The notes under the pieces were generated by a model. It did no database searches and had not been told where the DNA came from. It saw only the letters and a list, made by a program, of their open reading frames with translations. From a virus: a stretch of DNA of 64,000 bases. The DNA lies in the IMG/VR virus record IMGVR_UViG_3300032770_000003, positions 107,495 through 171,494 of that record. One strand, 5' to 3'. Shown here piece by piece: positions 1 through 64,000 of this stretch (within the stretch, counting starts at the first letter, position 1; every line of letters begins with the position of its first letter). The position numbers and the translations under genes are program-made.

Positions 1-376
1 CGCCGTGGAAATCTTTTTCACCAACCGTACAAACCCTGTGAAGGGAACGCGTCCGGGAGGAAATGCGCGCAAGTTCAAATACCTGCTCGAAAGTGGGTGG
101 CACATTCTGTGCATCATGGGTTCCAATCGTCGACGCAATCGACGACCCGGCAGTTTTCGTCCAGCCGACCAGATCACGGTTGAAACGGCCGATGCGGTAG
201 CGGCCTTTATCAAGCTGACCAAGCGGTACCCAACCATGATCCGTGAATATCGGGTGATTCGGTGTTCCGGTGAGCTTCTCACCAGTAGCCAGTACGATCT
301 CAACCATCTGGCCGGTGTACCAACGTCGGCTGACCTTTTTTGACGCACCACAGACGCGAACGTCGCCAGGGAAACA
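1..376 (-). mobile_element. Intein (N-terminal part) in prohead protease
   Basis: Starts CFPGDVRV (block A), has RRWYTGQMV and LTGTPNHPIF (block B TxxH). Homologous to the UDG intein at 28309-29121. Confidence 0.85.
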
Positions 377-835
377 GGCAGTAATCGCCACATCCTGCAG
401 CCAGCACTTGGCGATGGTATTCCCCTCTCGCCGAAGCACCTTGCCCTGGATCGAGAAACCAACCTTCCGATTGGACTCGTTGGCTGCGAGCGCGGTGATG
501 TGGTCCCACCAGTACTCAGCGCGCTCCTTGCCCTTATACAAAAACCCCTTCAACCAGAGCCCAGCCGGGGTGATCCGGCATTCCGCGGGTTCGCCGACCT
601 TGTGCTCAGGGCCCTCTTTGTGGTCGTCGTTGATGTAGCCGTACTTGAGGAAGTAGCCGTAGTCGATCCCGTTCTGACGGACCACTTCACCCTGAAGGTC
701 ACGGTCATCTGTGGACGCGACCCCTTGGATCCAGCGCTTGCCGTCCTTACTCTCAGCCTTGGAGATCTTCTCCACCGGCATGAAGAAGTGGAAGGTAGAA
801 CCGGTGCCCAGCAAACGGTCTTCTATACCGTCCAC
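1..835 (-). CDS. Phage prohead protease (HK97/assemblin-like) with intein; runs off window edge
   Basis: Absent from the ORF track because it is truncated. Manual translation from GTG 835: ...WIQGVASTDDRDLQGEVVRQNGIDYGYFLKYGYINDDH...GLWLKGFLY...KVGFSIQG...DVAITA|CFPG. These are large-myovirus prohead protease motifs, and the gene lies in the portal module. Confidence 0.85.
   Translation of the reverse strand, partial: MDGIEDRLLGTGSTFHFFMPVEKISKAESKDGKRWIQGVASTDDRDLQGEVVRQNGIDYGYFLKYGYINDDHKEGPEHKVGEPAECRITPAGLWLKGFLYKGKERAEYWWDHITALAANESNRKVGFSIQGKVLRREGNTIAKCWLQDVAITACFPGDVRVCGASKKVSRRWYTGQMVEIVLATGEKLTGTPNHPIFTDHGWVPLGQLDKGRYRIGRFNRDLVGWTKTAGSSIASTIGTHDAQNVPPTFEQVFELARISSRTRSLHRVCTVGEKDFHG
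2..343 (+). CDS. C-terminal part of Vsr/DUF559-like endonuclease encoded antisense inside the protease intein
   Basis: AVEIF...KYLLESGWHILCI...AVAAF...EYRVIRCSGE aligns with VAVEVH...KKLIELGWSVLYV...EIIAF...KYRVVRGSGE of 28369-29049. Confidence 0.7.
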   Translation, partial: AVEIFFTNRTNPVKGTRPGGNARKFKYLLESGWHILCIMGSNRRRNRRPGSFRPADQITVETADAVAAFIKLTKRYPTMIREYRVIRCSGELLTSSQYDLNHLAGVPTSADLF

Positions 836-1362
836 TAAGCGCATGTCACGTGCCTCCATCTCTTCCCCTGAGTGATCAGAGCAATGGCGGAACGTGTGAC
901 ATTCAGCCTAGTGGCGATCCAACTCTGGGATCGCCCCAACCTTCGCCAGTTCAATACTTGCTGAATATCCGCTTCAGAAAGCTTAGCGCTACCACGCGGA
1001 TGAGCGGCGCCCTTTGGGGCATTGGTACGTCCCCACGCTACGCAATCAGCGCGATTCTGGCGGTGAGTACCCTCGCTCAGATGATCTGGATTCACACAGT
1101 GGCGGACATCGCAAGCGTGTAACGTTTCCATCCCCGGTAAGAGCTGGCGGCCTAGCTTCTGTTCCAAAACCAGCCTGGCAGCGATACGCGGACGACCGTT
1201 GAACCAAAACCACGCACAACCTTTGTTGTTCCTTGCACCTGTCCAGAGATGGCAAGGCCCCAGCCCTGGACGAGCCTCAGGCCCATTCAGGTCAATGAAC
1301 TTCCGGAACCGGAAGGTCTCGCCTTCACCAAGCAGCTGATCGTTGATCTCTGTGAGTCGCAT
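835..1362 (-). CDS. Free-standing HNH homing endonuclease with C-terminal HTH
   Basis: CHLWTG...LHACDVRHCVNPDHLSEGTHRQNRAD (HNH_3-type); AKLSEADI...SQSWIATRLNVTRSAI HTH. Confidence 0.85.
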   Translation of the reverse strand: MRLTEINDQLLGEGETFRFRKFIDLNGPEARPGLGPCHLWTGARNNKGCAWFWFNGRPRIAARLVLEQKLGRQLLPGMETLHACDVRHCVNPDHLSEGTHRQNRADCVAWGRTNAPKGAAHPRGSAKLSEADIQQVLNWRRLGRSQSWIATRLNVTRSAIALITQGKRWRHVTCA

Positions 1363-1454
1363 CAGAGGGAGGGGGCTCGCGGCCTCATCCTCCCTTTGAT
1401 GGAGCGATGCTGCTGAGTGATTAACGTAGGCGGATCTTGGTCAGCGAGTCAACA

Positions 1455-1481
1455 TGAATCCTCTCAGTCCGAGAGGATTCA
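1455..1481. other. Perfect 11-bp intergenic hairpin
   Basis: TGAATCCTCTC-AGTCC-GAGAGGATTCA upstream of the HNH/protease genes. Confidence 0.6.
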
Positions 1482-1669
1482 GACTCACTTGTCCAAGTAC
1501 AGCTGGGGACCCGGATCGGGCGGCGCGGGGAGCTTCACCTCTTCGCCGCAGCTTTTACAGACTGCGTAATACCCGTCAGCGCGCAGCAAAACCACCTTCG
1601 CGCGCACCTTCCCCCAGCCCGCGGTGCCTTTGACGATCACCTCGGAACACTGACACGTGAGGAGAGCGT

Positions 1670-2104
1670 CTACTCCTGCCGCGTCAGCGTCTTGTAGGTT
1701 GAGTCTGACAGCCAGGGCGGTCTTCCTTGTTCAGTGAGCGCTTTGGTGAGTGCTGGACGCATTGCATCGTATTCGGCGTCAGGTAGCACGACGGCGCCGA
1801 CGTAGCCCTTCATGTCGCGGACGTAGGGGCAGGTTTTCGGGAAGGCGCCCTTGCTGATGGCCTCAGCAAGCGGCATGCACCAGCCCTTCGCCACCTCGTG
1901 CCGGCGCTCGTAGACCGAGCAGCAGCTCTTCCCGTTGCTCTTGTCCACCGCCAGGTGCTTGCAGCGCAGATCGGGGATCAGCACCGTTGTGGTCCCGCTC
2001 TTGGCGACGGGGACTGTCGCGTGACAGCACGCACCACAGTCGACACACATCGACTCCAGCTCAGACTTCGACAGCCCCTCCAGATGGATCGGCAACCGCG
2101 TCAC
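1670..2104 (-). CDS. YkgJ/YcgN-like cysteine-cluster (CxxCxxCC) protein
   Basis: CVDCGACC...CKHL...CCSVYERR...C...CPY. Confidence 0.7.
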   Translation of the reverse strand: MTRLPIHLEGLSKSELESMCVDCGACCHATVPVAKSGTTTVLIPDLRCKHLAVDKSNGKSCCSVYERRHEVAKGWCMPLAEAISKGAFPKTCPYVRDMKGYVGAVVLPDAEYDAMRPALTKALTEQGRPPWLSDSTYKTLTRQE

Positions 2105-2352
2105 TTCTTCTGTTCCTCGCCGTCTTTGCTCGACGGCACCAACTGACCGTCCGCCGAATAGATGTAATAGGGCCCGTCGCCCTCTTGCGCGGCCACGAGC
2201 TGCTTGGCCTCTTCGGGGGTGGCGACAGAGCCCACGAGGAAAAGCCCCTGGTCTTCAGGATCGCCAAAGTCGTCAACGCCGACGACGTTGTAACCGACCT
2301 GCGGGCGAAGCGCCTGCTTCTCCGCCAGGGCCTGCATGATGTCAATTGCCAT
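2101..2352 (-). CDS. Hypothetical protein
   Basis: Overlaps the next gene by 4 nt in the minus-strand operon. Confidence 0.55.
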   Translation of the reverse strand: MAIDIMQALAEKQALRPQVGYNVVGVDDFGDPEDQGLFLVGSVATPEEAKQLVAAQEGDGPYYIYSADGQLVPSSKDGEEQKK

Positions 2353-2364
2353 TAACGCACTTAC

Positions 2365-2862
2365 TTACCCATTGGGATGCAGCGGATGAAGCTCGCTCTC
2401 CAATTCGGCCCAGAGAGCCTCATGCTCCCCCGGCGTGTAGAGAATCGCACGGAAGAGCAGGTGATCACTCTGATACTTTTTGTAGTAGGTGGAACCTCGC
2501 CAGGAACGACGGACGTTGGCGAGACGATCAAGCAGCTTCAGAAACACCGCGTCGGTTCCAGCTGCGCGAATCTTTCGCCAGCTCGCCGCCAGCCGTTCGT
2601 CACGCGGGGGCCCCTTGGGCAGCTTGGTCACCGCCTCCACCAGGCTCGTGACCTCGGAACCGAAGCTCTTGCGCACTTCCTCCGCGGTGGTGGGCGTGTC
2701 TTCCAGGACGTCGTGCAGGTAGGCAGCAGTCTGCACCGTCGGAGAGGCGCCGTAGAGAAGCGACAGGGCGTAGACCTCATCCAGGTGAGACAGATAGGAG
2801 ACATGCCCGTACATCTGCTTGCCATGGGCGGCAGCAGCAAATTCACGGGCTTTCGTCATCAT
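2365..2862 (-). CDS. Small alarmone hydrolase (SpoT/Mesh1-like HD domain)
   Basis: AREFAAAAHGKQ...YLSHL...AAYLHDVLEDT...FGSEVTSLVEAVTK...KLLDRLAN. Start moved to ATG 2862, after the 21-nt motif. Confidence 0.85.
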   Translation of the reverse strand: MMTKAREFAAAAHGKQMYGHVSYLSHLDEVYALSLLYGASPTVQTAAYLHDVLEDTPTTAEEVRKSFGSEVTSLVEAVTKLPKGPPRDERLAASWRKIRAAGTDAVFLKLLDRLANVRRSWRGSTYYKKYQSDHLLFRAILYTPGEHEALWAELESELHPLHPNG

Positions 2863-2908
2863 CCTATCCACGGTGAAAGGTCGATCTGCGCAAAAGTCCA
2901 AAAGGTAG

Positions 2909-3784
2909 TCAAAGGCAGTGAAACAGCTGCTGGACGATCGGGGGGCAGATGGGCTTGGCGGCCTGTAGGCCACTGTCCGCGGCGACCGTATAGTCCAACG
3001 CTTGCTGGGCGTACTGATTGATCGGTTCAGCCTGGCGCGACAATGCCTCCTCCTGCTCAGGAGTACGGGGCTTGTAGATATCGTGAATGAAGTTCTGCAT
3101 TTGACTCTGTGCTGTAGTCTGGACCTGAACTTCCTTATCTAATCCATCGCTGTCACGAATCGTAAGATGGTAGGCGCGGTATAGGCCCTTTGGGTTAGAG
3201 ACGTAGTCGTCTTCCCCGACAACTTGAAAGTTCTGCTTGATGCGGTCAACCAAAGCCATCTGTTCCGCTGCATTATTCACCACACAGCGCATGCCTGTGC
3301 AGTCTTGAAGGCGTGACGCATCACTATACTCTTTCGGTTTCCTGACGAGTTTGCCCAACGCACTAGAGATGTCTTTGACTCGTCCGCTAACACGCGCTCC
3401 CTCTCGGGCGGGCACTAGGGCGTGTAGCTTGTTTACCGCTGCCGATAATGATGCTTTGTGTTGAGCTAATAGCTGTTGAGCAAGTTGAACATGCTCTTGA
3501 GTACTCATCGTAGGAGGCAACCGACCGTCAAACTGTTGTGTTAACCGTGCGGTTTCCTTTTCTGGTGGTTCCGTCTCCTTACCTTGACTCCGGCTGCCCT
3601 CTGTTGTTGCAGCTGCTCCTGGCTTTCGGTAGTACGTCTCAGTGAATGATGTTCCGTCGCGGGTTACCTGCTCCTGAACAGCTTCCAACCCTTCGTGACC
3701 TGCCTTGAGCAGATCGAAGAGGGACTCGACACCTGTGTGTCGTCCCCCCTTGATCAGGTCAAACAAGCTCTCTACGCCAGGCAT
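2909..3784 (-). CDS. Small alarmone synthetase (RelA/SpoT SYNTH domain) with virion-type N-terminus
   Basis: SGRVKDISSALGK...LQDCTGMR...DDYVSNPKGLYRAYH...KEVQVQT...HDIYK. Confidence 0.85.
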   Translation of the reverse strand: MPGVESLFDLIKGGRHTGVESLFDLLKAGHEGLEAVQEQVTRDGTSFTETYYRKPGAAATTEGSRSQGKETEPPEKETARLTQQFDGRLPPTMSTQEHVQLAQQLLAQHKASLSAAVNKLHALVPAREGARVSGRVKDISSALGKLVRKPKEYSDASRLQDCTGMRCVVNNAAEQMALVDRIKQNFQVVGEDDYVSNPKGLYRAYHLTIRDSDGLDKEVQVQTTAQSQMQNFIHDIYKPRTPEQEEALSRQAEPINQYAQQALDYTVAADSGLQAAKPICPPIVQQLFHCL

Positions 3785-4716
3785 CCGAATGTCCTCCGGA
3801 CTTCACCAGGGCACTCAGGCTTGGGTACGTCATCACCATTTCCGTCGAGAGCTGCGTAGTACCGAGAGAGGTCGTTGACATACGCGCGAATAGCACTCCC
3901 CGCGTGGGCTAGAGCGCGTTCCTGGCTCTCCGTCCGTGGCTTGTAGACGTCATGGGCCCAGTTGGCCAACTTGAGCTGATTGTGTGTCAGCACCTGAATC
4001 TCTTTTCCGTTGCCGTCCTTGTCGCGTACCACCACGTGATACGCGCGATAGTAGCCGCCTTTGGGACTCGTGAGGTAGTCGTCTTCCGTGATCACATCCC
4101 AGCGCGCCTTCACCCGCTCGACAGTCCGCTGGACCTCGTCCGTCGTGTCGACGACGATCCGAACCCCTGTCAGATCCTGGAGGTCAGCAGCCGATGCGTA
4201 GTGGGGCTTGTCGTGGAGCTTGCGGATCGTGCTCTCCAGGCTCTTGAGACGGCCCTCCACCTTGGAGCCTGGTAGCGCTACCTGGCGAACCTCGGACAGG
4301 AACCGCGCGTAGGTCCGCTTGTGATGCAAGATCTCATCCTGAGCGATCGCGACGTGCTCATCAAAGGAGTGCGGTCCAGGCATCTTCTCGCCGAACTCAT
4401 CGCGCAGAGCTTGGAGCTGCGGTGTCGTCTCGACGGTATCGTGCCCACGGGCCGCCAGCTCCAGACTCAACGCCTTGAGCATTTCCTCCACGTCGGCACT
4501 CGGCTGACCGCCTGGATCGTTCTTCTCTGAGCGCCACTGCATCGTGTGCATGAGGGTCATCAGAGCCCGTTTCTTGGCCAGGGCCGCTGCCTGGTTCTCG
4601 GTATCCAGTCCCTCGAAGACTTTCAGGAGATCGAGGATACGATCAGTAGGGACTCGGGAGTCTGTGATCAGACTGTCCAGTCGATCAGTCATCGCATGAA
4701 TATCTGCTGCATTCAT
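3772..4716 (-). CDS. Second small alarmone synthetase, paralog of 2909-3784
   Basis: EGRLKSLESTIRK...LQDLTGVRIV...DDYLTSPKGGYYRAYH...KEIQVLT...NWAHDVYK. ATGA overlap supports start 4716. Confidence 0.88.
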   Translation of the reverse strand: MNAADIHAMTDRLDSLITDSRVPTDRILDLLKVFEGLDTENQAAALAKKRALMTLMHTMQWRSEKNDPGGQPSADVEEMLKALSLELAARGHDTVETTPQLQALRDEFGEKMPGPHSFDEHVAIAQDEILHHKRTYARFLSEVRQVALPGSKVEGRLKSLESTIRKLHDKPHYASAADLQDLTGVRIVVDTTDEVQRTVERVKARWDVITEDDYLTSPKGGYYRAYHVVVRDKDGNGKEIQVLTHNQLKLANWAHDVYKPRTESQERALAHAGSAIRAYVNDLSRYYAALDGNGDDVPKPECPGEVRRTFGCLA

Positions 4717-6200
4717 CGACGTCCTGCCCAATCCGCCTCGTAGGCCGCCTGTTCCTGGGGTGTGGCGAAGCCAGGTGCCACCTCCGGTTCTGTGACCTTC
4801 GCTCCCCGCTTCTGCTTGATGACCCTGCCCTCTGCATCGAACTTCTGCTTACCGATGAACTTTTGCTTCGTCTTCGGTTGCCAGTCGTCCGACACGAAAC
4901 CTCTGTTTTCTACTATCGTTCGAACGTACTCATCGAAGACGCCGACGTGTGTCCCCACCTGCTCGCGACTGAACGGCACACCCTTCGTCAGGTATTTCTT
5001 GACCGCGTCCTGTACAGCGCTCCTGATGTTTTCAGTCCAGCGCTGCTCACGCTCAACCCGATCAGCCTCACGTCGACGAACCTGCTCAGGAAGGGGGCTG
5101 CCGTCGGACAACCAAGACGTGGTCGTACCGATCTGCTCTGCCCAATGGGCAAACTGGGCACTGAGATCGAACTTGTCGAGCACGCGATTGGCGATGGCAC
5201 CCCAGCGCTGATCATCCGCCGGCAGCTGTGCTTTCTGCTTTATCTCCAGCGCACGCGCAGCGATGTGATCTTGGAACTCTTGATTCGAGATCGTCTTGTC
5301 ATCATCGAGCCCATCTGCGTATGCGATGAGGTTGGCGAATCGTTCCACATACTGTTTGTATGAAACAGGCTGACCGCTCGGAACAGCCCACTCGTAGTTA
5401 CCGAACGGGTCCTCCACCCGCTCGAAGATCGGTTCGGTTGTTCCTGTCACAGGAAGCCCTAGAAGGTTCTCAGACACGTCACGAACACAGTGTTGCGCCA
5501 GTAGCTCTGTCGTGGCCTCCTCTAGCGCAGCATTCGGACGGTAGGCTGCGTTCCTCTCACCCTCCTCACCGATCAGCGTTCCTTCGTATTGGAAGATGTT
5601 GGAGGCATGGTGCATGGACTCGTGAACGACCACTCTGACGCCATCCATAGTCCAGTCCCTGACTTTCTTCTCCGTGACGGCTTTGTAGACGTCTATGGCC
5701 ACACTCGGAGTGATCTGAATCAGACCAATGCTTCGGTTGTACTCCCCAGCTGCCCAGTTCATCTTGGGGTTCACATCGAAGAACTTCAGAGCGTCAGGAT
5801 CATTGGTTGCTTCTGGTCCCTTCAGCTTCCTAGCGATCTCTTTAGCTAGTGTTCGGAACTTGTCCTTGATGACAGGTGTGACCGCTTCTACGGCTTTCTT
5901 GGCATTCGCGCCGAACTCATCATACGAGCCAATGACACCGTAGTTCAGGTCGTCGTATTTGGGCAAGTCAACGGAACTCAGATTCAGGCTCGCTGACCCT
6001 TTGAACGATGGAACCGGAGTTGGCTTCTCTGCCAACACCGTCTTCGGATCTCTGTCAGTCGCAGGCCGATCAGCTGTAGAGCGAACCCAGCGCTTAGACT
6101 GATAGGTAGTCCCGTCCTTACGGTGAACCTCGACGTCACGAAGGACGAGACCTCCCGCCTTCATGAAGTCGAACAAGCCGAGAACCGGCTCGGTAACCAC
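4713..6200 (-). CDS. Zincin metallopeptidase-domain protein, probably virion-packaged
   Basis: VVVHESMHH (HExxH) with downstream ALEEATTE. N-terminal LFDFMKA...VHRKDGTTYQSKRWV motif. Confidence 0.65.
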   Translation of the reverse strand: MVTEPVLGLFDFMKAGGLVLRDVEVHRKDGTTYQSKRWVRSTADRPATDRDPKTVLAEKPTPVPSFKGSASLNLSSVDLPKYDDLNYGVIGSYDEFGANAKKAVEAVTPVIKDKFRTLAKEIARKLKGPEATNDPDALKFFDVNPKMNWAAGEYNRSIGLIQITPSVAIDVYKAVTEKKVRDWTMDGVRVVVHESMHHASNIFQYEGTLIGEEGERNAAYRPNAALEEATTELLAQHCVRDVSENLLGLPVTGTTEPIFERVEDPFGNYEWAVPSGQPVSYKQYVERFANLIAYADGLDDDKTISNQEFQDHIAARALEIKQKAQLPADDQRWGAIANRVLDKFDLSAQFAHWAEQIGTTTSWLSDGSPLPEQVRRREADRVEREQRWTENIRSAVQDAVKKYLTKGVPFSREQVGTHVGVFDEYVRTIVENRGFVSDDWQPKTKQKFIGKQKFDAEGRVIKQKRGAKVTEPEVAPGFATPQEQAAYEADWAGRR

Positions 6201-6221
6201 GCACCCGACTCCCTTGTGATG

Positions 6222-6455
6222 TCAGCGCTTCGGAGTCGTCTTCGGCGCCGGCTTGGATGCGCTCTTGCCGACCTGGTTGAGCTGATCGGGGTCCACCAAG
6301 AGCCCGTGCTTCATCACCCGCGGCTTGAGCTTCTCATCGCCCGGGTGGACGTAGCCATCATCGGTGGAGTTGGACTTGCTCATCTGAGGTGGCTCCTGTG
6401 CGGGTGCCCCTTCTTTCGAAGGTAGCATGGTTTTGTCGTCGAAGTAGAGAGTCAC
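6222..6455 (-). CDS. Small hypothetical protein
   Basis: 4-nt overlap with the upstream gene. Confidence 0.5.
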   Translation of the reverse strand: MTLYFDDKTMLPSKEGAPAQEPPQMSKSNSTDDGYVHPGDEKLKPRVMKHGLLVDPDQLNQVGKSASKPAPKTTPKR

Positions 6456-9400
6456 GTAGCCCTTACCGCCAGTGCCGGCGGAACACCATGGTAGTGCTCA
6501 GGCGAGCTGTGCTCAGCCTGGGTATCGAACTCCGTCTCGGCGGGCGTCTCTGCTGGCGCTGCTGATGCCTCAGGCGCTGACTCGGCCTCACCAGTGTTCA
6601 CCCAGCGTTTGGTTTGGTAGGTGCCGCCGTCTTGCCGATGCGCCGTCACCTCCTGCAGCTGCAGCGCCTTCATCATCGACGGGTCGGTGGGAATCTCGGC
6701 GTAGTCATGCACGGGCACGGAGTGGATCCACTGGCTGAACTCCGTCTCATCCGCCGTCCGATCCGTCAGGTCGATACACACGTACGGCACCGGAATCGTC
6801 GCCTCTGGCAGCGCTGCGGACGCACTCCCGATCAAGCCCTTCGCTTTGGCGTTGGCCTGCAACACCTGCATGACCACAGGGTCAATCAGCACTTCCTGTA
6901 CGAGCTGCAAAATGCGTAGCGGGTCCGGTTCCTGGCTGAAGTCATGGCCCCATTCGAGCGCCACCGTCAGCAGTGCCTGATTCACTGCCTGTTCCCAGGA
7001 CGCGTGGTAGTAGGCCACCAGGCGCTCCACCTCACGCGCGAAGGTGTGGGTCGCGTGGTAGGTCTGCAGTCCGAGCAGCGACACGCCTTGCATGTCGAGG
7101 ACACGAGACAGGTAGTGCGGTCCCATCATCCGCCGCACGTTGGGATCGACCTTGTCGCGACCTTGCGAGGGCACCGAGAAGAGGGGCATTCCCGCGGGCG
7201 TGGTGGTCTTCATCACCACGAACGCAGACAGCATCTTGTTGTCGACGTACACCTTGCGTGACCCCAACGTGACCAGAGATCCGTCGAGGATCACCGAATC
7301 AGACGTGAGCGCCGCCAGCTCGATCGCCCGCATCTTGCCCTGGTCCAACAGAGCCAAGGCAACCGCGGTCATCTGATCTTTCAGCTTGTCCGAGTCGTTG
7401 AAGAGCCCGCTGTAGTACTCCCGCAGACCCGGCAGCCGCGCATCGACGATCGTGTTCTGTTGATTGATGGCCAGCTTGGGGATCGCTCTGATGTCTGAGT
7501 GGACATAGGTGAACCTGAACTCACCCGTGTTCGGATCACGCCAACGACCAACCCACAGGTTTTTGGGGTCGTAGCGGTTGTACTTGGCGTTCCACTCGAT
7601 CTGTTCCGGATCCGCCTCCGGACAGCGGGTGATCTTCCGCCCATCCGGTGTGAAGTATTCAGGGTTCTTGTCGAAGCTGGGCTCAGAGGGATGGAGCTTG
7701 GGGTCACCGTAGAAGTCAGCTCGATCAGGATCGCCTGACGGCGCGTTGGTGTAGCGAAGCAGATTCCCGTTCTGATCACGATAGAAGTAGCGCGGGTCAT
7801 CGTCCCCGCCCTCCTTGTGATCGTAGGAGTGAGTCGGATCGACGTCCTTGTCCCGCGTGAGGATATCGAGGGCTTTGTGCAGGAGCGCCTGCTGCTCCAT
7901 CAGCATGATGACGTAGTTCACGTCGATGGACTTGGTGATGCCCAAGTCGCGGCCCATCCCCGCGTTGTTGAGCACCTCCATCAGCTTCTCGATCTTCTCG
8001 GGCTTCTGACCCTCGGGGGCCGTGCGGATGGCTCGCATGGCGGCCTTCGCCTGAGCGATGATCGGTGCCTTCTCCGGCTTCGTCTGCTCCCACTGCATGA
8101 GCGCTTGAGTCAGGCGAGGCAACACGACCTTGGGGTCGTACATCTGCTTGCGCGCGGCTGTGACCTCAGGATCTGCTAGATGCTCCGACTCTTCCGCTTC
8201 CTCCTCTGTTGCGCTCCGCCGGGCGGCTGCTCCGCCTGCATCGTCTGGTCTGTCTCTCTTGAGCCGCGTCTCTTCATCAGTGGCTGAGCGCTGAGCGTCG
8301 GCAAAGTAGTGGTTGATCTTGCCGTTCTTTCCCGCCAACCAACCAGTGAAGTCCACCTCCCCTTTGGGGTTGTAGAGATCGATCGCGGACTCGATAGCTC
8401 GATACCCGACCGAGTCGGGCAGGAGGTAGACCTGATCCGGCTTCTCCTTGCCCTCCGGGAGATCCTGGCCAATCCACTCGCCCATCACCTCGCGCTTGTT
8501 GCCAGCGAAAAAAGGGCTGTTGGTGTAGCGGTTGGCTGCATCGATCAGCTTGCCCCAGTACTGCTTGGCCGCATGCTGGATGATGTTGTTCTTCTCTTGG
8601 GGACTGACGTCCAGCTCGCGCTTGCGCGTCTGTGGATCGTAGGTCCACTTGATCGACGGGTGCCGCATCACCTCGTCCATCGAGGGAAGGGCGCGCATGT
8701 CGAGCGGTGGCTTCTCCGGCTCCTTCTCCGCGGCCGTCTCTGGCGCTGCTTCCTCGGTCTTGAGTGCGGGATGCTGTTTCGAAAACTTGCCCTTGGTCGG
8801 CGTCCGCCCCAGCGCCTCCTCAATCGCACCGTACTCGTCATCGAGCTGACTGAGTGCCCGCTGCAGCGAACCCGCGTGCCCCTCACGTCCGGGCTTGCGC
8901 AGCTCGATCGGGAACGATGGATGGTAGACCAACTTGTACTGGCGGTCAGGGTCGGTCGACCACTCGATCTTGTTCTCTTCCTTGTTCACCTTCCCGATCA
9001 CGGGAATCACGTTGAACCAAGGCCGCCCCTCCGGATCATTCACAGTCTGCGTGTTCGAGGTCTGCAGAAACCAGTGCTCATAGGAGGCGTAGCTCTTGAA
9101 GACCTTCTCCTGCGCAGACTCACCCTCCTTGCTGAAGAGGGGATCCGGTGCGCGATCTGATCGCTTCAGGCTGAGATAACCATTCCGCTTCACCGTCAAG
9201 GTCAGATCAGCCTTCAGCGCTGAGTGCTTGACGGGAACCTGCTTACCGGGTTCTGACAGAGCTTCCTGCAGCGCTGCCCGGTAGGCTTTCTCTGGCGCGA
9301 CGTCGAGCAACGCCTGCTTGACTTCGAAGCTGTGCGACTTTGGTACGACCTGGAAAGTCTGCCGCTGGTGCTCCTCGCCCGTTCGCGGATTGACATAGGT

Positions 9401-9592
9401 GTGCGCGGTGGGCTGTTCGGAGATCTCTGGGACCTGCCCAAACCCTTGGGCGCCACCCGGTTCACTGGCGTATTCGTACGTCCAGTGGTCCCCCTGCCAT
9501 TCACGACGGATGTACTTGTGGCCCGGCCGCTCTGTCGCGCCCTCTGGCGCGGGGCCCTTGAACAGATCGAGCTTCAATCCGTCGATGATCAT
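6452..9592 (-). CDS. Large multidomain virion-type protein with sigma-region-2-like segment and degenerate topoisomerase IB domain
   Basis: HKYIRREW...YEY N-terminus; AIESAIDLYNPKGEVDF; LPGLREY...AVALALLDQGKMR...LQTYHAT...EWGH...LIDP. Confidence 0.6.
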   Translation of the reverse strand: MIIDGLKLDLFKGPAPEGATERPGHKYIRREWQGDHWTYEYASEPGGAQGFGQVPEISEQPTAHTYVNPRTGEEHQRQTFQVVPKSHSFEVKQALLDVAPEKAYRAALQEALSEPGKQVPVKHSALKADLTLTVKRNGYLSLKRSDRAPDPLFSKEGESAQEKVFKSYASYEHWFLQTSNTQTVNDPEGRPWFNVIPVIGKVNKEENKIEWSTDPDRQYKLVYHPSFPIELRKPGREGHAGSLQRALSQLDDEYGAIEEALGRTPTKGKFSKQHPALKTEEAAPETAAEKEPEKPPLDMRALPSMDEVMRHPSIKWTYDPQTRKRELDVSPQEKNNIIQHAAKQYWGKLIDAANRYTNSPFFAGNKREVMGEWIGQDLPEGKEKPDQVYLLPDSVGYRAIESAIDLYNPKGEVDFTGWLAGKNGKINHYFADAQRSATDEETRLKRDRPDDAGGAAARRSATEEEAEESEHLADPEVTAARKQMYDPKVVLPRLTQALMQWEQTKPEKAPIIAQAKAAMRAIRTAPEGQKPEKIEKLMEVLNNAGMGRDLGITKSIDVNYVIMLMEQQALLHKALDILTRDKDVDPTHSYDHKEGGDDDPRYFYRDQNGNLLRYTNAPSGDPDRADFYGDPKLHPSEPSFDKNPEYFTPDGRKITRCPEADPEQIEWNAKYNRYDPKNLWVGRWRDPNTGEFRFTYVHSDIRAIPKLAINQQNTIVDARLPGLREYYSGLFNDSDKLKDQMTAVALALLDQGKMRAIELAALTSDSVILDGSLVTLGSRKVYVDNKMLSAFVVMKTTTPAGMPLFSVPSQGRDKVDPNVRRMMGPHYLSRVLDMQGVSLLGLQTYHATHTFAREVERLVAYYHASWEQAVNQALLTVALEWGHDFSQEPDPLRILQLVQEVLIDPVVMQVLQANAKAKGLIGSASAALPEATIPVPYVCIDLTDRTADETEFSQWIHSVPVHDYAEIPTDPSMMKALQLQEVTAHRQDGGTYQTKRWVNTGEAESAPEASAAPAETPAETEFDTQAEHSSPEHYHGVPPALAVRAT

Positions 9593-9635
9593 CTCAAGCC
9601 GAGAGTACTGTCTTCCCGTGCCAATTGGTAGCGGG

Positions 9636-11573
9636 TCAGCCCGCCTTCGGTGGACTCTGTAAGAAGCTTTGCTCGAACCAGCTCATCAAGGGCGTGTCTT
9701 GGAATCCCGCTGCTGGTGAGCTGCCGCCTTGTGGCTGGCCGCCGGCCGTGATCGGTGCAGTCCTGGATCCGAGAGAGTAATCCGTGGAGCCAAGGGGTTG
9801 CTTGACCGGCAAGCTTGGCGATGGCATCAAGCTGGGCTCGACGGGCGCGACGCCCAACAGATCCTGTTGATCGAGCAAGAAGCCGATGATCTCCTGGCGT
9901 GCCTGCTCTGGCTTGAGCCCCTCGAACGCGCATGCTTCCCCCCAGATCTTCGATGCAATCTCCATCAGCTGGGGATCGGGAACAGATCCGATCCGCCCCA
10001 AGAGTTGCTGGACTCCGTAGAGTGTTTCAACGTCGATCGGCGGTGGTCCCAACGGCATGCCGGTCATGGGGTTGAGGCCCATCATCGGTGCCATCGGATT
10101 CATCATCGGTGCCGGTACTTCACTGCCCGGTACCGTCGGACCAATGTCGTTCGGCAGCAGCGCCTTTCCAACGTAGCGGCGCTTGCCACCACTGGTCTCT
10201 ATGTACTGTCCACCACGCGGTCCAAACTGTGGTGAGCCACCAAAGGAGTAGCCGTACTCACCGTAAGGAAGCTTCACATTCTCTCCCTCTTCTTTGCCCG
10301 GGATCCCAATATCCCACTCTTTCGGAGTCCTGAGCTTCGGTGCGCGGTAGTTGAATCCATACTTGGCAGCCAACGCTTGATGGACCCTGTGAGCAGCTTC
10401 GGAATGTGCATCACCCTGCACACCACGAACACCGGCGACGTTGTAGGCGTGCGAAAACAGTGCCTCATACATCAGCTTCCCCAACCCCTTCCCGCGATGA
10501 GCCTCATCCAAGCCTGAGTGCGTTTCCACAGTAGAACCGCCTTCGTCGAACACACCCTGCGTATGGTGCACCGGACCACCGACTGTGCCCACGAGGTTTT
10601 GCCCATGCCGCAGCTGGGCCTCCATCATCTCATTGTTGATGTTTCCTGTTTTCTCACCACGAAGACCAGTGTGGTTGACGGACAGTGTGTAGCCTTGCTG
10701 CTGAAGATTCTCCGGCAGCATGTGCGAGTAGTCGAGGTCCTGTTCCCACTTGCCACCGGCGGTTTGCTCCTGCTTTCTTGGCGAACCAATAGGGTTCTGA
10801 GCCAAGGCAGCAGCTTTCTCGATCTCGCGGTAGAAGATGACCCCTCTACCAGACCCCACGTAGTGGTCGTCGTCATTCTCGTCGATGGGCTCAGCGTCGT
10901 CAGTAGCCGATGACTCTAGTCTTGCCGCCATCCGCTCCCGTGCGCCTGGTTTACGTTCTTCAAGCCGATCAACCATTCGGTCAAGGTCCAACGCCTTCTT
11001 CGCCTTGTCGGCGAGCATGCGCTTGAACTCGTCGAGACTCATCTCCTTCATGTCCCCGAAATAGCGCTTGTCGCTGTAGTTCTCCAGGAACGTCGCCTTG
11101 GCCTCTCGAACTGAGACGAAGCCGAGCATGACCTTCTGTTCATCCAGGCGACTGAAGCCGGGTCGCTTCATCTGATCGATGATGAACACCTTGTCGCTGT
11201 CATCGTTCGGGCCCAGAAAGACGTCGATCTCCTCTCCGTCGAGACCCTCTGTCCGGCGGATGTAGCCGTAGGGAACAGACATCTTGGTCTGCCCTGTCTG
11301 CTTGGTCACCGGATCTTGCCAGCTCAGCATCTGACCAGCGTTGGCTTCGATCGAAATCGGAATCCCCTGAAACACCACACGCCGGACGATCTTCCGCTGC
11401 AATGCCTTCTTCCACACAACAGCCTTCGCTGGCGTGGGCGTGAAGACGTCGAAGTGACGAGCCATCTCTAGTTCGTCGGCTGAATGATCATGCTGATCAG
11501 TCAGCGACTTGGTCAGGCAGCTTCCGCCTCCGCTCGCGCAGTTCGCACAGCAGGATTTCTTCACGTCTGTCAC
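9636..11573 (-). CDS. Polyvalent-type protein: InPase domain plus GNAT acetyltransferase
   Basis: GIPISIE...YGYIRRTEGLDGEEIDVFLG...VFIIDQ...DEQKVMLGF; GNAT motif A LDEAHRGKGLGKLMYEAL. Confidence 0.75.
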   Translation of the reverse strand: MTDVKKSCCANCASGGGSCLTKSLTDQHDHSADELEMARHFDVFTPTPAKAVVWKKALQRKIVRRVVFQGIPISIEANAGQMLSWQDPVTKQTGQTKMSVPYGYIRRTEGLDGEEIDVFLGPNDDSDKVFIIDQMKRPGFSRLDEQKVMLGFVSVREAKATFLENYSDKRYFGDMKEMSLDEFKRMLADKAKKALDLDRMVDRLEERKPGARERMAARLESSATDDAEPIDENDDDHYVGSGRGVIFYREIEKAAALAQNPIGSPRKQEQTAGGKWEQDLDYSHMLPENLQQQGYTLSVNHTGLRGEKTGNINNEMMEAQLRHGQNLVGTVGGPVHHTQGVFDEGGSTVETHSGLDEAHRGKGLGKLMYEALFSHAYNVAGVRGVQGDAHSEAAHRVHQALAAKYGFNYRAPKLRTPKEWDIGIPGKEEGENVKLPYGEYGYSFGGSPQFGPRGGQYIETSGGKRRYVGKALLPNDIGPTVPGSEVPAPMMNPMAPMMGLNPMTGMPLGPPPIDVETLYGVQQLLGRIGSVPDPQLMEIASKIWGEACAFEGLKPEQARQEIIGFLLDQQDLLGVAPVEPSLMPSPSLPVKQPLGSTDYSLGSRTAPITAGGQPQGGSSPAAGFQDTPLMSWFEQSFLQSPPKAG

Positions 11574-11719
11574 GCCGCCTTCGGACCGTCGCCGTCCCCT
11601 TCATCGTCATCGTCGTCAGGGTCAAACCAGAAGGGGTCGGGGCGGTACATGGCACCAGGCTCCGCGGTGCCATCATCGCCTTCGAGCGGGAGTTGTTCGT
11701 CATCAGGAGGAGCCATATG

Positions 11720-11980
11720 TCAGAAGCCTTTCTTAGGAGGAGGCGTCGGCAACAGATGTCTGTGGTCGTACTCATTCAACCTGTGGTCGCACTCGTTCAG
11801 CTTGGCGTCCATCTCGTACACGTGTTCAGTCAGACCAGCCATTTTGTTCGCGAGATCGTGTACGCGTTTGCGCAGCATATTGAGTTCTCGTGCCGTGTTT
11901 CGCGACTGCCAGAGCATGCCACCGAATGTCGAAGCTACCGCCAAAGCACTAATAATCAGCGTGATGTCGAGATTAACCAT
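11720..11980 (-). CDS. Small membrane protein (TM helix plus coiled coil)
   Basis: Hydrophobic ITLIISALAVASTFGGMLW followed by a heptad-like segment. Confidence 0.5.
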   Translation of the reverse strand: MVNLDITLIISALAVASTFGGMLWQSRNTARELNMLRKRVHDLANKMAGLTEHVYEMDAKLNECDHRLNEYDHRHLLPTPPPKKGF

Positions 11981-12037
11981 CGGGTTAAGAGTAGCGTCAC
12001 CCGACCTGACCTTTGCAAAGATTTCTTGCAGTGCTGC

Positions 12038-14362
12038 TTACAGATACGTCGATAACCAACTTTGTAGGGCCTTGTAGGCAGTTGGCTCGATCGGCGTCTG
12101 CTGACTCCCTGCATTCGTCGGCGGTGCCGCTGGTCCTACCATCCTGGTAGGACGGGGCATACCCATCGGCGCCTGGACTGTGCTGGAGCCCGCACTCGGC
12201 TGTACCTGGTACATGCCCGGGATTGGCCCTTGTCGCTGGGTAGTCGGCATTGGGTTACCAACCTGTGGCTTTCCTTGATCAGGATTGAGAAGACCCTGCA
12301 AACTCGCGAATGGATCTCTCGGTGTAGACCCAGATGGTGAGCCGCCTGGAGGTCCCGCCGGTCCCCCTGGTCCCATGCCCTGGGTCCCCATGGGGGGCTG
12401 TCCCTGGGGCGTGCCCATCGGCGGTTGGCCCGGGTTCGAGGACGGTGGCTGAGCCGCGGGCGGGGGCATCTGCGGCTTGGGCATCTGCATGCTCGGCAGC
12501 CCGGGTGCCTGCCCGGACGGGGCTCCGGCACCTGGTTGACCACCAGCCTGCGGCATGGCCGGACGCATCATGTTCGGTGCCCCTGGCTGGGGGCCGCCCA
12601 TGGGCCCGCCACCGCCTGGAGGTGTCATTCCTCCCCCCGGAGGTCCGCCGCTGTTCGGAGGCGGCCCGCCACCCATGGGTGGAACGCCACCGCCCATTCC
12701 AGGAGGTCGGGACGGAGGAGTCATACCGCCGCCCCCCGGCGGCTGCATTCCGCCCATGCCCTGTCCGCCACCCATCCCAGGTGCACCACCCATAGGAGGC
12801 GGTGTAGGGGGGCGTGGGGGCGCAGGGGGCTGCATCCCACCCGGACTCATCATCGATTGGCCCCCGGGCGGCGGCGAGGGAGGTGGAGCTGGTGGTTGGC
12901 CGCCCATTCCCCCTCCACCCATCCCGCCTGGCATCTGTGGCGGCCTGACCTGCCCTGGAGGAGGTTGGCCAGCTCCCATCGCGCCCATCCCTGGCATCGC
13001 GCTCTGACCCATCCCTGGCGGCATGGGAGGCGGCGCAGGCTTCGCGAGCGCGGGTCCGGGCGGCTGCCCCCCCATACCACCTCCGGGCGGCGCTCCCCCG
13101 AATTGCGGCCCGCCCGGAGGTGGCGAGGGAGAACCCATTCCCTGAGATCCGGGAGGCGGTCCCATCCCCGGCATGCCTGGACCCTGACCCGGTGTCGGGG
13201 GCGTCGCCCCGCCCATCCCGGGCGGCTTGGGCATCTGAGCCATGGGCATCCCAGCTCCCGCGCCCTGCGTGTTCGGCTGGGTCGCACCCGGACCTGGCAT
13301 CATCGTGCGCCCACCCTGCGGCGTGCTCATCGGCGGTCCCTGCGGGGGCTGGAACTTCTGAGCGAAACGCTCCATGGGGCTCTGTGAGTCAGATCCCATC
13401 TGTTTGTGCGCCGCCGACGCTTGCAGGTGCTGGGAAGCTTCCTGGGGGCTGCCAGCGGCGCCTGCCAGCTTCTCGTGCTGAGCGGCTGCAGCTTCGTGAT
13501 CCTGCTTGTCGAAATCCTTGTGAGCAGGGTGGAAAGGGTCGGCGTAGATCGGAATCCCAGAGGGAGCGAGTCCGATCGGGTTCCCCTGGTGAGGTATCTG
13601 CTGCGGCTGCGAGGCTCCCCGCATCCCCACACCAGGGATCTGGGGAGCGCCCTGACCCATGGGCGGCTGTTGATGCTGCTGCTGTTGCAGCGGAACATCC
13701 ATCGTCCCGAGTGCCTTAGTAAACGACTTCAGGATGTCAATGGATTTGTTCGCAAAGTAGTTCGGATCTTTGCTTAGCTTCGAGTGGGCACCCTCAGCCA
13801 TGCTGTGAGCTGCTGCTCTTCCGGCGGCGAGTTCCTTGCTCGCGTAGCTTTGCTTGGCATATTCCTGCGCGACTGGTTTATTGCCACCAGCATAAGCATT
13901 GGAACGTTCTGTCGCCGCCCGCTTGTTATGCATTTTGGCAGCGTCTTCATGATCTTCTTTCGTGAAATCAGCATGCTGTTGCTGGTGCGCTTTGATCTCT
14001 TGCTTCAGCTTGTCGGTAGCGTCCGTGCCACCAGATTGGGCTGAACGTGCTGCTGACACAAAAGAGTCATTAGGACCGTAAACAGGCTTCCCCGATCGCG
14101 TGTGGCCGATGACGTTGCCACCCCGCGATCCCTCGCCGCCGCCCGCCTTGAGCACCAGCTCCGGATTCACTTCGGGCGCGAAGCGGTTGGGCTGGAAGGC
14201 AGACGGGTAGCCGTGGAAGGCACCTCTGCGCGTGATGGGAGTTCCCATGCGGAAGTGTTCTTCGGCACGCGCCTGGTGGGTCTGGGCCTTTTCGATGGGC
14301 TCAGCGAATTGCGGATCGGCCCAGTTCAGTGGTCGCTTGGAGCCAAAATCGAAGTTGCTCAT
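12038..14362 (-). CDS. Pro/Gly/Met/Gln-rich disordered virion-type protein
   Basis: GEGSRGGNVIGHTRSGKPVY motif; about 400 aa of low-complexity P/G/M/Q sequence. Confidence 0.7.
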   Translation of the reverse strand: MSNFDFGSKRPLNWADPQFAEPIEKAQTHQARAEEHFRMGTPITRRGAFHGYPSAFQPNRFAPEVNPELVLKAGGGEGSRGGNVIGHTRSGKPVYGPNDSFVSAARSAQSGGTDATDKLKQEIKAHQQQHADFTKEDHEDAAKMHNKRAATERSNAYAGGNKPVAQEYAKQSYASKELAAGRAAAHSMAEGAHSKLSKDPNYFANKSIDILKSFTKALGTMDVPLQQQQHQQPPMGQGAPQIPGVGMRGASQPQQIPHQGNPIGLAPSGIPIYADPFHPAHKDFDKQDHEAAAAQHEKLAGAAGSPQEASQHLQASAAHKQMGSDSQSPMERFAQKFQPPQGPPMSTPQGGRTMMPGPGATQPNTQGAGAGMPMAQMPKPPGMGGATPPTPGQGPGMPGMGPPPGSQGMGSPSPPPGGPQFGGAPPGGGMGGQPPGPALAKPAPPPMPPGMGQSAMPGMGAMGAGQPPPGQVRPPQMPGGMGGGGMGGQPPAPPPSPPPGGQSMMSPGGMQPPAPPRPPTPPPMGGAPGMGGGQGMGGMQPPGGGGMTPPSRPPGMGGGVPPMGGGPPPNSGGPPGGGMTPPGGGGPMGGPQPGAPNMMRPAMPQAGGQPGAGAPSGQAPGLPSMQMPKPQMPPPAAQPPSSNPGQPPMGTPQGQPPMGTQGMGPGGPAGPPGGSPSGSTPRDPFASLQGLLNPDQGKPQVGNPMPTTQRQGPIPGMYQVQPSAGSSTVQAPMGMPRPTRMVGPAAPPTNAGSQQTPIEPTAYKALQSWLSTYL

Positions 14363-14365
14363 GGG

Positions 14366-14848
14366 TTATCCAATCCCGTTTCGGGTCACGTGGCGGCCCT
14401 CCACCGAGCTTCCGCCAAGACCCGCGTTCCAGTTCTCTTCCTCGCGGAGCTGAGCTTCCACCAGCTGCCGGACCTTGTCCTTCTCACTCGGTGAGAACTG
14501 AGTGAGGATCTCTGCTTGCTGTGGTTCCATGTTCCGGAACCGCTGCGGATACATCACCGTCAGCAGCGCCAGATGGATAGGCAGAAGCGCGTATGGCTGA
14601 GCACTGTTGTGGACAGCATCGATCACCATGTTCTTGGCCCACTCGTAATCGAGCGTTCCATCCGGGTTGCGCCGGATGGTAGCCATTGCATGCGTGCTCG
14701 GTCGGTCATCCATGCCCTTGTACTGGGGGACGAAGCGCTGATGCGGCTGCGCCGACTCCCAGCTCGGATTCACCTGCTGACCCGTCGCCTTGATCAGACG
14801 AGGGTCTTGGATCCACAGGGGCAGTCTCGATCCGTGATCTCCAGTCAT
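14366..14848 (-). CDS. Hypothetical head-module protein
   Basis: ATGA-coupled to the upstream gene; RLIKA motif. Confidence 0.55.
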   Translation of the reverse strand: MTGDHGSRLPLWIQDPRLIKATGQQVNPSWESAQPHQRFVPQYKGMDDRPSTHAMATIRRNPDGTLDYEWAKNMVIDAVHNSAQPYALLPIHLALLTVMYPQRFRNMEPQQAEILTQFSPSEKDKVRQLVEAQLREEENWNAGLGGSSVEGRHVTRNGIG

Positions 14849-15060
14849 GGCTTCTTGATCTCGATGGTTGCGGGTGGGGGAGGAGGAGACGTGGGAGGGG
14901 TTGGATTCCAAAGCGTCTCTGAGCGAGCGAGCGCTGCGAGCGCGTAGCCCAGCCCAGCGAAAGCGACACTGAAGGGAGCCAGTGACGGAATGTTGATCTG
15001 GCTGGCTGAGGTAAACACAGCTCCAGCGATCAGCAGAATGAGAGTCTGTGCCTTGTTCAT
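14845..15060 (-). CDS. Small two-TM membrane protein
   Basis: Two hydrophobic stretches; coupled overlaps on both sides. Confidence 0.5.
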   Translation of the reverse strand: MNKAQTLILLIAGAVFTSASQINIPSLAPFSVAFAGLGYALAALARSETLWNPTPPTSPPPPPATIEIKKP

Positions 15061-15698
15061 TGTTTTTTCAGCTCCTCTAGACCAGGTTTCGTGTTCATCA
15101 AGTCAGTCATCAAACCACTGAGATCGTGCTGACCTTCGCCAGACTTCGCTCTGCCAGCTCCGCCTGAGATGAACGTACCGATCGAGGGATCACGATGCGG
15201 GTTGGCCTTGTTTGTGTTGAGGTAGAGCTGATCGTGTCGCTCATCCGCTAGGTCAGCATCTGACCGCGGATAGTCGCGATTGGTGTGGTCGAACGTGCGG
15301 GCCCACTTGACTGGATCGATGCCCTTGAGCACCAGTGCCGGCTCTTCCACGATCGCGAGGTAGAGATGCGGCGCCGACTTCTTCGCGTAGATGGGCTTGC
15401 CGCTAGAGGTATGCCCGGTGATGTGCCCACCCCGTGAGCCTTCACCACTCTCCTTACCTCCTCCCCCACTCGGTTTGGCAAACCGGCGAAGGCTCTCATC
15501 CCCGCCGCGCCACTTCGGGTTGGGACTGTCATCGGGCCACTCATCGTCATCGAGTTGGTAGTTGGGTTCGAAGCGTTGGTACTTGAACTTGTTGCCGTAG
15601 AGGTCGACACCGCTGCCGCTGGTGAACCCCTCCTCTTCAGCGGATCCTTTTTTCGCCTTGAAGACTGAGACATCCGGAATGGCAAGATAAAGACGCAC
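15057..15698 (-). CDS. Virion-type protein with GSRGG-x-GHT-x-SGKPIY motif
   Basis: GEGSRGGHITGHTSSGKPIY; NPHRDPSIGTF. Confidence 0.6.
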   Translation of the reverse strand: MRLYLAIPDVSVFKAKKGSAEEEGFTSGSGVDLYGNKFKYQRFEPNYQLDDDEWPDDSPNPKWRGGDESLRRFAKPSGGGGKESGEGSRGGHITGHTSSGKPIYAKKSAPHLYLAIVEEPALVLKGIDPVKWARTFDHTNRDYPRSDADLADERHDQLYLNTNKANPHRDPSIGTFISGGAGRAKSGEGQHDLSGLMTDLMNTKPGLEELKKQ

Positions 15699-15707
15699 GG
15701 AAGCCCC

Positions 15708-17318
15708 TCAGCGTCCGCCCCATGGAATGTCCATCCGTGGGTGTACGTTGTGGATAAGGCGGAGCCGCATCTCAGCGATCTCCTGACTCCGACGAAGATC
15801 GTCCTGAACCCTCTTCAGGCGGATGTCTTCGCTGTCAGCGACTCCCTGCACGGTATCAGTGACGGGGGGTGCAATACCGGTATACATCCGGGATGTCTGA
15901 GTCGTAGCCGAACGGAAGATTCCGTTCGGGTCGTAAGCCGGCTGGCGAAGGTACACGGGAATGGCAAGCGCACGAGAGGTGAGCGCCTTGTCCATGTGAT
16001 GCTCTTTGCACATGCCCGCCTTGCACGCTTTGCAGGAACCCGCATCGGACATTGACTTGCTGTGGGCTCCGATTCCCATGCTTCCTCCGGTCCCTGCACT
16101 AGCAGCAGGAGCAGCCGAAGCTGCTGGCGCCGGTGCGGGTGTTGTGTGTTGTGCTGGTGCTGTCGCTGCAGGAGCTGCAGGTGCGGGCGCAGCGGGAGCA
16201 GCAGGTGCGGGAGCCGGCGAAGACGCCTGTCCGCCGCCTCCTCCACCGCCACCTCCACCGCCACCTCCAGCGCCACCTCCAGCGCTGTGGCCACCGCCGC
16301 CCCCCATGTGGCCGCCCATGCTGGGTGTGATCGGCGCAGTCAGTGACTGAATCCCTGAGCTGGCAAGGTGGCTCGCCTCACCCGCCAGGGCGGTCGGTGG
16401 ACCAACAGTTGGGCCGCCTGCTTCAGCCCCCAGCTCGCGACCGAACCCCATACCCTGTGCCCAGCCGCTTCCAGCTGTCGGACCAAACGTCGTATCGAGA
16501 CCACCGCCACCAGCCATGGCGTGTTTCAGAATGTTCAGCGCCTCACGATTGGTTTCGAGAGAGCGGCGGTAGAACATCTTGAAGCCGTGGTGAGCCCATT
16601 CCAGAGGGCTCTTGTGACCTTCCTCTTCTTCCTCCTCCTCTTCCTCCTCCTCTTCCTCCTCCTTCTCTTTCCCTTCCGCCTTCATCAGGCCAAAGAGAGC
16701 GCCGAGAGACTTGTCGGCGCCGTCGCCACGGTCCTTGGCATCGACGCCTTCCGACTCCACCTCATTGGGGGAGACAGTGATGGTCACGTTGATCTCGGGC
16801 GCGAAAGAGACGTCACCGTCCGCCTCACCGTCAGAGCCTGTGGCCTTCTTGACCATGCCATCGGAGCACTTCTCCACCTCTTCCATGAAGCCTTCCATGG
16901 ATGGATCTTCGTCACGCAATTCGGTGTTCTTCTTCACCGCTTTGGCACCACCCATGAGTTGAGCATCAGTCAAGACAGGAACCTCCACAGTGGGACGTTG
17001 ATGACGATCGGGAATCTTTGCCATGGGCCGGGGCTCTTCGGCGCGGCTCTGGTACTTGATCGGATCAAGCACAGGCAGCTCCTGTGTCTTGGCGTTCTCG
17101 CGATTGCCCCGCGGTCCGTACTTTGGTCTGCCGCTCGACGTGGTCCCAATGACGTTGCCACCACGGGAACCAACATCCTTTGAAACGGACTTACCGCCTG
17201 CTCTGCGCTGGGTCTCAAGTGCAATCGCAATTGCTTGATCCCGTGGTTTGCCAGCTTCCTGCTCGCGTTTTATGTTATCACCCACTGCGTCATCAGAAGG
17301 GCTATTCACTAGGGGCAT
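15708..17318 (-). CDS. Low-complexity virion-type protein (poly-Glu, poly-Gly, Ala/Pro tracts)
   Basis: Start reassigned to MPLVNSPSDDAVGDNIKREQEAGKPRDQAIAIAL; GSRGGNVIGTTSSGRPKY. Confidence 0.65.
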   Translation of the reverse strand: MPLVNSPSDDAVGDNIKREQEAGKPRDQAIAIALETQRRAGGKSVSKDVGSRGGNVIGTTSSGRPKYGPRGNRENAKTQELPVLDPIKYQSRAEEPRPMAKIPDRHQRPTVEVPVLTDAQLMGGAKAVKKNTELRDEDPSMEGFMEEVEKCSDGMVKKATGSDGEADGDVSFAPEINVTITVSPNEVESEGVDAKDRGDGADKSLGALFGLMKAEGKEKEEEEEEEEEEEEEEGHKSPLEWAHHGFKMFYRRSLETNREALNILKHAMAGGGGLDTTFGPTAGSGWAQGMGFGRELGAEAGGPTVGPPTALAGEASHLASSGIQSLTAPITPSMGGHMGGGGGHSAGGGAGGGGGGGGGGGGGQASSPAPAPAAPAAPAPAAPAATAPAQHTTPAPAPAASAAPAASAGTGGSMGIGAHSKSMSDAGSCKACKAGMCKEHHMDKALTSRALAIPVYLRQPAYDPNGIFRSATTQTSRMYTGIAPPVTDTVQGVADSEDIRLKRVQDDLRRSQEIAEMRLRLIHNVHPRMDIPWGGR

Positions 17319-17320
17319 GG

Positions 17321-18037
17321 TCAAGCCTCCGCACACAACACGGACTGACGTGTGGTTTTTGTCAATCTCGTAATGTTGACTGAGCCGTCCGACTCCCTTG
17401 ATTGCACAGTTGCTAAAGCAACTTTCTTCATTACAGAACTGAGTCTGACACCACAAGCACGTGCCCACTGCTCTGGAGATTTGGCTGCCTTAGTACTGTT
17501 GCAGGGCTTGCACGCCGGAGCCAAGTTGTGTCGAGCGTGAAGTCCGCCCTTTACCAGAGGTACGATATGGTCAAGTGTCGTGGCGGCTCGTTTGCGGCAC
17601 CAAGCGCATTTGCCATCGAACGTACGAAAAAGGACGCGCAAGAATTCCAGACTAACAATCTCAACAGTGGCTGAGTGTATTCGTGCGCGACGACGATGCC
17701 AGCGCAACAAGGCACCAATTTTGCCCACAGGGCTGTAGTAATAGGCGCGGTTCTGTTTGAGTATCGCAGCCCTGTGCTTTGTATATCGAGAAGCGTGATA
17801 GGCCGCTATCTTTGTCTTGTTCGCCTGTCGGTAGGCGATGTCCTTTTCTCTGTTGTTACTGCGGTAACGTAATTCGATTTCACGAACCTTGGCGTAGTTG
17901 GTCTTGCGATAGACCTTGGCACGAAGGCGATGACACACACGACACCAACCTCCGTATCCATTCGGACAATTCTTATTCCTGACGAACGCACTGAGTGGAA
18001 GTGTGTGTCGACATTTGATACAAATGCGCGTGATCAT
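17321..18037 (-). CDS. HNH endonuclease with N-terminal Zn finger
   Basis: CIKC...WCRVC; CAWC...TLDHIVPLVKGGLHARHNLAPACKPCNSTK. Lower GC than its neighbours; directly after the portal. Confidence 0.88.
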   Translation of the reverse strand: MITRICIKCRHTLPLSAFVRNKNCPNGYGGWCRVCHRLRAKVYRKTNYAKVREIELRYRSNNREKDIAYRQANKTKIAAYHASRYTKHRAAILKQNRAYYYSPVGKIGALLRWHRRRARIHSATVEIVSLEFLRVLFRTFDGKCAWCRKRAATTLDHIVPLVKGGLHARHNLAPACKPCNSTKAAKSPEQWARACGVRLSSVMKKVALATVQSRESDGSVNITRLTKTTRQSVLCAEA

Positions 18038-21018
18038 TGTTTCATACCAGGGCCGCTTGCGGCCGCTTCATTATCTTGCCCGAAGTTGTCACTGTACTTC
18101 GGCCCAGCGGGTTTTCCTTCACCACCAGGACTACCACCGGGTTTACCTCCAGCTCCGGCGCCTCCTTGAGCCAATCCCTGCGCCTGAAGTGCGCTAATGT
18201 ATACCGGATTGAGGGGGACATCTCCACCTGGAAGTGGTGGCAGTGAAACCGTCTGTCTTCCTTCATTCAAACTCATGTAGCTGCTGATCTGCTCGACCAG
18301 CATCTCGTGTTTCTCGTTCTCGGACAGCTCATCGAGTCCGACGAACTCAAAGGTGAAGTGATCGTCGATCTTGTCGATGACGTGCTTGTTGATCAGCTTC
18401 GCGATGAACCGCAGAATTGGCTTGAGACCGCGGTCGCGCGAGGCTTTGAGCTTCCACTCCTGCGATGCCTCGAACAGCGGAGTCTGTTGCTGGCCTCCGT
18501 GGATCTCGAAGTTGATCTCAGCCGGATCGATCAGATACACGCCACAGGTGATCTTGATCAGATACTCAATCCACTTGCCGAACTCCATCTCCTGATTGGT
18601 CTTGGCGAGGTCAACCCACTCCAATCCTTCTGACTGGAGGATAGGAGTCTTCCAGCTGTTCTCGACGCCCGAGACCTGTGCGAGCCACTGCCGGCGGAAC
18701 CCTTCCAGCTGCTCAGGGGTGTAGTTGTCGCCCTTGAGGTTGAGGATGCCTTTGGGGGCAGTACCCTGAGAGAAGAACTTCCGGTTGTACTCCTCTGCGT
18801 AGAGGTGAGCGGTCACAATCGTGATGAGCTGCTCCAGCTCACCAAAGCCGTAACCCTGAATGTAGATGTCCGTGCGCGGGTTGCGAACCCCGAAGGACAG
18901 CTCGCTCGACGAGTAGACGTTCTCGATCTGGCCGTTGATGACCTGGACGTAGGCGATAGGACGGTTGCCGGAAAGCGGCTGTCCGTACTCACGCCCTTCG
19001 TAGAGGTTGGCGAAGCGACCCGGGACCGTGGGCTTGAAGCCCATGCGATCGTGGTACGACGTGTTCACGCCGACATAGCGATCGTCTGCTGCGATCCGGA
19101 TCGTGGCTGCATCGACCGCCCAAAACTCGTAGGGGAGGCCCATACCGTCGGGCACCACCTCGAAGCAGCAGTTGTGACTGGCGAAGCCTTCCGCTATGTA
19201 ACTATGATCCTCGTCAATCTCCAAGTTGAACACTGGGTAGTTCTCTACCCGCTCGCGAGTCACTTGTTCGATCTTGATGTAGAGGAATTCATCATCCTGA
19301 ATGAATGCACTACGCTGTTGCGTAGGAACAGGAATGTTCAGCAGGCGTCCATCGGACAGCGTCTGAAGACCTGTCCCACTGATGCGACCAACATACTTTT
19401 CTGAGTGATTGCGGCTATACGCCTCGTGCACGATCACCTGAGCCGGCACCACAGAACAACGGGTGTACATTCCCGCAGCTGCGAGCAATACCCGAAGTCC
19501 ACCAAAGAGCGCACGAGAGACTGTAGAAAAAGTCATAGAGGAGTTCGCTACGCTCCCATCACAGGCAAGGTAGCCGCGAAGGAAAGCCGCACGCACTTCG
19601 TCACTGGCTTCGAACATCCAAGATGGAACCCTCTTGTTGTGTGCACCATCACCGAAGTTCTCAGCCATGAAGCGGGCTAGCTCCACTGAGTTGCCAGTCA
19701 CTCCTGTGGCTGCACAGTCATCGTAACCAACGTCAGTCGTGCCAATTCCCAGGGAATCGAACACCTGGACGGCATGTATCAGCAGATGTTCATCATCTTT
19801 GTGGAAGGTCAAACCAACCGCGTTTGGTTCCTTGCGGGAGTTCTTTCCTGTGTGTCCGTTTGCTGTATAGAAGCCGCAAAAGGTCGCGAACTTCTCATCG
19901 AGGGTGACAGTATTAGGACGCGGAAGTGGTGAACGTGAAAAGCCGCGTTTCTCTGCTTCGTCCTTGACGAGCTGAATTGCTGGTCCGCCCCTGCGATAAT
20001 AGCCGCATAGAATTGCCCGCACAGTAACGACGTTGATGCCAGTCGCATCCGCAATCTCTCGATAAGGAATATTCGGGTACTGTCGAGCTTTGGTCTTGTC
20101 GAAGATCTGAAATTGAATCGGCTCAGTACGAATCGTAAGTTTGGGCTTTGGATAGACGAGATAGTGTTCGTCAGTCAGCTCCGAAGCTGGTGTCCAATCA
20201 GGCTTGATTCCCTTGCCGCGTGATGATGTCAGCCTGAACCATCGATCTGTAACTGCCAAGAACGGATGCTCGGAGGTGGCCCCGACTGACTGTCCACCAG
20301 ACCGGATCGTAATCAAATCACCCGTATACAAGCGGCGCATGCGCTCGACCACACGCCGAATGCGTCCGGTGTGGGTCCGGACTTCGGTTCCTACTTCGAT
20401 GGTCTCGATGGACTGAGGCACACCATCCGCGCACTCAATCTGCGTTGACGCAGGATGACACTGATCCAGAACCAAGCTGTCGCGGACGATCTTGCGCAGA
20501 AAGTTTTCGAAGTCGTCTCGATCGACACGCGCGTAGGGGTTGCGCTCAGCCCGACCACAGCGAAGGACGAAATCCTCCAGCTCCTTGATGAACTCCACCT
20601 CCGCCGGTGTCATCCGGTGGTCGGGGTCCTTGTGCCGAATCGCAAAGCCCAGCGAGCGCGTCCAGCGGTAGGGCTGCGCGAACGATGCCACCTGGGCCGC
20701 GCGAGTGTTGATGATCGCGTTTATGATCCCAAGCTGGGTGGCGATGCGCTTCAGGGTTTCGTAGGTCAGCGAGAAGCGACGATCCTTGTACCCCAGCGCG
20801 TACTGCAGACTGAGAGGATCGTGCATCCAGCTCTTCGGTGAGCGCTGGGGATCGGTGTTCGGGATCTGCTTCCAGGCTTTGCGCAGCTCTTGCGCGACGA
20901 TGACCGGAATGTGTTGCGTGGCCACCTGGGCAGCCGCCACCGTCTTGATGATCGACTCCATGTTGAGCCCGAGAGGGCCTGACATGGATGCACCTTTGTC
21001 CTTGCGCCGACGACTCAT
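18034..21018 (-). CDS. Phage portal protein with intein
   Basis: IINAIINTRAAQV...FENFLRKIVRDSL; VRNPRTDIYIQGYGFGELE...YNRKFFSQGTAPKGIL...EMEFGKWIEYLIKITCGVYLIDPAEINF...SRDRGLKPIL. Confidence 0.9.
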   Translation of the reverse strand: MSRRRKDKGASMSGPLGLNMESIIKTVAAAQVATQHIPVIVAQELRKAWKQIPNTDPQRSPKSWMHDPLSLQYALGYKDRRFSLTYETLKRIATQLGIINAIINTRAAQVASFAQPYRWTRSLGFAIRHKDPDHRMTPAEVEFIKELEDFVLRCGRAERNPYARVDRDDFENFLRKIVRDSLVLDQCHPASTQIECADGVPQSIETIEVGTEVRTHTGRIRRVVERMRRLYTGDLITIRSGGQSVGATSEHPFLAVTDRWFRLTSSRGKGIKPDWTPASELTDEHYLVYPKPKLTIRTEPIQFQIFDKTKARQYPNIPYREIADATGINVVTVRAILCGYYRRGGPAIQLVKDEAEKRGFSRSPLPRPNTVTLDEKFATFCGFYTANGHTGKNSRKEPNAVGLTFHKDDEHLLIHAVQVFDSLGIGTTDVGYDDCAATGVTGNSVELARFMAENFGDGAHNKRVPSWMFEASDEVRAAFLRGYLACDGSVANSSMTFSTVSRALFGGLRVLLAAAGMYTRCSVVPAQVIVHEAYSRNHSEKYVGRISGTGLQTLSDGRLLNIPVPTQQRSAFIQDDEFLYIKIEQVTRERVENYPVFNLEIDEDHSYIAEGFASHNCCFEVVPDGMGLPYEFWAVDAATIRIAADDRYVGVNTSYHDRMGFKPTVPGRFANLYEGREYGQPLSGNRPIAYVQVINGQIENVYSSSELSFGVRNPRTDIYIQGYGFGELEQLITIVTAHLYAEEYNRKFFSQGTAPKGILNLKGDNYTPEQLEGFRRQWLAQVSGVENSWKTPILQSEGLEWVDLAKTNQEMEFGKWIEYLIKITCGVYLIDPAEINFEIHGGQQQTPLFEASQEWKLKASRDRGLKPILRFIAKLINKHVIDKIDDHFTFEFVGLDELSENEKHEMLVEQISSYMSLNEGRQTVSLPPLPGGDVPLNPVYISALQAQGLAQGGAGAGGKPGGSPGGEGKPAGPKYSDNFGQDNEAAASGPGMKQ
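19171..20460 (-). mobile_element. LAGLIDADG intein (430 aa) with HTH insertion in portal
   Basis: DQ|CHPAST...ATSEHPF...GFYTANG...FLRGYLACDG...VFNLEIDEDHSYIAEGFASHN|C. Confidence 0.92.
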
Positions 21019-21021
21019 CGC

Positions 21022-21966
21022 TTACGGTCTCCCGATGTAGTCGCGCAGGCCGTTCAACCGCTCACGCAGACGAGCCGCCTTCCACTGCTCGAACGCAGCC
21101 CGATGACGAGGGGCCAAGCGAATGCCCTTGGCGATCTGCTCAGGCGTGACACCCATGGCGTCTTGCAAGAACTGCTGTTCGAGCGAGGACACCGGCGGGG
21201 CCACACGCGGCGCCGTCGCCTGGAGTTGTTGACCATACGACTTGAGCAGGTCAACAGCACTCCAGTGCTTCTCGCCATCGTTCGTCGCCAAAGGCGCGAG
21301 CCCATCACCAGCTCGCGTGAACAACTGCGGCTGTTGTGAACGGGTGATCGGCTCGTGCCAGTTGCGACCGGTGGTCTCGTCCTCAGGCATCTGTGCTGCG
21401 GTATTACCGGGATGCACGTCAGTCTGGAGACGTGGTTGCTCCTGGATCGACTGATCCTCAGTGCGATTCACAGTGGCTGCGGACGGAATCGGAACCGCAC
21501 CCTTCTCAGTCTCATCCTTCTTGTCGTCGTCGAACTCAGTGCCTTCCAGCGAGGCTTCTTCGACAGTCTCCCCTGGATCGAGCGGTGCCTTGGCCGTGCC
21601 CTTGGCCAGATCACAGCCATAGGGGCACGTCTTGAGCAGCTTCGAAGCCTCGAAGATCTGCGCCGGCTCAGTCGCCTTGACCAGCTTGAAATCAGCATTG
21701 GGGGCATAGCTGAAGTACCAGAGATCTCCAGACGTCGACTTCACCGTGCCCCGATAGGCTTCCATGCGCCCGCGGCGCATGACTCCGTAGCGGATCGAAG
21801 CAGGAATGACTCCGCAATCGACTGCTCCGCGAACCAGGAACTCGTCCATGTCGATGTGCTGCATGGACAGAGAGCGGTACATCGAGAGGAATGAGCCCTG
21901 CTCATCGTCTTTGCGAGCCGCCAGCGCGTTGGCGTCGCTCTCATCGACGTGAATGAATTCACTCAT
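21022..21966 (-). CDS. Hypothetical head-module protein
   Basis: Coupled operon; LVKA, LAKG and LLKS motifs. Confidence 0.6.
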   Translation of the reverse strand: MSEFIHVDESDANALAARKDDEQGSFLSMYRSLSMQHIDMDEFLVRGAVDCGVIPASIRYGVMRRGRMEAYRGTVKSTSGDLWYFSYAPNADFKLVKATEPAQIFEASKLLKTCPYGCDLAKGTAKAPLDPGETVEEASLEGTEFDDDKKDETEKGAVPIPSAATVNRTEDQSIQEQPRLQTDVHPGNTAAQMPEDETTGRNWHEPITRSQQPQLFTRAGDGLAPLATNDGEKHWSAVDLLKSYGQQLQATAPRVAPPVSSLEQQFLQDAMGVTPEQIAKGIRLAPRHRAAFEQWKAARLRERLNGLRDYIGRP

Positions 21967-22709
21967 TGATTACCTGTGTGCATTGCCTGCCAGGCTCGCA
22001 GAGCATTCAGATAGCCCTGTTGCTGCCCCTGCAGATAGCCACTCGCCGTCTCCAACCGCTTCGCTGGTTCCTGCTTCTCCTGCGGCGCGGGCTTGTAGTT
22101 GAGCAAGGTGTGAACGCCGTGAATCGTGGTCGGCGGATCCATCGGGCGAAGGCTCTGAGCTGTCGGCACCTGCTGCGGAGCTTGAGAAGGCTGCTGCTGT
22201 GGCTGCGCATCCATGTACGAAGGCGCCTGGTAGCCGTAGCCCCCTGGTTCGGTTCCCGGGTTCGAGGGGGCGGGAGCTGGCTCAGGGTTCTCTTCGTTGT
22301 GACGCGTTACAACATGTTCGAGCTTGGCCAGATGGTGGTCAGCCAGTGCGCCCCCGCTCTTCGGCGCTTGGATGAAGCCGCCCGAACGCGGATCGTGGAA
22401 CGAGTTGCCCGAACCGGACGCGGGGTGGAAAACCGCGATGCGACGTCCTTTCACTAGGGTCGCGTCTAGGAAACTCTTGTTCGCGCACGGTACGCCCGGC
22501 CGGTGCCAGCGGCTGCACGAGGTGCAGTAGGTGCTAGCTGGTGCTCGGTTGTCCGCGCCGGTGAGCGGGTTCCCCGCTCCCATCATGCGTTTGGCCTGCT
22601 GGTCAGCGAACGAGTCCTTGTGATGCTTCTCGTCAAGGCTGTCGCCTTGACCCTTGAGCAGCTCGGGCTCGATGAAGTACGCGCGGCGCATGATGGGAGC
22701 TGATCCCAA
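21963..22709 (-). CDS. Hypothetical virion-type protein
   Basis: LLKG, NKS and LVKG motifs; FHDPRSGGF; CxxC..H..C. Confidence 0.55.
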   Translation of the reverse strand: MGSAPIMRRAYFIEPELLKGQGDSLDEKHHKDSFADQQAKRMMGAGNPLTGADNRAPASTYCTSCSRWHRPGVPCANKSFLDATLVKGRRIAVFHPASGSGNSFHDPRSGGFIQAPKSGGALADHHLAKLEHVVTRHNEENPEPAPAPSNPGTEPGGYGYQAPSYMDAQPQQQPSQAPQQVPTAQSLRPMDPPTTIHGVHTLLNYKPAPQEKQEPAKRLETASGYLQGQQQGYLNALRAWQAMHTGNQ

Positions 22710-22712
22710 CGG

Positions 22713-23462
22713 TCATTCCTCGTAGCCGCCCGCGCCCATCGGGCGGGGGTTGACTCCGATCACATTCGCGCTGTTGGGGTTGCTGGCAGCGTTGCGCCCC
22801 ACGACCGTGGCCCCGGTAACGGTTCGGGTACCAGCTTGGCTAGCCGGAGTGGCGGCGGCTGCCGTCCTGGTAGGACGGCGTCGCGTGCGCACGACCGCCT
22901 TCGCGACCGACTGATCAGCCCGCCGCTGCCCCTCAGGCGGACGCGTGTCAGGGGTCATGGCCGTCAGCACGCTGTTGCCCAGCCCGCGCGTCTCTGGGAC
23001 CTCGATGAAGACGAAGTTCTGTGCGTAGCCGGGGTCCTCGATGAACAGCACCTCGGCGTCCTCGGTCCCCGTGGCACAGATCCGGTAGGTGGTTCCTTTG
23101 AGCAAGCGCAGGTGCGCGCCACTCTGCAGTCGGTGGTACGTCGACGAACCATCGTCCATCAGCTGCACAAACAGGCTGCCAGCACGACAGATGATCAGGC
23201 GATCCTGAGTCGGGTTGGCACCGAGTCCGAGGTTGTTGCCCGCTCCGATCACCTCCGAGCGAACGACAAACCGCTCGGTCTGCATCAGCGTCGAGGCGAT
23301 CCCAGTCGCCGTCGTGACCCGATCCGTGAGGGGCACCGTCAGCCCCAGGCCCTGGCGGCGCATGATATCAGAGTGCTTCGTGCCGGCGTGCGGATCCTGG
23401 GCGCAGGCGGAAGTGCGGTTGCGCTTGTAGAAGTTCGATGCTCGGACGGGATTGAAACTCAT
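22713..23462 (-). CDS. Hypothetical protein, possible cupin-like core
   Basis: DRLIICRAGSLFV...LQSGAHLRLLKGTTYRI resembles cupin strands. Confidence 0.5.
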   Translation of the reverse strand: MSFNPVRASNFYKRNRTSACAQDPHAGTKHSDIMRRQGLGLTVPLTDRVTTATGIASTLMQTERFVVRSEVIGAGNNLGLGANPTQDRLIICRAGSLFVQLMDDGSSTYHRLQSGAHLRLLKGTTYRICATGTEDAEVLFIEDPGYAQNFVFIEVPETRGLGNSVLTAMTPDTRPPEGQRRADQSVAKAVVRTRRRPTRTAAAATPASQAGTRTVTGATVVGRNAASNPNSANVIGVNPRPMGAGGYEE

Positions 23463-23898
23463 GACCTCTCCTCAATTGGTGTGCATGGCGCGAACGGCTT
23501 CACTTCCGGATTGAAGTGTGCCTCCACAGCGAAGCAGCTCATCGACGGTGAAGCGATGACCGCAATCGCACAGCAGCTGCCACAAGCCGGCTGTCAGGCT
23601 CGAAGCGTGGATTACACAGGTCGGTAGGGCGATCGGGCGATCACACACGGTGCACACCATCACGGTGTTCCGCGCGACACAAACCCATTCCCGCGTCGCT
23701 GCCGCTGCCGGTGACGGCGCTGGATGCTCAGGTCTTCGATGCGTTGTCGTCTCCATTTGAGCCTGTTTTGGCGTTGCAGTAGGTCCTCCTGATACGCGCC
23801 AGGGCATCTACACACGACCCGCATGTTCCCGATTTCTAGAAGCGGCTCCTTGCAGTGTGGACAAGAATCCATCCTAACCCCTCTACAACAAAGGCGTA

Positions 23899-24177
23899 CT
23901 ATATAACTGTTCGCCTGACAGTGCGAAGCTCTACTCTCGGTGCGAGATGCTCGATCTCGGGGTCAAGCTCGTACGTCGAAACGACCCGACCGAGAGTGTG
24001 CTTCCACTGGTGAACGCACTGCCTGCTGACCTGAAAGATGAAGCTGATCTTTGCGCCGGAGGCTCCACTCCTGAGCATCTCGATCAGCTCGTTGAAGGCT
24101 TCGCGCCCGTACGTCTTGATCAGGTGATTCGCTAATGATTGCGCGCTGGTCTTGGGTTTTTCTTTGACTTCAGCCAC
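23899..24177 (-). CDS. Small HTH DNA-binding protein
   Basis: GASGAKISFIFQVSRQCVHQWK. Confidence 0.6.
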   Translation of the reverse strand: MAEVKEKPKTSAQSLANHLIKTYGREAFNELIEMLRSGASGAKISFIFQVSRQCVHQWKHTLGRVVSTYELDPEIEHLAPRVELRTVRRTVI

Positions 24178-24202
24178 AGGTGCGAGGATGGAACCGAAGC
24201 GA

Positions 24203-24242
24203 TTGACCTGTCAAGTACTCTCAGGATGAGATGACAAGTCAA
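24203..24242. promoter_or_regulatory. Two TTGAC-NN-GTCAA palindromes flanking a CTCA-N3-TGAG palindrome
   Basis: TTGACCTGTCAA 24203, CTCAGGATGAG 24220, ATGACAAGTCAA 24231; upstream of the HTH gene. Confidence 0.5.
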
Positions 24243-24550
24243 CCTGCGGTTTGGGCTAGCCCACCTTCGACTACCTGGACGCGTGCCCAAACGCCTGCGG
24301 GCGTGAAAACGAAGTACCGCCCGCCCGCTGGCTCCGGCTCCTTGACCAAGTCGCCGGTGCGGATCTGGCGGTGCCCCTCAAGCTGAGACTCCTCCGGCTT
24401 CATGAGCGCGACCCGGAGCGCGACGTCTTTGACGCTGATCGCCTGAACGTCACCAGCCCACTCATAGTCGACGTCCAGGAAGGCAACCTCGGGAGCGCGG
24501 CCGTCGTAGAGCTTGCGGAACCAGACCTCGAACGCAGGCATCCCCCGCAA
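24239..24550 (-). CDS. Hypothetical protein
   Basis: Fits the minus-strand gene series. Confidence 0.5.
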   Translation of the reverse strand: MRGMPAFEVWFRKLYDGRAPEVAFLDVDYEWAGDVQAISVKDVALRVALMKPEESQLEGHRQIRTGDLVKEPEPAGGRYFVFTPAGVWARVQVVEGGLAQTAG

Positions 24551-24591
24551 GCGTACACGCTCACGGGGGAAAGGCTAGAGACCCTGACTCG

Positions 24592-25683
24592 TCAGGGAGT
24601 CGGGGCGAACGCTCGCTGGACCACCCCCTCCACCACGGTGGCATCCGCCGGGGGCATCTGATTCAGGAAGCAGTATTTTGCCGCGATGAGAGGATTGCCC
24701 AGACTGACGAGGGTGTTGGCCCAGTTGATCAGGTCGCGGTGAGAGAGCGGCGGCACCGAGATCTCGCCGTTCTGATACGCCTTCCGGATCTTGCCCGCGG
24801 CCTTGACCAGGTAGCTGATGGCCAGCGGTTCGATCTTGCCCTCGAATCGGCGGCGCAGCATTTTGATCTCCTTCGCCTCGTCCAGGTATCCCAGGCTGAT
24901 GGTGAGGCTGAAGCGTTTGAGCTGAGCGTAGTTTTGCACCTTGGTGCCGGCGTAGTGCCCACTCTCGTCACCCAGGCCACGCGTGTTGGCGGTGGCGAAG
25001 TACGTGTTGTCAGGGTGGAGGGGAACCAGCGTTCCGCCGGTTTCGAGCACCAGGAGCTGCCCCTGGTTCTGATCGAGGGGCCGCTGGAACACGAAGGCCG
25101 TGTCGTTGGTCATCGCATCCCACTCGTCGAGCAGGATGATGGTTCCCGGCATGCGGTGCGCTCGCGCGAGCATCCCCCAGGAGAAGTCCATCTCCTTGCC
25201 CTTGACGATCCACTCGCCCACCAGATCGGGGCGCGTGATCCCGCCGTCGAGGCTGATCAGGACGACCTGATAGTTCAGCCGCGCGGCGATCTGCTGAATG
25301 AGCGTCGTCTTGCCGACGCCGCTGTGGCCGTGCACCAGCACCCGCTGCCGGGTGGCGAGCCCCATCAGCGCGATCTTGGTGTCTTCCTCCGGGAACTCGT
25401 AGCCCGGATCGATCTCCGGCACCCACGGCGTGCGATCGGCGTAGCCCATGATCTTGGGCGAGCGCCTGACCGGCTTGCCGTTCGCGTCCTTCTGTATGTT
25501 GCCAGACGCGTCACGTACGAAGTAGTTCAAGCCGAACGTCTCCGAGACGTCGTACTCCTTCTTGACGCGCTCCGGATACTCCGGTGGTACCAGCGGCTGA
25601 AGTGGTGCCGTCCCCACCTGAACCTGCTGTTGACTGACCGGGCGGCGACGTAGCGGTGCAGCAGCAACCTCTTCTTGAGCCAT
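24592..25683 (-). CDS. cobS: CobS/MoxR-like AAA+ ATPase
   Basis: VPEIDPGYEF; GHSGVGKT; ILLDEWD; FATANT. Start ATG 25683, after the 21-nt motif. Confidence 0.8.
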   Translation of the reverse strand: MAQEEVAAAPLRRRPVSQQQVQVGTAPLQPLVPPEYPERVKKEYDVSETFGLNYFVRDASGNIQKDANGKPVRRSPKIMGYADRTPWVPEIDPGYEFPEEDTKIALMGLATRQRVLVHGHSGVGKTTLIQQIAARLNYQVVLISLDGGITRPDLVGEWIVKGKEMDFSWGMLARAHRMPGTIILLDEWDAMTNDTAFVFQRPLDQNQGQLLVLETGGTLVPLHPDNTYFATANTRGLGDESGHYAGTKVQNYAQLKRFSLTISLGYLDEAKEIKMLRRRFEGKIEPLAISYLVKAAGKIRKAYQNGEISVPPLSHRDLINWANTLVSLGNPLIAAKYCFLNQMPPADATVVEGVVQRAFAPTP

Positions 25684-25727
25684 GACTTCAGTTCCCCTTT
25701 CGACGGGAGGTCGATCCGCACAGAAGT

Positions 25728-26834
25728 TCAGATCAGCAGCGACAACCGCCACTGCACGTATGCGCTGCTCCGTGCATCTATCCGATCGCGTAGTCGCTCA
25801 GCCAACCACAACACCACACTCGTGTTGACGAGCGCGTCCCCCGCGTCGACCTTGACACTGTGTGTCTCATCAATTAAGTTGACAATTGAAATACGAGTCT
25901 CAGGAAATGCTGACTTGATCCGCTCCACTGAGCGCACCGATTCCCGCGTGGCATCCGCATCCCAGCAAAAGATGATCTCCCCAGGTCGCAGCTCCCTGAG
26001 CAGCTCGACTTGAGCTTCCGAGATCGACTTGCCGAAAGTGCAGAGAGCCGGGGTGCCGTAGCGGAGAAACCCCAACGCATCGAATACGCCCTCCACCAGG
26101 ACGACAGCACCGCCAGATCGGTAGCGTTCAAAGAAGCACGGTTCCAGTGGCCACAGCCAATCGTGAACGTTGGCGCTGGACAGATACTTGATCTCTTTAC
26201 CAGCTATGCGCCGGCCTTGCCAAGCAACATCTCGCTGACCCACCCGAATCGGAAAGACCAGCCACGGCCCCCTGACCTCGTTCACCTTGCCCGTGACCGG
26301 ATTGACCTTCCGAGCTGGCAGACGGAGAGCCGCTCCCAAGCGGAGAGCCCGGATCTCCGCATCTCTCAGTCCCCGTACTTGAGTCGCGTACTGGTAGACC
26401 TCCTGGCTCGTGAGGCCGGTGAAGGTTGCTGCGCCCGGCACCACCACCGCCTCAGGGGAGTAGATCCTGGTCTCGGACACCGGCTCAGCGAAGAGCGTAG
26501 CCAGCGTCTGCACCAGACCCGGATCACCAGAGATAGCCGGTAGGACGGTACTGAGTAGCTCGATCCGGATCGCGGTCTCGTGGCGATCCGAAACCGCAGC
26601 CATCAGCTCCGCTAGGTCAGGCGCCCAGCCGTCGGCGCGCTTGCGGCCCCAGTCGCACTTGTAGCAAATCCAACGCTTCTTCTCGACGTTGACGTAGAGC
26701 TTCCAGTCGTCAGCTCCGCACTTCGGGCAGACCTCGATTCGACGCTCGTCACCGCCACCATCCTTGAGCTGGACGTACTGCTCAAGCCACGCCTCAAGAT
26801 CGAGATCGTCGATCGCCTCCCGCAGAGTGGTCAC
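25728..26834 (-). CDS. dnaG: DNA primase (Zn finger plus TOPRIM)
   Basis: CPKC...WICYKC; VAWQGR; KYLSS; VLVEGVFDA; CWDAD. Confidence 0.82.
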   Translation of the reverse strand: MTTLREAIDDLDLEAWLEQYVQLKDGGGDERRIEVCPKCGADDWKLYVNVEKKRWICYKCDWGRKRADGWAPDLAELMAAVSDRHETAIRIELLSTVLPAISGDPGLVQTLATLFAEPVSETRIYSPEAVVVPGAATFTGLTSQEVYQYATQVRGLRDAEIRALRLGAALRLPARKVNPVTGKVNEVRGPWLVFPIRVGQRDVAWQGRRIAGKEIKYLSSANVHDWLWPLEPCFFERYRSGGAVVLVEGVFDALGFLRYGTPALCTFGKSISEAQVELLRELRPGEIIFCWDADATRESVRSVERIKSAFPETRISIVNLIDETHSVKVDAGDALVNTSVVLWLAERLRDRIDARSSAYVQWRLSLLI

Positions 26835-27242
26835 TTACCATTCTGCTTTGCGGGCGGTCTCTTCGAGCGCCTTCTGCAGCTCCTCTTCCTCTGAGAGTTT
26901 CTGCTGGTGGTCCTCCGGCGAGATCGACGATATCGCCGATGATCCAAGCAGTGACTGAACATCGAGAGCTGTCAAGACCGCACAGGGAAAGCTATTCGCT
27001 TCGATGCTGTAGCCTTTGTCGATCTTCTCCTGACGGAGCTTCTCATACGAGTTGAATGCTGACTCGAAGGTGTTGAATTTCAGAACCCTCGTCTGCAGAG
27101 AAGCACTTCTCCGGCCCCACCCGATCCGAAGCTCCCAACCAGATGCGTGGGGATTCTTGGTAACGAACAGGGCGTAGTGCTTGTTGGACCTACCTGACAC
27201 AAAGGTCAGGTAGGTCAACAACTCGTGGTGCGGTTGTGCCAT
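26835..27242 (-). CDS. WGR-domain protein
   Basis: SNKHY...IGWGRR...LRQEKIDKGY. Start ATG 27242. Confidence 0.75.
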   Translation of the reverse strand: MAQPHHELLTYLTFVSGRSNKHYALFVTKNPHASGWELRIGWGRRSASLQTRVLKFNTFESAFNSYEKLRQEKIDKGYSIEANSFPCAVLTALDVQSLLGSSAISSISPEDHQQKLSEEEELQKALEETARKAEW

Positions 27243-27943
27243 CAGAGAGCCCAGGCAGCGTTGACCCGCTTCAGGATCTCTTGACCGTTCGCCGAGATGA
27301 GTGCGTTTTCGACGTTGTCTTCCGCCTCGCGGATGATCTCCGCGATCTGCTTGGCCATCTCGCGCGCTTCCTCGCGGACCGTCTCCAGCGCCTTCCGCGC
27401 CTTCGGATCCTGAAGCAGCTCCAGGGCCGGCTTCGTGGTCACGAGCATGTTCCGGACCTTCTTGACGTCGAATTCCTTCAGCGCGGTCTTGAGCGCCTCC
27501 GTGTTCTGATTCAGCGTCTCGCGAAGAGCCTCCACCCCGTCGCGGTTCGTCGGATCGACCGTGGTGCAGAGCACGCGGAACTTGATGTAGCAGTGCTTCG
27601 CGCCCGCGTTGAACTCGTCGACCATGCCTCGCGCTTCCTCGACGGCGGCGAGCAGCTGATCCTTGTTCGCCGCCGGACAGAGGTAGCCCAGCTCGGTGTA
27701 GAGGCACTTCGACCGAATGCGAAACCGGGCGTTCGAGTACACCTGGTCTGCTTTCTTCGCCTCCTCCTTGTTCTTGAAGTGCCGCTGGCTCAGCCAGGTG
27801 GCATCTTCCGAACCGTCACGGTGCGTAACGACGTTTTCGTCCCGGCGGTAGTAGCTGACGCCGCGCTCGACGCTCAACTTCTCCGTCACCAGGATGCACG
27901 GGTTGATTTTGAGATTGCTCTGTTTCCAAGTCACAGTTGCCAT
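27242..27943 (-). CDS. Hypothetical helical protein
   Basis: GGAGG RBS and ATG 27943 after the 21-nt motif. Confidence 0.65.
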   Translation of the reverse strand: MATVTWKQSNLKINPCILVTEKLSVERGVSYYRRDENVVTHRDGSEDATWLSQRHFKNKEEAKKADQVYSNARFRIRSKCLYTELGYLCPAANKDQLLAAVEEARGMVDEFNAGAKHCYIKFRVLCTTVDPTNRDGVEALRETLNQNTEALKTALKEFDVKKVRNMLVTTKPALELLQDPKARKALETVREEAREMAKQIAEIIREAEDNVENALISANGQEILKRVNAAWAL

Positions 27944-27987
27944 TTCGAACCTCCGGGGGAGAGGTCGATCCGCACAGAAGTTCAGTC

Positions 27988-29400
27988 TCAGGCTGAGACG
28001 ATCTGGTGATCGAGCCACTCACGCACTGCACGCAGATCCTCATAGACCTGCGTTCGCGCCGATGGATTACGCGCTATGTAAGCTGGATGATACGATACCC
28101 GAGTAGGTCCGAACGCTGTGTTGTGCCAGATGCCCCGTAGGGATGACAGCGGTGCGGTACTGAGAGTAGGAGCCAAGAGCGCTGTGGTGGCGACTCGCCC
28201 GAGTGCCACGACAGTGAGCGGCCGCACCAACTCCAGCTGACGCTCAAAGTACGGACGGCACGCCGCCAGCTCCGCGGGTGCCGGCTGACGATTCCGGGGT
28301 GGCCTGCAGTTGGATACTAACATCCCATCTGCTATATACTGCCCGCTTCTGGTCTGCAAATTGTAAACATGACCACTAAACCACTTCCTTTCGATCTTCA
28401 GGATCTTAGCCAGCGCTACTTGCGTGGCGCTGGATTGGAACCTTTGTCCCGGGAAGTTCATATTGGGCAAGCTACGCTCAAGAAGTTGTTCCTGAAAGCC
28501 GGTGTCGCGGTACGAGACCGCTCCGCCGCTATGAAGACCCGGCTGCGCCAGATGACACAAGAGCAACGAAAGGAACTCACTGAAGCTGCGCACGCAGCTT
28601 GTCACGGCCGTGTACGCCCTCTCGAAGAATCTCAGCGAATTGCCGAAGCGCGTGCTCGCCGCTTTCAGGAAACAAAAAAGGTGGTCGGATCCTTCGAAGA
28701 TCTCTTGGTCAGTTGGATCAGACAGCGCGGGATTACTGTGACCCCGCAACAGCCTGTAAGGGGTTACAACCTCGATATTGGCATGTCCCCCGTCGCCGTG
28801 GAAGTTCACGTGGCTGTCAACCATCCATTTGCGGATGCCGACATCCGACAGCGTACGAAAAAGTTGATCGAACTTGGTTGGAGCGTGCTCTATGTCTGGA
28901 TCACCAAAGCCCACCCTCTTCAGCACAGGGTAGTGGATGAGATCATCGCCTTCCAACAGGCGCGAAAGAGGAAGCCGCCCTCTGCTGGAAAATACCGGGT
29001 GGTTCGGGGTTCCGGAGAGGTCACCCTTCTCCGTATGGACCTTGAGTAACGGCCCCTCATACCATCGTCGATAGATCTTCTCGATCCCTGAAGCACACAC
29101 CACAGTAGCTCCAGGAAAACACATCACTGGGTTAAGGATGTAGACCTGTTCCCGGGTGTAGCCCATCCAGGCGATGAACTCGTCGAGAATCGCACCCGCC
29201 CGGCCCACGAACGGAAGGCCCGACAGATCCTCGTTCTGTCCAGGCGCCTCACCAACGAACGCGACTGGCGGGCGAGCGACATTCCCAGTGCCGAATACGA
29301 CCTTGGTCCGCCCGCCCGCCAGTGGACACTTCGTGCAAGTCGAAGCCTCAGACCGGAGCGCGACCAACGCATCGATCTGCGCCGGTGTGCCCGGTTCCAT
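27988..29400 (-). CDS. Family-4 uracil-DNA glycosylase interrupted by an intein
   Basis: CTKCPL...VGEAPGQNED..GLPFVGRAG...LNPVM|intein|CRPPRNR...C...YHPAY. Confidence 0.92.
   Translation of the reverse strand: MEPGTPAQIDALVALRSEASTCTKCPLAGGRTKVVFGTGNVARPPVAFVGEAPGQNEDLSGLPFVGRAGAILDEFIAWMGYTREQVYILNPVMCFPGATVVCASGIEKIYRRWYEGPLLKVHTEKGDLSGTPNHPVFSSRGRLPLSRLLEGDDLIHYPVLKRVGFGDPDIEHAPTKFDQLFRTLSDVGIRKWMVDSHVNFHGDGGHANIEVVTPYRLLRGHSNPALSDPTDQEIFEGSDHLFCFLKAASTRFGNSLRFFERAYTAVTSCVRSFSEFLSLLLCHLAQPGLHSGGAVSYRDTGFQEQLLERSLPNMNFPGQRFQSSATQVALAKILKIERKWFSGHVYNLQTRSGQYIADGMLVSNCRPPRNRQPAPAELAACRPYFERQLELVRPLTVVALGRVATTALLAPTLSTAPLSSLRGIWHNTAFGPTRVSYHPAYIARNPSARTQVYEDLRAVREWLDHQIVSA
28309..29121 (-). 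mobile_element. Intein (271 aa) with no sense-strand endonuclease motifs
   Basis: CFPGATVV...GTPNHPVF...GHVYNLQT...YIADGMLVSN|C. Inserted before the Fe-S-ligand Cys of the CRPP motif. Confidence 0.9.
28369..29049 (+). CDS. HTH plus Vsr/DUF559-like endonuclease encoded antisense, wholly within the UDG intein
   Basis: FEDLL..WIRQRGI..TPQQPVRGYNLDI...VAVEVH...H...RTKKLIELGWSVLYVW. Homolog at 2-343. Confidence 0.8.
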   Translation: MTTKPLPFDLQDLSQRYLRGAGLEPLSREVHIGQATLKKLFLKAGVAVRDRSAAMKTRLRQMTQEQRKELTEAAHAACHGRVRPLEESQRIAEARARRFQETKKVVGSFEDLLVSWIRQRGITVTPQQPVRGYNLDIGMSPVAVEVHVAVNHPFADADIRQRTKKLIELGWSVLYVWITKAHPLQHRVVDEIIAFQQARKRKPPSAGKYRVVRGSGEVTLLRMDLE

Positions 29401-29903
29401 TACGCCGCTTTCTGCGCCTTGGCCTTCTTGGCACCCGGCGGGAAGTACTTCACCGCCCGCGCTTGGCCCTCCTTCATCATCTTGCCCTCGGCAAGCAGCT
29501 GCCGGATCGGCAGGACCATCTCCTTAGTCGGCACACCCAGATTCTTGGACATCGATTCGGCACCCTGTCCAGGATTGGTGACGACCCACGAGAGGATCTT
29601 CGTGCGCAGCTTCGCCAGGTCATCGGCGGAGCGCTTGCCCCGTCCGTGCCCGTTCGCTGACTCCGACTTCGCTTCCTCGGGAACCGGTGTCAGCGACCGG
29701 CGAACCGCCCGCTTGCGCCGGTGTCCGTTGGCCTTCGGCGCCTCTTCTTCCTCGGATGGCTTGAGGAACGCCTTCAGCTCCAGCGTCCCCTCCAACTCTT
29801 GGTAGACCTTCGGATGACTGGCGTCGAGCGCCGCTGCCAGCAACGCCTCGTCCAGGTTCTCGAAAGTCTGCTGTTTGTCGTTCAGCACCAGATACGTACT
29901 CAT
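29400..29903 (-). CDS. Basic winged-helix DNA-binding protein (myxobacterial-type)
   Basis: KRSADDLAKL..KILSWV..NPG..AE...LG...LPIRQLLAEG...EGQARAVKYF. Confidence 0.6.
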   Translation of the reverse strand: MSTYLVLNDKQQTFENLDEALLAAALDASHPKVYQELEGTLELKAFLKPSEEEEAPKANGHRRKRAVRRSLTPVPEEAKSESANGHGRGKRSADDLAKLRTKILSWVVTNPGQGAESMSKNLGVPTKEMVLPIRQLLAEGKMMKEGQARAVKYFPPGAKKAKAQKAA

Positions 29904-29905
29904 GT

Positions 29906-32014
29906 CTACCCTTTCTTGTGCCTGAGGCACTGGTCTATCTGATTCAGACCTTGACGAGGTAATTCGTCAAGCTTTTTCACTACCACAGTGTTCGAATATA
30001 TGCCAGTGACTGCGTCGGTCTCGATTCCGATCACTACGAGTTCAACGAGCTTTTCTACCGCCCTGGCACAATCCGTAGCGTAGTTGACATGCGCTGCGTG
30101 GTCCTCATCAAACCTCGGGAATCTCTGTCGACTATCGTCCACATCCCACACGGGCGCAACCGGCACCGGCTCCCCGTCGTTGAAGACGAAGAGGAGCTTG
30201 CGTTTCTCAGGCCGAGAGAGGAGCATCCGAGCGCCAAGCTTGACGGTCTCCCCATCGTAGGTGTTCGCCTTGAGGTTCTTAGGCATCTGCAGGAAGCGCG
30301 GCCCGGCCGCATACCAGGAATCGCCGAAGGACTTGTACTCCCCCAGCCAGAGATCCCCCCAGCGCTGATAGGTGGCCTGGACCTCGGGAGTCGTCGGCAG
30401 CTTGCGCCGGAACGCCACTTCGGGCTGAGAGGTTGACCAGCCGTAGCACGCGAAGGGAATCTTGAGCTGGTTGAACAGCTCGCCGAAGATGACGGCCGTC
30501 TGTGCGGCCAACAGGATCTTGCTCCCGTCCATCGACCCGGAGTGATCCACCAGCAGCAGTGCACAGGTATCGAACGCCTCGCCTGCGACCTGTGACCGAA
30601 ACACGTCCTTGCCGGTGCCGTTCACGACCTTGTACAGTCGCCGGCCGTTGAGCTTCCCGCGGAACTTGCCTTCCTCCCAGCGGCTCTGGGTGCGCGCCAT
30701 GAGCGCCCGCGTGAGCTTGAGCTTCATCGGGGCGACCATCGCGTTCGCCTGGTTCATGAAGCGGACGAACTCCGTGCGATCGCCCTCCTTGATCTTCTCG
30801 ATGGTGTCACCCTCCGTCGTGAAGATCTGGTAAGCGTGGCTACCCTTGCGCGCCTCTTCGACCGCTTTCTGGAGCAGCTCACCACGATCCGGAGCTTGTT
30901 TTTGCTCCGCACGCACCTCTTCCTCAGAGGGATCGAAGTTTGGTGCTGGCGCTGGGGCGGGGGCCTGTGACGGGGGCGCCTGCTCTTCTTCCTGGGACTC
31001 TTCCTCGCCACCACTTCCCTCTTTCGCGCCTTCGTCTTCCTCGCCCTGCTCGGATCCTGTGGCCGCACCCGCGGGCGGAGAGTCGTCTTCCGACTCATCC
31101 TCCTGTTCCGCGTCCCCCCCGTCGGCCTCTCCATCACCCTGTTCAGAGTCGTCCTCTGATCCCTGCGGCGGGGCCGTCTCCGTCTCTTCCGTCTCCTCAG
31201 GATCAGAATCCTCAGACTGCGACTGTTGCGGTTGGGGCTGCGGTTGCTCCGGCTGCTCCGGCTGCTCGAACATCGCCTGTTCTTGCGGCGACGGGGGCGG
31301 CGGGGGCGGCTGGTTCGACTGCTGTTGCCGTGGCTGCTGCTGCGGCTGTTGCGGCTGTTGCTGAGGGGGCGGCGGCGGGGGCGGGGGTGGCGTCGTGTCC
31401 TTCAGCCGTTCGAGAAGGATCTCAGCAAGCTCCCGCACCTCACGGGTGCTCCGAGCTTCGAACCGCGCTCGGCGGAAGAGGTCTTCTCCGTCCCGCTGAA
31501 AGCGCGCGAGGATCTCAGGCTCGACCACCGTCTGCAGAAACCAGTGATCGTAGTTGAATCCCGTGGTCGCGTACGCGAGCCCGGTGTAGAGGAATTTCCC
31601 GAGTGCCGTGCGTGTCGCCCAGGCTTGCGCCGGATTCGCCGCGACCTTGCGCAGATCCCACTCTGCGGCAAAATCGAAGTTGGATTGCGCTCCGGGGTAG
31701 ATGTCGATCCACCTCTGCTCGATCCGCGGATCCTCCAGCGCGTTCAGCGCGAGGAAGAGCTTGGGCTTGCGCGCCAGCTCCTCCAGCATGTCGAAGTCGC
31801 TGTGGACGCAATGAGACGCTTCGTGGTCCAGGTAACCCTGTGTCGCGCGCAGCAGCTCGTCGCTGGCATCGTCCGGGAGCAGCGGCAGATAGATCGTCTT
31901 GCCGTTGGTGCGAGGTTGTGCGTGCGTGAAGATGACCTTGAGCTTCCACTGCTCCACCAGGATGCGCGCCAGGCGTTCCAGCGATGACTCGACGATTCGA
32001 AGCTGCTGCGTCAT
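29906..32014 (-). CDS. cobT: CobT-like VWA-domain protein
   Basis: GYLDHEASH, NALEDPRIE, acidic/Pro linker, MIDAS LVDHSGSM, VFNDGEP. Confidence 0.82.
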   Translation of the reverse strand: MTQQLRIVESSLERLARILVEQWKLKVIFTHAQPRTNGKTIYLPLLPDDASDELLRATQGYLDHEASHCVHSDFDMLEELARKPKLFLALNALEDPRIEQRWIDIYPGAQSNFDFAAEWDLRKVAANPAQAWATRTALGKFLYTGLAYATTGFNYDHWFLQTVVEPEILARFQRDGEDLFRRARFEARSTREVRELAEILLERLKDTTPPPPPPPPPQQQPQQPQQQPRQQQSNQPPPPPPSPQEQAMFEQPEQPEQPQPQPQQSQSEDSDPEETEETETAPPQGSEDDSEQGDGEADGGDAEQEDESEDDSPPAGAATGSEQGEEDEGAKEGSGGEEESQEEEQAPPSQAPAPAPAPNFDPSEEEVRAEQKQAPDRGELLQKAVEEARKGSHAYQIFTTEGDTIEKIKEGDRTEFVRFMNQANAMVAPMKLKLTRALMARTQSRWEEGKFRGKLNGRRLYKVVNGTGKDVFRSQVAGEAFDTCALLLVDHSGSMDGSKILLAAQTAVIFGELFNQLKIPFACYGWSTSQPEVAFRRKLPTTPEVQATYQRWGDLWLGEYKSFGDSWYAAGPRFLQMPKNLKANTYDGETVKLGARMLLSRPEKRKLLFVFNDGEPVPVAPVWDVDDSRQRFPRFDEDHAAHVNYATDCARAVEKLVELVVIGIETDAVTGIYSNTVVVKKLDELPRQGLNQIDQCLRHKKG

Positions 32015-32048
32015 TGTCCCCTCGACAGGAGGTCGATCCGCACAGAAG

Positions 32049-32870
32049 TCAAAATCGCCAGTGCGCGCGTATAGCCTTGGCCAGCTCGTGAGCTGCAAGC
32101 GAAGTGCGCACTGTGACACGGTAACTACAGGTCGCGTACTTCGACGCCACCTTCGCCGGTGTCGGAGTTGGAGGTTCGAGCTGGTGCAGATCCGCCTGCA
32201 TGTAGCGAAACGTACCGAGTGCCGCTGAGATCTCAGTCAGCCGGTCTATCAGCTCGGGTACGATGCCAACGAAAGCGTATTTACCGGTGTCAAGCCAGAA
32301 TCGAACGATCACGAGTCCGTCACGCATCACACTGCAGTAGCTCGCAGTCAGAGCGAGCTGATACTGCCCGCGGTGCGCATACTGCGTTGCAAAATCACGC
32401 GCCGACCACATCAGCGGCAGGACGGGCAGCTCCCCTAGCGTCCGCCGGAATTCAGCCAGGAACGAGTCGACGGCGCGACCCATAGGCACATACTCGCGCC
32501 TCGCGTATTTATCGGTACCGGCCCAGCGGCTCTTTTTGGTGGCGGGCTTCTTTCCGTGCTTCGCGGGCGGGGACGATGGACGCGGCGGGGGCGGCAGCGG
32601 ATCTTGTTTCAAGGGGACTACGAGCTGGGGACCGCTGGCCACAGCTACCGCCTCAGTGCGAAGCTTCCAGGCGCGTTCGCAGAAGCGCGCGAGACCACAG
32701 CTCGGTGCTTCGCCACAGGGCCCTTCGCCTTCGACCACGAAGAGACCAAAGCAATCAGTCTGATCAACCGTCGCCGTCTCCTCAGGACGCATCGAGCGCT
32801 TGATTAGCTTGACCACCGGGACTAGCCACGGGTCACGGGCCCATTCAACCTGCGGAAGCTCGTTGGACAT
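32049..32870 (-). CDS. Hypothetical protein with Cys cluster
   Basis: DCFG...C...C...C; GAGG RBS. Confidence 0.6.
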   Translation of the reverse strand: MSNELPQVEWARDPWLVPVVKLIKRSMRPEETATVDQTDCFGLFVVEGEGPCGEAPSCGLARFCERAWKLRTEAVAVASGPQLVVPLKQDPLPPPPRPSSPPAKHGKKPATKKSRWAGTDKYARREYVPMGRAVDSFLAEFRRTLGELPVLPLMWSARDFATQYAHRGQYQLALTASYCSVMRDGLVIVRFWLDTGKYAFVGIVPELIDRLTEISAALGTFRYMQADLHQLEPPTPTPAKVASKYATCSYRVTVRTSLAAHELAKAIRAHWRF

Positions 32871-32882
32871 ACCTCTCGAACA

Positions 32883-32911
32883 AAACTATGACTCTAAACT
32901 TGACTTGTCAA
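32883..32911 (-). promoter_or_regulatory. Sigma70-like promoter whose -35 lies in a TTGAC-NN-GTCAA palindrome
   Basis: Minus strand TTGACA-17 nt-TAGTTT upstream of ATG 32870; second palindrome at 32950-32961. Confidence 0.5.
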
Positions 32912-33166
32912 GATAACGTGCTCTAGGTGCGAACGATCCAGAATCAGAGTTGACTTGTCAAGGTCTTTTCCGCTGTTGCCGTCGCATGTATTTGTCAGCC
33001 CAGTGGGCGGGCTTTGGCCTGCGCCGCAGCACTAGCTGACCCGAAAGGCTGCAGCGCGGTTCCCCGAACCAGTCAGGCGCGTCCCCCAGGTTGTGAACCG
33101 GAAACCGATGGTCATCTCGGATCGGTAGGACTGCGCTGCAGCGGCACGTCCGCCAGTGAAACGTCA

Positions 33167-33472
33167 TCAGCGCTGCACGGGCAGGTCGTCACGGTGGAGG
33201 TACGAGATCGTGACTTCGCCCGTGTGGGGATCGGTGACGTCGGCGATCTGATACTCGCCATACAGCGCCGCCCGCCAGCGGAGCCGATCAAGCAACCTCT
33301 CCCGCGCATCGATGTCATGCACCGGCGCGAAGTCGCGCAGATCCTTGGGCCGAATCTCGGTCAGCACCACCGGGGTGGGCTCGACCCTGACCACCTCCAG
33401 CGAGCCTTGCTCCTGGAACACATCCTCGATTCGCGACGCGAACAGCTTCAAGAACTTCTGCAGGAATGCCAT
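33167..33472 (-). CDS. Hypothetical protein
   Basis: AAGGAGG RBS before MAFLQKF. Confidence 0.55.
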   Translation of the reverse strand: MAFLQKFLKLFASRIEDVFQEQGSLEVVRVEPTPVVLTEIRPKDLRDFAPVHDIDARERLLDRLRWRAALYGEYQIADVTDPHTGEVTISYLHRDDLPVQR

Positions 33473-33548
33473 TGTCAGAATCCTCCTTCGGTAGATTTGG
33501 GTTCGGCCTTGACATGTCAAGGCTTGGGGTGTTTAGATGAAGCACAGC

Positions 33549-33608
33549 GGCTAGGCAAGGCTCGGCCTGGATCGTTTCGGCTAGGTCAGGCTTGACTGGG
33601 TTCGGCAG
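33549..33608 (+). ncRNA. Orphan GGNNN-pentamer unit (putative guide RNA)
   Basis: GGCTA GGCAA GGCTC GGCCT GGATC GTTTC GGCTA GGTCA GGCTT GACTG GGTTC GGCAG; same leader as the array at 53480; hairpin follows. Confidence 0.65.
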
Positions 33609-33660
33609 GCATGGAAGCCGGGGTGGGGAGATGTGTCATCCACTCCCGGCTCTCTTCGCC

Positions 33661-33707
33661 CGAAAGGTCGATCCGCACAGATGTCTTTTGTGCGGATCGA
33701 CCTTTCG
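33661..33707. repeat. Back-to-back inverted pair of the 21-nt motif (19-bp perfect arms)
   Basis: CGAAAGGTCGATCCGCACA-N9-TGTGCGGATCGACCTTTCG. Confidence 0.9.
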
Positions 33708-33723
33708 GCGAAAGGACCGACCA

Positions 33724-33864
33724 ATGGCCAAAAAGACCAAATACAACCCTGAGAAACGTGCATGGCGCGGCCGTTCCTATAAAAACGGCGGCCGTCGCGT
33801 CAAAGATCTGCGCGATGCAGGGAAGGCTTCAACAGCGCTGGCAGACGCCAAGCACTCAGGTTGA
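33724..33864 (+). CDS. Small basic protein
   Basis: AAGGA RBS and ATG right after the plus-oriented motif; MAKKTKYNPEKRAWRGR. Confidence 0.5.
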   Translation: MAKKTKYNPEKRAWRGRSYKNGGRRVKDLRDAGKASTALADAKHSG

Positions 33865-34620
33865 GATGTCAGATTCGCGCGGCGGTACGTAGGCGGTGTG
33901 GGCGCGCACTTGGTGGATCTCCGGCTTAGCGCGATTCGGCACAAAGACCGCCGCCGTCAGCCAGCCCCCAAAACAGCACCCCGTGTCAATGCCATAGCAC
34001 TCGACGCCGTTGTCACGTACGTCAATGCGTACCGCGTGGCGGTCGTGGCGGATGTGCCCATACACCACGGACTGCGGCCCCACCCACCGCTCAGTCCAGT
34101 ACACCGACCCTGGAGGTAGCTCGTGGGGGTTCCCAGTGGACGCATAGGCGCCTGCCCCGTCCACCCAGCGACAGCGCAGGATCTGTCGGTAGTCCACCTG
34201 CTCTAGGGCTCGATTGGACGGTATGCCCCCGTGGGTCACCAGCCAGGGGCGCTCCATGTGGATGAACTGCAGCACGATGGGCAGGCGCGCCAACCACTGC
34301 CGATCGTCTGCAGACAGCGCTGCGTGCTGCGCGAGACGGGTAGCCGAACGTGGGCGCATGGGGTTCTTGTAGTGTGGGTCTTCCTGGCAGCGCGCCTCAT
34401 GGCGTGCATAGCGCAGAGCCCACTCCTCATGATTACCCATCACCACCTCAGCCCCCACCTCCTGCATGAAGTGCACAACACCTACAGGATCGGGACCGCG
34501 ATCGATCAGGTCACCTACCGAGATCAGCCGGTCAGCGCCCGTACGAAACTGGAGCTGGTCTAGCAGCTCTCTCAGTTCGAGGAGACAACCGTGAATGTCA
34601 CCGACGACGATCGTTCTCAC
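33856..34620 (-). CDS. ApaH/PrpE-like calcineurin-type metallophosphoesterase
   Basis: GDIHG, GDLIDRG, GNHE, HGG, YGH, IDTG. Confidence 0.88.
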   Translation of the reverse strand: MRTIVVGDIHGCLLELRELLDQLQFRTGADRLISVGDLIDRGPDPVGVVHFMQEVGAEVVMGNHEEWALRYARHEARCQEDPHYKNPMRPRSATRLAQHAALSADDRQWLARLPIVLQFIHMERPWLVTHGGIPSNRALEQVDYRQILRCRWVDGAGAYASTGNPHELPPGSVYWTERWVGPQSVVYGHIRHDRHAVRIDVRDNGVECYGIDTGCCFGGWLTAAVFVPNRAKPEIHQVRAHTAYVPPRESDIST

Positions 34621-34913
34621 GACACCTTGTCAGGTGCCGGCTCTGCTGGCGGATCCCCTGCCTCTGCTTCGTTCATGCGATCGATGTTCAGCATTGCTCG
34701 ATTCCACGCATGCATGCAAGCCTCTTGGAACGCTTGCACGGTCATGTGCTCGCCGATCGCCCTGCCCGCAACGGAGTCGAGATCAGCGAACAAAGCGTAA
34801 CGATCACCCCATTTCTTGTACCGGCAGCGCGAATCGCGGTGAGGGTCGTCGAACCCTGAGTAGACGGCGCCTTTTTTGACGACGGGAACCTTCGTCCGCT
34901 TCTTCGGAGGCAC
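34617..34913 (-). CDS. Hypothetical protein
   Basis: Coupled overlap; TTGACAAGTCAA palindrome upstream at 34936. Confidence 0.5.
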   Translation of the reverse strand: MPPKKRTKVPVVKKGAVYSGFDDPHRDSRCRYKKWGDRYALFADLDSVAGRAIGEHMTVQAFQEACMHAWNRAMLNIDRMNEAEAGDPPAEPAPDKVS

Positions 34914-34965
34914 GCTGTCACAATGCTCGCTAGAATTGACAAGTCAAGGAGTTCACTCCTGAAAG

Positions 34966-35487
34966 CTACTGTGTGGGGATCTCGTACCTCTGCAGGAATG
35001 CAGGCATCGGCAACCGCTCAACGTCGTCATGGTCATTGGCGCTTATCAACTCCCTCGTCGCCCAGTCCTCAGCTTGCTGCCGCTGCTCCGGCGTCCAGCG
35101 GAGGATCTCATCGAAGGTCGGAGCCCGCGCCAACACCAGGCTCAGCAGGTCGGTCAAGATACGTTGGTTGTCATCGACCACGGCGCCAGGTCGGCACGCG
35201 CGACAGAAGTGCGCATCACGGTCATTCAGCACCTCACAGTCTCGGCAAATCCACTTGTTGCTGACCCCCGGACAGTACGTCGCGTAGGGGCCCACGACCC
35301 GCACGAAACAATGGCAACAAACGTACGCCGTCAGGTTGTGGCGCATCGGTAGCGGATCGTCATGTGGGATCTCTTCACCGAGCTTGTGAGTCGCGGGAAT
35401 CCTCGCGCCACCCTGCTGGCAGACATGACAGATCACACCAGTACAAGACTGGCTGACGAAGTGTTTGGCCTCTACCCTCGTTGACAT
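34966..35487 (-). CDS. Zn-finger-rich hypothetical protein
   Basis: CHVC, CCHC, WICRDC...FCRAC; AAGGAGG RBS. Confidence 0.55.
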   Translation of the reverse strand: MSTRVEAKHFVSQSCTGVICHVCQQGGARIPATHKLGEEIPHDDPLPMRHNLTAYVCCHCFVRVVGPYATYCPGVSNKWICRDCEVLNDRDAHFCRACRPGAVVDDNQRILTDLLSLVLARAPTFDEILRWTPEQRQQAEDWATRELISANDHDDVERLPMPAFLQRYEIPTQ

Positions 35488-35603
35488 GGGGGCCTCCTTT
35501 CGACCCCCACTACGGTAGCACAGTGAGGTCCATCGGTAATCGGGGGTGGGTCGTGAGTCGAACACGACCTTGCGGGAGCCCTACTGCTCACCACCCTGTT
35601 TGG

Positions 35604-37196
35604 CTATTCGGCGTTGGTTCCTTCCACCTCCGGGTGCGCCTCCGGCACACGAACTTTGTCAGCCTTGCCCGCGATGGCAACCCTTCCCGTGTAGGTCAGT
35701 GAAGCGGCGATCTTGCTGAGTCCCGCCTCCACACACTGACCGATGATTTCAGCCGCCTCGATCTCGGCATCGACAGGCTCCTCACGCTTCTCGTTGAGCA
35801 TGTCGATCTGAGCTTGCATGTGGTTGGCGGCAGTGACCAGATCGGCACCCGTGATCCGTATCGATTCATCACCAGGCTTGATGTGCCTGATCGCAGAGAG
35901 CTTCGAGCGCTCCACCGCCTCACGAATCGAGGCGGGAATGAAGCCCCGCAGCTTCTCCCCAGCCAACGTCAGGTCTTCCTTGTCGGCGATGAGACCGCGC
36001 CCATAGAGCCGCATGAGCCGCTCCGCTGCCTTGGCATCCGGCGCTCGAACCGGTACCACGGTATCGATGCGACCCGGCCGCAGCATGGCCTGATTGATCC
36101 CTTGCACCTTGTTGGTCGTGAGCACCACGATGACCTCGGTGTTTTTCGCGTCGACACCGTCGAGGGTGTTGAGGATCTCGTTGACCTTCGCGGTGCGCGC
36201 ATCGGGAGCTTCGTCGCCGTCCTCGTCCACCTGGATCTGGTTGATGTCCTCGGCGAACACCACACAGGGCTGGTACTGTCGAGCCATGGCGATCGCGCGT
36301 CCGAGGTCAGTAGCAGCCTTCACATAGATGAAGGTCCAGCGCGCCTTGGAGTTCACGCACTTGGCAGCCGTCACGTACGCTGCCAACGTCTTCCCCACTC
36401 CGTAAGGTCCTTCGAGCAGGATTCCGCGCTTGAGCGGAATCTTGAAAAACCGGCACACGTCGGTGTGCTCGATGGGCGCGAACAGCGCCGTCTCGATCAT
36501 GTCCTGGACCTCGTCGGTGAAGATCAGTTCCTCCGGATGCACGTCCGTGAGATCCATAAACGAGGGCAGGTAACCGGGCTGGATCGAGAAAGGCCCATCA
36601 CTGTCTGCATCGGGGAAGACCACCGAGATCGCCTTGCCGCGGAAGATCGAGTGCTCCTTGATCCAGTTCCGCAGGAGCATCACGATCTCGTTGACCTGGT
36701 CTTCGCTCTTGCGCCGGATCTCACCGCTCAGCTTGAACTTGACCGTCTTGTCCGGCATGACGCGAAAGTCGGCGTGAAGGAACCCCTCGACGTTGGGCAG
36801 CTCGAAGCGGCCCCACGGTACCTGGATCGTCTTGCCCGGTTCGATCTCCACACCGATCAACGTCGGCGGGGTTTCACCGAAGAAGTGCTCGTCGCCCTTG
36901 ACGTCAACGAATCCGTACTTGTTCTGCAGCACGGACAACAGCGCGTGAGCCCCCTCGACCGGGTAGCAGTCGATCACGTGTGAGACCTGGACGATCGTCT
37001 TCTCTTTCTCGATCTGGCGTGCGATCCAGACGGCGGCTTCTTCGTGTGACATGCCCTCCGGGAAGATCATCTTGTTGCCCTCGCGGGCGAACGTGACGTC
37101 TTTGAATTTGGTATCGATGTCTTCCTCTTTTGGCTTCTTCGAGTCCTTCAGATTCTGAAGCGCTTTCTGCAGTGTGGACGCGGTCGGTGTTCCCAT
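35604..37196 (-). CDS. AAA+ ATPase (classic clade)
   Basis: KRGILLEGPYGVGKT; VFAEDI; LTTN; AMLRPGRID. Confidence 0.88.
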   Translation of the reverse strand: MGTPTASTLQKALQNLKDSKKPKEEDIDTKFKDVTFAREGNKMIFPEGMSHEEAAVWIARQIEKEKTIVQVSHVIDCYPVEGAHALLSVLQNKYGFVDVKGDEHFFGETPPTLIGVEIEPGKTIQVPWGRFELPNVEGFLHADFRVMPDKTVKFKLSGEIRRKSEDQVNEIVMLLRNWIKEHSIFRGKAISVVFPDADSDGPFSIQPGYLPSFMDLTDVHPEELIFTDEVQDMIETALFAPIEHTDVCRFFKIPLKRGILLEGPYGVGKTLAAYVTAAKCVNSKARWTFIYVKAATDLGRAIAMARQYQPCVVFAEDINQIQVDEDGDEAPDARTAKVNEILNTLDGVDAKNTEVIVVLTTNKVQGINQAMLRPGRIDTVVPVRAPDAKAAERLMRLYGRGLIADKEDLTLAGEKLRGFIPASIREAVERSKLSAIRHIKPGDESIRITGADLVTAANHMQAQIDMLNEKREEPVDAEIEAAEIIGQCVEAGLSKIAASLTYTGRVAIAGKADKVRVPEAHPEVEGTNAE

Positions 37197-37536
37197 TGAG
37201 TTAATTCCTTTCTGAATCGAGACGATGATTTCCTCTGGCACATGCTCTGGCGCAAGTCCGGCTTGCTTTACGATGCTGATGAAGACAGCACCTGCTGCTT
37301 ACTCAAAAAGAGGCGATGGCAGATTGGCTGCATCGATCCTCTGTAGTCGCTCGATGATCTCTCCCGCCTTCTTGTTCGGAAGGACCACGCGAGCGAACAC
37401 GGCTAGATCACATAGAACGCACACATTCAAAACCCTCCTTGGAATGGGGAAGGGCTTGTCCCGCACCCTCGGGGACCAAGTCCAAGTTGAAAAAGAAATC
37501 GCACCCTGCCATGAGACCCGGCATGGGTGCAACTCC

Positions 37537-40500
37537 CTATTCGCGTTTTACGAGTGCGTACCCGAACTGACCTGCGACTACACGCAGAGCTGGCTCGTCA
37601 CTACCCGGTGCTGCTTGAACCTTGCTGATCAGCACGTCGAGTCCGTGGGCCCGCGGCGCCGCATAGTCCTCATCCCTGTAGCAGACCAGTTGTTCCAGTG
37701 CAGTCAGCACCAACTGGCGCTCAGCTTCAGAGAGCACCAACAAAGTCCAATCCATCGCCCTGGGGCGAACCCTACCAGAGGCGTACTTCGTCGCGCCAGA
37801 AAGATCGGCTCACCGACGGAGTTCGTCGGTGCGGCCCGCTCGCACGTATCTCGCTAGCTCGTGCATGAGCGCGAGCCACGCCAAGCGCCCCGGACGGATA
37901 GCGAAACTCCGGGCCGCTGCCCGGAGCTGCCACGCCCACCGCCAGGTATGCTTGTCCCGTGTTGGGGCATAGACGACACCGACTGGGCTCAGTCGATGCA
38001 CGGCTTGCGCGTACTTGCCGATTGCACGTCTGGTGGTTCGTGCTCGGTACTTCCGCCCGCCTTGCCACTCCGTAAGTATCTTGCGTGCTAGTCGAGCCCT
38101 CATCGGTTCTCCTTGGTTTTGACGACCACCTCTTCGAAGCGGCTATTCCGCATCAGGATCGTGCCCACCGACTCGCGGAGCTGCGGACCCGCACAGATCA
38201 GCGCCAGAAGCGTCTTCTTGTCGCCGGCTCGCCGAGCACCACTCACGATACGTTGGATGGCTGCATCCGTTGCGATGTACTTCACCGCCGGCTGTTTCTG
38301 CTGAGACATGACAACCCTCCTTCCGGAGGGAGGTCGATCTGCACAGAAGTTACGGCGGCGGGATCGGCTGCTGTTCGTCGACCGCATCCAAGATCTCAGC
38401 GATCTTCAGCCACGCGGTACCGCCACCACAAGACGACGACGCCGCGATCGCACTGATCGCGGCCAGCGCCCGCCGGAGATAGCGACTCTCGGGGCAACCG
38501 CATTCTGCGAACGCTTGAGGCGTGCGATCTTCCCGCAGCGGCTGCTCGACGACGCTCACGCCCACCCTCTGGACTCGGCGTACAGTTGGTCTTCTTGAGC
38601 AGCTTCGTGCCGGAGCTGCTCTTTCACGCGCATCATGGCCAAGCCGTAGCTGCGCAGCTCCAAGGCGACCCTGGCGGTCGTCTTGTCCCGTTCGCTGGTG
38701 CGTCTGTTTGCGATGTCAGCCCGCAACTCCGTGATCGTGTGTGTCACAAGCCAATAGATATCGTAGACCCAGGGTCGTGAAATTTGAAACAAATCAGCGA
38801 CAGCGTTGATGCCGTCGGCACCTTTGTCACCTAGTGGTTGGCGCCGAACGCAAACCGCTCCGATCGCACACGTTCCACAGCTCGGCTTCTTCTCCTCAGA
38901 ATTATCAGGGTGCCATACGCCGTTCCGGCGGACGCCCACGTGAGGATTGAAACCAGGCCCGTACTTGACGATCCAAAGAATGTCCTCTTTGACGTCCTGT
39001 ACGAAGCGCGTGACTTCTTCCGGTGTGGGATCCGGGATCTCGTATGAAGTTTGAAGTGACATGGTCACGACACTCTAGATCAGGAGTCGTGACCCAGACA
39101 ACCTCAAAACAGGATGTCCGTCATACAGGCGTCACAGGTCCCCCGCCCGGGGACGGCCGCACGCTGCTGGGTTATCGCTCGACCTCGAACCAGGCGACGA
39201 CAAGCCCGTCATCGTCATGAATCTCGACGGTCAGCGCCCCCGTGTTGGCGGCCTGCCGGCGGGCATCCGCCAGAATCAGGGCCCGCACGTGGTCACTCGT
39301 AGCGCCGTCGAGGTCGTGCCAATTGGCACTTTGTGTGGCGTCCAGATGAAGTGTCAGTTGCTGCATCTCTCCCTACCTCCGGCAAAAGGTCGATCTGCAC
39401 AAAAGTCAACTACTCGTCATCGTCGGTGGGCTTGCGCTCGAAGGACTCGAAGCTCCGCGGCTCATGGTGCTGCGCCATGCTCATGGCCAGCGTGACGGCG
39501 TGGGCGACACCCGTGGGAGGCTCCGACACCCCGGCGCCGAAGTTGTCGGCGCACGCTTCCTCCCACAGCGCCGCCAGGGCCGCCCGGATGACCTCCTCCT
39601 CGGCAGCCGTCGCACCCGCGATCGCAGTCGTGAACGCGGGCCGGTCAAACGCGCATGCGTCGAGATCGACTTCGAAGCCGCAGCGCTCATCGATGCGATC
39701 CGAGACGTATTGAATCCACGCGTCGTAGTCCGCTTCGGTGACGTCTCCCATGTTGTAGCTCGTCAAAGTCACAGAAATCATTGTTGCCTCCCTGGTAACC
39801 AGAAGCTGGGGCTGCTACGCACCACATTCGGGTGTTGGTCGGGTGCGAGCACAAAGCCCAGGCGCGCCAGCCCCGGCACCAACTGCTGATTGAGAACGTT
39901 CTCCAGGTAGAGTGTCAGGTCAGGGTAGTCGGTGCGCAGCTGGTGAATCAGCGCCTTGAACGAGCCCCGCCCCGGTTCAGTCGCGCTCGCCGAAGCGATG
40001 GTGAACACGGGATTCCAAGGCTTGCGATCGATGTACCGTGGCCCGAAGCGCACGTACAACGAGCTGAAGCCCGGCTGCTGAATGTGACGGCCAACTGGCC
40101 AGTTCAGTTCACGACCGTAGGCAATGAACTGTGCAAGATCCATCATCGTTGTCTTCGCTCTCATGCCTTGTCCTCCGCGATGGCACGCAAACAATCAACC
40201 ACAGCAAGCCAAACCAGGAAGAGCAGCCCCGCGTCCCAACCCAGTAGCACAGTGGTCAGCACGACGGTCGGAATGTAGATCACCAGGCGGATCACGATTC
40301 ACTACTCCCGATCGCTAGTCATCTTCGTCAGCCAGAGCGATCGCGATCCTCGTCGCTACGAACTGCGCGACCCCTTGCGAGCCATGAAGCTTTTCCCAGC
40401 GCGCCAGTCCTTCCGCGATGGAAAGGATGTGATCGTTCTCGACGGTGCAGGTGCAGATGGGTGGGCTGAGCGGCCCACTGTTCGCGTTCAGCATGCAGTC

Positions 40501-41157
40501 TTCATCGTGGTTTGCTGTTGGCTTCATAGCGGCCTCTTGAGGAAAGCAGTCAGGCATGTCGTGTCGTCCTGGGAGGAAGTAGAAACAACGACTGAGACCA
40601 GCTCCCAGCCTGTCGCCCCGAACGTGTCGAGCGTGTCCTGGAGTGCCTCCGGCTGATCCTCTTTCACCTGGCAGCACATGTATTCCCACTTGGTCATCGG
40701 CTTCTCCGAAGCTGTTCGATTTCCAGCTCGTTCATGCGCTCGACCATCCACTCGCCCGGTGAGCCGCCGTAGCCCTCATCGATGTTGGCGCGGAAGGTCT
40801 TCCAGCTGGTTTCAAGCTCAGCCAGCTCGCGGGTCAGCTCCGCATCGCTCAGGGCGGTGGCCGGTCTCATTTGGGTGGCTGGGGCATGGTGGACTTGATG
40901 GCCTTGTTGAGCGCCCAGTAGCGCCGAGCGAAGGCAACGTCCTGCTTGGTGAGGTAGCGATAGTCCCGCAAAGTGGTGTCCTCCTCATCATTCGGCATGC
41001 AGCCGATGTCGAGCACTGACAGCCGCGTGTCCTTGAAGTACCGGTCCCCGGCGGGGATGTGCCGGTTGAGCCACTTGATGGCCCGGACCACAGCCAGGGC
41101 ATCTTCAGCCGACGCGCATTCGATGGTCCCGTCGGGCCGCACGGCAAACTTTCCCAT
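37537..41157 (-). other. Cluster of small early-type hypothetical genes, including a GNAT-like ORF at about 39778-40165
   Basis: Tightly packed 60-170 aa ORFs, e.g. 37537-37755, 38100-38309, 38556-39068, 39172-39366, 39410-39781, 40867-41157. GNAT-like EPGRGSFKAL...LARLGF. Confidence 0.5.
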
Positions 41158-42479
41158 TGAAGTTGTCCCTTCCCCTTGGTTCCAAGTTCCTGAGTCAAAG
41201 TGCTACGTTACAGCCCCAACACCCATCCCACTGTCACCTCGAAGTGTCACCCGCCCAGGCAGTCTAGCTCAGGGCCCCAAGCCCGTGAAGCACACTGCCG
41301 AAGTCCTTCATCTCCTTCATTTTCTTCACTCGTCATCCGCCTCCAGCATCACCCAGTGCCAGCCCCCCGCAGAGCGGGGATACCCAATGAAGCGATGCTT
41401 CTCCAGGTCGCTGATCGGTAGGGTAGGGAACTGACGCATGACCCCGCGCCGTTGCACGTCGGTCAGCTCCGCCCAGGTCTTGGCTTTAAGTGTCAGGGTC
41501 ATTCTTGAGCAGGTCGAAGCCGTCCGTCGTGGTGTGCGGTTCGTCGAAGACCTCGAAGCGCCAGCCGTCCGCGACCTTGGACACGGTGAAGTTCCGTCCC
41601 TGCCGAACCAGCTGGGCGCAGGTGTCGCTGGCGATCCTCTCGTCTGAAAGCGTGATGGTCTTTGCGTTCATGCTCTCCTCCGACCTCAAGGTCGATCCGC
41701 ACAGAAGTCAAAGGGGACCCTACCATGGTAGGCTCGTAGCTAACCGCGTCAGTTTATATTATGCGTCAATTTAGTTTCTACCCCCAAAATTTTCGATCAC
41801 AGGCCAGATGTCACCTCCGGGCCGCCGAGGAACGGTGGGCCCCTAAACAATGGCTATAAATAGCCCATCATTCCGCGGACCTACCGGTCTGAGAGGCAAA
41901 GCCTCTCAGACTGGCAGGTCAGCCTCTCACGCTGAGATGCTGGTGAGGCATGGCCGTAGGCCATGCTCACGGAGCATCTCAAGCTGAGGGGAATGATTGG
42001 GCTTTCAGGCCGAGAGGACGGGGTAGGCGGCTGCGGCCTTCGGGAGGTCGTGACGAGCGCGTCCAGCGGCCTTGCGGTTGCGGCAGTGCAGGCAGTTCTT
42101 GTGGGGGCGTGGCAGGAAGACGGGGCCTTCACCTCCGTGGCGAAGGGGAAGTGGGCAAATGTCCTTCCCGCATCCGGTGCATGCGACGTCTTCGAGGCCG
42201 TGCTTGGTGGGCTTGAGGATCATCATGGGTCGGTCTCCTTTCACGCTGAGAGGTCGATCTACGCAGAAGTTTTGACGCCTTGGGCCCAATTGTAACTTCG
42301 AAGTTCTTTCGGCCTGGGGCGCAGATCAACTCAAGTGGTCGATATCGTTGGGATAATGCTTCGCGTCCATTTGTAAACAACAGGCCATTCCTACCGGCCT
42401 GAAAGGTGTTGACCTCTCAGACTGGTAGGGACCTGATGACGCCGACGCACGCACGACAGGCGCATGCTAACGTAGCAGA

Positions 42480-42860
42480 ATGCTTCGAAGTCCTACTTGG
42501 AAGGTCTACTGCCTGTTCGACCCACAAGACGGCGAGCTGCGCTATGTCGGGTGCACAGCTCAAGCACTCGGGGCCCGCATCCGGACGCACCGCCAGGTGC
42601 GCGAGCTACGCACAACCAACTGGGGTCTCTCCTACCTGCCTGAGGAGCGCGGCAAGTCCAAGAAAGAGATGTGGATCCGAGACCTCAGACGAAGAGGAGC
42701 CACCCCATACGTCGTCGTGGTGTCCACCTTCCATGACAAGAAGACCGGTCTTCAGGCTGAGAGGTGGCTGATAAACCTATTGATAACGCTAGGTTACGCA
42801 CTAACGAACAGCGACAGTCGTACACAAAAGCTTGCCCGACAGCGCTGCGGACAGTTCTGA
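42480..42860 (+). CDS. Minimal GIY-YIG nuclease
   Basis: VYCLFDP..GELRYVGCT...RIRTH...AERWLI...LTN. Confidence 0.65.
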   Translation: MLRSPTWKVYCLFDPQDGELRYVGCTAQALGARIRTHRQVRELRTTNWGLSYLPEERGKSKKEMWIRDLRRRGATPYVVVVSTFHDKKTGLQAERWLINLLITLGYALTNSDSRTQKLARQRCGQF

Positions 42861-43222
42861 CGCTTTCACGCTACTGCACGTCTCACCTCTCTTTCCTTTG
42901 GCTGCGACCTTCGAACCCCATGTCGGCACGGAAGGATGATGGCGTCCGGGTGGACCACACTCTCAGCTCGGAGGGCACGCTTGCGCCAGTAGAGGGTGGG
43001 CAGCGCCGCCAGCACCAGGAGAACCACATCAGCGACGAAGTGCATGGACCTCTCTCCTTTCAGCGGCGGATGAGCCGCTCTGCGAGCTGTGCGCGCCGAA
43101 CCCAGCGCCGGGCGGTGATCAGAAGGCTCACACCGAGACCAAGCTGACCCGCGAGAATGACTGCTGCGACAAGTGTCATGACCTTTCTCCAGTAAAAGTG
43201 CTACGTTAGCGGACCCAATCAG

Positions 43223-43297
43223 TGGGCCCAGAGGCGAGGACTCGAACCTCGCTTTCCAACCGAGTGAGCAGTTGGTGACCCTGTCGTCCCTCTGGGC
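43223..43297 (-). ncRNA. Non-canonical tRNA-like element with encoded CCA
   Basis: Acceptor GCCCAGAG/CTCTGGGC then CCA; T arm GCGAGG-TTCGAGT-CCTCGC; 3-bp D stem; 7-bp anticodon stem with atypical CTCACT loop. Confidence 0.55.
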
Positions 43298-43349
43298 TGC
43301 CCGGGTTTCTCACTTCCCGAACGCCAAGAGGTCGATCTACACAGAAGTC

Positions 43350-44280
43350 AGGTCAGAGCGCGCCTAATGTAGGCAGCCTCACGACAAAAAACACACGCAT
43401 CAAAATGCTCTAGGATGCGCGTTCGCCTACCTCCAGGCACCTAGGGTCCATCCGCGCGATCGCCCAAAATCGGACCCAAAACCCTCGATTCCTGAAATGT
43501 CGCACAAAGTGCTTGACATACTCTCAGGATGAGCGTACTGGCGACTGTTCCTCTCATCCTGAGAGGAACGCATTGAGAGTACGCGTCCGCGTACTCTCAT
43601 ACTGAGGTGCTGGGTCGTCTCAGGATTGAGACGACCCCCGCTCAGAGCCTTTCAGTCTGAGAGCCTTCGGCCTCTCAGACTGAGATAACTACGCGTTTTC
43701 CTTACGGAAAACGGAAGGCCCGGAAGCCCGCGTTCCGCGGGCTGTGTGCTGGGAGAACATCTAGAGATACGGATGAGCTTCCTAGGGGTGAAGAGCACCT
43801 ACAGAAGCAGACACAGAGGCTAGGTGAAAGGCATATCCCGAGAGCTGTGGTTCCCGTCCTTCCCGTTCCCCTCTCCTGTGGCTCTGTGGTCCCTCTCGTT
43901 GTCCTTCCCTGATCTCTCGGATGTTCTCGTTTCCTCTACTCTTTCTCGTCTGTTACCTGGTGGACTTGTGGGGGGCTATGACCTGCCATCCTGGTAGTGG
44001 TCTACTCCTCCCCTCTGGTGGTCCTTCCCAGGGTTTTGTGGGGGATGTGGAGGCTATTGAGGGGTGACAAGAGGGATTTTCTCGGGGGAATATTCGTGTC
44101 GGGTGTTTGGAGGTCGGTTGAGGGGGGTTGGGTGTGGTTTTCGGTGTGATTGAGAGGGGTTGGGATGGGAAGTGTGGGGGAAATAGGGGCTAAGATATGG
44201 GAATCGTTAGTGAAAGAGGGAATTTGGGTTGTGGAGTCTGGGGAGCTGGAAGTGGGTGGTTTGTGAGTGATTACGGCTAG
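43350..44280. other. ORF-free divergent strand-switch region with palindromes and strong base skew
   Basis: Several CTCA-N3-TGAG palindromes at 43522-43685; purine block, then pyrimidine block, then C-poor G/T tract. Confidence 0.6.
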
Positions 44281-44285
44281 TTAGC

Positions 44286-44774
44286 ATGTTTGGGTTGAGC
44301 TTGGGTTGGCTGGTGTGTCAGGGTCTTTCGGGATTCGTTGGTTTGGGGGATTGGAACTTCTACTTTGGAACACTGTGTTGCTACTTGGCTGCGGCCCTTT
44401 GGGCTGCTGGACTGACATGGCCTCCTGCGCCTGTGCCGCTCGGTCTTCTCAACCTGCCTCTTGTCAACCTGCCTCTTGTCAACCTGCCTCTCACTTCCCC
44501 GCCGCACATTCCAGCGGGGGCGCTGACCAAAGAAGAGGCAATGTTTATGCTGACTTGCATCTGGAGCAGCGCCGAGAGCGGTGCTTTGCCGGGTCAGCTC
44601 TTTGGGCAGACCGCCAAGCTCATTCGCTTGATGCGCAGCGTGGTGCCCGACTTCGATCCTGACGCCATGCTGGAGCGCATCAAGCACAAGCTGGTCGCTT
44701 TGGCGGTCGTGGAAGAAATGGGTCCGCGAGATGAGCCGTTGACCAACGCAGTCAAAGCGGGGCCCTGGTGGTGA
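44286..44774 (+). CDS. Hypothetical protein; C-terminal domain paralogous to 46713-46976
   Basis: LTKEEAMFMLTCIW...LPGQLF...VVPDFDPD. Start uncertain; 15-nt tandem repeat inside. Confidence 0.5.
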   Translation: MFGLSLGWLVCQGLSGFVGLGDWNFYFGTLCCYLAAALWAAGLTWPPAPVPLGLLNLPLVNLPLVNLPLTSPPHIPAGALTKEEAMFMLTCIWSSAESGALPGQLFGQTAKLIRLMRSVVPDFDPDAMLERIKHKLVALAVVEEMGPRDEPLTNAVKAGPWW

Positions 44775-44778
44775 GGCC

Positions 44779-45030
44779 ATGAGTCGGATTGCCGCCCTGA
44801 ATGAGCAGCTGATTGTGGCGCTTCGCACCGTCATGCCTAACGCCGTGGCGGACTACTTTGCCGCCAACATCGACCGCTGGCTTGGCATCGAGGCAGCCGC
44901 CCGCATGGTTGTAAACGCCGCTGAGGTCGACAAATCGCCCCAGGCGCTTGCGCTGGCGATCTTCCAGCTTCGCGAGGTCGTGAACGCACCCACGCCCCCG
45001 CCACCAGGGTCGTCGGAAACCAAGCAATGA
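44779..45030 (+). CDS. Hypothetical protein, paralog of 46969-47253
   Basis: IDRWLGIEAAARMV. Confidence 0.55.
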   Translation: MSRIAALNEQLIVALRTVMPNAVADYFAANIDRWLGIEAAARMVVNAAEVDKSPQALALAIFQLREVVNAPTPPPPGSSETKQ

Positions 45031-45213
45031 CCCAGTGGTTTTATGCACTGCGGTTCTGGTGGTACTGGCTGCGGGCCCCGGCAAGCGCCCGCCTGCTTCT
45101 GAGCTTCAACGGTGTAACGGTGCGCGCCGTGCGGTTGTCGAGTGACGTTATCCTCGTGCGTGATGCGTCACGGTTTCGTGGTGCAGTCGGCTTCTTCCAG
45201 GAGAAATGACACA

Positions 45214-46716
45214 ATGGGCATCTCAGGCGAGATCAAGGTCGGCGATCGGTTCATTTGGAACGGCGTGAGGACTTACGGAAGCGGCTGGACCATAGAGCCA
45301 GGGGACGTCGTGGTCGTCACGGATAAGACTCGGGGTGTGCCTGTGACACACAGGGGGCATCTCTGGTTGGCCCGGGTCGAACGCACAGACGCGCACTCGT
45401 GGTTCGCCTTCACCCACGAGGCGTGGGCGCGCTACGTCGAGGGGCCCATGCCCGAGGACAAGCCGCCGCTGCAGCCCGCTGCCAAGTGCCCAATCGCTCT
45501 GGGGTCACGTTGGCGCAAGAAAGTGGGGGCTGGAAATTGGAAAGAGGGTGACGAAGCTGTAGTGGTGCACATCGAGCAAGGTCACTTCGGGTGGCTTGTT
45601 CAGATGCAAAACGACAAAGGGTTTAGCGATGGACCCTGGTGCTTCAGCCCAGACGGGAGGCATGACCAGGGGACGTGGCTTTGGCTCTGCGACCCGCCAG
45701 TCGAGAGCCCCACCCCTGCTCCCGACCCCGCTCCTGCACGCAAAGCCAAGGCTTGCCCGATCGCCGTAGGCTCACGCTGGCGTCGAACGCGCGGCGGTGG
45801 CTGGAAAGGGGTCAATGGCGGGTCTTGGGACCTTGGCGAACAAGCCGTGGTGGTCGGAGTCAGCGACAAGCCGCTGGACGGTGATTGGCTGGTCACGCTG
45901 CAGAGCACCAAGGATGGCTACATCGATGCAGGTTGGCATTTCCATGTAGATGGAACCCACGACCTGTGGGCCCTGGTGAGCGATCCCCGCGACAAATGCC
46001 CGATCGCTCTTGGGTCACGCTGGCGCAGGAATTCGCCCGAAGGTTACTGGAAGCAGGGTGACGAAACCGTCGTGATGAGTGTGAAGCTGGCTCTGGCCAA
46101 GAACTGGCTTGTTGTGCTGCGCAGCGACGAGCACGGAGATACAGATTGGCTCTTTGAGCCAAATGGGACTCACCGCGCCTGGACCCTGGTGAGCGTCAAA
46201 CAACCCCTCGTCGGGTCACGCTGGCGCATCACCAGTGACCTTTGCGGCTGGAAAGCCGGCGATGAAGCTCAAGTCATAAAAGTCTTGGAACGATCCACAG
46301 GTGGCTGGTTTGTCGTCCTGCGCAAGCTTGACGAGCACGGATGGTGCAACGATCTGGTCAAGCGGGCCACCGACTGGCACTTCAGCGCACAGCAGACTGA
46401 CAACACCTGGGTGTGGGTCTGCGACCCACCAGTCCACAAGATTGGCGGCGAGCTGAACACCCAGCCGGCTCCGACCTACGTCAAGTGCGCCCCTGGCTGC
46501 ACCCCCGCTAGCCCCTGCAAGCGCTCTGTGTGCCCTGTCTGGCGTGAGCCTGGATTCCGCGTGATCGAATCCCAGGTGCTCTGGGCTCAGCGCCAAGACC
46601 ACATCCACAAGGAGGCCAAGGAGCGCCCCGTCGATCCAGCGCCCCGTCAGTACGCTCCGCCGGAGCTGCATTGCGAGCTGAACTGGGCGTGCGGTTTGGT
46701 CCGGACCAAGCAATGA
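45214..46716 (+). CDS. Trp-rich tandem-domain protein (4-5 small beta repeats)
   Basis: Repeats of CPIA(L/V)GSRWR...W..G(D/E).AVV...W.V.L...W.F..DG. Confidence 0.7.
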   Translation: MGISGEIKVGDRFIWNGVRTYGSGWTIEPGDVVVVTDKTRGVPVTHRGHLWLARVERTDAHSWFAFTHEAWARYVEGPMPEDKPPLQPAAKCPIALGSRWRKKVGAGNWKEGDEAVVVHIEQGHFGWLVQMQNDKGFSDGPWCFSPDGRHDQGTWLWLCDPPVESPTPAPDPAPARKAKACPIAVGSRWRRTRGGGWKGVNGGSWDLGEQAVVVGVSDKPLDGDWLVTLQSTKDGYIDAGWHFHVDGTHDLWALVSDPRDKCPIALGSRWRRNSPEGYWKQGDETVVMSVKLALAKNWLVVLRSDEHGDTDWLFEPNGTHRAWTLVSVKQPLVGSRWRITSDLCGWKAGDEAQVIKVLERSTGGWFVVLRKLDEHGWCNDLVKRATDWHFSAQQTDNTWVWVCDPPVHKIGGELNTQPAPTYVKCAPGCTPASPCKRSVCPVWREPGFRVIESQVLWAQRQDHIHKEAKERPVDPAPRQYAPPELHCELNWACGLVRTKQ

Positions 46717-46976
46717 CCGCTGTTGTCGAGGGTGTCGATATCACCCCAGAAGAGGCAATCTTTCTGCTGACTTGCTGTTGGTACAATCGAATGGAGGGCG
46801 AAAACTACCTGCCTTGCCAATTCCCGAGCAGCGCAAGCGTTGAGAACGTCATCGCGCAACTTCGGGCGATTGTTCCCACGTTCGATCCTGACCGGTGCGC
46901 GGCAGAGATCGATCGCAAGGTCAACGACGCCATTCGGCGCGAGGAGCTGGCAGCAAGCCGTAAGACCAATGGCTGA
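46713..46976 (+). CDS. Hypothetical protein
   Basis: ATGA-coupled; ITPEEAIFLLTCCW...LPCQFP...IVPTFDPD. Confidence 0.6.
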   Translation: MTAVVEGVDITPEEAIFLLTCCWYNRMEGENYLPCQFPSSASVENVIAQLRAIVPTFDPDRCAAEIDRKVNDAIRREELAASRKTNG

Positions 46977-47253
46977 TGCACCCGATCCCGATCTCGGGGC
47001 CATCAGGGCGGTCTTGCAACAAAGCGTCAGCGACCCTCAACTCGTTGATACCATTGTGCAATTGATCAAGCGCTGGACGGATATCGAAGGCGCCGCGACG
47101 ATCGTCATGTACACCGCGGCCAGCTATGACGATGGCTCCGCGTCCGCGTCGTCGAGACTGCTCCACGAAATCGCACTTGGGCTCTTAGGCAAGGCGCTGA
47201 GCATTCCCATGCCCGAAATCGTTGCACCGGCGACGCCCGCGCGACCGAGCTGA
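46969..47253 (+). CDS. Hypothetical protein
   Basis: [14 protein letters not shown]. Confidence 0.55.
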
Positions 47254-47281
47254 CTCGGAAACTTTCATGCCAGGAGACTTC

Positions 47282-48004
47282 ATGCCACTTCGACTTAACG
47301 CCACACAAGCGCAAATACGTGTGCTAGCCAACAAGCATGTTGCGCGATACAGCAAGTACATAGACCACGCCAGAGCTGGTCACCCTGGGTACTCCTACGA
47401 AGACAGCTTGCACTATCTCGGCATTTGGGTCGGGATCTTGGCCAAGGACTGCGATCCGGCGCGCCTGGCGCCCTTCGAGCGCAGAGAGGTCGTGGAGGCG
47501 ATGGATGATGAGGTCGGCGACCTGGAGGCTGAGCTGAACAGGCCGTGGGAGCCGCACCCGACCGAACCACTGCCGCCTACAGTTGTCGGGATCATCGTTC
47601 AGCTTCCCCCGAAGCTCCCTGATGTCAGCGTTTCTACGGAGGACGTAATCGCGATCCTACAGCGGGCCATGACCGAACCCGTTCGGATGCTCATCGTCGA
47701 GCGCAAAGAAGCCCCTGGCAAATGGGCGCTCCCCGGGGGCAAGGTCGAGCCTGGTGAAACCCTTCTGCAGGCTTTGACTCGAGAAGTCAAAGAAGAGACG
47801 GGTGTCGTAGTCGAGGTCGCTGATGAGTTCTTTCGCGGCACATCGTCGCGCAGCGGTCGCCCAGTCATCGCCTTCAACGTCACCAGGTGGTCGGGCACGC
47901 CAGAAACACGCGAGCAGGGCGTCAATGTACGCTGGGGAACGCTAGAAGACCTACTCGACAGCCCTTTCGCCGACTTCTACAAAGCGATGTGGTGGCTTCC
48001 ATGA
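47282..48004 (+). CDS. NUDIX hydrolase with N-terminal extra domain
   Basis: [27 protein letters not shown] Nudix box; AGGAG RBS. Confidence 0.85.
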
Positions 48005-48349
48005 ATCCAGAAAGGGTGTAAGTCATGCAACTTATTAGGGAATTCCTGCACATGGACTGGTCGACGGCGTGTGTATTTTCCGTGGCGTTCATCATGGGCG
48101 GGATCACGATCTCGATCGGTCTCGCGACGAGGCGCCCATGACCGACACACTGCTTGTGGTGGGGCAGCGCTGGGAAGCATTGCGTGATATCGAGGCGCAC
48201 CCCGACCATCCGCTGATCCCCAACAAACCCTAGCAATGGGCACTCGGATTCATGCTTGCCATATCGGTGATTTGCAAGCGCCATGGCTGGCACCCCACTC
48301 ACTTCTTTCAGTGGGTTGCTGAAAGCTTCCCCCCACAAGCGAGTGGCTG

Positions 48350-48661
48350 ATGTTCGAGCACGAACCATTCGCGCCCGATGACGACTACTACGGCGAGCAC
48401 ACGCTACGGGCCAAATCGCTGCTTGATGGGCGTGAAGTGCACCTGCTCCAGTACATGTTCAACCTGCGGCTAGCTGTTACCACGGAGCCGCATGGCATGT
48501 GTTACGAGGACGGCTATTGCTTCCACGACAGCGCGGCGGCGTACCGTGCTTTCGAAAGCTGGGATGGTGATTCCATCCCGAGTGAGCCGTGGGCGAAGAA
48601 TCCCTTCAGAGGGGTCTACGGACCATGCTCATGTGTGAGCTGCCAAGGGCATCAACGATGA
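48350..48661 (+). CDS. Hypothetical phage protein
   Basis: YEDGYCF...AFESWDG; coupled to the next gene. Confidence 0.5.
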   Translation: MFEHEPFAPDDDYYGEHTLRAKSLLDGREVHLLQYMFNLRLAVTTEPHGMCYEDGYCFHDSAAAYRAFESWDGDSIPSEPWAKNPFRGVYGPCSCVSCQGHQR

Positions 48662-49218
48662 ATCCATACTTCAGCCCTGAGGAAGCGATCATAGTTCGTT
48701 ACGTACTCCATGGCGGAGAAGAACATGTGATCGTCACGCTCACGTGCTGCGGTACCTATCGAGGTACGCATCATCTCGGCATGAACGTCACCAGCGGCTT
48801 TGGCTCATATGGATACGAGTGGCACAGCATCGGGCAACCGGACCCGCGGAGGTTCCTCATCAGCTGCGATGCTGACTACCTCTATCGCAAGCTCACCCAC
48901 GTAGTTCGGGTCTATGACGGTGAACAGACCCTGGCCAATGTCGTTGCTGCCTTCAAAGCAACTCATCCGGATCTCATCGATGACCTCGGCGATGAGTTCA
49001 ATTCCCTCGACAGAATCGAGGATTTCCACCTGTGGTGGCACAATCTCGACAATCCGCGATTTCACAATGATGACATGGATGGGAACGACGATCCGCAGCA
49101 ATTGGTCGCCTACAAGCGGGAGCCTCAGTGCTGGACGTTCTGTGAGCAGTACTTGCCACTGCTCAAGGATCGGCTACGCCAGGAACTGGACGCGGGCTTA
49201 GCATTCGGCTGCAAATGA
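48658..49218 (+). CDS. Hypothetical phage protein
   Basis: ATGA-coupled on both sides. Confidence 0.55.
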   Translation: MNPYFSPEEAIIVRYVLHGGEEHVIVTLTCCGTYRGTHHLGMNVTSGFGSYGYEWHSIGQPDPRRFLISCDADYLYRKLTHVVRVYDGEQTLANVVAAFKATHPDLIDDLGDEFNSLDRIEDFHLWWHNLDNPRFHNDDMDGNDDPQQLVAYKREPQCWTFCEQYLPLLKDRLRQELDAGLAFGCK

Positions 49219-49565
49219 CCATTCTGGTTTGTGGCGGCCGGCTCTTCCGGCCCACAGCACAGAGCTATTCGACACTCGCTGATCATCTGCTGCCTGGCAC
49301 CAAACTGATCCACGGTGGCGCCACGGGTGCCGACGCGTTCGCCGATGAGTTCGCCAAGGGGCTTGGCTTCGTCGAGGTCGTACCCTACCGTATCACCAGA
49401 GCTGAGTGGGCACAGCTTGGACCGGCTGCAGGGCCCATACGGAATCAGCGCATGCTCACTGAAGGCAAGCCTGACTTGGTGATCGCGTTTCCTGGAGGTC
49501 GTGGTACTGCTGACATGGTAGAACGCGCGGAAGCTGCTGGGATTCCGGTCATCAGAGCAAAGTAG
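49215..49565 (+). CDS. SLOG/YspA-like (DUF2493-type) protein
   Basis: ILVCGGR...IHGGATGAD...AAGPIRNQRML...DLVIAFPGGRGTADMV. Confidence 0.85.
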   Translation: MTILVCGGRLFRPTAQSYSTLADHLLPGTKLIHGGATGADAFADEFAKGLGFVEVVPYRITRAEWAQLGPAAGPIRNQRMLTEGKPDLVIAFPGGRGTADMVERAEAAGIPVIRAK

Positions 49566-50437
49566 GAGGTAGCGATGGGCGCATACCTGAATCCTCCGAT
49601 CGACAAAGCCATCTGGCTGGAACTCCACGGAGAGCCGCTCCCGACGCCTCCCACGAAAGTGCACACGGGTGAGAAGCTTGCCGTCTGCCTGGTCAACAAC
49701 GGGCCCTTCACAGCCGCTGGGATCATCTTCGATGAAGAGCATAGCAACTTGTCAAAGTACCTGAAGCGGTGACCAAAGCTAACCCCGAAGCTACGCGCCT
49801 TCGCGCAGCTCTTGAGCCAAGCGCCCTACGCCAAGCGTGGAAGGACTGGCAATGGTTGCATTGTACACACCTGGAGGATGGCCCTCAACAACACGGAACC
49901 GTGTGCATCACGTGTGCGCTTGACTGCATCGCTGCCCGCATAAAAGAGGACTGACCGCATGGATTCCGATTCACAATTCGGTATCAAGCACTGGGTCATC
50001 TACAAGAACCCCAGCGACTACCCCAACAAGTACGTCGTGCGTTGCCTGGTTGCGGTCAAGGGGGAAGTGCTCGCTGACATGGAGCCAACCACAGTGGTCG
50101 ATACCCTCGAAGCTGCCCGTGCGCGGGTGCCAGATGGCACGGTCATGGTCGCGAGACACCCCAGCGACGATCCGGTCATCGTCGAGGTCTGGCTTTGATG
50201 GATGACAAGCACAACTATTTCACGGTGGATCGGCTGCTCCACACCACAGCTCATACTCGCGCTGTGCGAATGACCATCTGGCTCGACGATGATACGAATT
50301 GCGAGGTGCTCATGACGCCTGAGCAAGCACGGGCTCTAGCAGCTCGGCTGACCGAGACCGCGAACGATCCAGTGACCCCAGAGGAAATCGCTGCTTTGGC
50401 AACAACAGCGGGTAACAACTGACGAAAGGACCAAACC

Positions 50438-50848
50438 ATGAAGACGTTCATCGCTCTGTGCATCGCAAGCTTTGTCATCGCTGCCGCTCCAACGCGAACC
50501 TCTGCGGCCGACAAAGGCGTCTGGGGCTATGTCAGCCTTAACGTTACCTGCAACCCAAAAGGGCGATTCGGGGAGCAGACACGCGCGAAGCTTGTGTCCA
50601 TGGTCTTTGGGTTTTGCGGCATGGAGCTGCGGGATGCCATCCTGCAAGATGCAGAGCCGTACTACTCACAAGCAGCCGATGACGTATGTGGCCCAAACAA
50701 CTGGGACATCACATACAAGTACGTCGCGGTATCGTTCATCAGCGAAGAGGATGCCCAAAACCGACATGACAAAGACTTGATCTCGGGGAACTACAGTATC
50801 CACAAAGAGTTTCCGTACCTGTGGACGGCGTACTGCAAAGGCAAGTAG
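50438..50848 (+). CDS. Secreted hypothetical protein
   Basis: Signal peptide MKTFIALCIASFVIAAA; four Cys in the mature part. Confidence 0.65.
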   Translation: MKTFIALCIASFVIAAAPTRTSAADKGVWGYVSLNVTCNPKGRFGEQTRAKLVSMVFGFCGMELRDAILQDAEPYYSQAADDVCGPNNWDITYKYVAVSFISEEDAQNRHDKDLISGNYSIHKEFPYLWTAYCKGK

Positions 50849-51804
50849 GCGGTGAGCTTCACTCTGCGTGACTACTTGGTCTGCACCGTCTATAGCTACG
50901 TTTCGCTTTCACTCATCGGAGTGTGGAATCCCAAACACCACACTCGACAACGAATTCGTATCGTCGCCGCTTTCTTGTGGCCCATTGGCATTGTGTTTGC
51001 CATCCACCAGATTGGCCGCAAGCTGGTCAAGCTGCTGTCAAAATGAAGTGCCAAACCTGCCAGCACACGTACCTGTGCCATGTAAACAACTACGGAGTTG
51101 GGCGCTGTCAGAAAGGTGGCTGTCCTTGCGTCAAATATGTGGCGCCCGAATTGGTCCTTCTGCCATCGATTCCAAATGATGACTTGACAAAGTAACCTCA
51201 CGAATGCTTAGCTTAGAGACATGTTGCGCAAGACGATAGACAGTGCAGTTTCGTTCTATCGACGCCACAAGGTGGTCCGGGAACTCGTTAACCACCAGTT
51301 TCCGAAGACCTCGGTCTTCCTTGAAGTGCGCGGAATCCGCCTGCGAATCGGGCTCAGGACATTCGTTCCCCTGCCCTGGCACGTGACGGACCTAGCGGAT
51401 GTGCTGGTCGAGCGCAACCCCCGTACCGGATCGTGGGTCTGCACCAAGCACCCGGATCAGGTGGTCCCCTTCGTCGTCGAGCCGGGGCTACACGCCCGGA
51501 GTTGCTTCTGTTCCCAGATCGATCGGACCCTGCGCCCGTGCATTGTGTGCCAGGATAACGCAAAGCTGATCGGGCGCGACTTCAGCGCCATTCAGTAAGT
51601 GGTGCCGGTACAGTACATCACACTGCCGCTGACCACGTCGATCGTAGAGCTGCGGACGTGGTTCGAGCAAGGCTGGCGACTGGTGTGCTGGGTCGACCAC
51701 TACACGCTCGCACACCATGGGGAAATCTCGGGTCCGATGACAGGCTAGTCCTCTCACGTCAAGATATTTGACGAAAATCTCCCGAGAGGGACTAGCATGG
51801 AGGC

Positions 51805-53415
51805 ATGACGATCAAGACGCGTCGTGTCTCAGCGGCAGCGGCCGCAGTCGCTCTGCTGTTTGTCGTGAGCGTCGCACTCCGACACAAGCCTGCGAAGCAC
51901 CACCTTCCGACGCCGCAAGCGAGACGACTCCAGCTCGCGGCAGCTTCTTCGACGATTTGCACGATCGCGCAAGAAGGGAACCAGGCTTCGATCAAGTGCC
52001 CCGCTGGCGAAGTGTTCAGCAGCGTCTTCTTCGCGAGCTTCGGGAACGCTACGGGCACCTGCTCGACGTACAAGCTCGGCACGTGCAACGCGACCACGTC
52101 AGTCGCTGTGGTCTCGCTGGCGTGTCTCGGAAAAGCTTCCTGCAAGGTCAACGCTTCGAGCGCCACGTTCGGCGGCGATCCTTGCGCGGGGACTGTCAAG
52201 CATCTCAGTCTGAGACTTGTCTGCTCACCGCCACCCCCACCACCTTGCCCCGCTGACGGCGGCGCGGGAAGTGGTGGCTCAGGTGGTAGTGGTGGCAGCG
52301 GGGGAGCTGGTGGCGTAGGCGGCTCTGGTGGCACCGCTGGCTCTGGCGGCGTAGGTGGCTCTGGAGGCTCAGGCGGTAGTGGTGGAGTCGGAGGTACTGG
52401 AGGCTCAGGCGGATCCGGAGGCTCTGGTGGATCGGGTGGATCGGGTGGATCGGGTGGATCGGGTGGATCGGGTGGAAGTGGTGGTTCAGGCGGCACGGGA
52501 GGAACAGGCGGCAGTGGCGGAACCGCAGTCCTCAAGGTCGGCAACCACGCGCTCATCGATACCTGTGGCAACACCTTCGTTCCGAAAGGAATCGAAGCGA
52601 CGATGGGCTTGGGCTTGGAATACAACGGCACGCTCGCGAACGTGGTCGATCAGATCGCACTAACCAACGCGAACGCGATTCGTCTGCTGCCCAACATCTC
52701 ACAGCTGCAACCGAGTGACGTGCAGCCGATCATTGCACGGGCCATCAGCCATGGACTCGTGACCTATATCTCGCCTGGTGATCGAACCTGGTTTGGTCAG
52801 GCGGCGGTGCACACGATGCTGACCCCGTACCTGCCCTACCTCGTGATCGACGCCTACCAGGAGGCCGAGTTCGACGATCCCGTGCGCTGGCTCTCCGAAG
52901 CTCAGGCGGCCGTCGTCCAGGTTCGCGGCTACGGTTACAGCGTTCCGCTGGTCGTGATCAGCAATCAGTACGGTCGTGACCTGCCCACGCTGCTAGCTCA
53001 CGGTGCCGACGTCGAAGCCGCGGACCCGATCCACAACACCATTCTCGGCTGGCAAGCCTACTGGGGCTCGAACGCCTCCAATCCCTGGACCTACCAACAG
53101 CAATACAACCTGACGTGGGAGCAAGCCGTCGCACAGGCGGCAGCGGCCCCGTTCACCGTCCAGCTCGGACTCGACTACGTGACCGACTTCCCCGATTGGT
53201 TTATGGACTATGGTCACGTCATGGATCTTACCAAACCGGTAGGACTGGGTTGGCTTTGGTGGGATTATTATCTACCATTTGGCGACACTACGAATGATCT
53301 GACAAGTGACAATTCATTTGCTCACTTGTCGACACTTGGCCAATCCGTCGTTGTCACTCAACCCTCTGGATTCAGCTCGCCCAACCCGAAGGCGTGCAAG
53401 CCGCCTGGTTTCTAA
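51805..53415 (+). CDS. Secreted SUEL-type lectin, Gly/Ser linker and GH5-like barrel
   Basis: IKCPAG..FSSVFFASFG..TGTC...CLGKASC...FGGDPCAGTVKHL; (GGS)n linker; LIDTCGNTFVPKG...ANAIRL...GWLWWDY. Confidence 0.75.
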   Translation: MTIKTRRVSAAAAAVALLFVVSVALRHKPAKHHLPTPQARRLQLAAASSTICTIAQEGNQASIKCPAGEVFSSVFFASFGNATGTCSTYKLGTCNATTSVAVVSLACLGKASCKVNASSATFGGDPCAGTVKHLSLRLVCSPPPPPPCPADGGAGSGGSGGSGGSGGAGGVGGSGGTAGSGGVGGSGGSGGSGGVGGTGGSGGSGGSGGSGGSGGSGGSGGSGGSGGSGGTGGTGGSGGTAVLKVGNHALIDTCGNTFVPKGIEATMGLGLEYNGTLANVVDQIALTNANAIRLLPNISQLQPSDVQPIIARAISHGLVTYISPGDRTWFGQAAVHTMLTPYLPYLVIDAYQEAEFDDPVRWLSEAQAAVVQVRGYGYSVPLVVISNQYGRDLPTLLAHGADVEAADPIHNTILGWQAYWGSNASNPWTYQQQYNLTWEQAVAQAAAAPFTVQLGLDYVTDFPDWFMDYGHVMDLTKPVGLGWLWWDYYLPFGDTTNDLTSDNSFAHLSTLGQSVVVTQPSGFSSPNPKACKPPGF

Positions 53416-53439
53416 ACCGCTGACCTGTTTTTCAGCCAC

Positions 53440-53469
53440 TTGACCCGTCAAGCGCGGGTGTTGTAGGGT
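53440..53469 (+). promoter_or_regulatory. Putative promoter/leader of pentamer array 1
   Basis: TTGACCCGTCAA...GGGTGTTGTAGGGT, beginning 40 nt before the array, the same offset as 33509 to 33549. Confidence 0.55.
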
Positions 53470-53479
53470 TGCCCCCGTT

Positions 53480-54190
53480 GGCACGGTCGGGTCAGGTGCG
53501 TTATGGCATGGTGAGGCAGGATGGGTTGGGCGAGTCTGGGCTTGGGTTGGCCCGGCTTGGCGGGGCAGGAAGGGCTCGGCGAGGCTTGGCAAGGCATGGC
53601 TAGGAAGGGACAGGCAAGGCAGGAATGGTGCGTAGGGGATAGGCACGGCTGGGATCGGATGGGATCGGAACGGCAGTCGAGGAAAGGTGTGGTCACGCCC
53701 GGTAAGTCGAGTCGTGGCAGGGCAGTCGAGTCGAGGAACGGAAAGGAAAGGGTGGAAGGCAGTGGTAGGGCAGGATCGGTCAGGACCGGCAAGGCGGTGT
53801 TGGAATCGGAATGGTCCGGCAGCTTAGGTGAGGAGTGGTGAGGCACGGTTTGGTTTGGAATGGAGCGGCAGTCTCGCAGAGGTGAGGTATGGCAAGGCAT
53901 GGAGTGCACGGCTAGGAAAGGCAGTCACGGACAATGGCGCGCCAGGGTTTGGGGGGTTGGGTATGGAATGGAAAGGCACGGCAGTAGAGGACCGGAAGGG
54001 CCGGGTCAGGATGGGATTCGCAGGGCAGGGGCGTGGCAGGTCGGGCCAGGTATGGTGCGTTTTGGCTGGGCGAGGAACGGTTGGGTTTGGCAGTCGAGGT
54101 TAGGAAGCGAAGCGAAGGTCAGGGTGTGGCTCGGCAGTCCTGGTCGGGAATGGGTCGGCAAGGAAGTAAACGGCATGGCAGTCGCGGCAG
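53480..54190 (+). ncRNA. GGNNN pentamer array 1 (putative guide-RNA array)
   Basis: Period-5 GG(C/T/A)NN; about 15 units of roughly 45-50 nt, each ending GGCAG plus a 4-nt linker (often TCGA or TCNN). Confidence 0.75.
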
Positions 54191-54257
54191 CCAAATCGTA
54201 GGCAACCAACGTGACTGTGCAACTTGAGAACTGACACTTTGTGAAAGGGGACTTGGA

Positions 54258-54992
54258 ATGCGAAATGGAACGACAACAGCACCGCTGCCTTCGGCATTGA
54301 CCAAGCGGCGAGGTCGACCACCCAAAGCGCGACCGTGGGAGGACGATACCGGCGAAGTGCCGCCGACCAAGATCGACATCAAGGAAAAGATCGCCAAGCC
54401 GACCAAGGAAAAGACGGCGGCGATTTTCATCCCCAAGATTGCCGTCAACCACACCACGATCAAGGTGATCGGCATCTCCAGTCTGATCGTGCATGCGTGG
54501 AGCGAGAAGGCCAAAAAGGAAATGCGCGACAAGCAGACTGGCGTCGCCACGCAAAAGCGTGAGTTCAAGGTCCCCATGGACGACTTCAACGGCGCTCGCT
54601 ACCTCAATGCTGAGGGTAAGGATTGTGTTCCTGCGCTCGCCTTCCGCAACGCCGCGGTTGAGGCGGGTGTGCTCGCCGGCGTCTTCAAGACGACGTTGCG
54701 CAAAGCATTCTTCATCACCGGCCCTGACCTGATTCCGATCATCAGCGATCCTCCCATCATGAGAGAGGACATGGTGCGTGTCGGTCAGGGTACCGCCGAT
54801 CTCAGGTATCGGCCCGAATACAAGAACTGGAGCTGCGTCGTCCCTGTCGAGTTCAACCCCAAAGTGCTGAGCCTCGAACAGCTCGTCAACCTATTCGACA
54901 ACGCGGGTTACGCGATTGGCATTTGCGAGTGGCGGCCCCAGCGCGATGGTCAATTCGGACGCTTCCGCGTGGCCATCGATAGCACCAAGTAA
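54258..54992 (+). CDS. Cas7/RAMP-like protein between the pentamer arrays
   Basis: IKVIGISSLIVH (RAMP strand 1), VPALAFRNA (IP.sslKG-like), terminal Gly loop AGYAIGICEWRPQRDGQFGRF; AAGGGG RBS. Confidence 0.7.
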   Translation: MRNGTTTAPLPSALTKRRGRPPKARPWEDDTGEVPPTKIDIKEKIAKPTKEKTAAIFIPKIAVNHTTIKVIGISSLIVHAWSEKAKKEMRDKQTGVATQKREFKVPMDDFNGARYLNAEGKDCVPALAFRNAAVEAGVLAGVFKTTLRKAFFITGPDLIPIISDPPIMREDMVRVGQGTADLRYRPEYKNWSCVVPVEFNPKVLSLEQLVNLFDNAGYAIGICEWRPQRDGQFGRFRVAIDSTK

Positions 54993-54995
54993 GGG

Positions 54996-55782
54996 GGCAA
55001 GGCAGGGATCGGGCGGAAGGGCTAGGTTGGCTAGGCTTGGCAGTCATGGGCCGGGTGTGTTCCGGAACGGAAGGGGTCGGCGCGGAATGGCACGGCAGTC
55101 AGCGCAGGGCTTGGTTCGGCTTGGCCAGGTTGGTTCCGGTTCGGAGCGGCTAGGCAAGGCAGTCGAGGCCGGGGAGTGGGCTAGTCTGGGCGAGTCAGGG
55201 TAGGGTCGGCCAGGGACTGGATTGGCAGTCGAGGTTAGGAGTGGAATGGACGGGTAAGTCACGGCTTGGCAGGAACGGCGAGGCCCGGCGCGGCCCGGAC
55301 CGGTAGGGCCCGGCACGGTATGGTCCGGTACGGACTGGCAGGGCAGGAATGACTAGGCTAGTTACGGCACGGCACGGATCGGCACCGCTGGGCAGTCGGA
55401 GGCTGGGAAAGGCGCGTTTTGGACCCGTGGGGCTGGGTGTGTTTGGGCATGGATTGGAACGGAACGGAGCGGCATGGCAGTCAAGGCAAGGTGTTGCGGG
55501 GCAACGCGAGGAATGGTGTGGCAGTCGGGGCGGGGCGAGCTTTGCGTGGATGGGCGGGGAATGGCAGTCGTGGTGAGGTTGGGAAGCGAGAGGAGAGGAA
55601 AGGCATGGCGGGGCAGTCGGGGCCGGGCAATGTGAGGTCGGGCAGGGTGCGAGCGGGCGCGGCTGGTAAGGTGCGGGGCAGGGAATGTTTCGGCAGTGTT
55701 GGGCAAGGTGGGCAGCGCATGGCAGTTGTGGCGAGGTCCGGCGTGGGATCGCTGGGCCGGTTCGGTGTGGCAGGCTTGGTTT
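54996..55782 (+). ncRNA. GGNNN pentamer array 2 (putative guide-RNA array)
   Basis: Same grammar; GGCAGTC delimiters at about 55039, 55094, 55158, 55223, 55391, 55476, 55520, 55563, 55612. Confidence 0.75.
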
Positions 55783-55812
55783 TGAACTTCCACAAAAAGG
55801 GAGACTTGAGGC

Positions 55813-56364
55813 ATGGCAATCGCAGAGATCGATCCCACAAGCATTCGAGCGCGACCTGGTTCTCGGCTCACGAACAAACAAGCGTTGGCGATCGCACCGA
55901 CGCTGTTTGCGATTGAACAGCGGGACGGGTTGGTCAAGCCCGAAGCTGTGCTGGAGGCTGCCCAGCAGAATCCGGGATCAGAGCTGCACTCACTGTTCCC
56001 CTGGAGCGATGCGGATGCGGCCCGCGCTCACCGACTCAACATCGCTCGTTCGATCATCCGCAGTGTGACGTACAAGGTGATCCGCTACGGCAACGGATCA
56101 CTCAATGACTACGTACCGTGTTTCGTGCGCATACGGGAGGACGGCGAACCCCAGCTCGACGGCAGCACAACACTCCCGCAAACCGGCTACGCATCCGTCA
56201 CCCGGGTGCTCGACAATGAGCACCTCCGTTCGCAGATCATCGCGGCCGCGGTACGCGAGCTGAACCAGGTTGTGCGCAAGCTCGAAACCTTGAAGGGGCT
56301 CGAACGGGCACTGACAAACGCGAAAGAGCTGCTCGAACAGCTCAAGAAAGCCAGCGCAGCTTGA
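55813..56364 (+). CDS. Phage protein directly downstream of array 2 (candidate accessory gene)
   Basis: GLVKPEAVLEAA..PGSELHSLFPWSDADAARAHRLNIARSIIRSV; GAGG RBS. Confidence 0.7.
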   Translation: MAIAEIDPTSIRARPGSRLTNKQALAIAPTLFAIEQRDGLVKPEAVLEAAQQNPGSELHSLFPWSDADAARAHRLNIARSIIRSVTYKVIRYGNGSLNDYVPCFVRIREDGEPQLDGSTTLPQTGYASVTRVLDNEHLRSQIIAAAVRELNQVVRKLETLKGLERALTNAKELLEQLKKASAA

Positions 56365-56592
56365 GGTGTGTTGGTTGTGACGAGGACAAAGAAACGAGTA
56401 GCTACGCGTATGCCGGAACTGCTGTCGATCTTTGCACAGAATGCCGAACGTGCATTGTGTGCAAGAAGGCTGTGGAACCTAGCCACGGAGCCCATCGCAT
56501 GGGCTTTCTACCGGCTATCCACGGTGGCGAATGCCTGCGCGCAGCCGCGCGACGTGGAGTGGTCGCGGTCGGTGACGATCTGACCTCTGAGG

Positions 56593-56637
56593 GGAACGGT
56601 TGGGCCCCGCAAGGTAGGGGTTGGAGCGGCATGGCAG
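56593..56637 (+). repeat. Single extra GGNNN unit
   Basis: GGAAC GGTTG GGCCC CGCAA GGTAG GGGTT GGAGC GGCAT GGCAG. Confidence 0.55.
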
Positions 56638-57616
56638 GCAGGTTAAAGGCATGTCCTGGTACAGCTGCTGGCGGTTTCGCCGGTGGAACAGGAAGCCTAT
56701 GTTCCACACGCCCCGCCAGAACGTCGACGTGACTGGGTAGTGAAGGGGAGTCATCTCACTTCGAGGGATCACCATCCCAGTCGAGCACTCCGAGCTGGCG
56801 ATCGATCGCCCACTGCTCTTCCGGTAGCAGGCGATCGAAGTTGCTCGGACGTCGCTGAGCCGCACGAGCCAGGGGCCCCAATCCGTCCTCGTGACGGATG
56901 ACCTCCAGAGGCAGTGACGAGGCCAACACCGGCGTGGTCGGGATCCCTCGCCGGATCCGATCAGCCAGATAGCGGGGCCCTCCTAGCCACGCATCTCGGC
57001 CCTCGGACGTAGTCAGCCACGCGACGATAGCATCACGCTCGATTGCCACAGCATCTCGCGCTCGCATTCGGAACCGATCCTTTCAGACCCCCTGAAGGAT
57101 TGCTTCCCCCGAGATAGTATCAGGAAAGCTTCGACTTCACCCGCTCCACTACCAACGCGAGAAGCGTACTGGGATCCTGCTCCAAGCGTGGGCCCAACAT
57201 GATCAGCTTGCTACTCACAAAAGACACCACTGTGTCAATGATTTTTTCTGCACGCGCCCTTACAGTCGGCGGGTAGTGCTTCTTGCAGTAGAGCTTGCCT
57301 TCGTAGGTCAGCTCACCCTCGTAGAGGCAACGCTCATCGTCCTGGTGGCGTCCGCGCGTGGCGCGCTCGACGATACCGTTGCAGCGGATCGCGGGATTGG
57401 CGACTTTGAAGCCTGTGAGGCGCGGCTTCTGCTGGCGCATCCTAGCGCCCGTCCACCGCCACGTGAGGCTGTGGCGCGATAAGTCCAAGTACCATGCGAG
57501 GATAGTATCAATGATTCTGGGTAGCTGTCGAGCTGAATCTCAGGCAGACTCCAGATTTAGGAAGCGGGGCAGCGCCGGCTAGACTTCTTGAGCCGGCGTG
57601 CCCCACCGAAGCGATC

Positions 57617-58111
57617 TTAGGGGTTGTAGGATACTGAGTACACACGGGAAGTGGAATTACCCGGTGCCAAGTTGCACTCGACGAAGAGACTATCGCCTGA
57701 GTCGACGGTGACCTTGGGGAGCGTAATCGTATGGACGTTGGCTCCGCCGAACGCATCCATATTGGTCCAATTGCCCCACGTCATGACCCCATTGTTCGTC
57801 ATCTTGCCGGTAAAGCATTGAACGTCAGTCACGGCATAAGCTCCCCAGGCTTTCACCGTGACGGACTTCGAGCCTGTGTTGTCGACGCGCAGGGAGTAGA
57901 CAACCGAAGCCTCGGAGTCGGTGCAGGTGTTTGCGATTGCACCGGTGAGTCCGTATTGGATATCGCAGAATTGGTATTGGCTGAATGCGTTGCCGATTTG
58001 TTCGACGCCAGCAACACCGGGAAGTATTGCCGCTTGAGCAGAGATGGCGATGCCGATGAGTGCGGTGAAGATGAGTGCGGTGAAGATGAGCGCTCGCAGT
58101 GTGCTTTTCAT
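57617..58111 (-). CDS. Secreted protein
   Basis: GGAGG RBS; signal peptide with ALIFT repeats ending AQA. Confidence 0.7.
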   Translation of the reverse strand: MKSTLRALIFTALIFTALIGIAISAQAAILPGVAGVEQIGNAFSQYQFCDIQYGLTGAIANTCTDSEASVVYSLRVDNTGSKSVTVKAWGAYAVTDVQCFTGKMTNNGVMTWGNWTNMDAFGGANVHTITLPKVTVDSGDSLFVECNLAPGNSTSRVYSVSYNP

Positions 58112-58160
58112 TCGATGCCTCCGTTACGTGGTTAACCCCCTGGAACACACCTAAGCTGTT

Positions 58161-58589
58161 TTACACGCCGCCGTCGGTCAGCTTGCGGGCGCCGTTGTCG
58201 CCCGGACAGTAGACCATTTGCAGATACGGAATGTTGGGCAAGACATCGACGGTGCACCCGCGCGGCGTGCCGCACACGAACGAGCACGCGTCGGCGATGT
58301 CCCCGCAGTAGGTCGAGCCCTGGTTCGGGAACGTCCAGAATTTGTCAGTGGGGCACGGTCCGTCGAGCGCGCTGCCGGTCGCGCCGAGCTTGATGCCGGC
58401 GTCGTTCACGTGACCGCCGTTGCCCTTGGGGCATGGCAACGCACCACAGACCATCGGGTATCCGGGATTCTCGATGACCGGCGCCGCATCCATGACCACA
58501 GCGGCGTCCGGCGACTCGCCTGGTGGAAGCAGCCCAGCGCGGCCACATCCCAGGACCAACAGGGACAGAACCAGTAGTGAACCGCGCAT
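58161..58589 (-). CDS. Cys-rich lipoprotein (myxobacterial style)
   Basis: Lipobox LVLG-C; PDAA/DAG/DGG motifs. Confidence 0.65.
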   Translation of the reverse strand: MRGSLLVLSLLVLGCGRAGLLPPGESPDAAVVMDAAPVIENPGYPMVCGALPCPKGNGGHVNDAGIKLGATGSALDGPCPTDKFWTFPNQGSTYCGDIADACSFVCGTPRGCTVDVLPNIPYLQMVYCPGDNGARKLTDGGV

Positions 58590-58604
58590 GGGCAAACTCC
58601 TCTC

Positions 58605-59543
58605 TTAGAAGCCGGCTACGACGATGTTATCGAAAGTCGCTGGCACGGGGCCAGTATCATTGTCCGAACTGAGGCGGATTTGATCGAACTGGATGCCCTG
58701 CGTACCAGGCGTCATGTCGAAGGTCGTCGAGGTGTTCACTCTCGGCGTGAGCCCGTACCAGCACCACCAGCCCGTCTGCGGTTGGTGCATGCACACGTCC
58801 GCTTTCTCGGACGGCGGATCGACGAAGCCGACCACGTCGATCGACTTCGGGCTAAAGGGCATCTGCACCCGCGTCGGTCCGTATTTCAGGTTTTCGAGGA
58901 CCCAAAAGCTGACATTGATGATCTCGGGGCCGTCGTGACCGCTGATCGTGCGATCGATCGTCGTGGGATCGGGCACGCGGCACGCGCCGTTGGCCGGGAA
59001 ACCGAGCCAGCCTTGCGGGCCGAAGCACGTGAAAATCGAAGGATAGTTGAGGTGGTAGTGAGACTGGATCGTCGGGGTGACTTTCACCGCACCGAGGGTG
59101 CCGCCACAGTTTTGCGAGTACCCAACAGGCTGAAAACAGAAGCTGTCCCCCGCGTCCTGGACTGCAACCGAAAGCACGCCGTTGAAAACAGCAGTGCAAG
59201 TTGTCGTGCCAGCTCCCGCGAAGTTCACCGTGCACGTGTTGGGTGCCGCCGTAAGCGCCGTGTTGGCAAGCGTCTGCTGGATGACCGCACCAGCATGCAC
59301 CGTAGGCGATTGGTCCGGGAACGGATGCGCGAGGGACCATGCTTTTTTGTTGGCGACACGCTGAGCCATGACAGCGTCGGGCACCTTTTCGTTGGGCGCC
59401 CCCAGCTTGATGGGCCCGGACAGCGTCTGATCCTGGGTCAGATGCTCCGAATCCCCTGGGTCGGACGCGGGCGGCCCGTCGCAGCCCATCGCCATGATCG
59501 TTACGAATGCCGTGACCAGTCCTAGTCGCAGTTGCAGTTTCAT
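58605..59543 (-). CDS. Lipoprotein
   Basis: GGAGG RBS; lipobox MAMG-C. Confidence 0.7.
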   Translation of the reverse strand: MKLQLRLGLVTAFVTIMAMGCDGPPASDPGDSEHLTQDQTLSGPIKLGAPNEKVPDAVMAQRVANKKAWSLAHPFPDQSPTVHAGAVIQQTLANTALTAAPNTCTVNFAGAGTTTCTAVFNGVLSVAVQDAGDSFCFQPVGYSQNCGGTLGAVKVTPTIQSHYHLNYPSIFTCFGPQGWLGFPANGACRVPDPTTIDRTISGHDGPEIINVSFWVLENLKYGPTRVQMPFSPKSIDVVGFVDPPSEKADVCMHQPQTGWWCWYGLTPRVNTSTTFDMTPGTQGIQFDQIRLSSDNDTGPVPATFDNIVVAGF

Positions 59544-59554
59544 TCGCTACCTCC

Positions 59555-59791
59555 CTAACGTGGTTTTTCCTGGACCCCCTGAAGTCGAGTCGAATCAGAA
59601 ACCAGGCCAGCTTCGATCGCCAGCTCGGCCATGGTACGCGCGAAGCAAACCTCTGAGCCATCGGTGAACGTCATCACCCAATAACCATCTGAGCCGTCCG
59701 CTTCCGCGCTCCATTCGAGCGACTGGATCGTCTTGCCTTGTACGGCAGCGGAGAGCGAAGCTCGCCATTCGTCGGTGATCAAAGTTCCCAA
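59555..59791 (-). CDS. Hypothetical protein
   Basis: In series with the lipoprotein genes. Confidence 0.4.
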   Translation of the reverse strand: MGTLITDEWRASLSAAVQGKTIQSLEWSAEADGSDGYWVMTFTDGSEVCFARTMAELAIEAGLVSDSTRLQGVQEKPR

Positions 59792-59982
59792 AGTACCAGG
59801 TTGGGTACCGTATCAGGACCTTGCTAGTGTGTCCACCCTTAACTTTTCTCTAGGGTTTTGGCCGCCTTGCAAAGATATCCTCAGCAGTTGCCCGCAACAG
59901 CTCACCGATCAAGATCGCACACAGCTTGATTGGCGGCCAGTAAACTGCGAGCTTCGCCTTGACTTTCGTACGAATCACCGCC

Positions 59983-60225
59983 TCAGTTCACCCCCTTTCG
60001 GAATTCATCGTATCCCGGAATGAAGAGGCCGTCAGCGTCCATCCCCTCCAGGAGGTTGCCGAGGTAGCGAGGCTCCACCGCCAGCGCCGAACCCGACCAC
60101 TGCCACGAATCCGCAGCCACATTCTCGTGGATCCACTCCTTTGCGGTCTCGCTGACCGGTAGCACCAGCATCACGGAACCGTGGTTTTCCACCAGCACAT
60201 CGGGCTTCGCTGTTTCTTTCTTCAT
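59983..60225 (-). CDS. Small phage protein
   Basis: After the 21-nt motif; VENHGS...EWIHENV...ALAVEPRY. Confidence 0.6.
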   Translation of the reverse strand: MKKETAKPDVLVENHGSVMLVLPVSETAKEWIHENVAADSWQWSGSALAVEPRYLGNLLEGMDADGLFIPGYDEFRKGVN

Positions 60226-60268
60226 CGTCGTACCCTTCCTTTCAGCGAGAGGTCGATCCGCACAGAAG

Positions 60269-60829
60269 TCAGGCGGCCTTGACCTCCTCCTTGACCTCCT
60301 CCTTGAGCACCACCGCAGTGGTGTCGGCGACGATGAGCTTGACGCGACGAACGAGTTCCGGGTCGTAGGTGGCCAGACCCCGTTGCACGCAGTCCGTGAT
60401 GGAGGCGAACCCGCCGTCAGCGACCACGATGTGATCGAGCATGGGGATTCCGCACAGCTCACCGACGGCGCCCATCCGGACCGTGAGTTCGAGGTCGGGA
60501 ATGGAGGGAGTCGGATCCCCGCTGGGGTGGTTGTGGGCGAAGATGACCGCGGCTGCGCCATCAGCGATGGCGTTGCGGAAGACCTCACGTGGGTGCACCT
60601 CGACGCTGTCGAGCGGGCCGATACCCACCGTCCGGCGCGCGATCACCCGGTGCCGTGGGTCCAGACTGAAGACCACGAAGTGTTCCTGGGCAGCGGTGTG
60701 AATGTCGCGGGTGGCGGCATACACGTCACCCGCATTCTTGATCTGGCGGCCCTTGCGCACCCCGGAGCCGGTGGGGGGCTTGCTGGTCGGTTGATACACG
60801 GGTGGTTCGAAATCGTTCACGTTGCTCAT
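60269..60829 (-). CDS. radC: RadC-like JAB-domain protein
   Basis: QEHF...VHPREVF...AHNHPSGDPTPS.PD...LDHIVV. Confidence 0.9.
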   Translation of the reverse strand: MSNVNDFEPPVYQPTSKPPTGSGVRKGRQIKNAGDVYAATRDIHTAAQEHFVVFSLDPRHRVIARRTVGIGPLDSVEVHPREVFRNAIADGAAAVIFAHNHPSGDPTPSIPDLELTVRMGAVGELCGIPMLDHIVVADGGFASITDCVQRGLATYDPELVRRVKLIVADTTAVVLKEEVKEEVKAA

Positions 60830-60903
60830 CTGACTACCCCTTTTCAAAGTTCCAAGTTCCACATAGAGGTCGATCCCCACAGAAGTGGGGATCGAGTCCC
60901 TGT

Positions 60904-61398
60904 TCAACCTTCCTTGGCGGCGACCGTGATGGCTTTGGCCACCTGCAACTTACCGGTCGTACCCGCGTTCTTGAGCATCCAGTGCGCCCAGTCGAGCTTG
61001 GTCAGGCCCGCGAAGCCACGAGGGTGGGGTTGGGCGGCCAGCTTGGCTTCGACCGTGGGGAGCAGCGCGAGCGCCTCTTCGATGCGGGCGGCGTCGCGGG
61101 CGTGGCGGGCTTCCCGGTCCACCTTCGCCTTGGCCGCGTCAACCACCTTGCGCAGCCCAGCGTCGCCGGTCTTGTGCACGCAGTCGCAGCCGACCTTGAA
61201 GCGGCGGCCGTCCGCGCTCTGGATGGTGCACACGAACATGATGCCTTGACCGCAGTAGTCACAGCTGCTGCCGGGCTGCACCGGGGCGCCTGGGCAGGCG
61301 CAGTAGACTTCCTTGTGCATCCCGACGAAGCGGAACGGCGCCTTACCCAGCCCAGCCTTTTCGAAAACGTGAATCACAGTTCCAGTTCCAGTTTCCAT
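60904..61398 (-). CDS. Zn-binding phage protein
   Basis: FEKAGLGKAPF...CDYCG...FKVGCDCV; after the 21-nt motif. Confidence 0.65.
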   Translation of the reverse strand: METGTGTVIHVFEKAGLGKAPFRFVGMHKEVYCACPGAPVQPGSSCDYCGQGIMFVCTIQSADGRRFKVGCDCVHKTGDAGLRKVVDAAKAKVDREARHARDAARIEEALALLPTVEAKLAAQPHPRGFAGLTKLDWAHWMLKNAGTTGKLQVAKAITVAAKEG

Positions 61399-61447
61399 CG
61401 TCTGTCCTTCCTCTCGTCTCACGCTGAGAGGTCGATCTGCACAGAAG

Positions 61448-63850
61448 TCAGTAGTCGTAGTCGATGGGCTCTTCGACCACATCCTCGTAGCGGCCGCGGT
61501 GACCGAGCACCTCAGGCGCGTAGTGGGCCTCGACGGCGTCGATGCAGGTGTCGCACACACGCGAGAGAGGGATTCCCTTCGCGTCGTTCAGCCACCACGA
61601 ATTCGTCTTGTTGTGGGTTGCCTTGTGCGCTGTCAGCTCTCTGTCGGTCATGGGCGTATCCTTCCTACGTTGGGGGAATCAGTTGTTGGGAATCTCGACG
61701 TAGCCGCCATTCATCTTGGGGATGACGGCGCGGACAACGTTGTCCCCCACCAGGTGGTTATATGCGACCGGCAGCTCCGCCATCAGCTTGCGGCGCATTT
61801 CCATGGGCATGTGGTTGTCGAACCACCGGAGAAGCAGTTCCTGCTCGATTTGCGTCAGCTTGCTCAAGTCTTTCATCTTCGAACCCTCACTTTCGCTGAG
61901 AGGTCGATCTGCACAGAAGTTCAAATCATCTTTTTGATTCGCTGCACCACTCTTTCAAGGACAGCTTCAAGCTCCTTTGATTCAGAACTGCGATCCTCCG
62001 GATCGTCTTGCTCTGCGATTTCTGTAAACCAAACGGGGGCAATGTCGCCCCATTCATCCAGCTCGGCTGATAAGATCTTCGCTAGCTCTACTGCCGTCAG
62101 ATTACGGGGCACTAGTCGGCCTCCCACCCGAAGTAGAAGCGGGGGTAGTGCTGGAACTTCAATGAGCCCAGGGCCCCGTCGCTCTTCCGCACGACGACGG
62201 CGTAGGGCGCCAGGAAGCCCTTGACCTCGAAGTCGCGCTGCAGCTCATCGGTGTCCCATACCTGGCCGTGTTCCTCTTCCAGCTCGGCGCGCACTGCCTG
62301 CTTGGCGTTGATCTGGGCCTGTTCCTCCCTGCGGATGTTCTCGGTCGGATCGTGTGACATGTGATTACCCTTCCTTTCCCTGTTCCCTCGTTCGAGAGCT
62401 TAGAGACAATTCCCCCCTTTAGGGTTTTACCCATCGTGCGTTATGCAGGCCACTTTTGAGTAGTTCCTTCACCTGGAAAATTACTCTGACTGCTTGGCCG
62501 CAACAGGATCTGCAAACGCACTCGCTCTAGGAGTACTTTCAAGTAGTTCAGTAGCCGCAGTCACAACCTCCATCAGATCAGCCAGCGCCGCACGCGAACC
62601 CAAACACATCCGACAAGTACACAGACTTCCACCGAACTCCTTGTCTGTATTAAGGTGCTCACGGATGGATTGTGGCGAACGTGTGATTGTGGCCATTTGG
62701 GGTTAACCTTCCTTTCCCTGTTCCTCGTTCTTGTCGGCGCGGCGGCGGAGCTTCTTGGCCGCGGTCTTTGCCTCGAAGCGCGTGGCCCAGCGTGCCTTGT
62801 GCTTCGCCCCCGCTGCGTTCGCCTTGACATCCTGCAGAGCCATCAGATTCCTCCGTTCTCGGTCGCGATCACCGCGACCTTCTTGAAGTTTTTCCAGTAC
62901 CCGCGGCACTCCAGGACATCCGCCGCTTTCCCCCAGTCCTCTTCCGCCACCAGGAGCTTTGTGCGCTCCCCTTTTTCGTTCTCCGCGGACACCTCGAAGC
63001 AGCGAATCCTTTCCATCTTCCGACCTTCCTTCCTACGACGAGAGGTCGATCCGCACAGAAGTCAGGCTCTGACGACTTCGATGGTATGAGTGGGATCGCC
63101 GTCGTTGAAACGGATACAGGGAGCAGAGAGGCGGTTGATGTGGCTGGCGTAGAAGCTCACCAGCGCACCCGATTTGAAACCATTGAGGATTTTGAATGCG
63201 ACTTTGACCTGGTGTGAGTACTCAGGGCCAAGGGGGGTAACGCCGCAGACAACCATTCTGGTGTGGGCGGGGATACTACGAGCTTGGCAGCCCTTCGTCA
63301 CCTTGACTCGATCGCCGGCTTTCAGCATTGTCGTTTCCTTGGCCTGAGGTCGATCCGCACAGAAGTTGAAGAATACGATTCTGGACGAGGTAGAGAAAGA
63401 CCCTACGGTTGCTCCGAAAACGCCTACGCAGCTCACGATTGCGCACAGTCGTGCAGTGGTAACCACCACAGAATGGGCAGAGGTAGACCTTTTGCTTCCA
63501 ACGCGCAGCTACGCCTTCGGGCGTACTCCCTCGTACGATATCGCCTCTTTTGCAGACACTTGAGGCGGTGTACTCTGCCTCTGCCGTAGCGGGGCACGCT
63601 ATGCCCGCTTGCTCAGCATGCTGCACAGGGTGCGCAACTCCCTGACAGTCTCCTCAGCGATGGGCGCTGTCTGGTAGGGATCCTCGACGACCTGCCCCAG
63701 CGGCACCCCCTCGAAACGCTCCTCGACGTCGTCGAAGGCAACGAGAGGTAGGTCGACCTCGGTGATCTCGTCGTCGTCGCTCACCCAGTCGGCAAAGACC
63801 CACAACCCCTGCTCGTTCGTCATACCCCGTCTCCCTTGTTGAAGTTCCAA
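61448..63850 (-). other. Series of small early-type genes, several preceded by the 21-nt motif
   Basis: e.g. 61448-61651, 61679-61876, 62112-62360, 63062-63328. Confidence 0.55.
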
Positions 63851-64000
63851 GTTCCAAGGAGCTGAGGGGAAGACCCCCCCCCCCCAGCCCCAAACCCTGC
63901 TAGCGGCGCAGGTATTCCGCGCCGTAGAGCCCGCAGCCGTAACTCTTGAAATCCTGAGTGTAAATCGTGCCGCGGGGATGCTGCGCCTGAGATTTCCAGC

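What the first reader, a model, noticed from the sequence alone, without database searches (positions are those of the whole stretch)
28309..29121. Intein whose homing endonuclease is encoded on the opposite strand
Seen: the UDG intein has intact splicing blocks but no recognisable nuclease in its own frame. The complementary strand holds a complete 226-aa ORF (28369-29049) with an HTH-like N-terminus and a Vsr/DUF559-like core. The frames are codon-to-codon: block B GTPNHPVF is the reverse complement of KYRVVRGS, and the ORF's ATG is the reverse complement of the His codon in GHVYNL. Known: intein endonucleases are normally in-frame domains released by splicing. Inference: a distinct architecture that uncouples nuclease expression from the host gene. 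I know of no description of it.
Basis: partly seen in the sequence, partly recalled or inferred. Interest (0 to 1): 0.9.

Follow-up and report, generated by a model that had tools for sequence, protein, structure and literature searches.

The report
Intein with antisense homing-endonuclease gene
A self-splicing insert (intein) in this large phage's uracil-DNA glycosylase gene carries a conserved gene for a DNA-cutting homing enzyme on the opposite strand, codon against codon; the layout is real and widespread, but a 2025 preprint already describes it, so this is a new example in a new host gene.

Summary
Observation confirmed in every detail. Window 27988-29400 (-) is a family-4 uracil-DNA glycosylase. 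It is interrupted at NPVM|CRPP by a 271-aa class-1 intein (28309-29121). The + strand ORF 28369-29049 (226 aa) is codon-aligned with the intein and covers its residues 25-251.

The ORF is a real protein with an HTH N-terminus and a Vsr-like nuclease core (Z 10.7 to Vsr, 9.8 to I-Bth0305I). A profile of it and three relatives finds 5596 protein clusters. Substitutions pile up at its third codon positions, so it is the selected frame across the intein's middle. That middle has no confident fold in the intein frame.

In all 29 related places checked (GC 0.43-0.73) the intein frame has no stop opposite the nuclease gene (combined log10 P about -42). For the window alone P is 0.036.

Gosselin, Arsenault and Gogarten (bioRxiv 10.1101/2025.01.02.630785) describe anti-sense VSR-like endonucleases in full actinophage inteins, and this nuclease is 36% identical to the Gordonia phage Vivi2 one. 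This scan has also noted the layout on other DNA many times.

Added here:
- the glycosylase as host gene
- a second copy in the same phage
- the nuclease core lying antisense to the folded intein N-lobe
- the nuclease start codon being the reverse of the block-F His codon

The parts
27988..29400 (-). Family-4 uracil-DNA glycosylase precursor gene (470 aa, protein P0001), interrupted by the intein
   Evidence: TIGR00758 1.1e-45 and Pfam UDG 5.4e-28, each in two stretches either side of the insert.
29122..29400 (-). N-extein (residues 1-93), ending ...YILNPVM. Carries the CxxC and GEAPG motifs.
   Evidence: The profile match covers residues 22-97, positions 1-75 of TIGR00758.
28309..29121 (-). 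Class-1 intein, 271 aa (P0001:94-364): Cys1, block B TPNHP, block F GHVYNL, C-terminal VSN
   Evidence: Boundaries. HINT fold: Z 12.6 to the Mtu RecA intein 2in0, rmsd 1.7 A, 105 aligned; 64 chains at Z of 8 or more. Residues 1-122 and 234-271 are mostly confident (short dips at 61-80 and 101-110); 124-233 have pLDDT below 50.
27988..28308 (-). C-extein, starting with the +1 Cys of CRPP, through the stop codon
   Evidence: The same x|CRPP site (CHPP in L014/L015) is used in the related UDG loci L010, L012, L013, L014 and L015 and in the related UDG proteins P0156, P0157, P0158, P0160 and P0161.
28369..29049 (+). Antisense homing-endonuclease gene (226 aa, P0002), codon-aligned with intein residues 25-251
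   Evidence: Open frame. Three homologues at 1e-25 to 4e-17. Profile search: 5596 clusters at E of 1e-3 or less, 1110 at 1e-30 or less. Substitution pattern pos3 > pos1 > pos2, and nuclease amino-acid identity above intein-frame identity in all 13 diverged pairs compared.
28369..28509 (+). N-terminal helix-turn-helix DNA-binding module of the nuclease (residues 1-47)
   Evidence: Z 4.7-5.2 to Fis, DeoR, NtrC4 and Pax HTH domains. HTH Pfam families occur in relatives: HTH_58 in 24 of 45, HTH_7 in 16 of 45.
28681..28983 (+). Vsr-like (PD-(D/E)xK type) nuclease core of the nuclease protein (residues about 105-205). Invariant E110, Q127, N134, D136, E145; His152 present.
   Evidence: MTES_1575 matches 29 of 45 relatives.
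28423..28752 (-). Intein residues 124-233: 'passenger' translation of the nuclease gene's antisense, with no confident fold
   Evidence: pLDDT below 50. No Pfam hit. Intein-frame conservation 0.31 against 0.46 for the nuclease frame, and the nuclease third position is the most variable.
28996..29010 (-). Intein block B, TPNHP (residues 38-42), antisense to nuclease R210-G214 of the YRVVRGSG tail
   Evidence: Here the intein frame is the better conserved one: 0.87-0.96 against 0.52-0.83.
28789..28803 (.). Doubly constrained 15 nt: nuclease PVAVE (141-145, with catalytic-type Glu145) on + and intein FHGDG (107-111) on -
   Evidence: The codons (C/T)CC GTC GCC GTG GAA are nearly invariant in about 20 embedded copies at GC 0.43-0.73. 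The one free-standing relative (L001) has CCG GTC GCC GTC GAG.
28357..28374 (-). Intein block F, GHVYNL (residues 250-255). Its His codon CAT is the nuclease start ATG read backwards.
   Evidence: The same His/start coincidence holds in 17 of 17 loci where block F was recognised: 15 ATG, 2 GTG.
28311..28340 (+). Weak sigma-70-like site TGGATA-18-TATACT, about 30 nt upstream of the nuclease ATG, inside intein blocks F/G
   Evidence: One site found against 0.3 expected from shuffles. A consensus match only.

Best explanation
This is a mobile intein of the 'anti-sense VSR-like homing endonuclease' kind, sitting in the family-4 uracil-DNA glycosylase of a 171-kb uncultured phage.

Shown:
- The - strand encodes one continuous precursor. 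Its N- and C-terminal intein parts form a HINT splicing fold.
- The + strand encodes a separate 226-aa protein with an HTH DNA-binding module and a Vsr-like nuclease core.
- The two frames share codon boundaries. The precursor frame stays open because the nuclease gene uses no TTA, CTA or TCA codons.
- Over the intein's middle (residues 124-233) only the nuclease frame is under protein-level selection. Over intein residues about 25-122 both frames are constrained.
- The nuclease start codon is the reverse complement of the block-F His codon.

Inferred:
- The precursor is translated through the meaningless middle, and the intein splices itself out to give active glycosylase.
- The nuclease is made from its own antisense transcript.
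- The nuclease cuts intein-less glycosylase alleles near the NPVM|CRPP junction in co-infecting phages, so that repair copies the intein and the nuclease gene in together.
For: Anatomy and codon register.

The nuclease ORF is real:
- Homologues at about 30% identity.
- A profile of it and three relatives finds 5596 clusters.
- Vsr and I-Bth0305I fold at Z 10.7 and 9.8.
- Invariant E110, Q127, N134, D136 and E145 in 45 relatives.
- MTES_1575 matches 29 of 45 relatives.

The nuclease frame is the selected one in the middle:
- Differences are largest at its third codon position in the 13 diverged pairs.
- Codon changes that are synonymous for the nuclease outnumber those synonymous for the intein frame about two- to six-fold.
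- Per-region conservation agrees.

The intein frame is kept open:
- No stop opposite the nuclease in all 29 places checked, at GC 0.43-0.73.
- P = 0.036 for the window and combined log10 P = -42.

The intein is intact:
- Cys1, TPNH, GHVYNL, Asn271 and the +1 Cys are present.
- HINT fold at Z 12.6.

Same element elsewhere:
- At the same UDG site in L010, L012, L013, L014 and L015 and in the UDG proteins P0156, P0157, P0158, P0160 and P0161.
- In MuF-like head genes of phages, including four checked records.
- In a second gene of this same phage.

Homology to the described actinophage class: Gordonia phage Vivi2, 36% identity, 2e-35, and the preprint itself.
Against: - There is no expression, splicing or cleavage evidence for this element.
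- In most relatives the antisense of block F (N-L-Q/E) gives a GGAG(G) ribosome-binding site 8-9 nt before the start. The window has CTGCAAATT there, so it has no such site.
- The promoter-like match is weak.
- The intein ends in Ser-Asn rather than His-Asn.
- The fifth residue of the EDxHD motif could not be identified, and Pfam matches fall below the curated cut-offs.
- For the window alone the open antisense frame is only modestly unlikely (P = 0.036).
Confidence: 0.8

Rival explanations
1. Relic element. The intein still splices and is inherited vertically, but the antisense nuclease gene in this phage is no longer expressed or active. It is on its way to decay into a mini-intein.
For: The window copy lacks the GGAG(G) site that most relatives have before the start codon. 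The promoter-like match is weak. A relative (L013) has already lost the nuclease's middle region, leaving a 194-aa intein and a 158-161 aa ORF. The preprint says some VSR-like cases look vertically inherited.
Against: The ORF is full length with no stops. It keeps every residue that is invariant in 45 relatives. It diverges from its nearest relative (L011, 53% identity) mostly at third codon positions, which is purifying selection. The same phage's second copy is also intact.
Confidence: 0.12
2. The antisense protein is real and expressed but is not a homing enzyme. Possible roles are an HTH regulator, or a nuclease used against competing phages or host DNA, that merely lodges inside the intein.
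For: Homing has not been shown for any member of this antisense class. The N-terminal module is a generic HTH. The full EDxHD catalytic set was not identified.
Against: All 28 intein-embedded copies examined lie inside inteins at conserved sites of different host genes: MuF, UDG, prohead protease and a terminase-like gene. That is the distribution expected of a homing module. The closest solved relative with a known role of this kind is the homing endonuclease I-Bth0305I. The preprint reports transfer-like distributions for two VSR-like groups.
Confidence: 0.06
3. Chance antisense ORF. GC-rich coding DNA often has long open frames on the complementary strand in codon register, and the 226-aa ORF encodes nothing.
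For: The window is 55-60% GC. P(no antisense stop) for this locus alone is 0.036, which is not extreme. A free-standing, very GC-rich relative (L001) also has an open antisense frame by composition alone.
Against: Thousands of homologues, a confident Vsr-like fold, invariant catalytic-type residues and a coding-type substitution pattern in this frame. AT-rich relatives (GC 0.43-0.49) also keep both frames open.
Confidence: 0.01

Closest known systems
Inteins with an anti-sense VSR-like homing endonuclease in actinobacteriophages (Gosselin, Arsenault and Gogarten, bioRxiv 10.1101/2025.01.02.630785)
   Same: A full (unsplit) intein with no in-frame nuclease fold and a Vsr-like nuclease ORF on the antisense strand. 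Their structure match is to 1CW0 at Z 10.6; here it is 10.7. There is direct sequence homology to the ORF under Gordonia phage Vivi2 gene 14 (36% identity, 2e-35).
   Different: The host gene here is uracil-DNA glycosylase, which the preprint does not mention. The phage is a 171-kb uncultured one carrying two such inteins. [quoted passage not shown] Here the nuclease ORF covers intein residues 25-251, including block B, the HINT N-lobe and the block-F His.
'Fractured genes': split inteins with a free-standing Vsr-like endonuclease gene between the halves (Dassa et al. 2009, PMC2677866)
   Same: Phage genes broken by an intein whose nuclease is a separate Vsr-like ORF rather than an in-frame domain.
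   Different: There the host gene is split into two ORFs and must trans-splice. Here the precursor is one open frame of 470 aa and the nuclease gene is on the opposite strand.
I-Bth0305I, prototype of the EDxHD homing endonucleases (Taylor et al. 2011, PMC3239194; PDB 3R3P)
   Same: Vsr-like catalytic domain (Z 9.8, 92 of 97 residues aligned). It has a bipartite build of an N-terminal DNA-binding region plus a C-terminal nuclease. Counterparts of its Glu, Asp, extra acidic residue and His are present (E110, D136, E145, H152).
   Different: I-Bth0305I is encoded in a group I intron and binds DNA through NUMOD motifs. Here the gene lies antisense in an intein and the binding module is an HTH. 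The last Asp of EDxHD was not identified.
Anti-sense LAGLIDADG endonucleases in inteins (Synechocystis DnaX and others; Gorbalenya 1998 and Gogarten et al. 2002, as cited in the preprint)
   Same: The endonuclease ORF lies on the strand opposite the intein.
   Different: A different nuclease family. I did not examine those sequences.
Canonical bifunctional inteins (for example PI-SceI, Mtu RecA intein) with an in-frame LAGLIDADG or HNH domain
   Same: The HINT splicing fold and insertion at a conserved catalytic-site residue of the host protein.
   Different: The nuclease is not part of the spliced-out polypeptide. The in-frame middle has no confident fold.

Membership tests
Intein (HINT domain, class 1) | Cys, Ser or Thr as first residue; block B TxxH | tested here: met
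   Cys1 in CFPGATVV and T38-P-N-H41. Both are invariant in 18 related inteins.
Intein (HINT domain, class 1) | C-terminal Asn followed by a Cys, Ser or Thr +1 residue | tested here: met
   ...MLVSN|CRPP. Asn271 is invariant.
Intein (HINT domain, class 1) | Penultimate His (block G His-Asn) | tested here: not met
   Ser-Asn here and in the UDG-hosted relatives L010-L013. L014 and most MuF copies have His-Asn. From general knowledge, some active inteins lack this His, so this does not exclude splicing.
Intein (HINT domain, class 1) | HINT fold | tested here: met
   Z 12.6 to 2in0, rmsd 1.7 A, 105 aligned. All top matches are inteins, hedgehog or BIL domains.
Intein (HINT domain, class 1) | In-frame insertion that interrupts an otherwise continuous host-protein profile | tested here: met
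   The UDG profiles match in two stretches either side of residues 94-364.
Intein (HINT domain, class 1) | Protein splicing activity | not testable with these tools
   Needs expression of the precursor.
Anti-sense VSR-like HEN inteins (Gosselin et al. 2025) | Unsplit intein with the nuclease ORF on the antisense strand inside it | tested here: met
   Both frames are open in all 29 related places checked.
Anti-sense VSR-like HEN inteins (Gosselin et al. 2025) | Homology to the actinophage members | tested here: met
   tblastn to the antisense strand of MuF-like genes of Gordonia phages Vivi2, Fosterous, Affeca and others: 34-36% identity, 2e-35 to 4e-29.
EDxHD / Vsr-like homing endonucleases | Vsr-like nuclease fold | tested here: met
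   1cw0_A Z 10.7 (128 aligned); 3r3p_A Z 9.8 (92 aligned).
EDxHD / Vsr-like homing endonucleases | The five active-site residues E, D, x (acidic), H, D | tested here: inconclusive
   E110, D136 and E145 are invariant and His152 lies 7 residues after E145, as in Vsr (F62 to H69). No conserved counterpart of the last Asp was found by sequence. No residue-level structural superposition was available.
EDxHD / Vsr-like homing endonucleases | Cleaves the element-free allele near the insertion site | not testable with these tools
   Needs an enzyme assay.
Pfam MTES_1575 (PF18741) / DUF559 (PF04480) | Score at or above the curated gathering cut-off | tested here: not met
   MTES_1575 scores 25.1 bits against a cut-off of 38.2. 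DUF559 has E = 0.15. 29 of 45 relatives match MTES_1575 at E of 0.01 or less. It is therefore related to these families but not a curated member.
Fractured gene / split intein (Dassa et al. 2009) | Host gene split into separate ORFs with the intein in two pieces | tested here: not met
   A single 470-aa open frame runs through the whole intein.

The most novel reading that the evidence does not exclude
The two genes are interlocked rather than merely stacked.

- About 100 codons encode folded, selected parts of both proteins on opposite strands. The nuclease catalytic core (residues about 130-226) lies against the HINT N-lobe (intein residues about 25-122).
- One 15-nt stretch, PVAVE on one strand and FHGDG on the other, is frozen at all three codon positions.
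- The nuclease's start codon, and in most relatives its ribosome-binding site, are written as the reverse complement of intein block F (His-Val-Tyr-Asn-Leu-Gln/Glu).

This would make intein and nuclease an obligate two-strand unit that neither partner can easily leave. That could explain why the layout persists across more than a thousand protein clusters. The preprint states instead that the secondary ORFs mostly lie outside the splicing domain.
Probability: 0.55. Interest if true: 0.6.

Novelty: new member of a known kind. Interest (0 to 1): 0.4.

Why it matters
The element shows that the antisense-nuclease intein reported for actinophages is not confined to them. It occurs in a DNA-repair gene of a large uncultured phage. 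It occurs twice in that phage. Homologues of the nuclease ORF match 126 deposited phage genomes (Salmonella, Pseudomonas, Klebsiella, Gordonia and others). In the four records I opened, only the host gene on the opposite strand is annotated over the match.

Annotation pipelines that allow one gene per stretch miss it, and such inteins get filed as decaying or mini-inteins.

It is also a clean natural case of long sense/antisense double coding with a measurable shift of constraint from one strand to the other. That makes it a good system for asking how overlapping genes evolve and how homing endonucleases and inteins first joined.

Tried and rejected
- Sequence search of P0002 and of its 4-sequence profile against PDB chains gave nothing significant (Vsr at E 0.31, 3hrl at 0.47). 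The fold comparison was needed.
- Foldseek alone gave only weak E-values for both models. The second-look aligner gave clear Z-scores.
- A scan of one genome per prokaryote species with the family pattern found no relative. I therefore have no count for prophages or cellular genomes.
- A crude check of ribosome-binding-site use in the window found 13 of 60 ORFs with GGAG-like motifs, against 10.5% background. It is too rough, because true starts are uncertain, to say whether this phage dispenses with such sites. I draw no conclusion from the missing site before the nuclease ATG.
- The promoter scan gave one weak site, which is not evidence of an antisense promoter.
- I first took the intein as residues 94-384. 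The correct end is 364. The homologue search therefore included 20 extein residues, which does not affect its result.
- A tree of 27 nuclease sequences is poorly resolved: 15 of 24 inner branches are open. It can only suggest, not show, that the UDG-hosted copies form one group.
Full report
**What is there.**
The window is the last 64 kb of a 171,494-bp IMG/VR virus record rated 96% complete.
- On the - strand, 27988-29400 is a 470-aa ORF. Its ends match family-4 uracil-DNA glycosylase (TIGR00758 1.1e-45; Pfam UDG 5.4e-28). The match falls in two stretches that continue one profile across an insert.
It is 271 aa, starts with Cys (CFPGATVV), carries block B TPNHP and block F GHVYNL, and ends ...MLVSN before the Cys of CRPP.
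- From general knowledge of family-4 enzymes, that Cys should be one of the four iron-sulfur ligands. The CxxC and the C-16-C spacing are present in the sequence.
- On the + strand, 28369-29049 is a 226-aa ORF.
The two frames share codon boundaries. ATG 28369 is the reverse of the CAT codon for His251 in GHVYNL. KYRVVRGS is the reverse of GTPNHPVF. The ORF's TAA stop reads as Leu25 of the intein.
- The nuclease ORF thus covers intein residues 25-251.

**Which strand codes for what.**
- The + strand ORF is a real protein. It has homologues at about 30% identity that were called as genes elsewhere (1e-25 to 4e-17).
- A profile of these four sequences finds 5596 clusters at E of 1e-3 or less, and 1110 at 1e-30 or less, among 1.84 billion representatives.
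[quoted passage not shown] Residues 1-47 align to Fis and DeoR-type HTH domains.
- Across 45 relatives, E110, Q127, N134, D136 and E145 are invariant. Of these relatives, 29 match Pfam MTES_1575 and most carry HTH families.
- The window protein itself stays below Pfam's cut-offs.
- The intein frame behaves differently. Its residues 140-350 of the precursor have no Pfam hit.
- In a model built from 18 related inteins, residues 1-122 and 234-271 form a mostly confident HINT fold (Z 12.6 to the Mtu RecA intein, rmsd 1.7 A). Residues 124-233 have pLDDT below 50.

**Evidence from relatives.**
I collected 29 places with a homologue of the ORF, at GC 0.43-0.73. They came from metagenome contigs (L001-L003, L010-L013), IMG/VR contigs (L014-L028), deposited phages (L004-L007), and a second site in this phage that was counted both as L009 and at the window's 5' end.
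- In every one the codon-aligned antisense frame has no stop opposite the nuclease. The other two antisense frames have 3-27 stops in nearly every place.
- From each locus's own codon usage I expect 0-11 antisense stops. That gives P = 0.036 for the window and a combined log10 P of -42 over 24 distinct loci. The loci are related, so this is not a strict probability. But third positions are saturated at this divergence.
- All but one of the 29 (L001) sit inside an intein on the other strand. Three further top database representatives that I sampled do too.
- In the 13 diverged pairs compared, differences are greatest at the nuclease's third codon position. Nuclease amino-acid identity exceeds intein-frame identity; window against L011 is 53% against 33%. 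Codon changes synonymous for the nuclease outnumber those synonymous for the intein frame two- to six-fold.
- So the nuclease is the selected reading of the middle, and the intein frame there is selected only to stay open.

**Distribution.**
- The same intein, with the same antisense ORF at the same x|CRPP site (CHPP in L014/L015), occurs in other UDG genes. These are the loci L010, L012, L013, L014 and L015 and the proteins P0156, P0157, P0158, P0160 and P0161. One of these proteins (P0160) also carries a 3'-5' exonuclease domain. One locus (L013) has a shortened 194-aa intein and a 158-161 aa ORF.
- Most relatives sit at the NC|RC motif of MuF-like head-morphogenesis genes.
- tblastn finds the ORF in 126 deposited phage genomes (Salmonella 62, Gordonia 15, Pseudomonas 15, Klebsiella 8 and others). 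In the four records I opened, the only annotated gene over the match lies on the opposite strand.
- The phage itself has a second, diverged copy (33% identity) in a prohead-protease-like gene that runs over the window's start.
- In a weakly resolved tree, the UDG-hosted nucleases group together in 63% of bootstrap trees. The protease copy does not group with the UDG copy. The two copies in this phage therefore do not look like a recent duplication.

**Details beyond the published description.**
- The overlap is not limited to a spacer. Conservation was split by region.
  - Opposite the unstructured middle, the nuclease frame scores 0.46 and the intein frame 0.31, and the nuclease third position is the freest.
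  - Opposite the HINT N-lobe (intein 26-122), the two frames are equally conserved (0.465 against 0.459), and first and third positions are equally constrained.
  - Around block B, the intein frame dominates (0.57 against 0.43).
- One stretch is frozen in both readings. Nuclease PVAVE (with Glu145) lies against intein FHGDG (107-111). It uses the codons (C/T)CC GTC GCC GTG GAA in about 20 embedded copies, whatever their GC. At nuclease residue 141 the first codon base varies while the third does not, which is the signature of selection in the intein frame.
- The one free-standing relative (L001) has CCG GTC GCC GTC GAG there. One example is thin support. I do not know what FHGDG does.
- In 17 of 17 loci where my pattern recognised block F, the first start codon of the nuclease frame is the reverse of the block-F His codon (CAT to ATG in 15, CAC to GTG in 2).
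- In most loci the reverse of Asn-Leu-Gln/Glu gives GGAG(G) 8-9 nt upstream. The window and its sister copy lack this. This is one reason to keep the 'relic' rival alive.

**Comparison with what is known.**
- The layout is published. Gosselin, Arsenault and Gogarten (bioRxiv 10.1101/2025.01.02.630785) list 'anti-sense VSR-like HEN' among non-canonical intein architectures in actinophages. They match it to 1CW0 at Z 10.6 and to 3R3P by HHpred. They propose origin by invasion of an intein by a free-standing endonuclease gene.
- They cite earlier reports of anti-sense LAGLIDADG endonucleases in inteins.
- Uracil-DNA glycosylase is not mentioned in that text.
- Dassa et al. 2009 (PMC2677866) described Vsr-like endonuclease genes between the halves of split inteins. 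Taylor et al. 2011 (PMC3239194) characterised I-Bth0305I.
- Notes of this scan show the same layout reported on many other genomes, once in a UDG-polymerase gene. I found the preprint before reading those notes.

**Verdict.**
The mechanism is most likely a splicing intein plus a separately expressed homing nuclease, but that is inferred, not shown. It is a new member (new host gene, new phage lineage) of a kind already described, with some added anatomy that may be worth a specialist's look.

Noticed in passing
window 1-343 (+) and 1-859 (-); whole element in L009 943-2649: There is a second antisense-nuclease intein in the same phage, in a prohead-protease-like gene (AITA|CFPGDVRV ... VAHN|SPVNTN, with Ser as the +1 residue). 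Its + strand ORF (HTH plus PVAVE-type core, ending YRVIRCSGE) is 33% identical to the UDG one. It also starts at the reverse of the GHVYNL His codon. It does not group with the UDG copy in the tree.
   Followed up: partly
L001 2459-3349 (+), Logan SRR30224793 contig: This is the only relative found outside an intein. A 296-aa homologue lies on the opposite strand between a MuF-like gene with an intact NCRC motif and an 803-aa ORF, overlapping the MuF gene's 3' end. Its PVAVE codons differ from the frozen set of embedded copies. It could be a free-standing ancestor type or an escaped copy.
   Followed up: partly
L013 1501-2691 (JGI 3300041082 contig): This UDG intein is shortened to 194 aa. Its antisense ORF (158-161 aa) keeps the HTH and the nuclease core but has lost the long helical region between them. 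Both frames are still open. It may be a step towards a mini-intein.
   Followed up: no
window 28309-28317 and the UDG-hosted relatives L010-L013: The UDG-hosted inteins end in Ser-Asn. L014/L015 and most MuF-hosted ones end in His-Asn. The loss of the penultimate His thus tracks the host gene.
   Followed up: no
window 29906-32119 (-): This 737-aa ORF next to the UDG gene has a long Pro/Gln/Glu-rich low-complexity stretch in its middle (about 120 residues). It was not analysed.
   Followed up: no
L023 and L022 (IMG/VR contigs): Homologous antisense nucleases sit in inteins at other sites: after FGFAN| in a terminase-like ORF (L023), and at an upstream site of a MuF-like gene with Ser as the +1 residue (L022). 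The host genes were judged by eye only.
   Followed up: no

What the first reader, a model, noticed from the sequence alone, without database searches (positions are those of the whole stretch)
33507..33657. Orphan pentamer unit 20 kb from the array locus, with its own leader and hairpin
Seen: 12 in-phase pentamers ending GGCAG (variable dinucleotides TA AA TC CT TC TC TA CA TT TG TC). The leader CTTGACATGTCAAG...GGGTGTTTAG matches CTTGACCCGTCAAG...GGGTGTTGTAG before array 1, and both palindromes start exactly 40 nt before the first GG. A GC-rich hairpin (GCCGGGGTGG...CCACTCCCGGC) follows. Inference: a stand-alone single-guide transcription unit acting in trans, which supports the arrays being functional RNAs.
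Basis: partly seen in the sequence, partly recalled or inferred. Interest (0 to 1): 0.8.

Follow-up and report, generated by a model that had tools for sequence, protein, structure and literature searches.

The report
Stand-alone VIPR guide RNA gene in phage
The 12-pentamer tract is real and is best read as a separately transcribed guide RNA (vrRNA) of the phage's own VIPR system, a CRISPR-like silencing system first described in 2026 preprints. Its code exactly matches a conserved gene of an unrelated rival phage.

Summary
At 33549-33608 (+) there are 12 in-phase pentamers, 10 starting GG, ending GGCAG. They follow a leader shared with array 1 and precede a GC-rich hairpin.

The window is the last 64 kb of a 171-kb uncultured phage. 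The "RAMP-like" gene (54258-54992) is a true homolog of the experimentally characterised Vipr of phage SUSP1 (hhalign 97.9%, E 5e-13). It has a Cas7/Csm3 fold (Z 10) and keeps the guanine-binding residues. So the arrays and the orphan are vrRNAs of a VIPR system (bioRxiv 10.64898/2026.04.26.720920).

Read by the published 1-nt-skip rule, the orphan's dinucleotides match 12/12 (24 bases) a site in a 220-aa gene of an unrelated 156-kb phage from root metagenomes. The skipped bases fall on codon wobble positions. Controls (0-skip, 2-skip, reversed pattern, two array guides) gave no hit. The homologous site in Streptomyces, Rhodococcus and Caulobacter phages matches 20/24. There is no self-target.

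However, the kind is already in print, including "solo" vrRNAs, and this scan has met VIPR on other DNA before. Transcription and Vipr binding are not shown here. The palindrome is a phage-wide motif (9 copies), not specific to vrRNA. Verdict: new member of a known kind.

The parts
33508..33521 (+). Perfect palindrome CTTGACATGTCAAG holding a TTGACA -35-like hexamer on either strand. Shared with the array-1 leader (53439-53452). One of 9 copies of TTGACNNGTCAA in the genome.
33526..33538 (+). Leader box GGGTGTTTAGAT, shared with array 1 (GGGTGTTGTAGGGT). Candidate weak -10 region; it gives the unit its + orientation.
   Evidence: no hit in the consensus promoter scan
33544..33608 (+). vrRNA guide tract: 13 pentamers. 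These are ACAGC, then 11 variable GGNNN units, then the terminal constant GGCAG. Guide dinucleotides: GC TA AA TC CT TC TC TA CA TT TG TC.
33613..33655 (+). GC-rich hairpin followed by CUCUCUUCG; candidate terminator or 3' cap of the solo vrRNA.
33660..33708 (.). Perfect inverted repeat with 20-bp arms and a 9-nt loop. It lies between the vrRNA unit and the convergent phosphoesterase gene; possible bidirectional terminator.
53439..54190 (+). Array 1 with its leader: about 17 vrRNA units, each ending GGCAG, typical lengths 44/49/54 nt.
54258..54992 (+). vipr gene (244 aa, phrog_4652). RAMP/Cas7-like fold; homolog of SUSP1 Vipr.
54996..55773 (+). Array 2: about 20 vrRNA units ending GGCAG.
55813..56364 (+). 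Candidate vipr-accessory gene (183 aa, phrog_15946). Homolog of the gene that follows vipr in Mycobacterium phage Brocalys (gp46).
56593..56637 (+). One further vrRNA-like unit (9 pentamers ending GGCAT GGCAG) downstream of the accessory gene.

Best explanation
The orphan is a solo vrRNA gene of the phage's own VIPR system.

Inferred: a promoter in the shared leader (TTGACA inside the palindrome, then the GGGTGTT-TAG box) starts an RNA at about 33544. The RNA runs through 13 pentamers and ends at or before the GC-rich hairpin.

By homology with SUSP1 VIPR (cryo-EM, 10.64898/2026.04.26.720927): one Vipr protomer, made from the gene 20 kb away, binds each GGN. The protomers form a helical filament that flips out the three scaffold bases and presents the two variable bases.

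Shown by sequence match only: these dinucleotides pair with double-stranded DNA while skipping every third target base. They specify a 35-bp site in a conserved 220-aa gene (phrog_30881 family) of an unrelated 156-kb phage.

Inferred from the SUSP1 experiments: binding represses transcription of that gene when both phages meet in one cell. Because the skipped bases fall on codon wobble positions and the site encodes a conserved motif (E-x-N-x-Y-D-D-S-D-F), the guide tolerates synonymous drift. It still matches 83% of positions in distant homologs.
For: - Pentamer tract, GGCAG end, shared leader at identical spacing, hairpin.
- Tracts of this kind occur only on the + strand, at the VIPR locus and at this site.
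- The protein has a RAMP fold: the top ~30 PDB hits are all Csm3/Cmr4/Cas7, VIA Z 10.0, Foldseek E 3e-5 (model pLDDT 84).
- It is a homolog of SUSP1 Vipr: hhalign probability 97.9%, E 4.7e-13. The residues that bind G1/G2 in SUSP1 are kept: H17/R138/W178/R179 correspond to H79/R185/W225/R226, and D177 to E224. All are invariant or nearly invariant in 32 relatives.
- The same vipr plus GGCNN arrays ending TGGCAG sit side by side in Mycobacterium phage Brocalys and Gordonia phage Ecliptus.
- Target: the 22-base gapped pattern has 2 exact hits in viral contigs, both from the same phage lineage. The match extends to 24/24, lies in a real gene (GC3 0.98), and has its skip bases on wobble positions.
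- Within the target genome the scores are 22/22 at skip 1 against 14/22 at skips 0, 2 and 3, and a maximum of 16 for shuffled guides.
- Database controls gave 0 hits: reversed pattern (62), 0-skip (93), 2-skip (94), two array guides (72, 73).
- The homologous site in phages Yara, Dorin and C2 scores 20/24, against 13-14/24 elsewhere in those loci.
- No self-target, and no homolog of the target gene in the phage itself.
- Mechanism and rule: papers read.
Against:
- No promoter or terminator passed the consensus scans. The -10 candidates are weak.
- The palindrome is a genome-wide motif and is symmetric, so it may serve the divergent minus-strand gene instead.
- The unit lacks the ~40-nt pseudoknot tail of type II vrRNAs. 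Whether GGCAG plus the hairpin suffices as a 3' end is unknown.
- Two of the 12 pentamers lack GG.
- The hosts of both phages are unknown, so co-infection is unproven. The target phage has 67% GC against 59% here.
- None of the ~28 array guides matches the target phage, so there is no convergence of several guides on one rival.
- One exact hit in the far larger metagenome set lies in AT-rich low-complexity DNA. This shows that chance matches to this AT-rich pattern do occur.
Confidence: 0.78

Rival explanations
1. It is a stray, decaying copy of an array unit: the leader plus first unit duplicated to a new place, no longer used. The database match would then be chance.
For: Two pentamers have lost GG. 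No consensus promoter or terminator was found. One chance-looking hit exists in metagenome contigs. No close relatives of this phage are available to show conservation of the site.
Against: A 24/24 match in phase with codons in a 67%-GC genome is very unlikely by chance for a pattern with 15 of 22 bases A/T. Four control patterns and two other guides gave 0 hits. The site is homologous and 83% matched in three distant phages. Degenerate internal units are reported as common in working vrRNAs (paper). The leader, GGCAG end and hairpin are intact.
Confidence: 0.1
2. It is a real vrRNA, but it serves as a decoy or regulator. It would tune or titrate Vipr, or be aimed at another element such as a host prophage or satellite, as shown for satellite solo vrRNAs. 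It would not silence the phage found here.
For: Solo vrRNAs that redirect Vipr to decoy sites are documented (10.64898/2026.10.15.759431). The unit has its own promoter-like leader with a palindromic operator-like site shared by 9 loci, which suggests separate regulation. Hosts are unknown.
Against: No match was found in 185,579 species genomes or in the phage itself. The only in-frame exact match is a phage gene.
Confidence: 0.08
3. The tract acts at the DNA level or as a leader. It would be a row of protein-binding iterons, a G-quadruplex-prone element, or a 5' UTR controlling the small + strand ORF at 33725-33865 or the divergent gene.
For: Period 5 is half a helical turn. (GGNNN)n can in principle form two-tier G-quadruplexes. 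A small basic ORF with a Shine-Dalgarno-like AAAGGA follows.
Against: Two strong hairpins separate the tract from the ORF. The grammar, the GGCAG end and the link with a Vipr homolog are those of characterised guide RNAs. A DNA iteron model does not explain the coding-phase match to another phage.
Confidence: 0.04

Closest known systems
VIPR systems (Vipr + vrRNA + vap). Type II exemplars are Escherichia phage SUSP1 and a Pseudomonas fulva prophage (bioRxiv 10.64898/2026.04.26.720920; structures in 10.64898/2026.04.26.720927).
   Same: A phage-encoded lone RAMP protein homologous to SUSP1 Vipr. Guide RNAs written as 5-nt units with constant GG and two variable bases. Arrays flank vipr. A small accessory gene follows. 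The natural target is found with the 1-nt-skip rule, with skip bases on wobble positions. There is no self-target.
   Different: - Position 3 of the unit is not restricted to pyrimidine: C 38, A 24, T 24, G 14% over 261 units. This goes with Ala-Ala (A131/A132) where SUSP1 has the purine-excluding E71/M72; this is my reading of the alignment and is an inference.
- There is no ~40-nt pseudoknot tail. Units abut and end in GGCAG plus a 4-nt linker.
- The arrays are very large (about 37 units).
- The accessory gene is unrelated to SUSP1 vap1.
- I could not determine which of the seven published types this is, because no supplementary tables are held.
Solo / orphan vrRNAs of F5 satellites and VIPR-null SUSP1-like phages (bioRxiv 10.64898/2026.10.15.759431).
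   Same: A single vrRNA encoded away from any vipr-vap operon, with its own flanking non-coding context, and presumed to load onto Vipr in trans.
   Different: Those elements lack vipr and borrow a rival's protein, or sit where vipr was deleted. They aim at host REP elements, vipr genes or other vrRNAs. Here the phage keeps its own vipr 20 kb away, the unit shares its leader with the main array, and the predicted target is an ordinary conserved gene of an unrelated phage.
Class 1 CRISPR crRNA with a Cas7 backbone (types I/III).
   Same: RAMP fold (Z about 10 to Csm3/Cmr4). One protomer per short RNA segment. Thumb-driven periodic base flipping. A variable guide with a constant 3' end.
   Different: There are no CRISPR repeats, no cas1/cas2 and no other cas genes. 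The period is 5 nt, with only 2 of every 5 bases pairing. The target is read with a 3-nt period.
Mycobacterium phage Brocalys gp45/gp46 and other Cheoctovirus (cluster F) phages; Gordonia phages Ecliptus and UmaThurman.
   Same: 33-37% identical Vipr homologs. Adjacent GGCNN arrays whose units end TGGCAG. A homologous accessory gene.
   Different: Their arrays are short (200-250 bp) and the genes are annotated only as hypothetical proteins. No remote solo unit was looked for there.

Membership tests
VIPR system (Vipr protein) | RAMP fold: RRM core with thumb hairpin and glycine-rich loop | tested here: met
   AF2 model pLDDT 84. Foldseek and VIA-align top hits are all CRISPR RAMPs, with Z 10.0 to Cmr/Csm3 over residues 60-243. 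There is a beta-hairpin at 167-188 and a C-terminal G-rich stretch (G217, G221, G231, G234 invariant).
VIPR system (Vipr protein) | Sequence homology to an experimentally characterised Vipr (SUSP1) | tested here: met
   hhalign of the 32-sequence alignment against KT454805 28474-29061(-): probability 97.9%, E 4.7e-13, 169 columns. Plain tblastn did not reach SUSP1.
VIPR system (Vipr protein) | Residues that bind G1 and G2 of the repeat (SUSP1 H17, D177, R138, W178) and R179 | tested here: met
   They align to H79, E224 (a conservative change), R185, W225 and R226. All are invariant or >=90% conserved in the family alignment (residue roles from the paper).
VIPR system (Vipr protein) | Non-CRISPR context: lone RAMP, no CRISPR repeats, small accessory gene | tested here: met
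   No Rfam CRISPR or other RNA family was found in the window. The neighbours are pentamer arrays and a 183-aa gene that is conserved next to vipr in Brocalys.
vrRNA (VIPR guide RNA) | At least 4 tandem 5-nt units with constant GG(Y) and hypervariable NN | tested here: met
   The orphan has 12 units, 10 with GG. Array-wide information content is 1.0-1.2 bits at positions 1-2 and <0.1 bit at positions 3-5. Position 3 is N rather than Y; the paper lists an NNNGG variant.
vrRNA (VIPR guide RNA) | Constant 3' tail after the repeat tract | tested here: inconclusive
   Every unit ends GGCAG, as do the units of the actinophage homologs. There is no 40-nt pseudoknot tail as in type II. The orphan has a GC-rich hairpin instead.
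vrRNA (VIPR guide RNA) | Natural target found with the 1-nt-skip rule (>=80% NN match) and no self-target | tested here: met
   24/24 in phage record G001, with 0-skip, 2-skip and reversed controls empty. 20/24 in three homologs. The best self-match is 15/22.
vrRNA (VIPR guide RNA) | Expressed as a discrete small RNA that co-purifies with Vipr | not testable with these tools
Solo vrRNA as defined in 10.64898/2026.10.15.759431 | Encoded without the vipr operon on the same element | tested here: not met
   The same phage carries vipr 20 kb downstream. This unit is remote from the locus, not VIPR-null.

The most novel reading that the evidence does not exclude
The phage spreads its VIPR guides over separate transcription units. 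One guide, against a protein family conserved in many actinobacterial and Caulobacter phages, is placed 20 kb from vipr, antisense inside a minus-strand gene block. It sits under a palindromic operator-like promoter class used at about 9 sites in the genome. It would therefore be expressed on a different schedule from the two big arrays. This clade would also show that the 1-nt-skip code holds for a Vipr with a relaxed third scaffold base and a 5-nt GGCAG 'tail'.
Probability: 0.35. Interest if true: 0.45.

Novelty: new member of a known kind. Interest (0 to 1): 0.35.

Why it matters
The finding adds a clean natural example to a system that is only months old in the literature.

- It is a VIPR-positive phage from a clade not studied experimentally. 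That clade includes the well-known cluster F mycobacteriophages, where the genes are still annotated as hypothetical.
- The phage keeps one guide as an independent gene far from the locus.
- A concrete, testable target can be named for that guide.
- The exact, codon-phased match supports the generality of the 1-nt-skip code outside the SUSP1 clade. It also supports the idea that guides aim at conserved protein motifs so that synonymous changes cannot escape them.

It does not open a new kind of biology: VIPR, its code and solo vrRNAs are already described.

Tried and rejected
- Rfam at gathering thresholds: nothing in the window.
- blastn of the array locus against the phage collection: no match.
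- Consensus promoter/terminator scan of 33000-34200: nothing.
- Relatives of the phage that might keep the orphan at the same place: the neighbouring phosphoesterase has no relative above 38% identity in viral contigs, and none of those 80 loci has a comparable tract. Conservation could therefore not be tested.
- The closest Vipr relative (69% identity) sits on a contig whose DNA could not be delivered.
- Array guides: none of about 28 matches the target phage above shuffled level. Two long array guides have no exact hit in viral contigs. Their targets remain unknown, and a mismatch-tolerant database search was not possible with these tools.
- Genome contigs: no exact hit for the orphan pattern.
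- Metagenome contigs: one hit in AT-rich low-complexity DNA (L102), judged to be chance.
- Host inference: the portal resembles SPO1-like phages at about 43% and an AAA protein resembles Pseudomonas/Salmonella phages at about 39%. Neither is informative.
- Ideas considered before the literature search and dropped: a TRAP-like ring-protein RNA, a CsrA sponge, G-quadruplex DNA, and centromere-like iterons.

Full report
**What is there.** The window is bases 107495-171494 of a 171,494-bp uncultured phage record, 59% G+C and 96% complete. At 33549-33608 the + strand reads as twelve in-phase pentamers. Ten begin with GG and the last is GGCAG.

With a GG frequency of 0.068, about 2e-5 such sites are expected per strand of this genome. 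A whole-genome scan finds tracts of this kind only on the + strand. They lie in the two arrays around 53.5-55.8 kb, in one more unit at 56593-56637, and at the orphan.

The leader claim also holds. A 14-nt perfect palindrome and a GGGTGTT-TAG box precede both the orphan and array 1. The first in-phase GG lies 41 nt after the first base of the palindrome in both. A GC-rich hairpin follows (-29.7 kcal/mol), and then a perfect hairpin with 20-bp arms.

One correction is needed. TTGACNNGTCAA is a genome-wide motif with nine copies, and all six in-window copies are intergenic. It is a promoter or operator class of the phage, not a vrRNA-specific signal. Because it is symmetric, it could equally serve the divergent gene that starts at 33472.

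**What the arrays are.** The arrays consist of about 37 abutting units. Typical lengths are 44, 49 or 54 nt (5k+4). Each unit ends GGCAG and is followed by a 4-nt linker that shifts the phase. Over 261 non-terminal pentamers, positions 1-2 carry 1.0-1.2 bits, and positions 3-5 carry less than 0.1 bit.

The gene between the arrays (54258-54992, 244 aa) has no Pfam hit. It belongs to phrog_4652 and has more than 3,300 relatives in metagenomes.

Its homologs in Mycobacterium phage Brocalys (gp45) and Gordonia phage Ecliptus (gp19) lie directly beside GGCNN arrays whose units end TGGCAG. The 183-aa gene after array 2 is homologous to Brocalys gp46. The protein-plus-pentamer-array module is therefore conserved across very distant phages.

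**Identification.** A full-text search led to a 2026 preprint describing VIPR systems. These comprise a phage-encoded ancestral RAMP protein (Vipr) and vrRNAs of 9-16 GGY/NN pentamers. The NN bases pair with double-stranded DNA while skipping every third target base.

A companion cryo-EM paper shows one Vipr protomer per repeat and names the residues that hold G1, G2 and Y3. A third preprint describes "solo" vrRNAs in satellites and in phages that have lost vipr.

I tested membership rather than assuming it.

- The AlphaFold model (pLDDT 84) matches almost only CRISPR RAMPs. VIA-align gives Z 10.0 to Cmr and Csm3 subunits over residues 60-243, and Foldseek gives E 3e-5.
- I located the SUSP1 VIPR locus in KT454805 from its two large intergenic gaps and its visible GGT-NN arrays.
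- A profile of 32 relatives aligns to the SUSP1 Vipr with 97.9% probability and E 4.7e-13.
- In that alignment the SUSP1 residues H17, R138, W178 and R179 correspond to H79, R185, W225 and R226, and D177 corresponds to E224. All are invariant or nearly so in this clade.
- The helix-1 residues said to exclude purines at position 3 (E71, M72) align to two alanines. This fits the relaxed third base seen here, but it rests on a weakly supported part of the alignment and is an inference.

**The orphan's target.** Converting the orphan to the published pattern (NN joined by one wildcard, 22 specified bases) gave two exact hits in the viral collection. Both come from one phage lineage found in two root metagenomes: a complete 155,979-bp genome of 67% G+C and an 86-kb fragment.

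- The match extends one more unit upstream, to the GC of pentamer ACAGC at 33544-33548, giving 24/24.
- It stops at the constant GGCAG.
- It lies inside a 220-aa gene with GC3 of 0.98, on the strand antisense to the gene.
- All skipped bases fall on third codon positions of ...E-H-N-W-Y-D-D-S-D-F-Y.... This is the signature reported for natural VIPR targets.

Within that genome the guide scores 22/22 at skip 1, against 14/22 at skips 0, 2 and 3 and at most 16/22 for shuffled guides.

At database scale, the reversed pattern, the 0-skip pattern, the 2-skip pattern and two long array guides all gave no hit.

By my own arithmetic, 22 fixed bases give 5.7e-14 per position at uniform composition. 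In 67%-GC DNA the figure is about 1e-15, because 15 of the 22 bases are A/T. Even 1e11 bases searched on both strands would then give about 0.01 hits at uniform composition, and fewer in GC-rich DNA. The size of the collection is not stated by the tool, so this is an estimate.

The one exact hit in the much larger metagenome set lies in AT-rich, low-complexity DNA and looks like chance. The species-genome set has none.

**The target gene and the rival phage.** The target protein belongs to phrog_30881, of unknown function. It has homologs in Streptomyces phage Yara, Rhodococcus phages, Caulobacter jumbo phages and others. The best-conserved stretch (residues 40-97) includes the target site.

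At the homologous site the guide matches 20/24 in Yara, in Dorin and in Caulobacter phage C2. Elsewhere in those loci it matches only 13-14/24. That is above the 80% threshold the authors use.

The guide is thus aimed at a conserved protein motif in a way that ignores wobble variation. The third preprint argues the same logic for SUSP1.

The rival phage is unrelated to this one: one shared ORF at 33% identity. It has no vipr and no arrays. This phage has no homolog of the target gene, and no guide matches its own genome above chance.

**How it most likely works, and what is not shown.**

- Shown: the sequence grammar, homology of the protein to a characterised Vipr, conservation of the module, and the codon-phased exact match.
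- Inferred: that the leader is a promoter. TTGACA is perfect, the -10 candidates are weak, and nothing passed the consensus scan.
- Inferred: that the RNA starts near 33544, which is about where a start site would fall and where the target match begins.
- Inferred: that the hairpin ends or caps the RNA, that Vipr made 20 kb away loads on it, and that binding silences the rival gene.

I could get no RNA data. The hosts of both phages are unknown, so an encounter between them is assumed. Only this guide, and none of the array guides, matches that rival.

**Comparison and novelty.** This is a VIPR system, and the orphan is a vrRNA. It differs from the type II exemplars in four ways: the free third base, the minimal GGCAG end in place of a pseudoknot tail, the very large abutting arrays, and a different accessory gene.

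It differs from the published solo vrRNAs because the phage still has its own vipr. It therefore fails their "VIPR-null" definition and is better called a remote or dispersed guide.

These are differences of degree within a kind already in print. Notes from this scan show that VIPR arrays and orphan guides have been met several times on other DNA. I therefore rate it a new member of a known kind, of moderate interest. Its main value is the concrete target prediction and the link to the tractable mycobacteriophage homologs.

Noticed in passing
window 24203, 32899, 32950, 33508, 34936, 53439; genome 11814, 16130, 67769: The palindrome TTGACNNGTCAA(G) occurs 9 times in the 171-kb genome (about 0.16 expected). 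All six in-window copies are intergenic. Four of them lie 23-36 nt upstream of minus-strand start codons, and a fifth, at 32950, lies about 80 nt upstream. It is probably a phage promoter/operator class, and some of these mRNAs may be leaderless. Its regulator is unknown.
   Followed up: partly
window 33725-33865 (+): A small basic 46-aa ORF (MAKKTKYNPEKRAWRG...) with an AAAGGA ribosome-binding-like site follows the long perfect hairpin, just downstream of the orphan vrRNA. It overlaps the 3' end of the convergent phosphoesterase gene by about 10 nt. Whether it is a real gene was not tested.
   Followed up: no
window 56593-56637 (+): A further vrRNA-like unit (9 pentamers ending GGCAT GGCAG) lies about 230 nt downstream of the accessory gene and outside both arrays. 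It has no match in the rival phage.
   Followed up: partly
L001 3670-3900 (Mycobacterium phage Brocalys) and L002 4715-4940 (Gordonia phage Ecliptus): Cultured actinophages carry the same vipr homolog with GGCNN arrays whose units end TGGCAG. The genes are annotated only as hypothetical proteins. In Brocalys the annotated start of gp45 (locus 3893) overlaps the end of the array. These phages would allow bench tests in M. smegmatis.
   Followed up: partly
window 53480-55773: The third base of the pentamer is nearly free (C 38, A 24, T 24, G 14%), unlike the published GGY. In the alignment to SUSP1 Vipr, the purine-excluding E71/M72 are replaced by A131/A132, and C173 is replaced by I220.
   Followed up: partly
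window 18034-21018 (-): The portal gene is interrupted by an intein with a LAGLIDADG domain (Pfam Intein_splicing and LAGLIDADG_3). Its flanks resemble SPO1-like portals at about 43% identity.
   Followed up: no
window 24592-25752 and 29906-32119 (-): A CobS-like AAA+ ATPase and a CobT-like VWA protein pair. This pair is frequent in large phages.
   Followed up: no
L106 27480-28040 (-), Escherichia phage SUSP1: The third downstream SUSP1 vrRNA ends ...GGTAT GGAAG GATGGCAGTAGCC. It therefore also contains TGGCAG, the motif that closes every unit in this phage and in the actinophage arrays.
   Followed up: no
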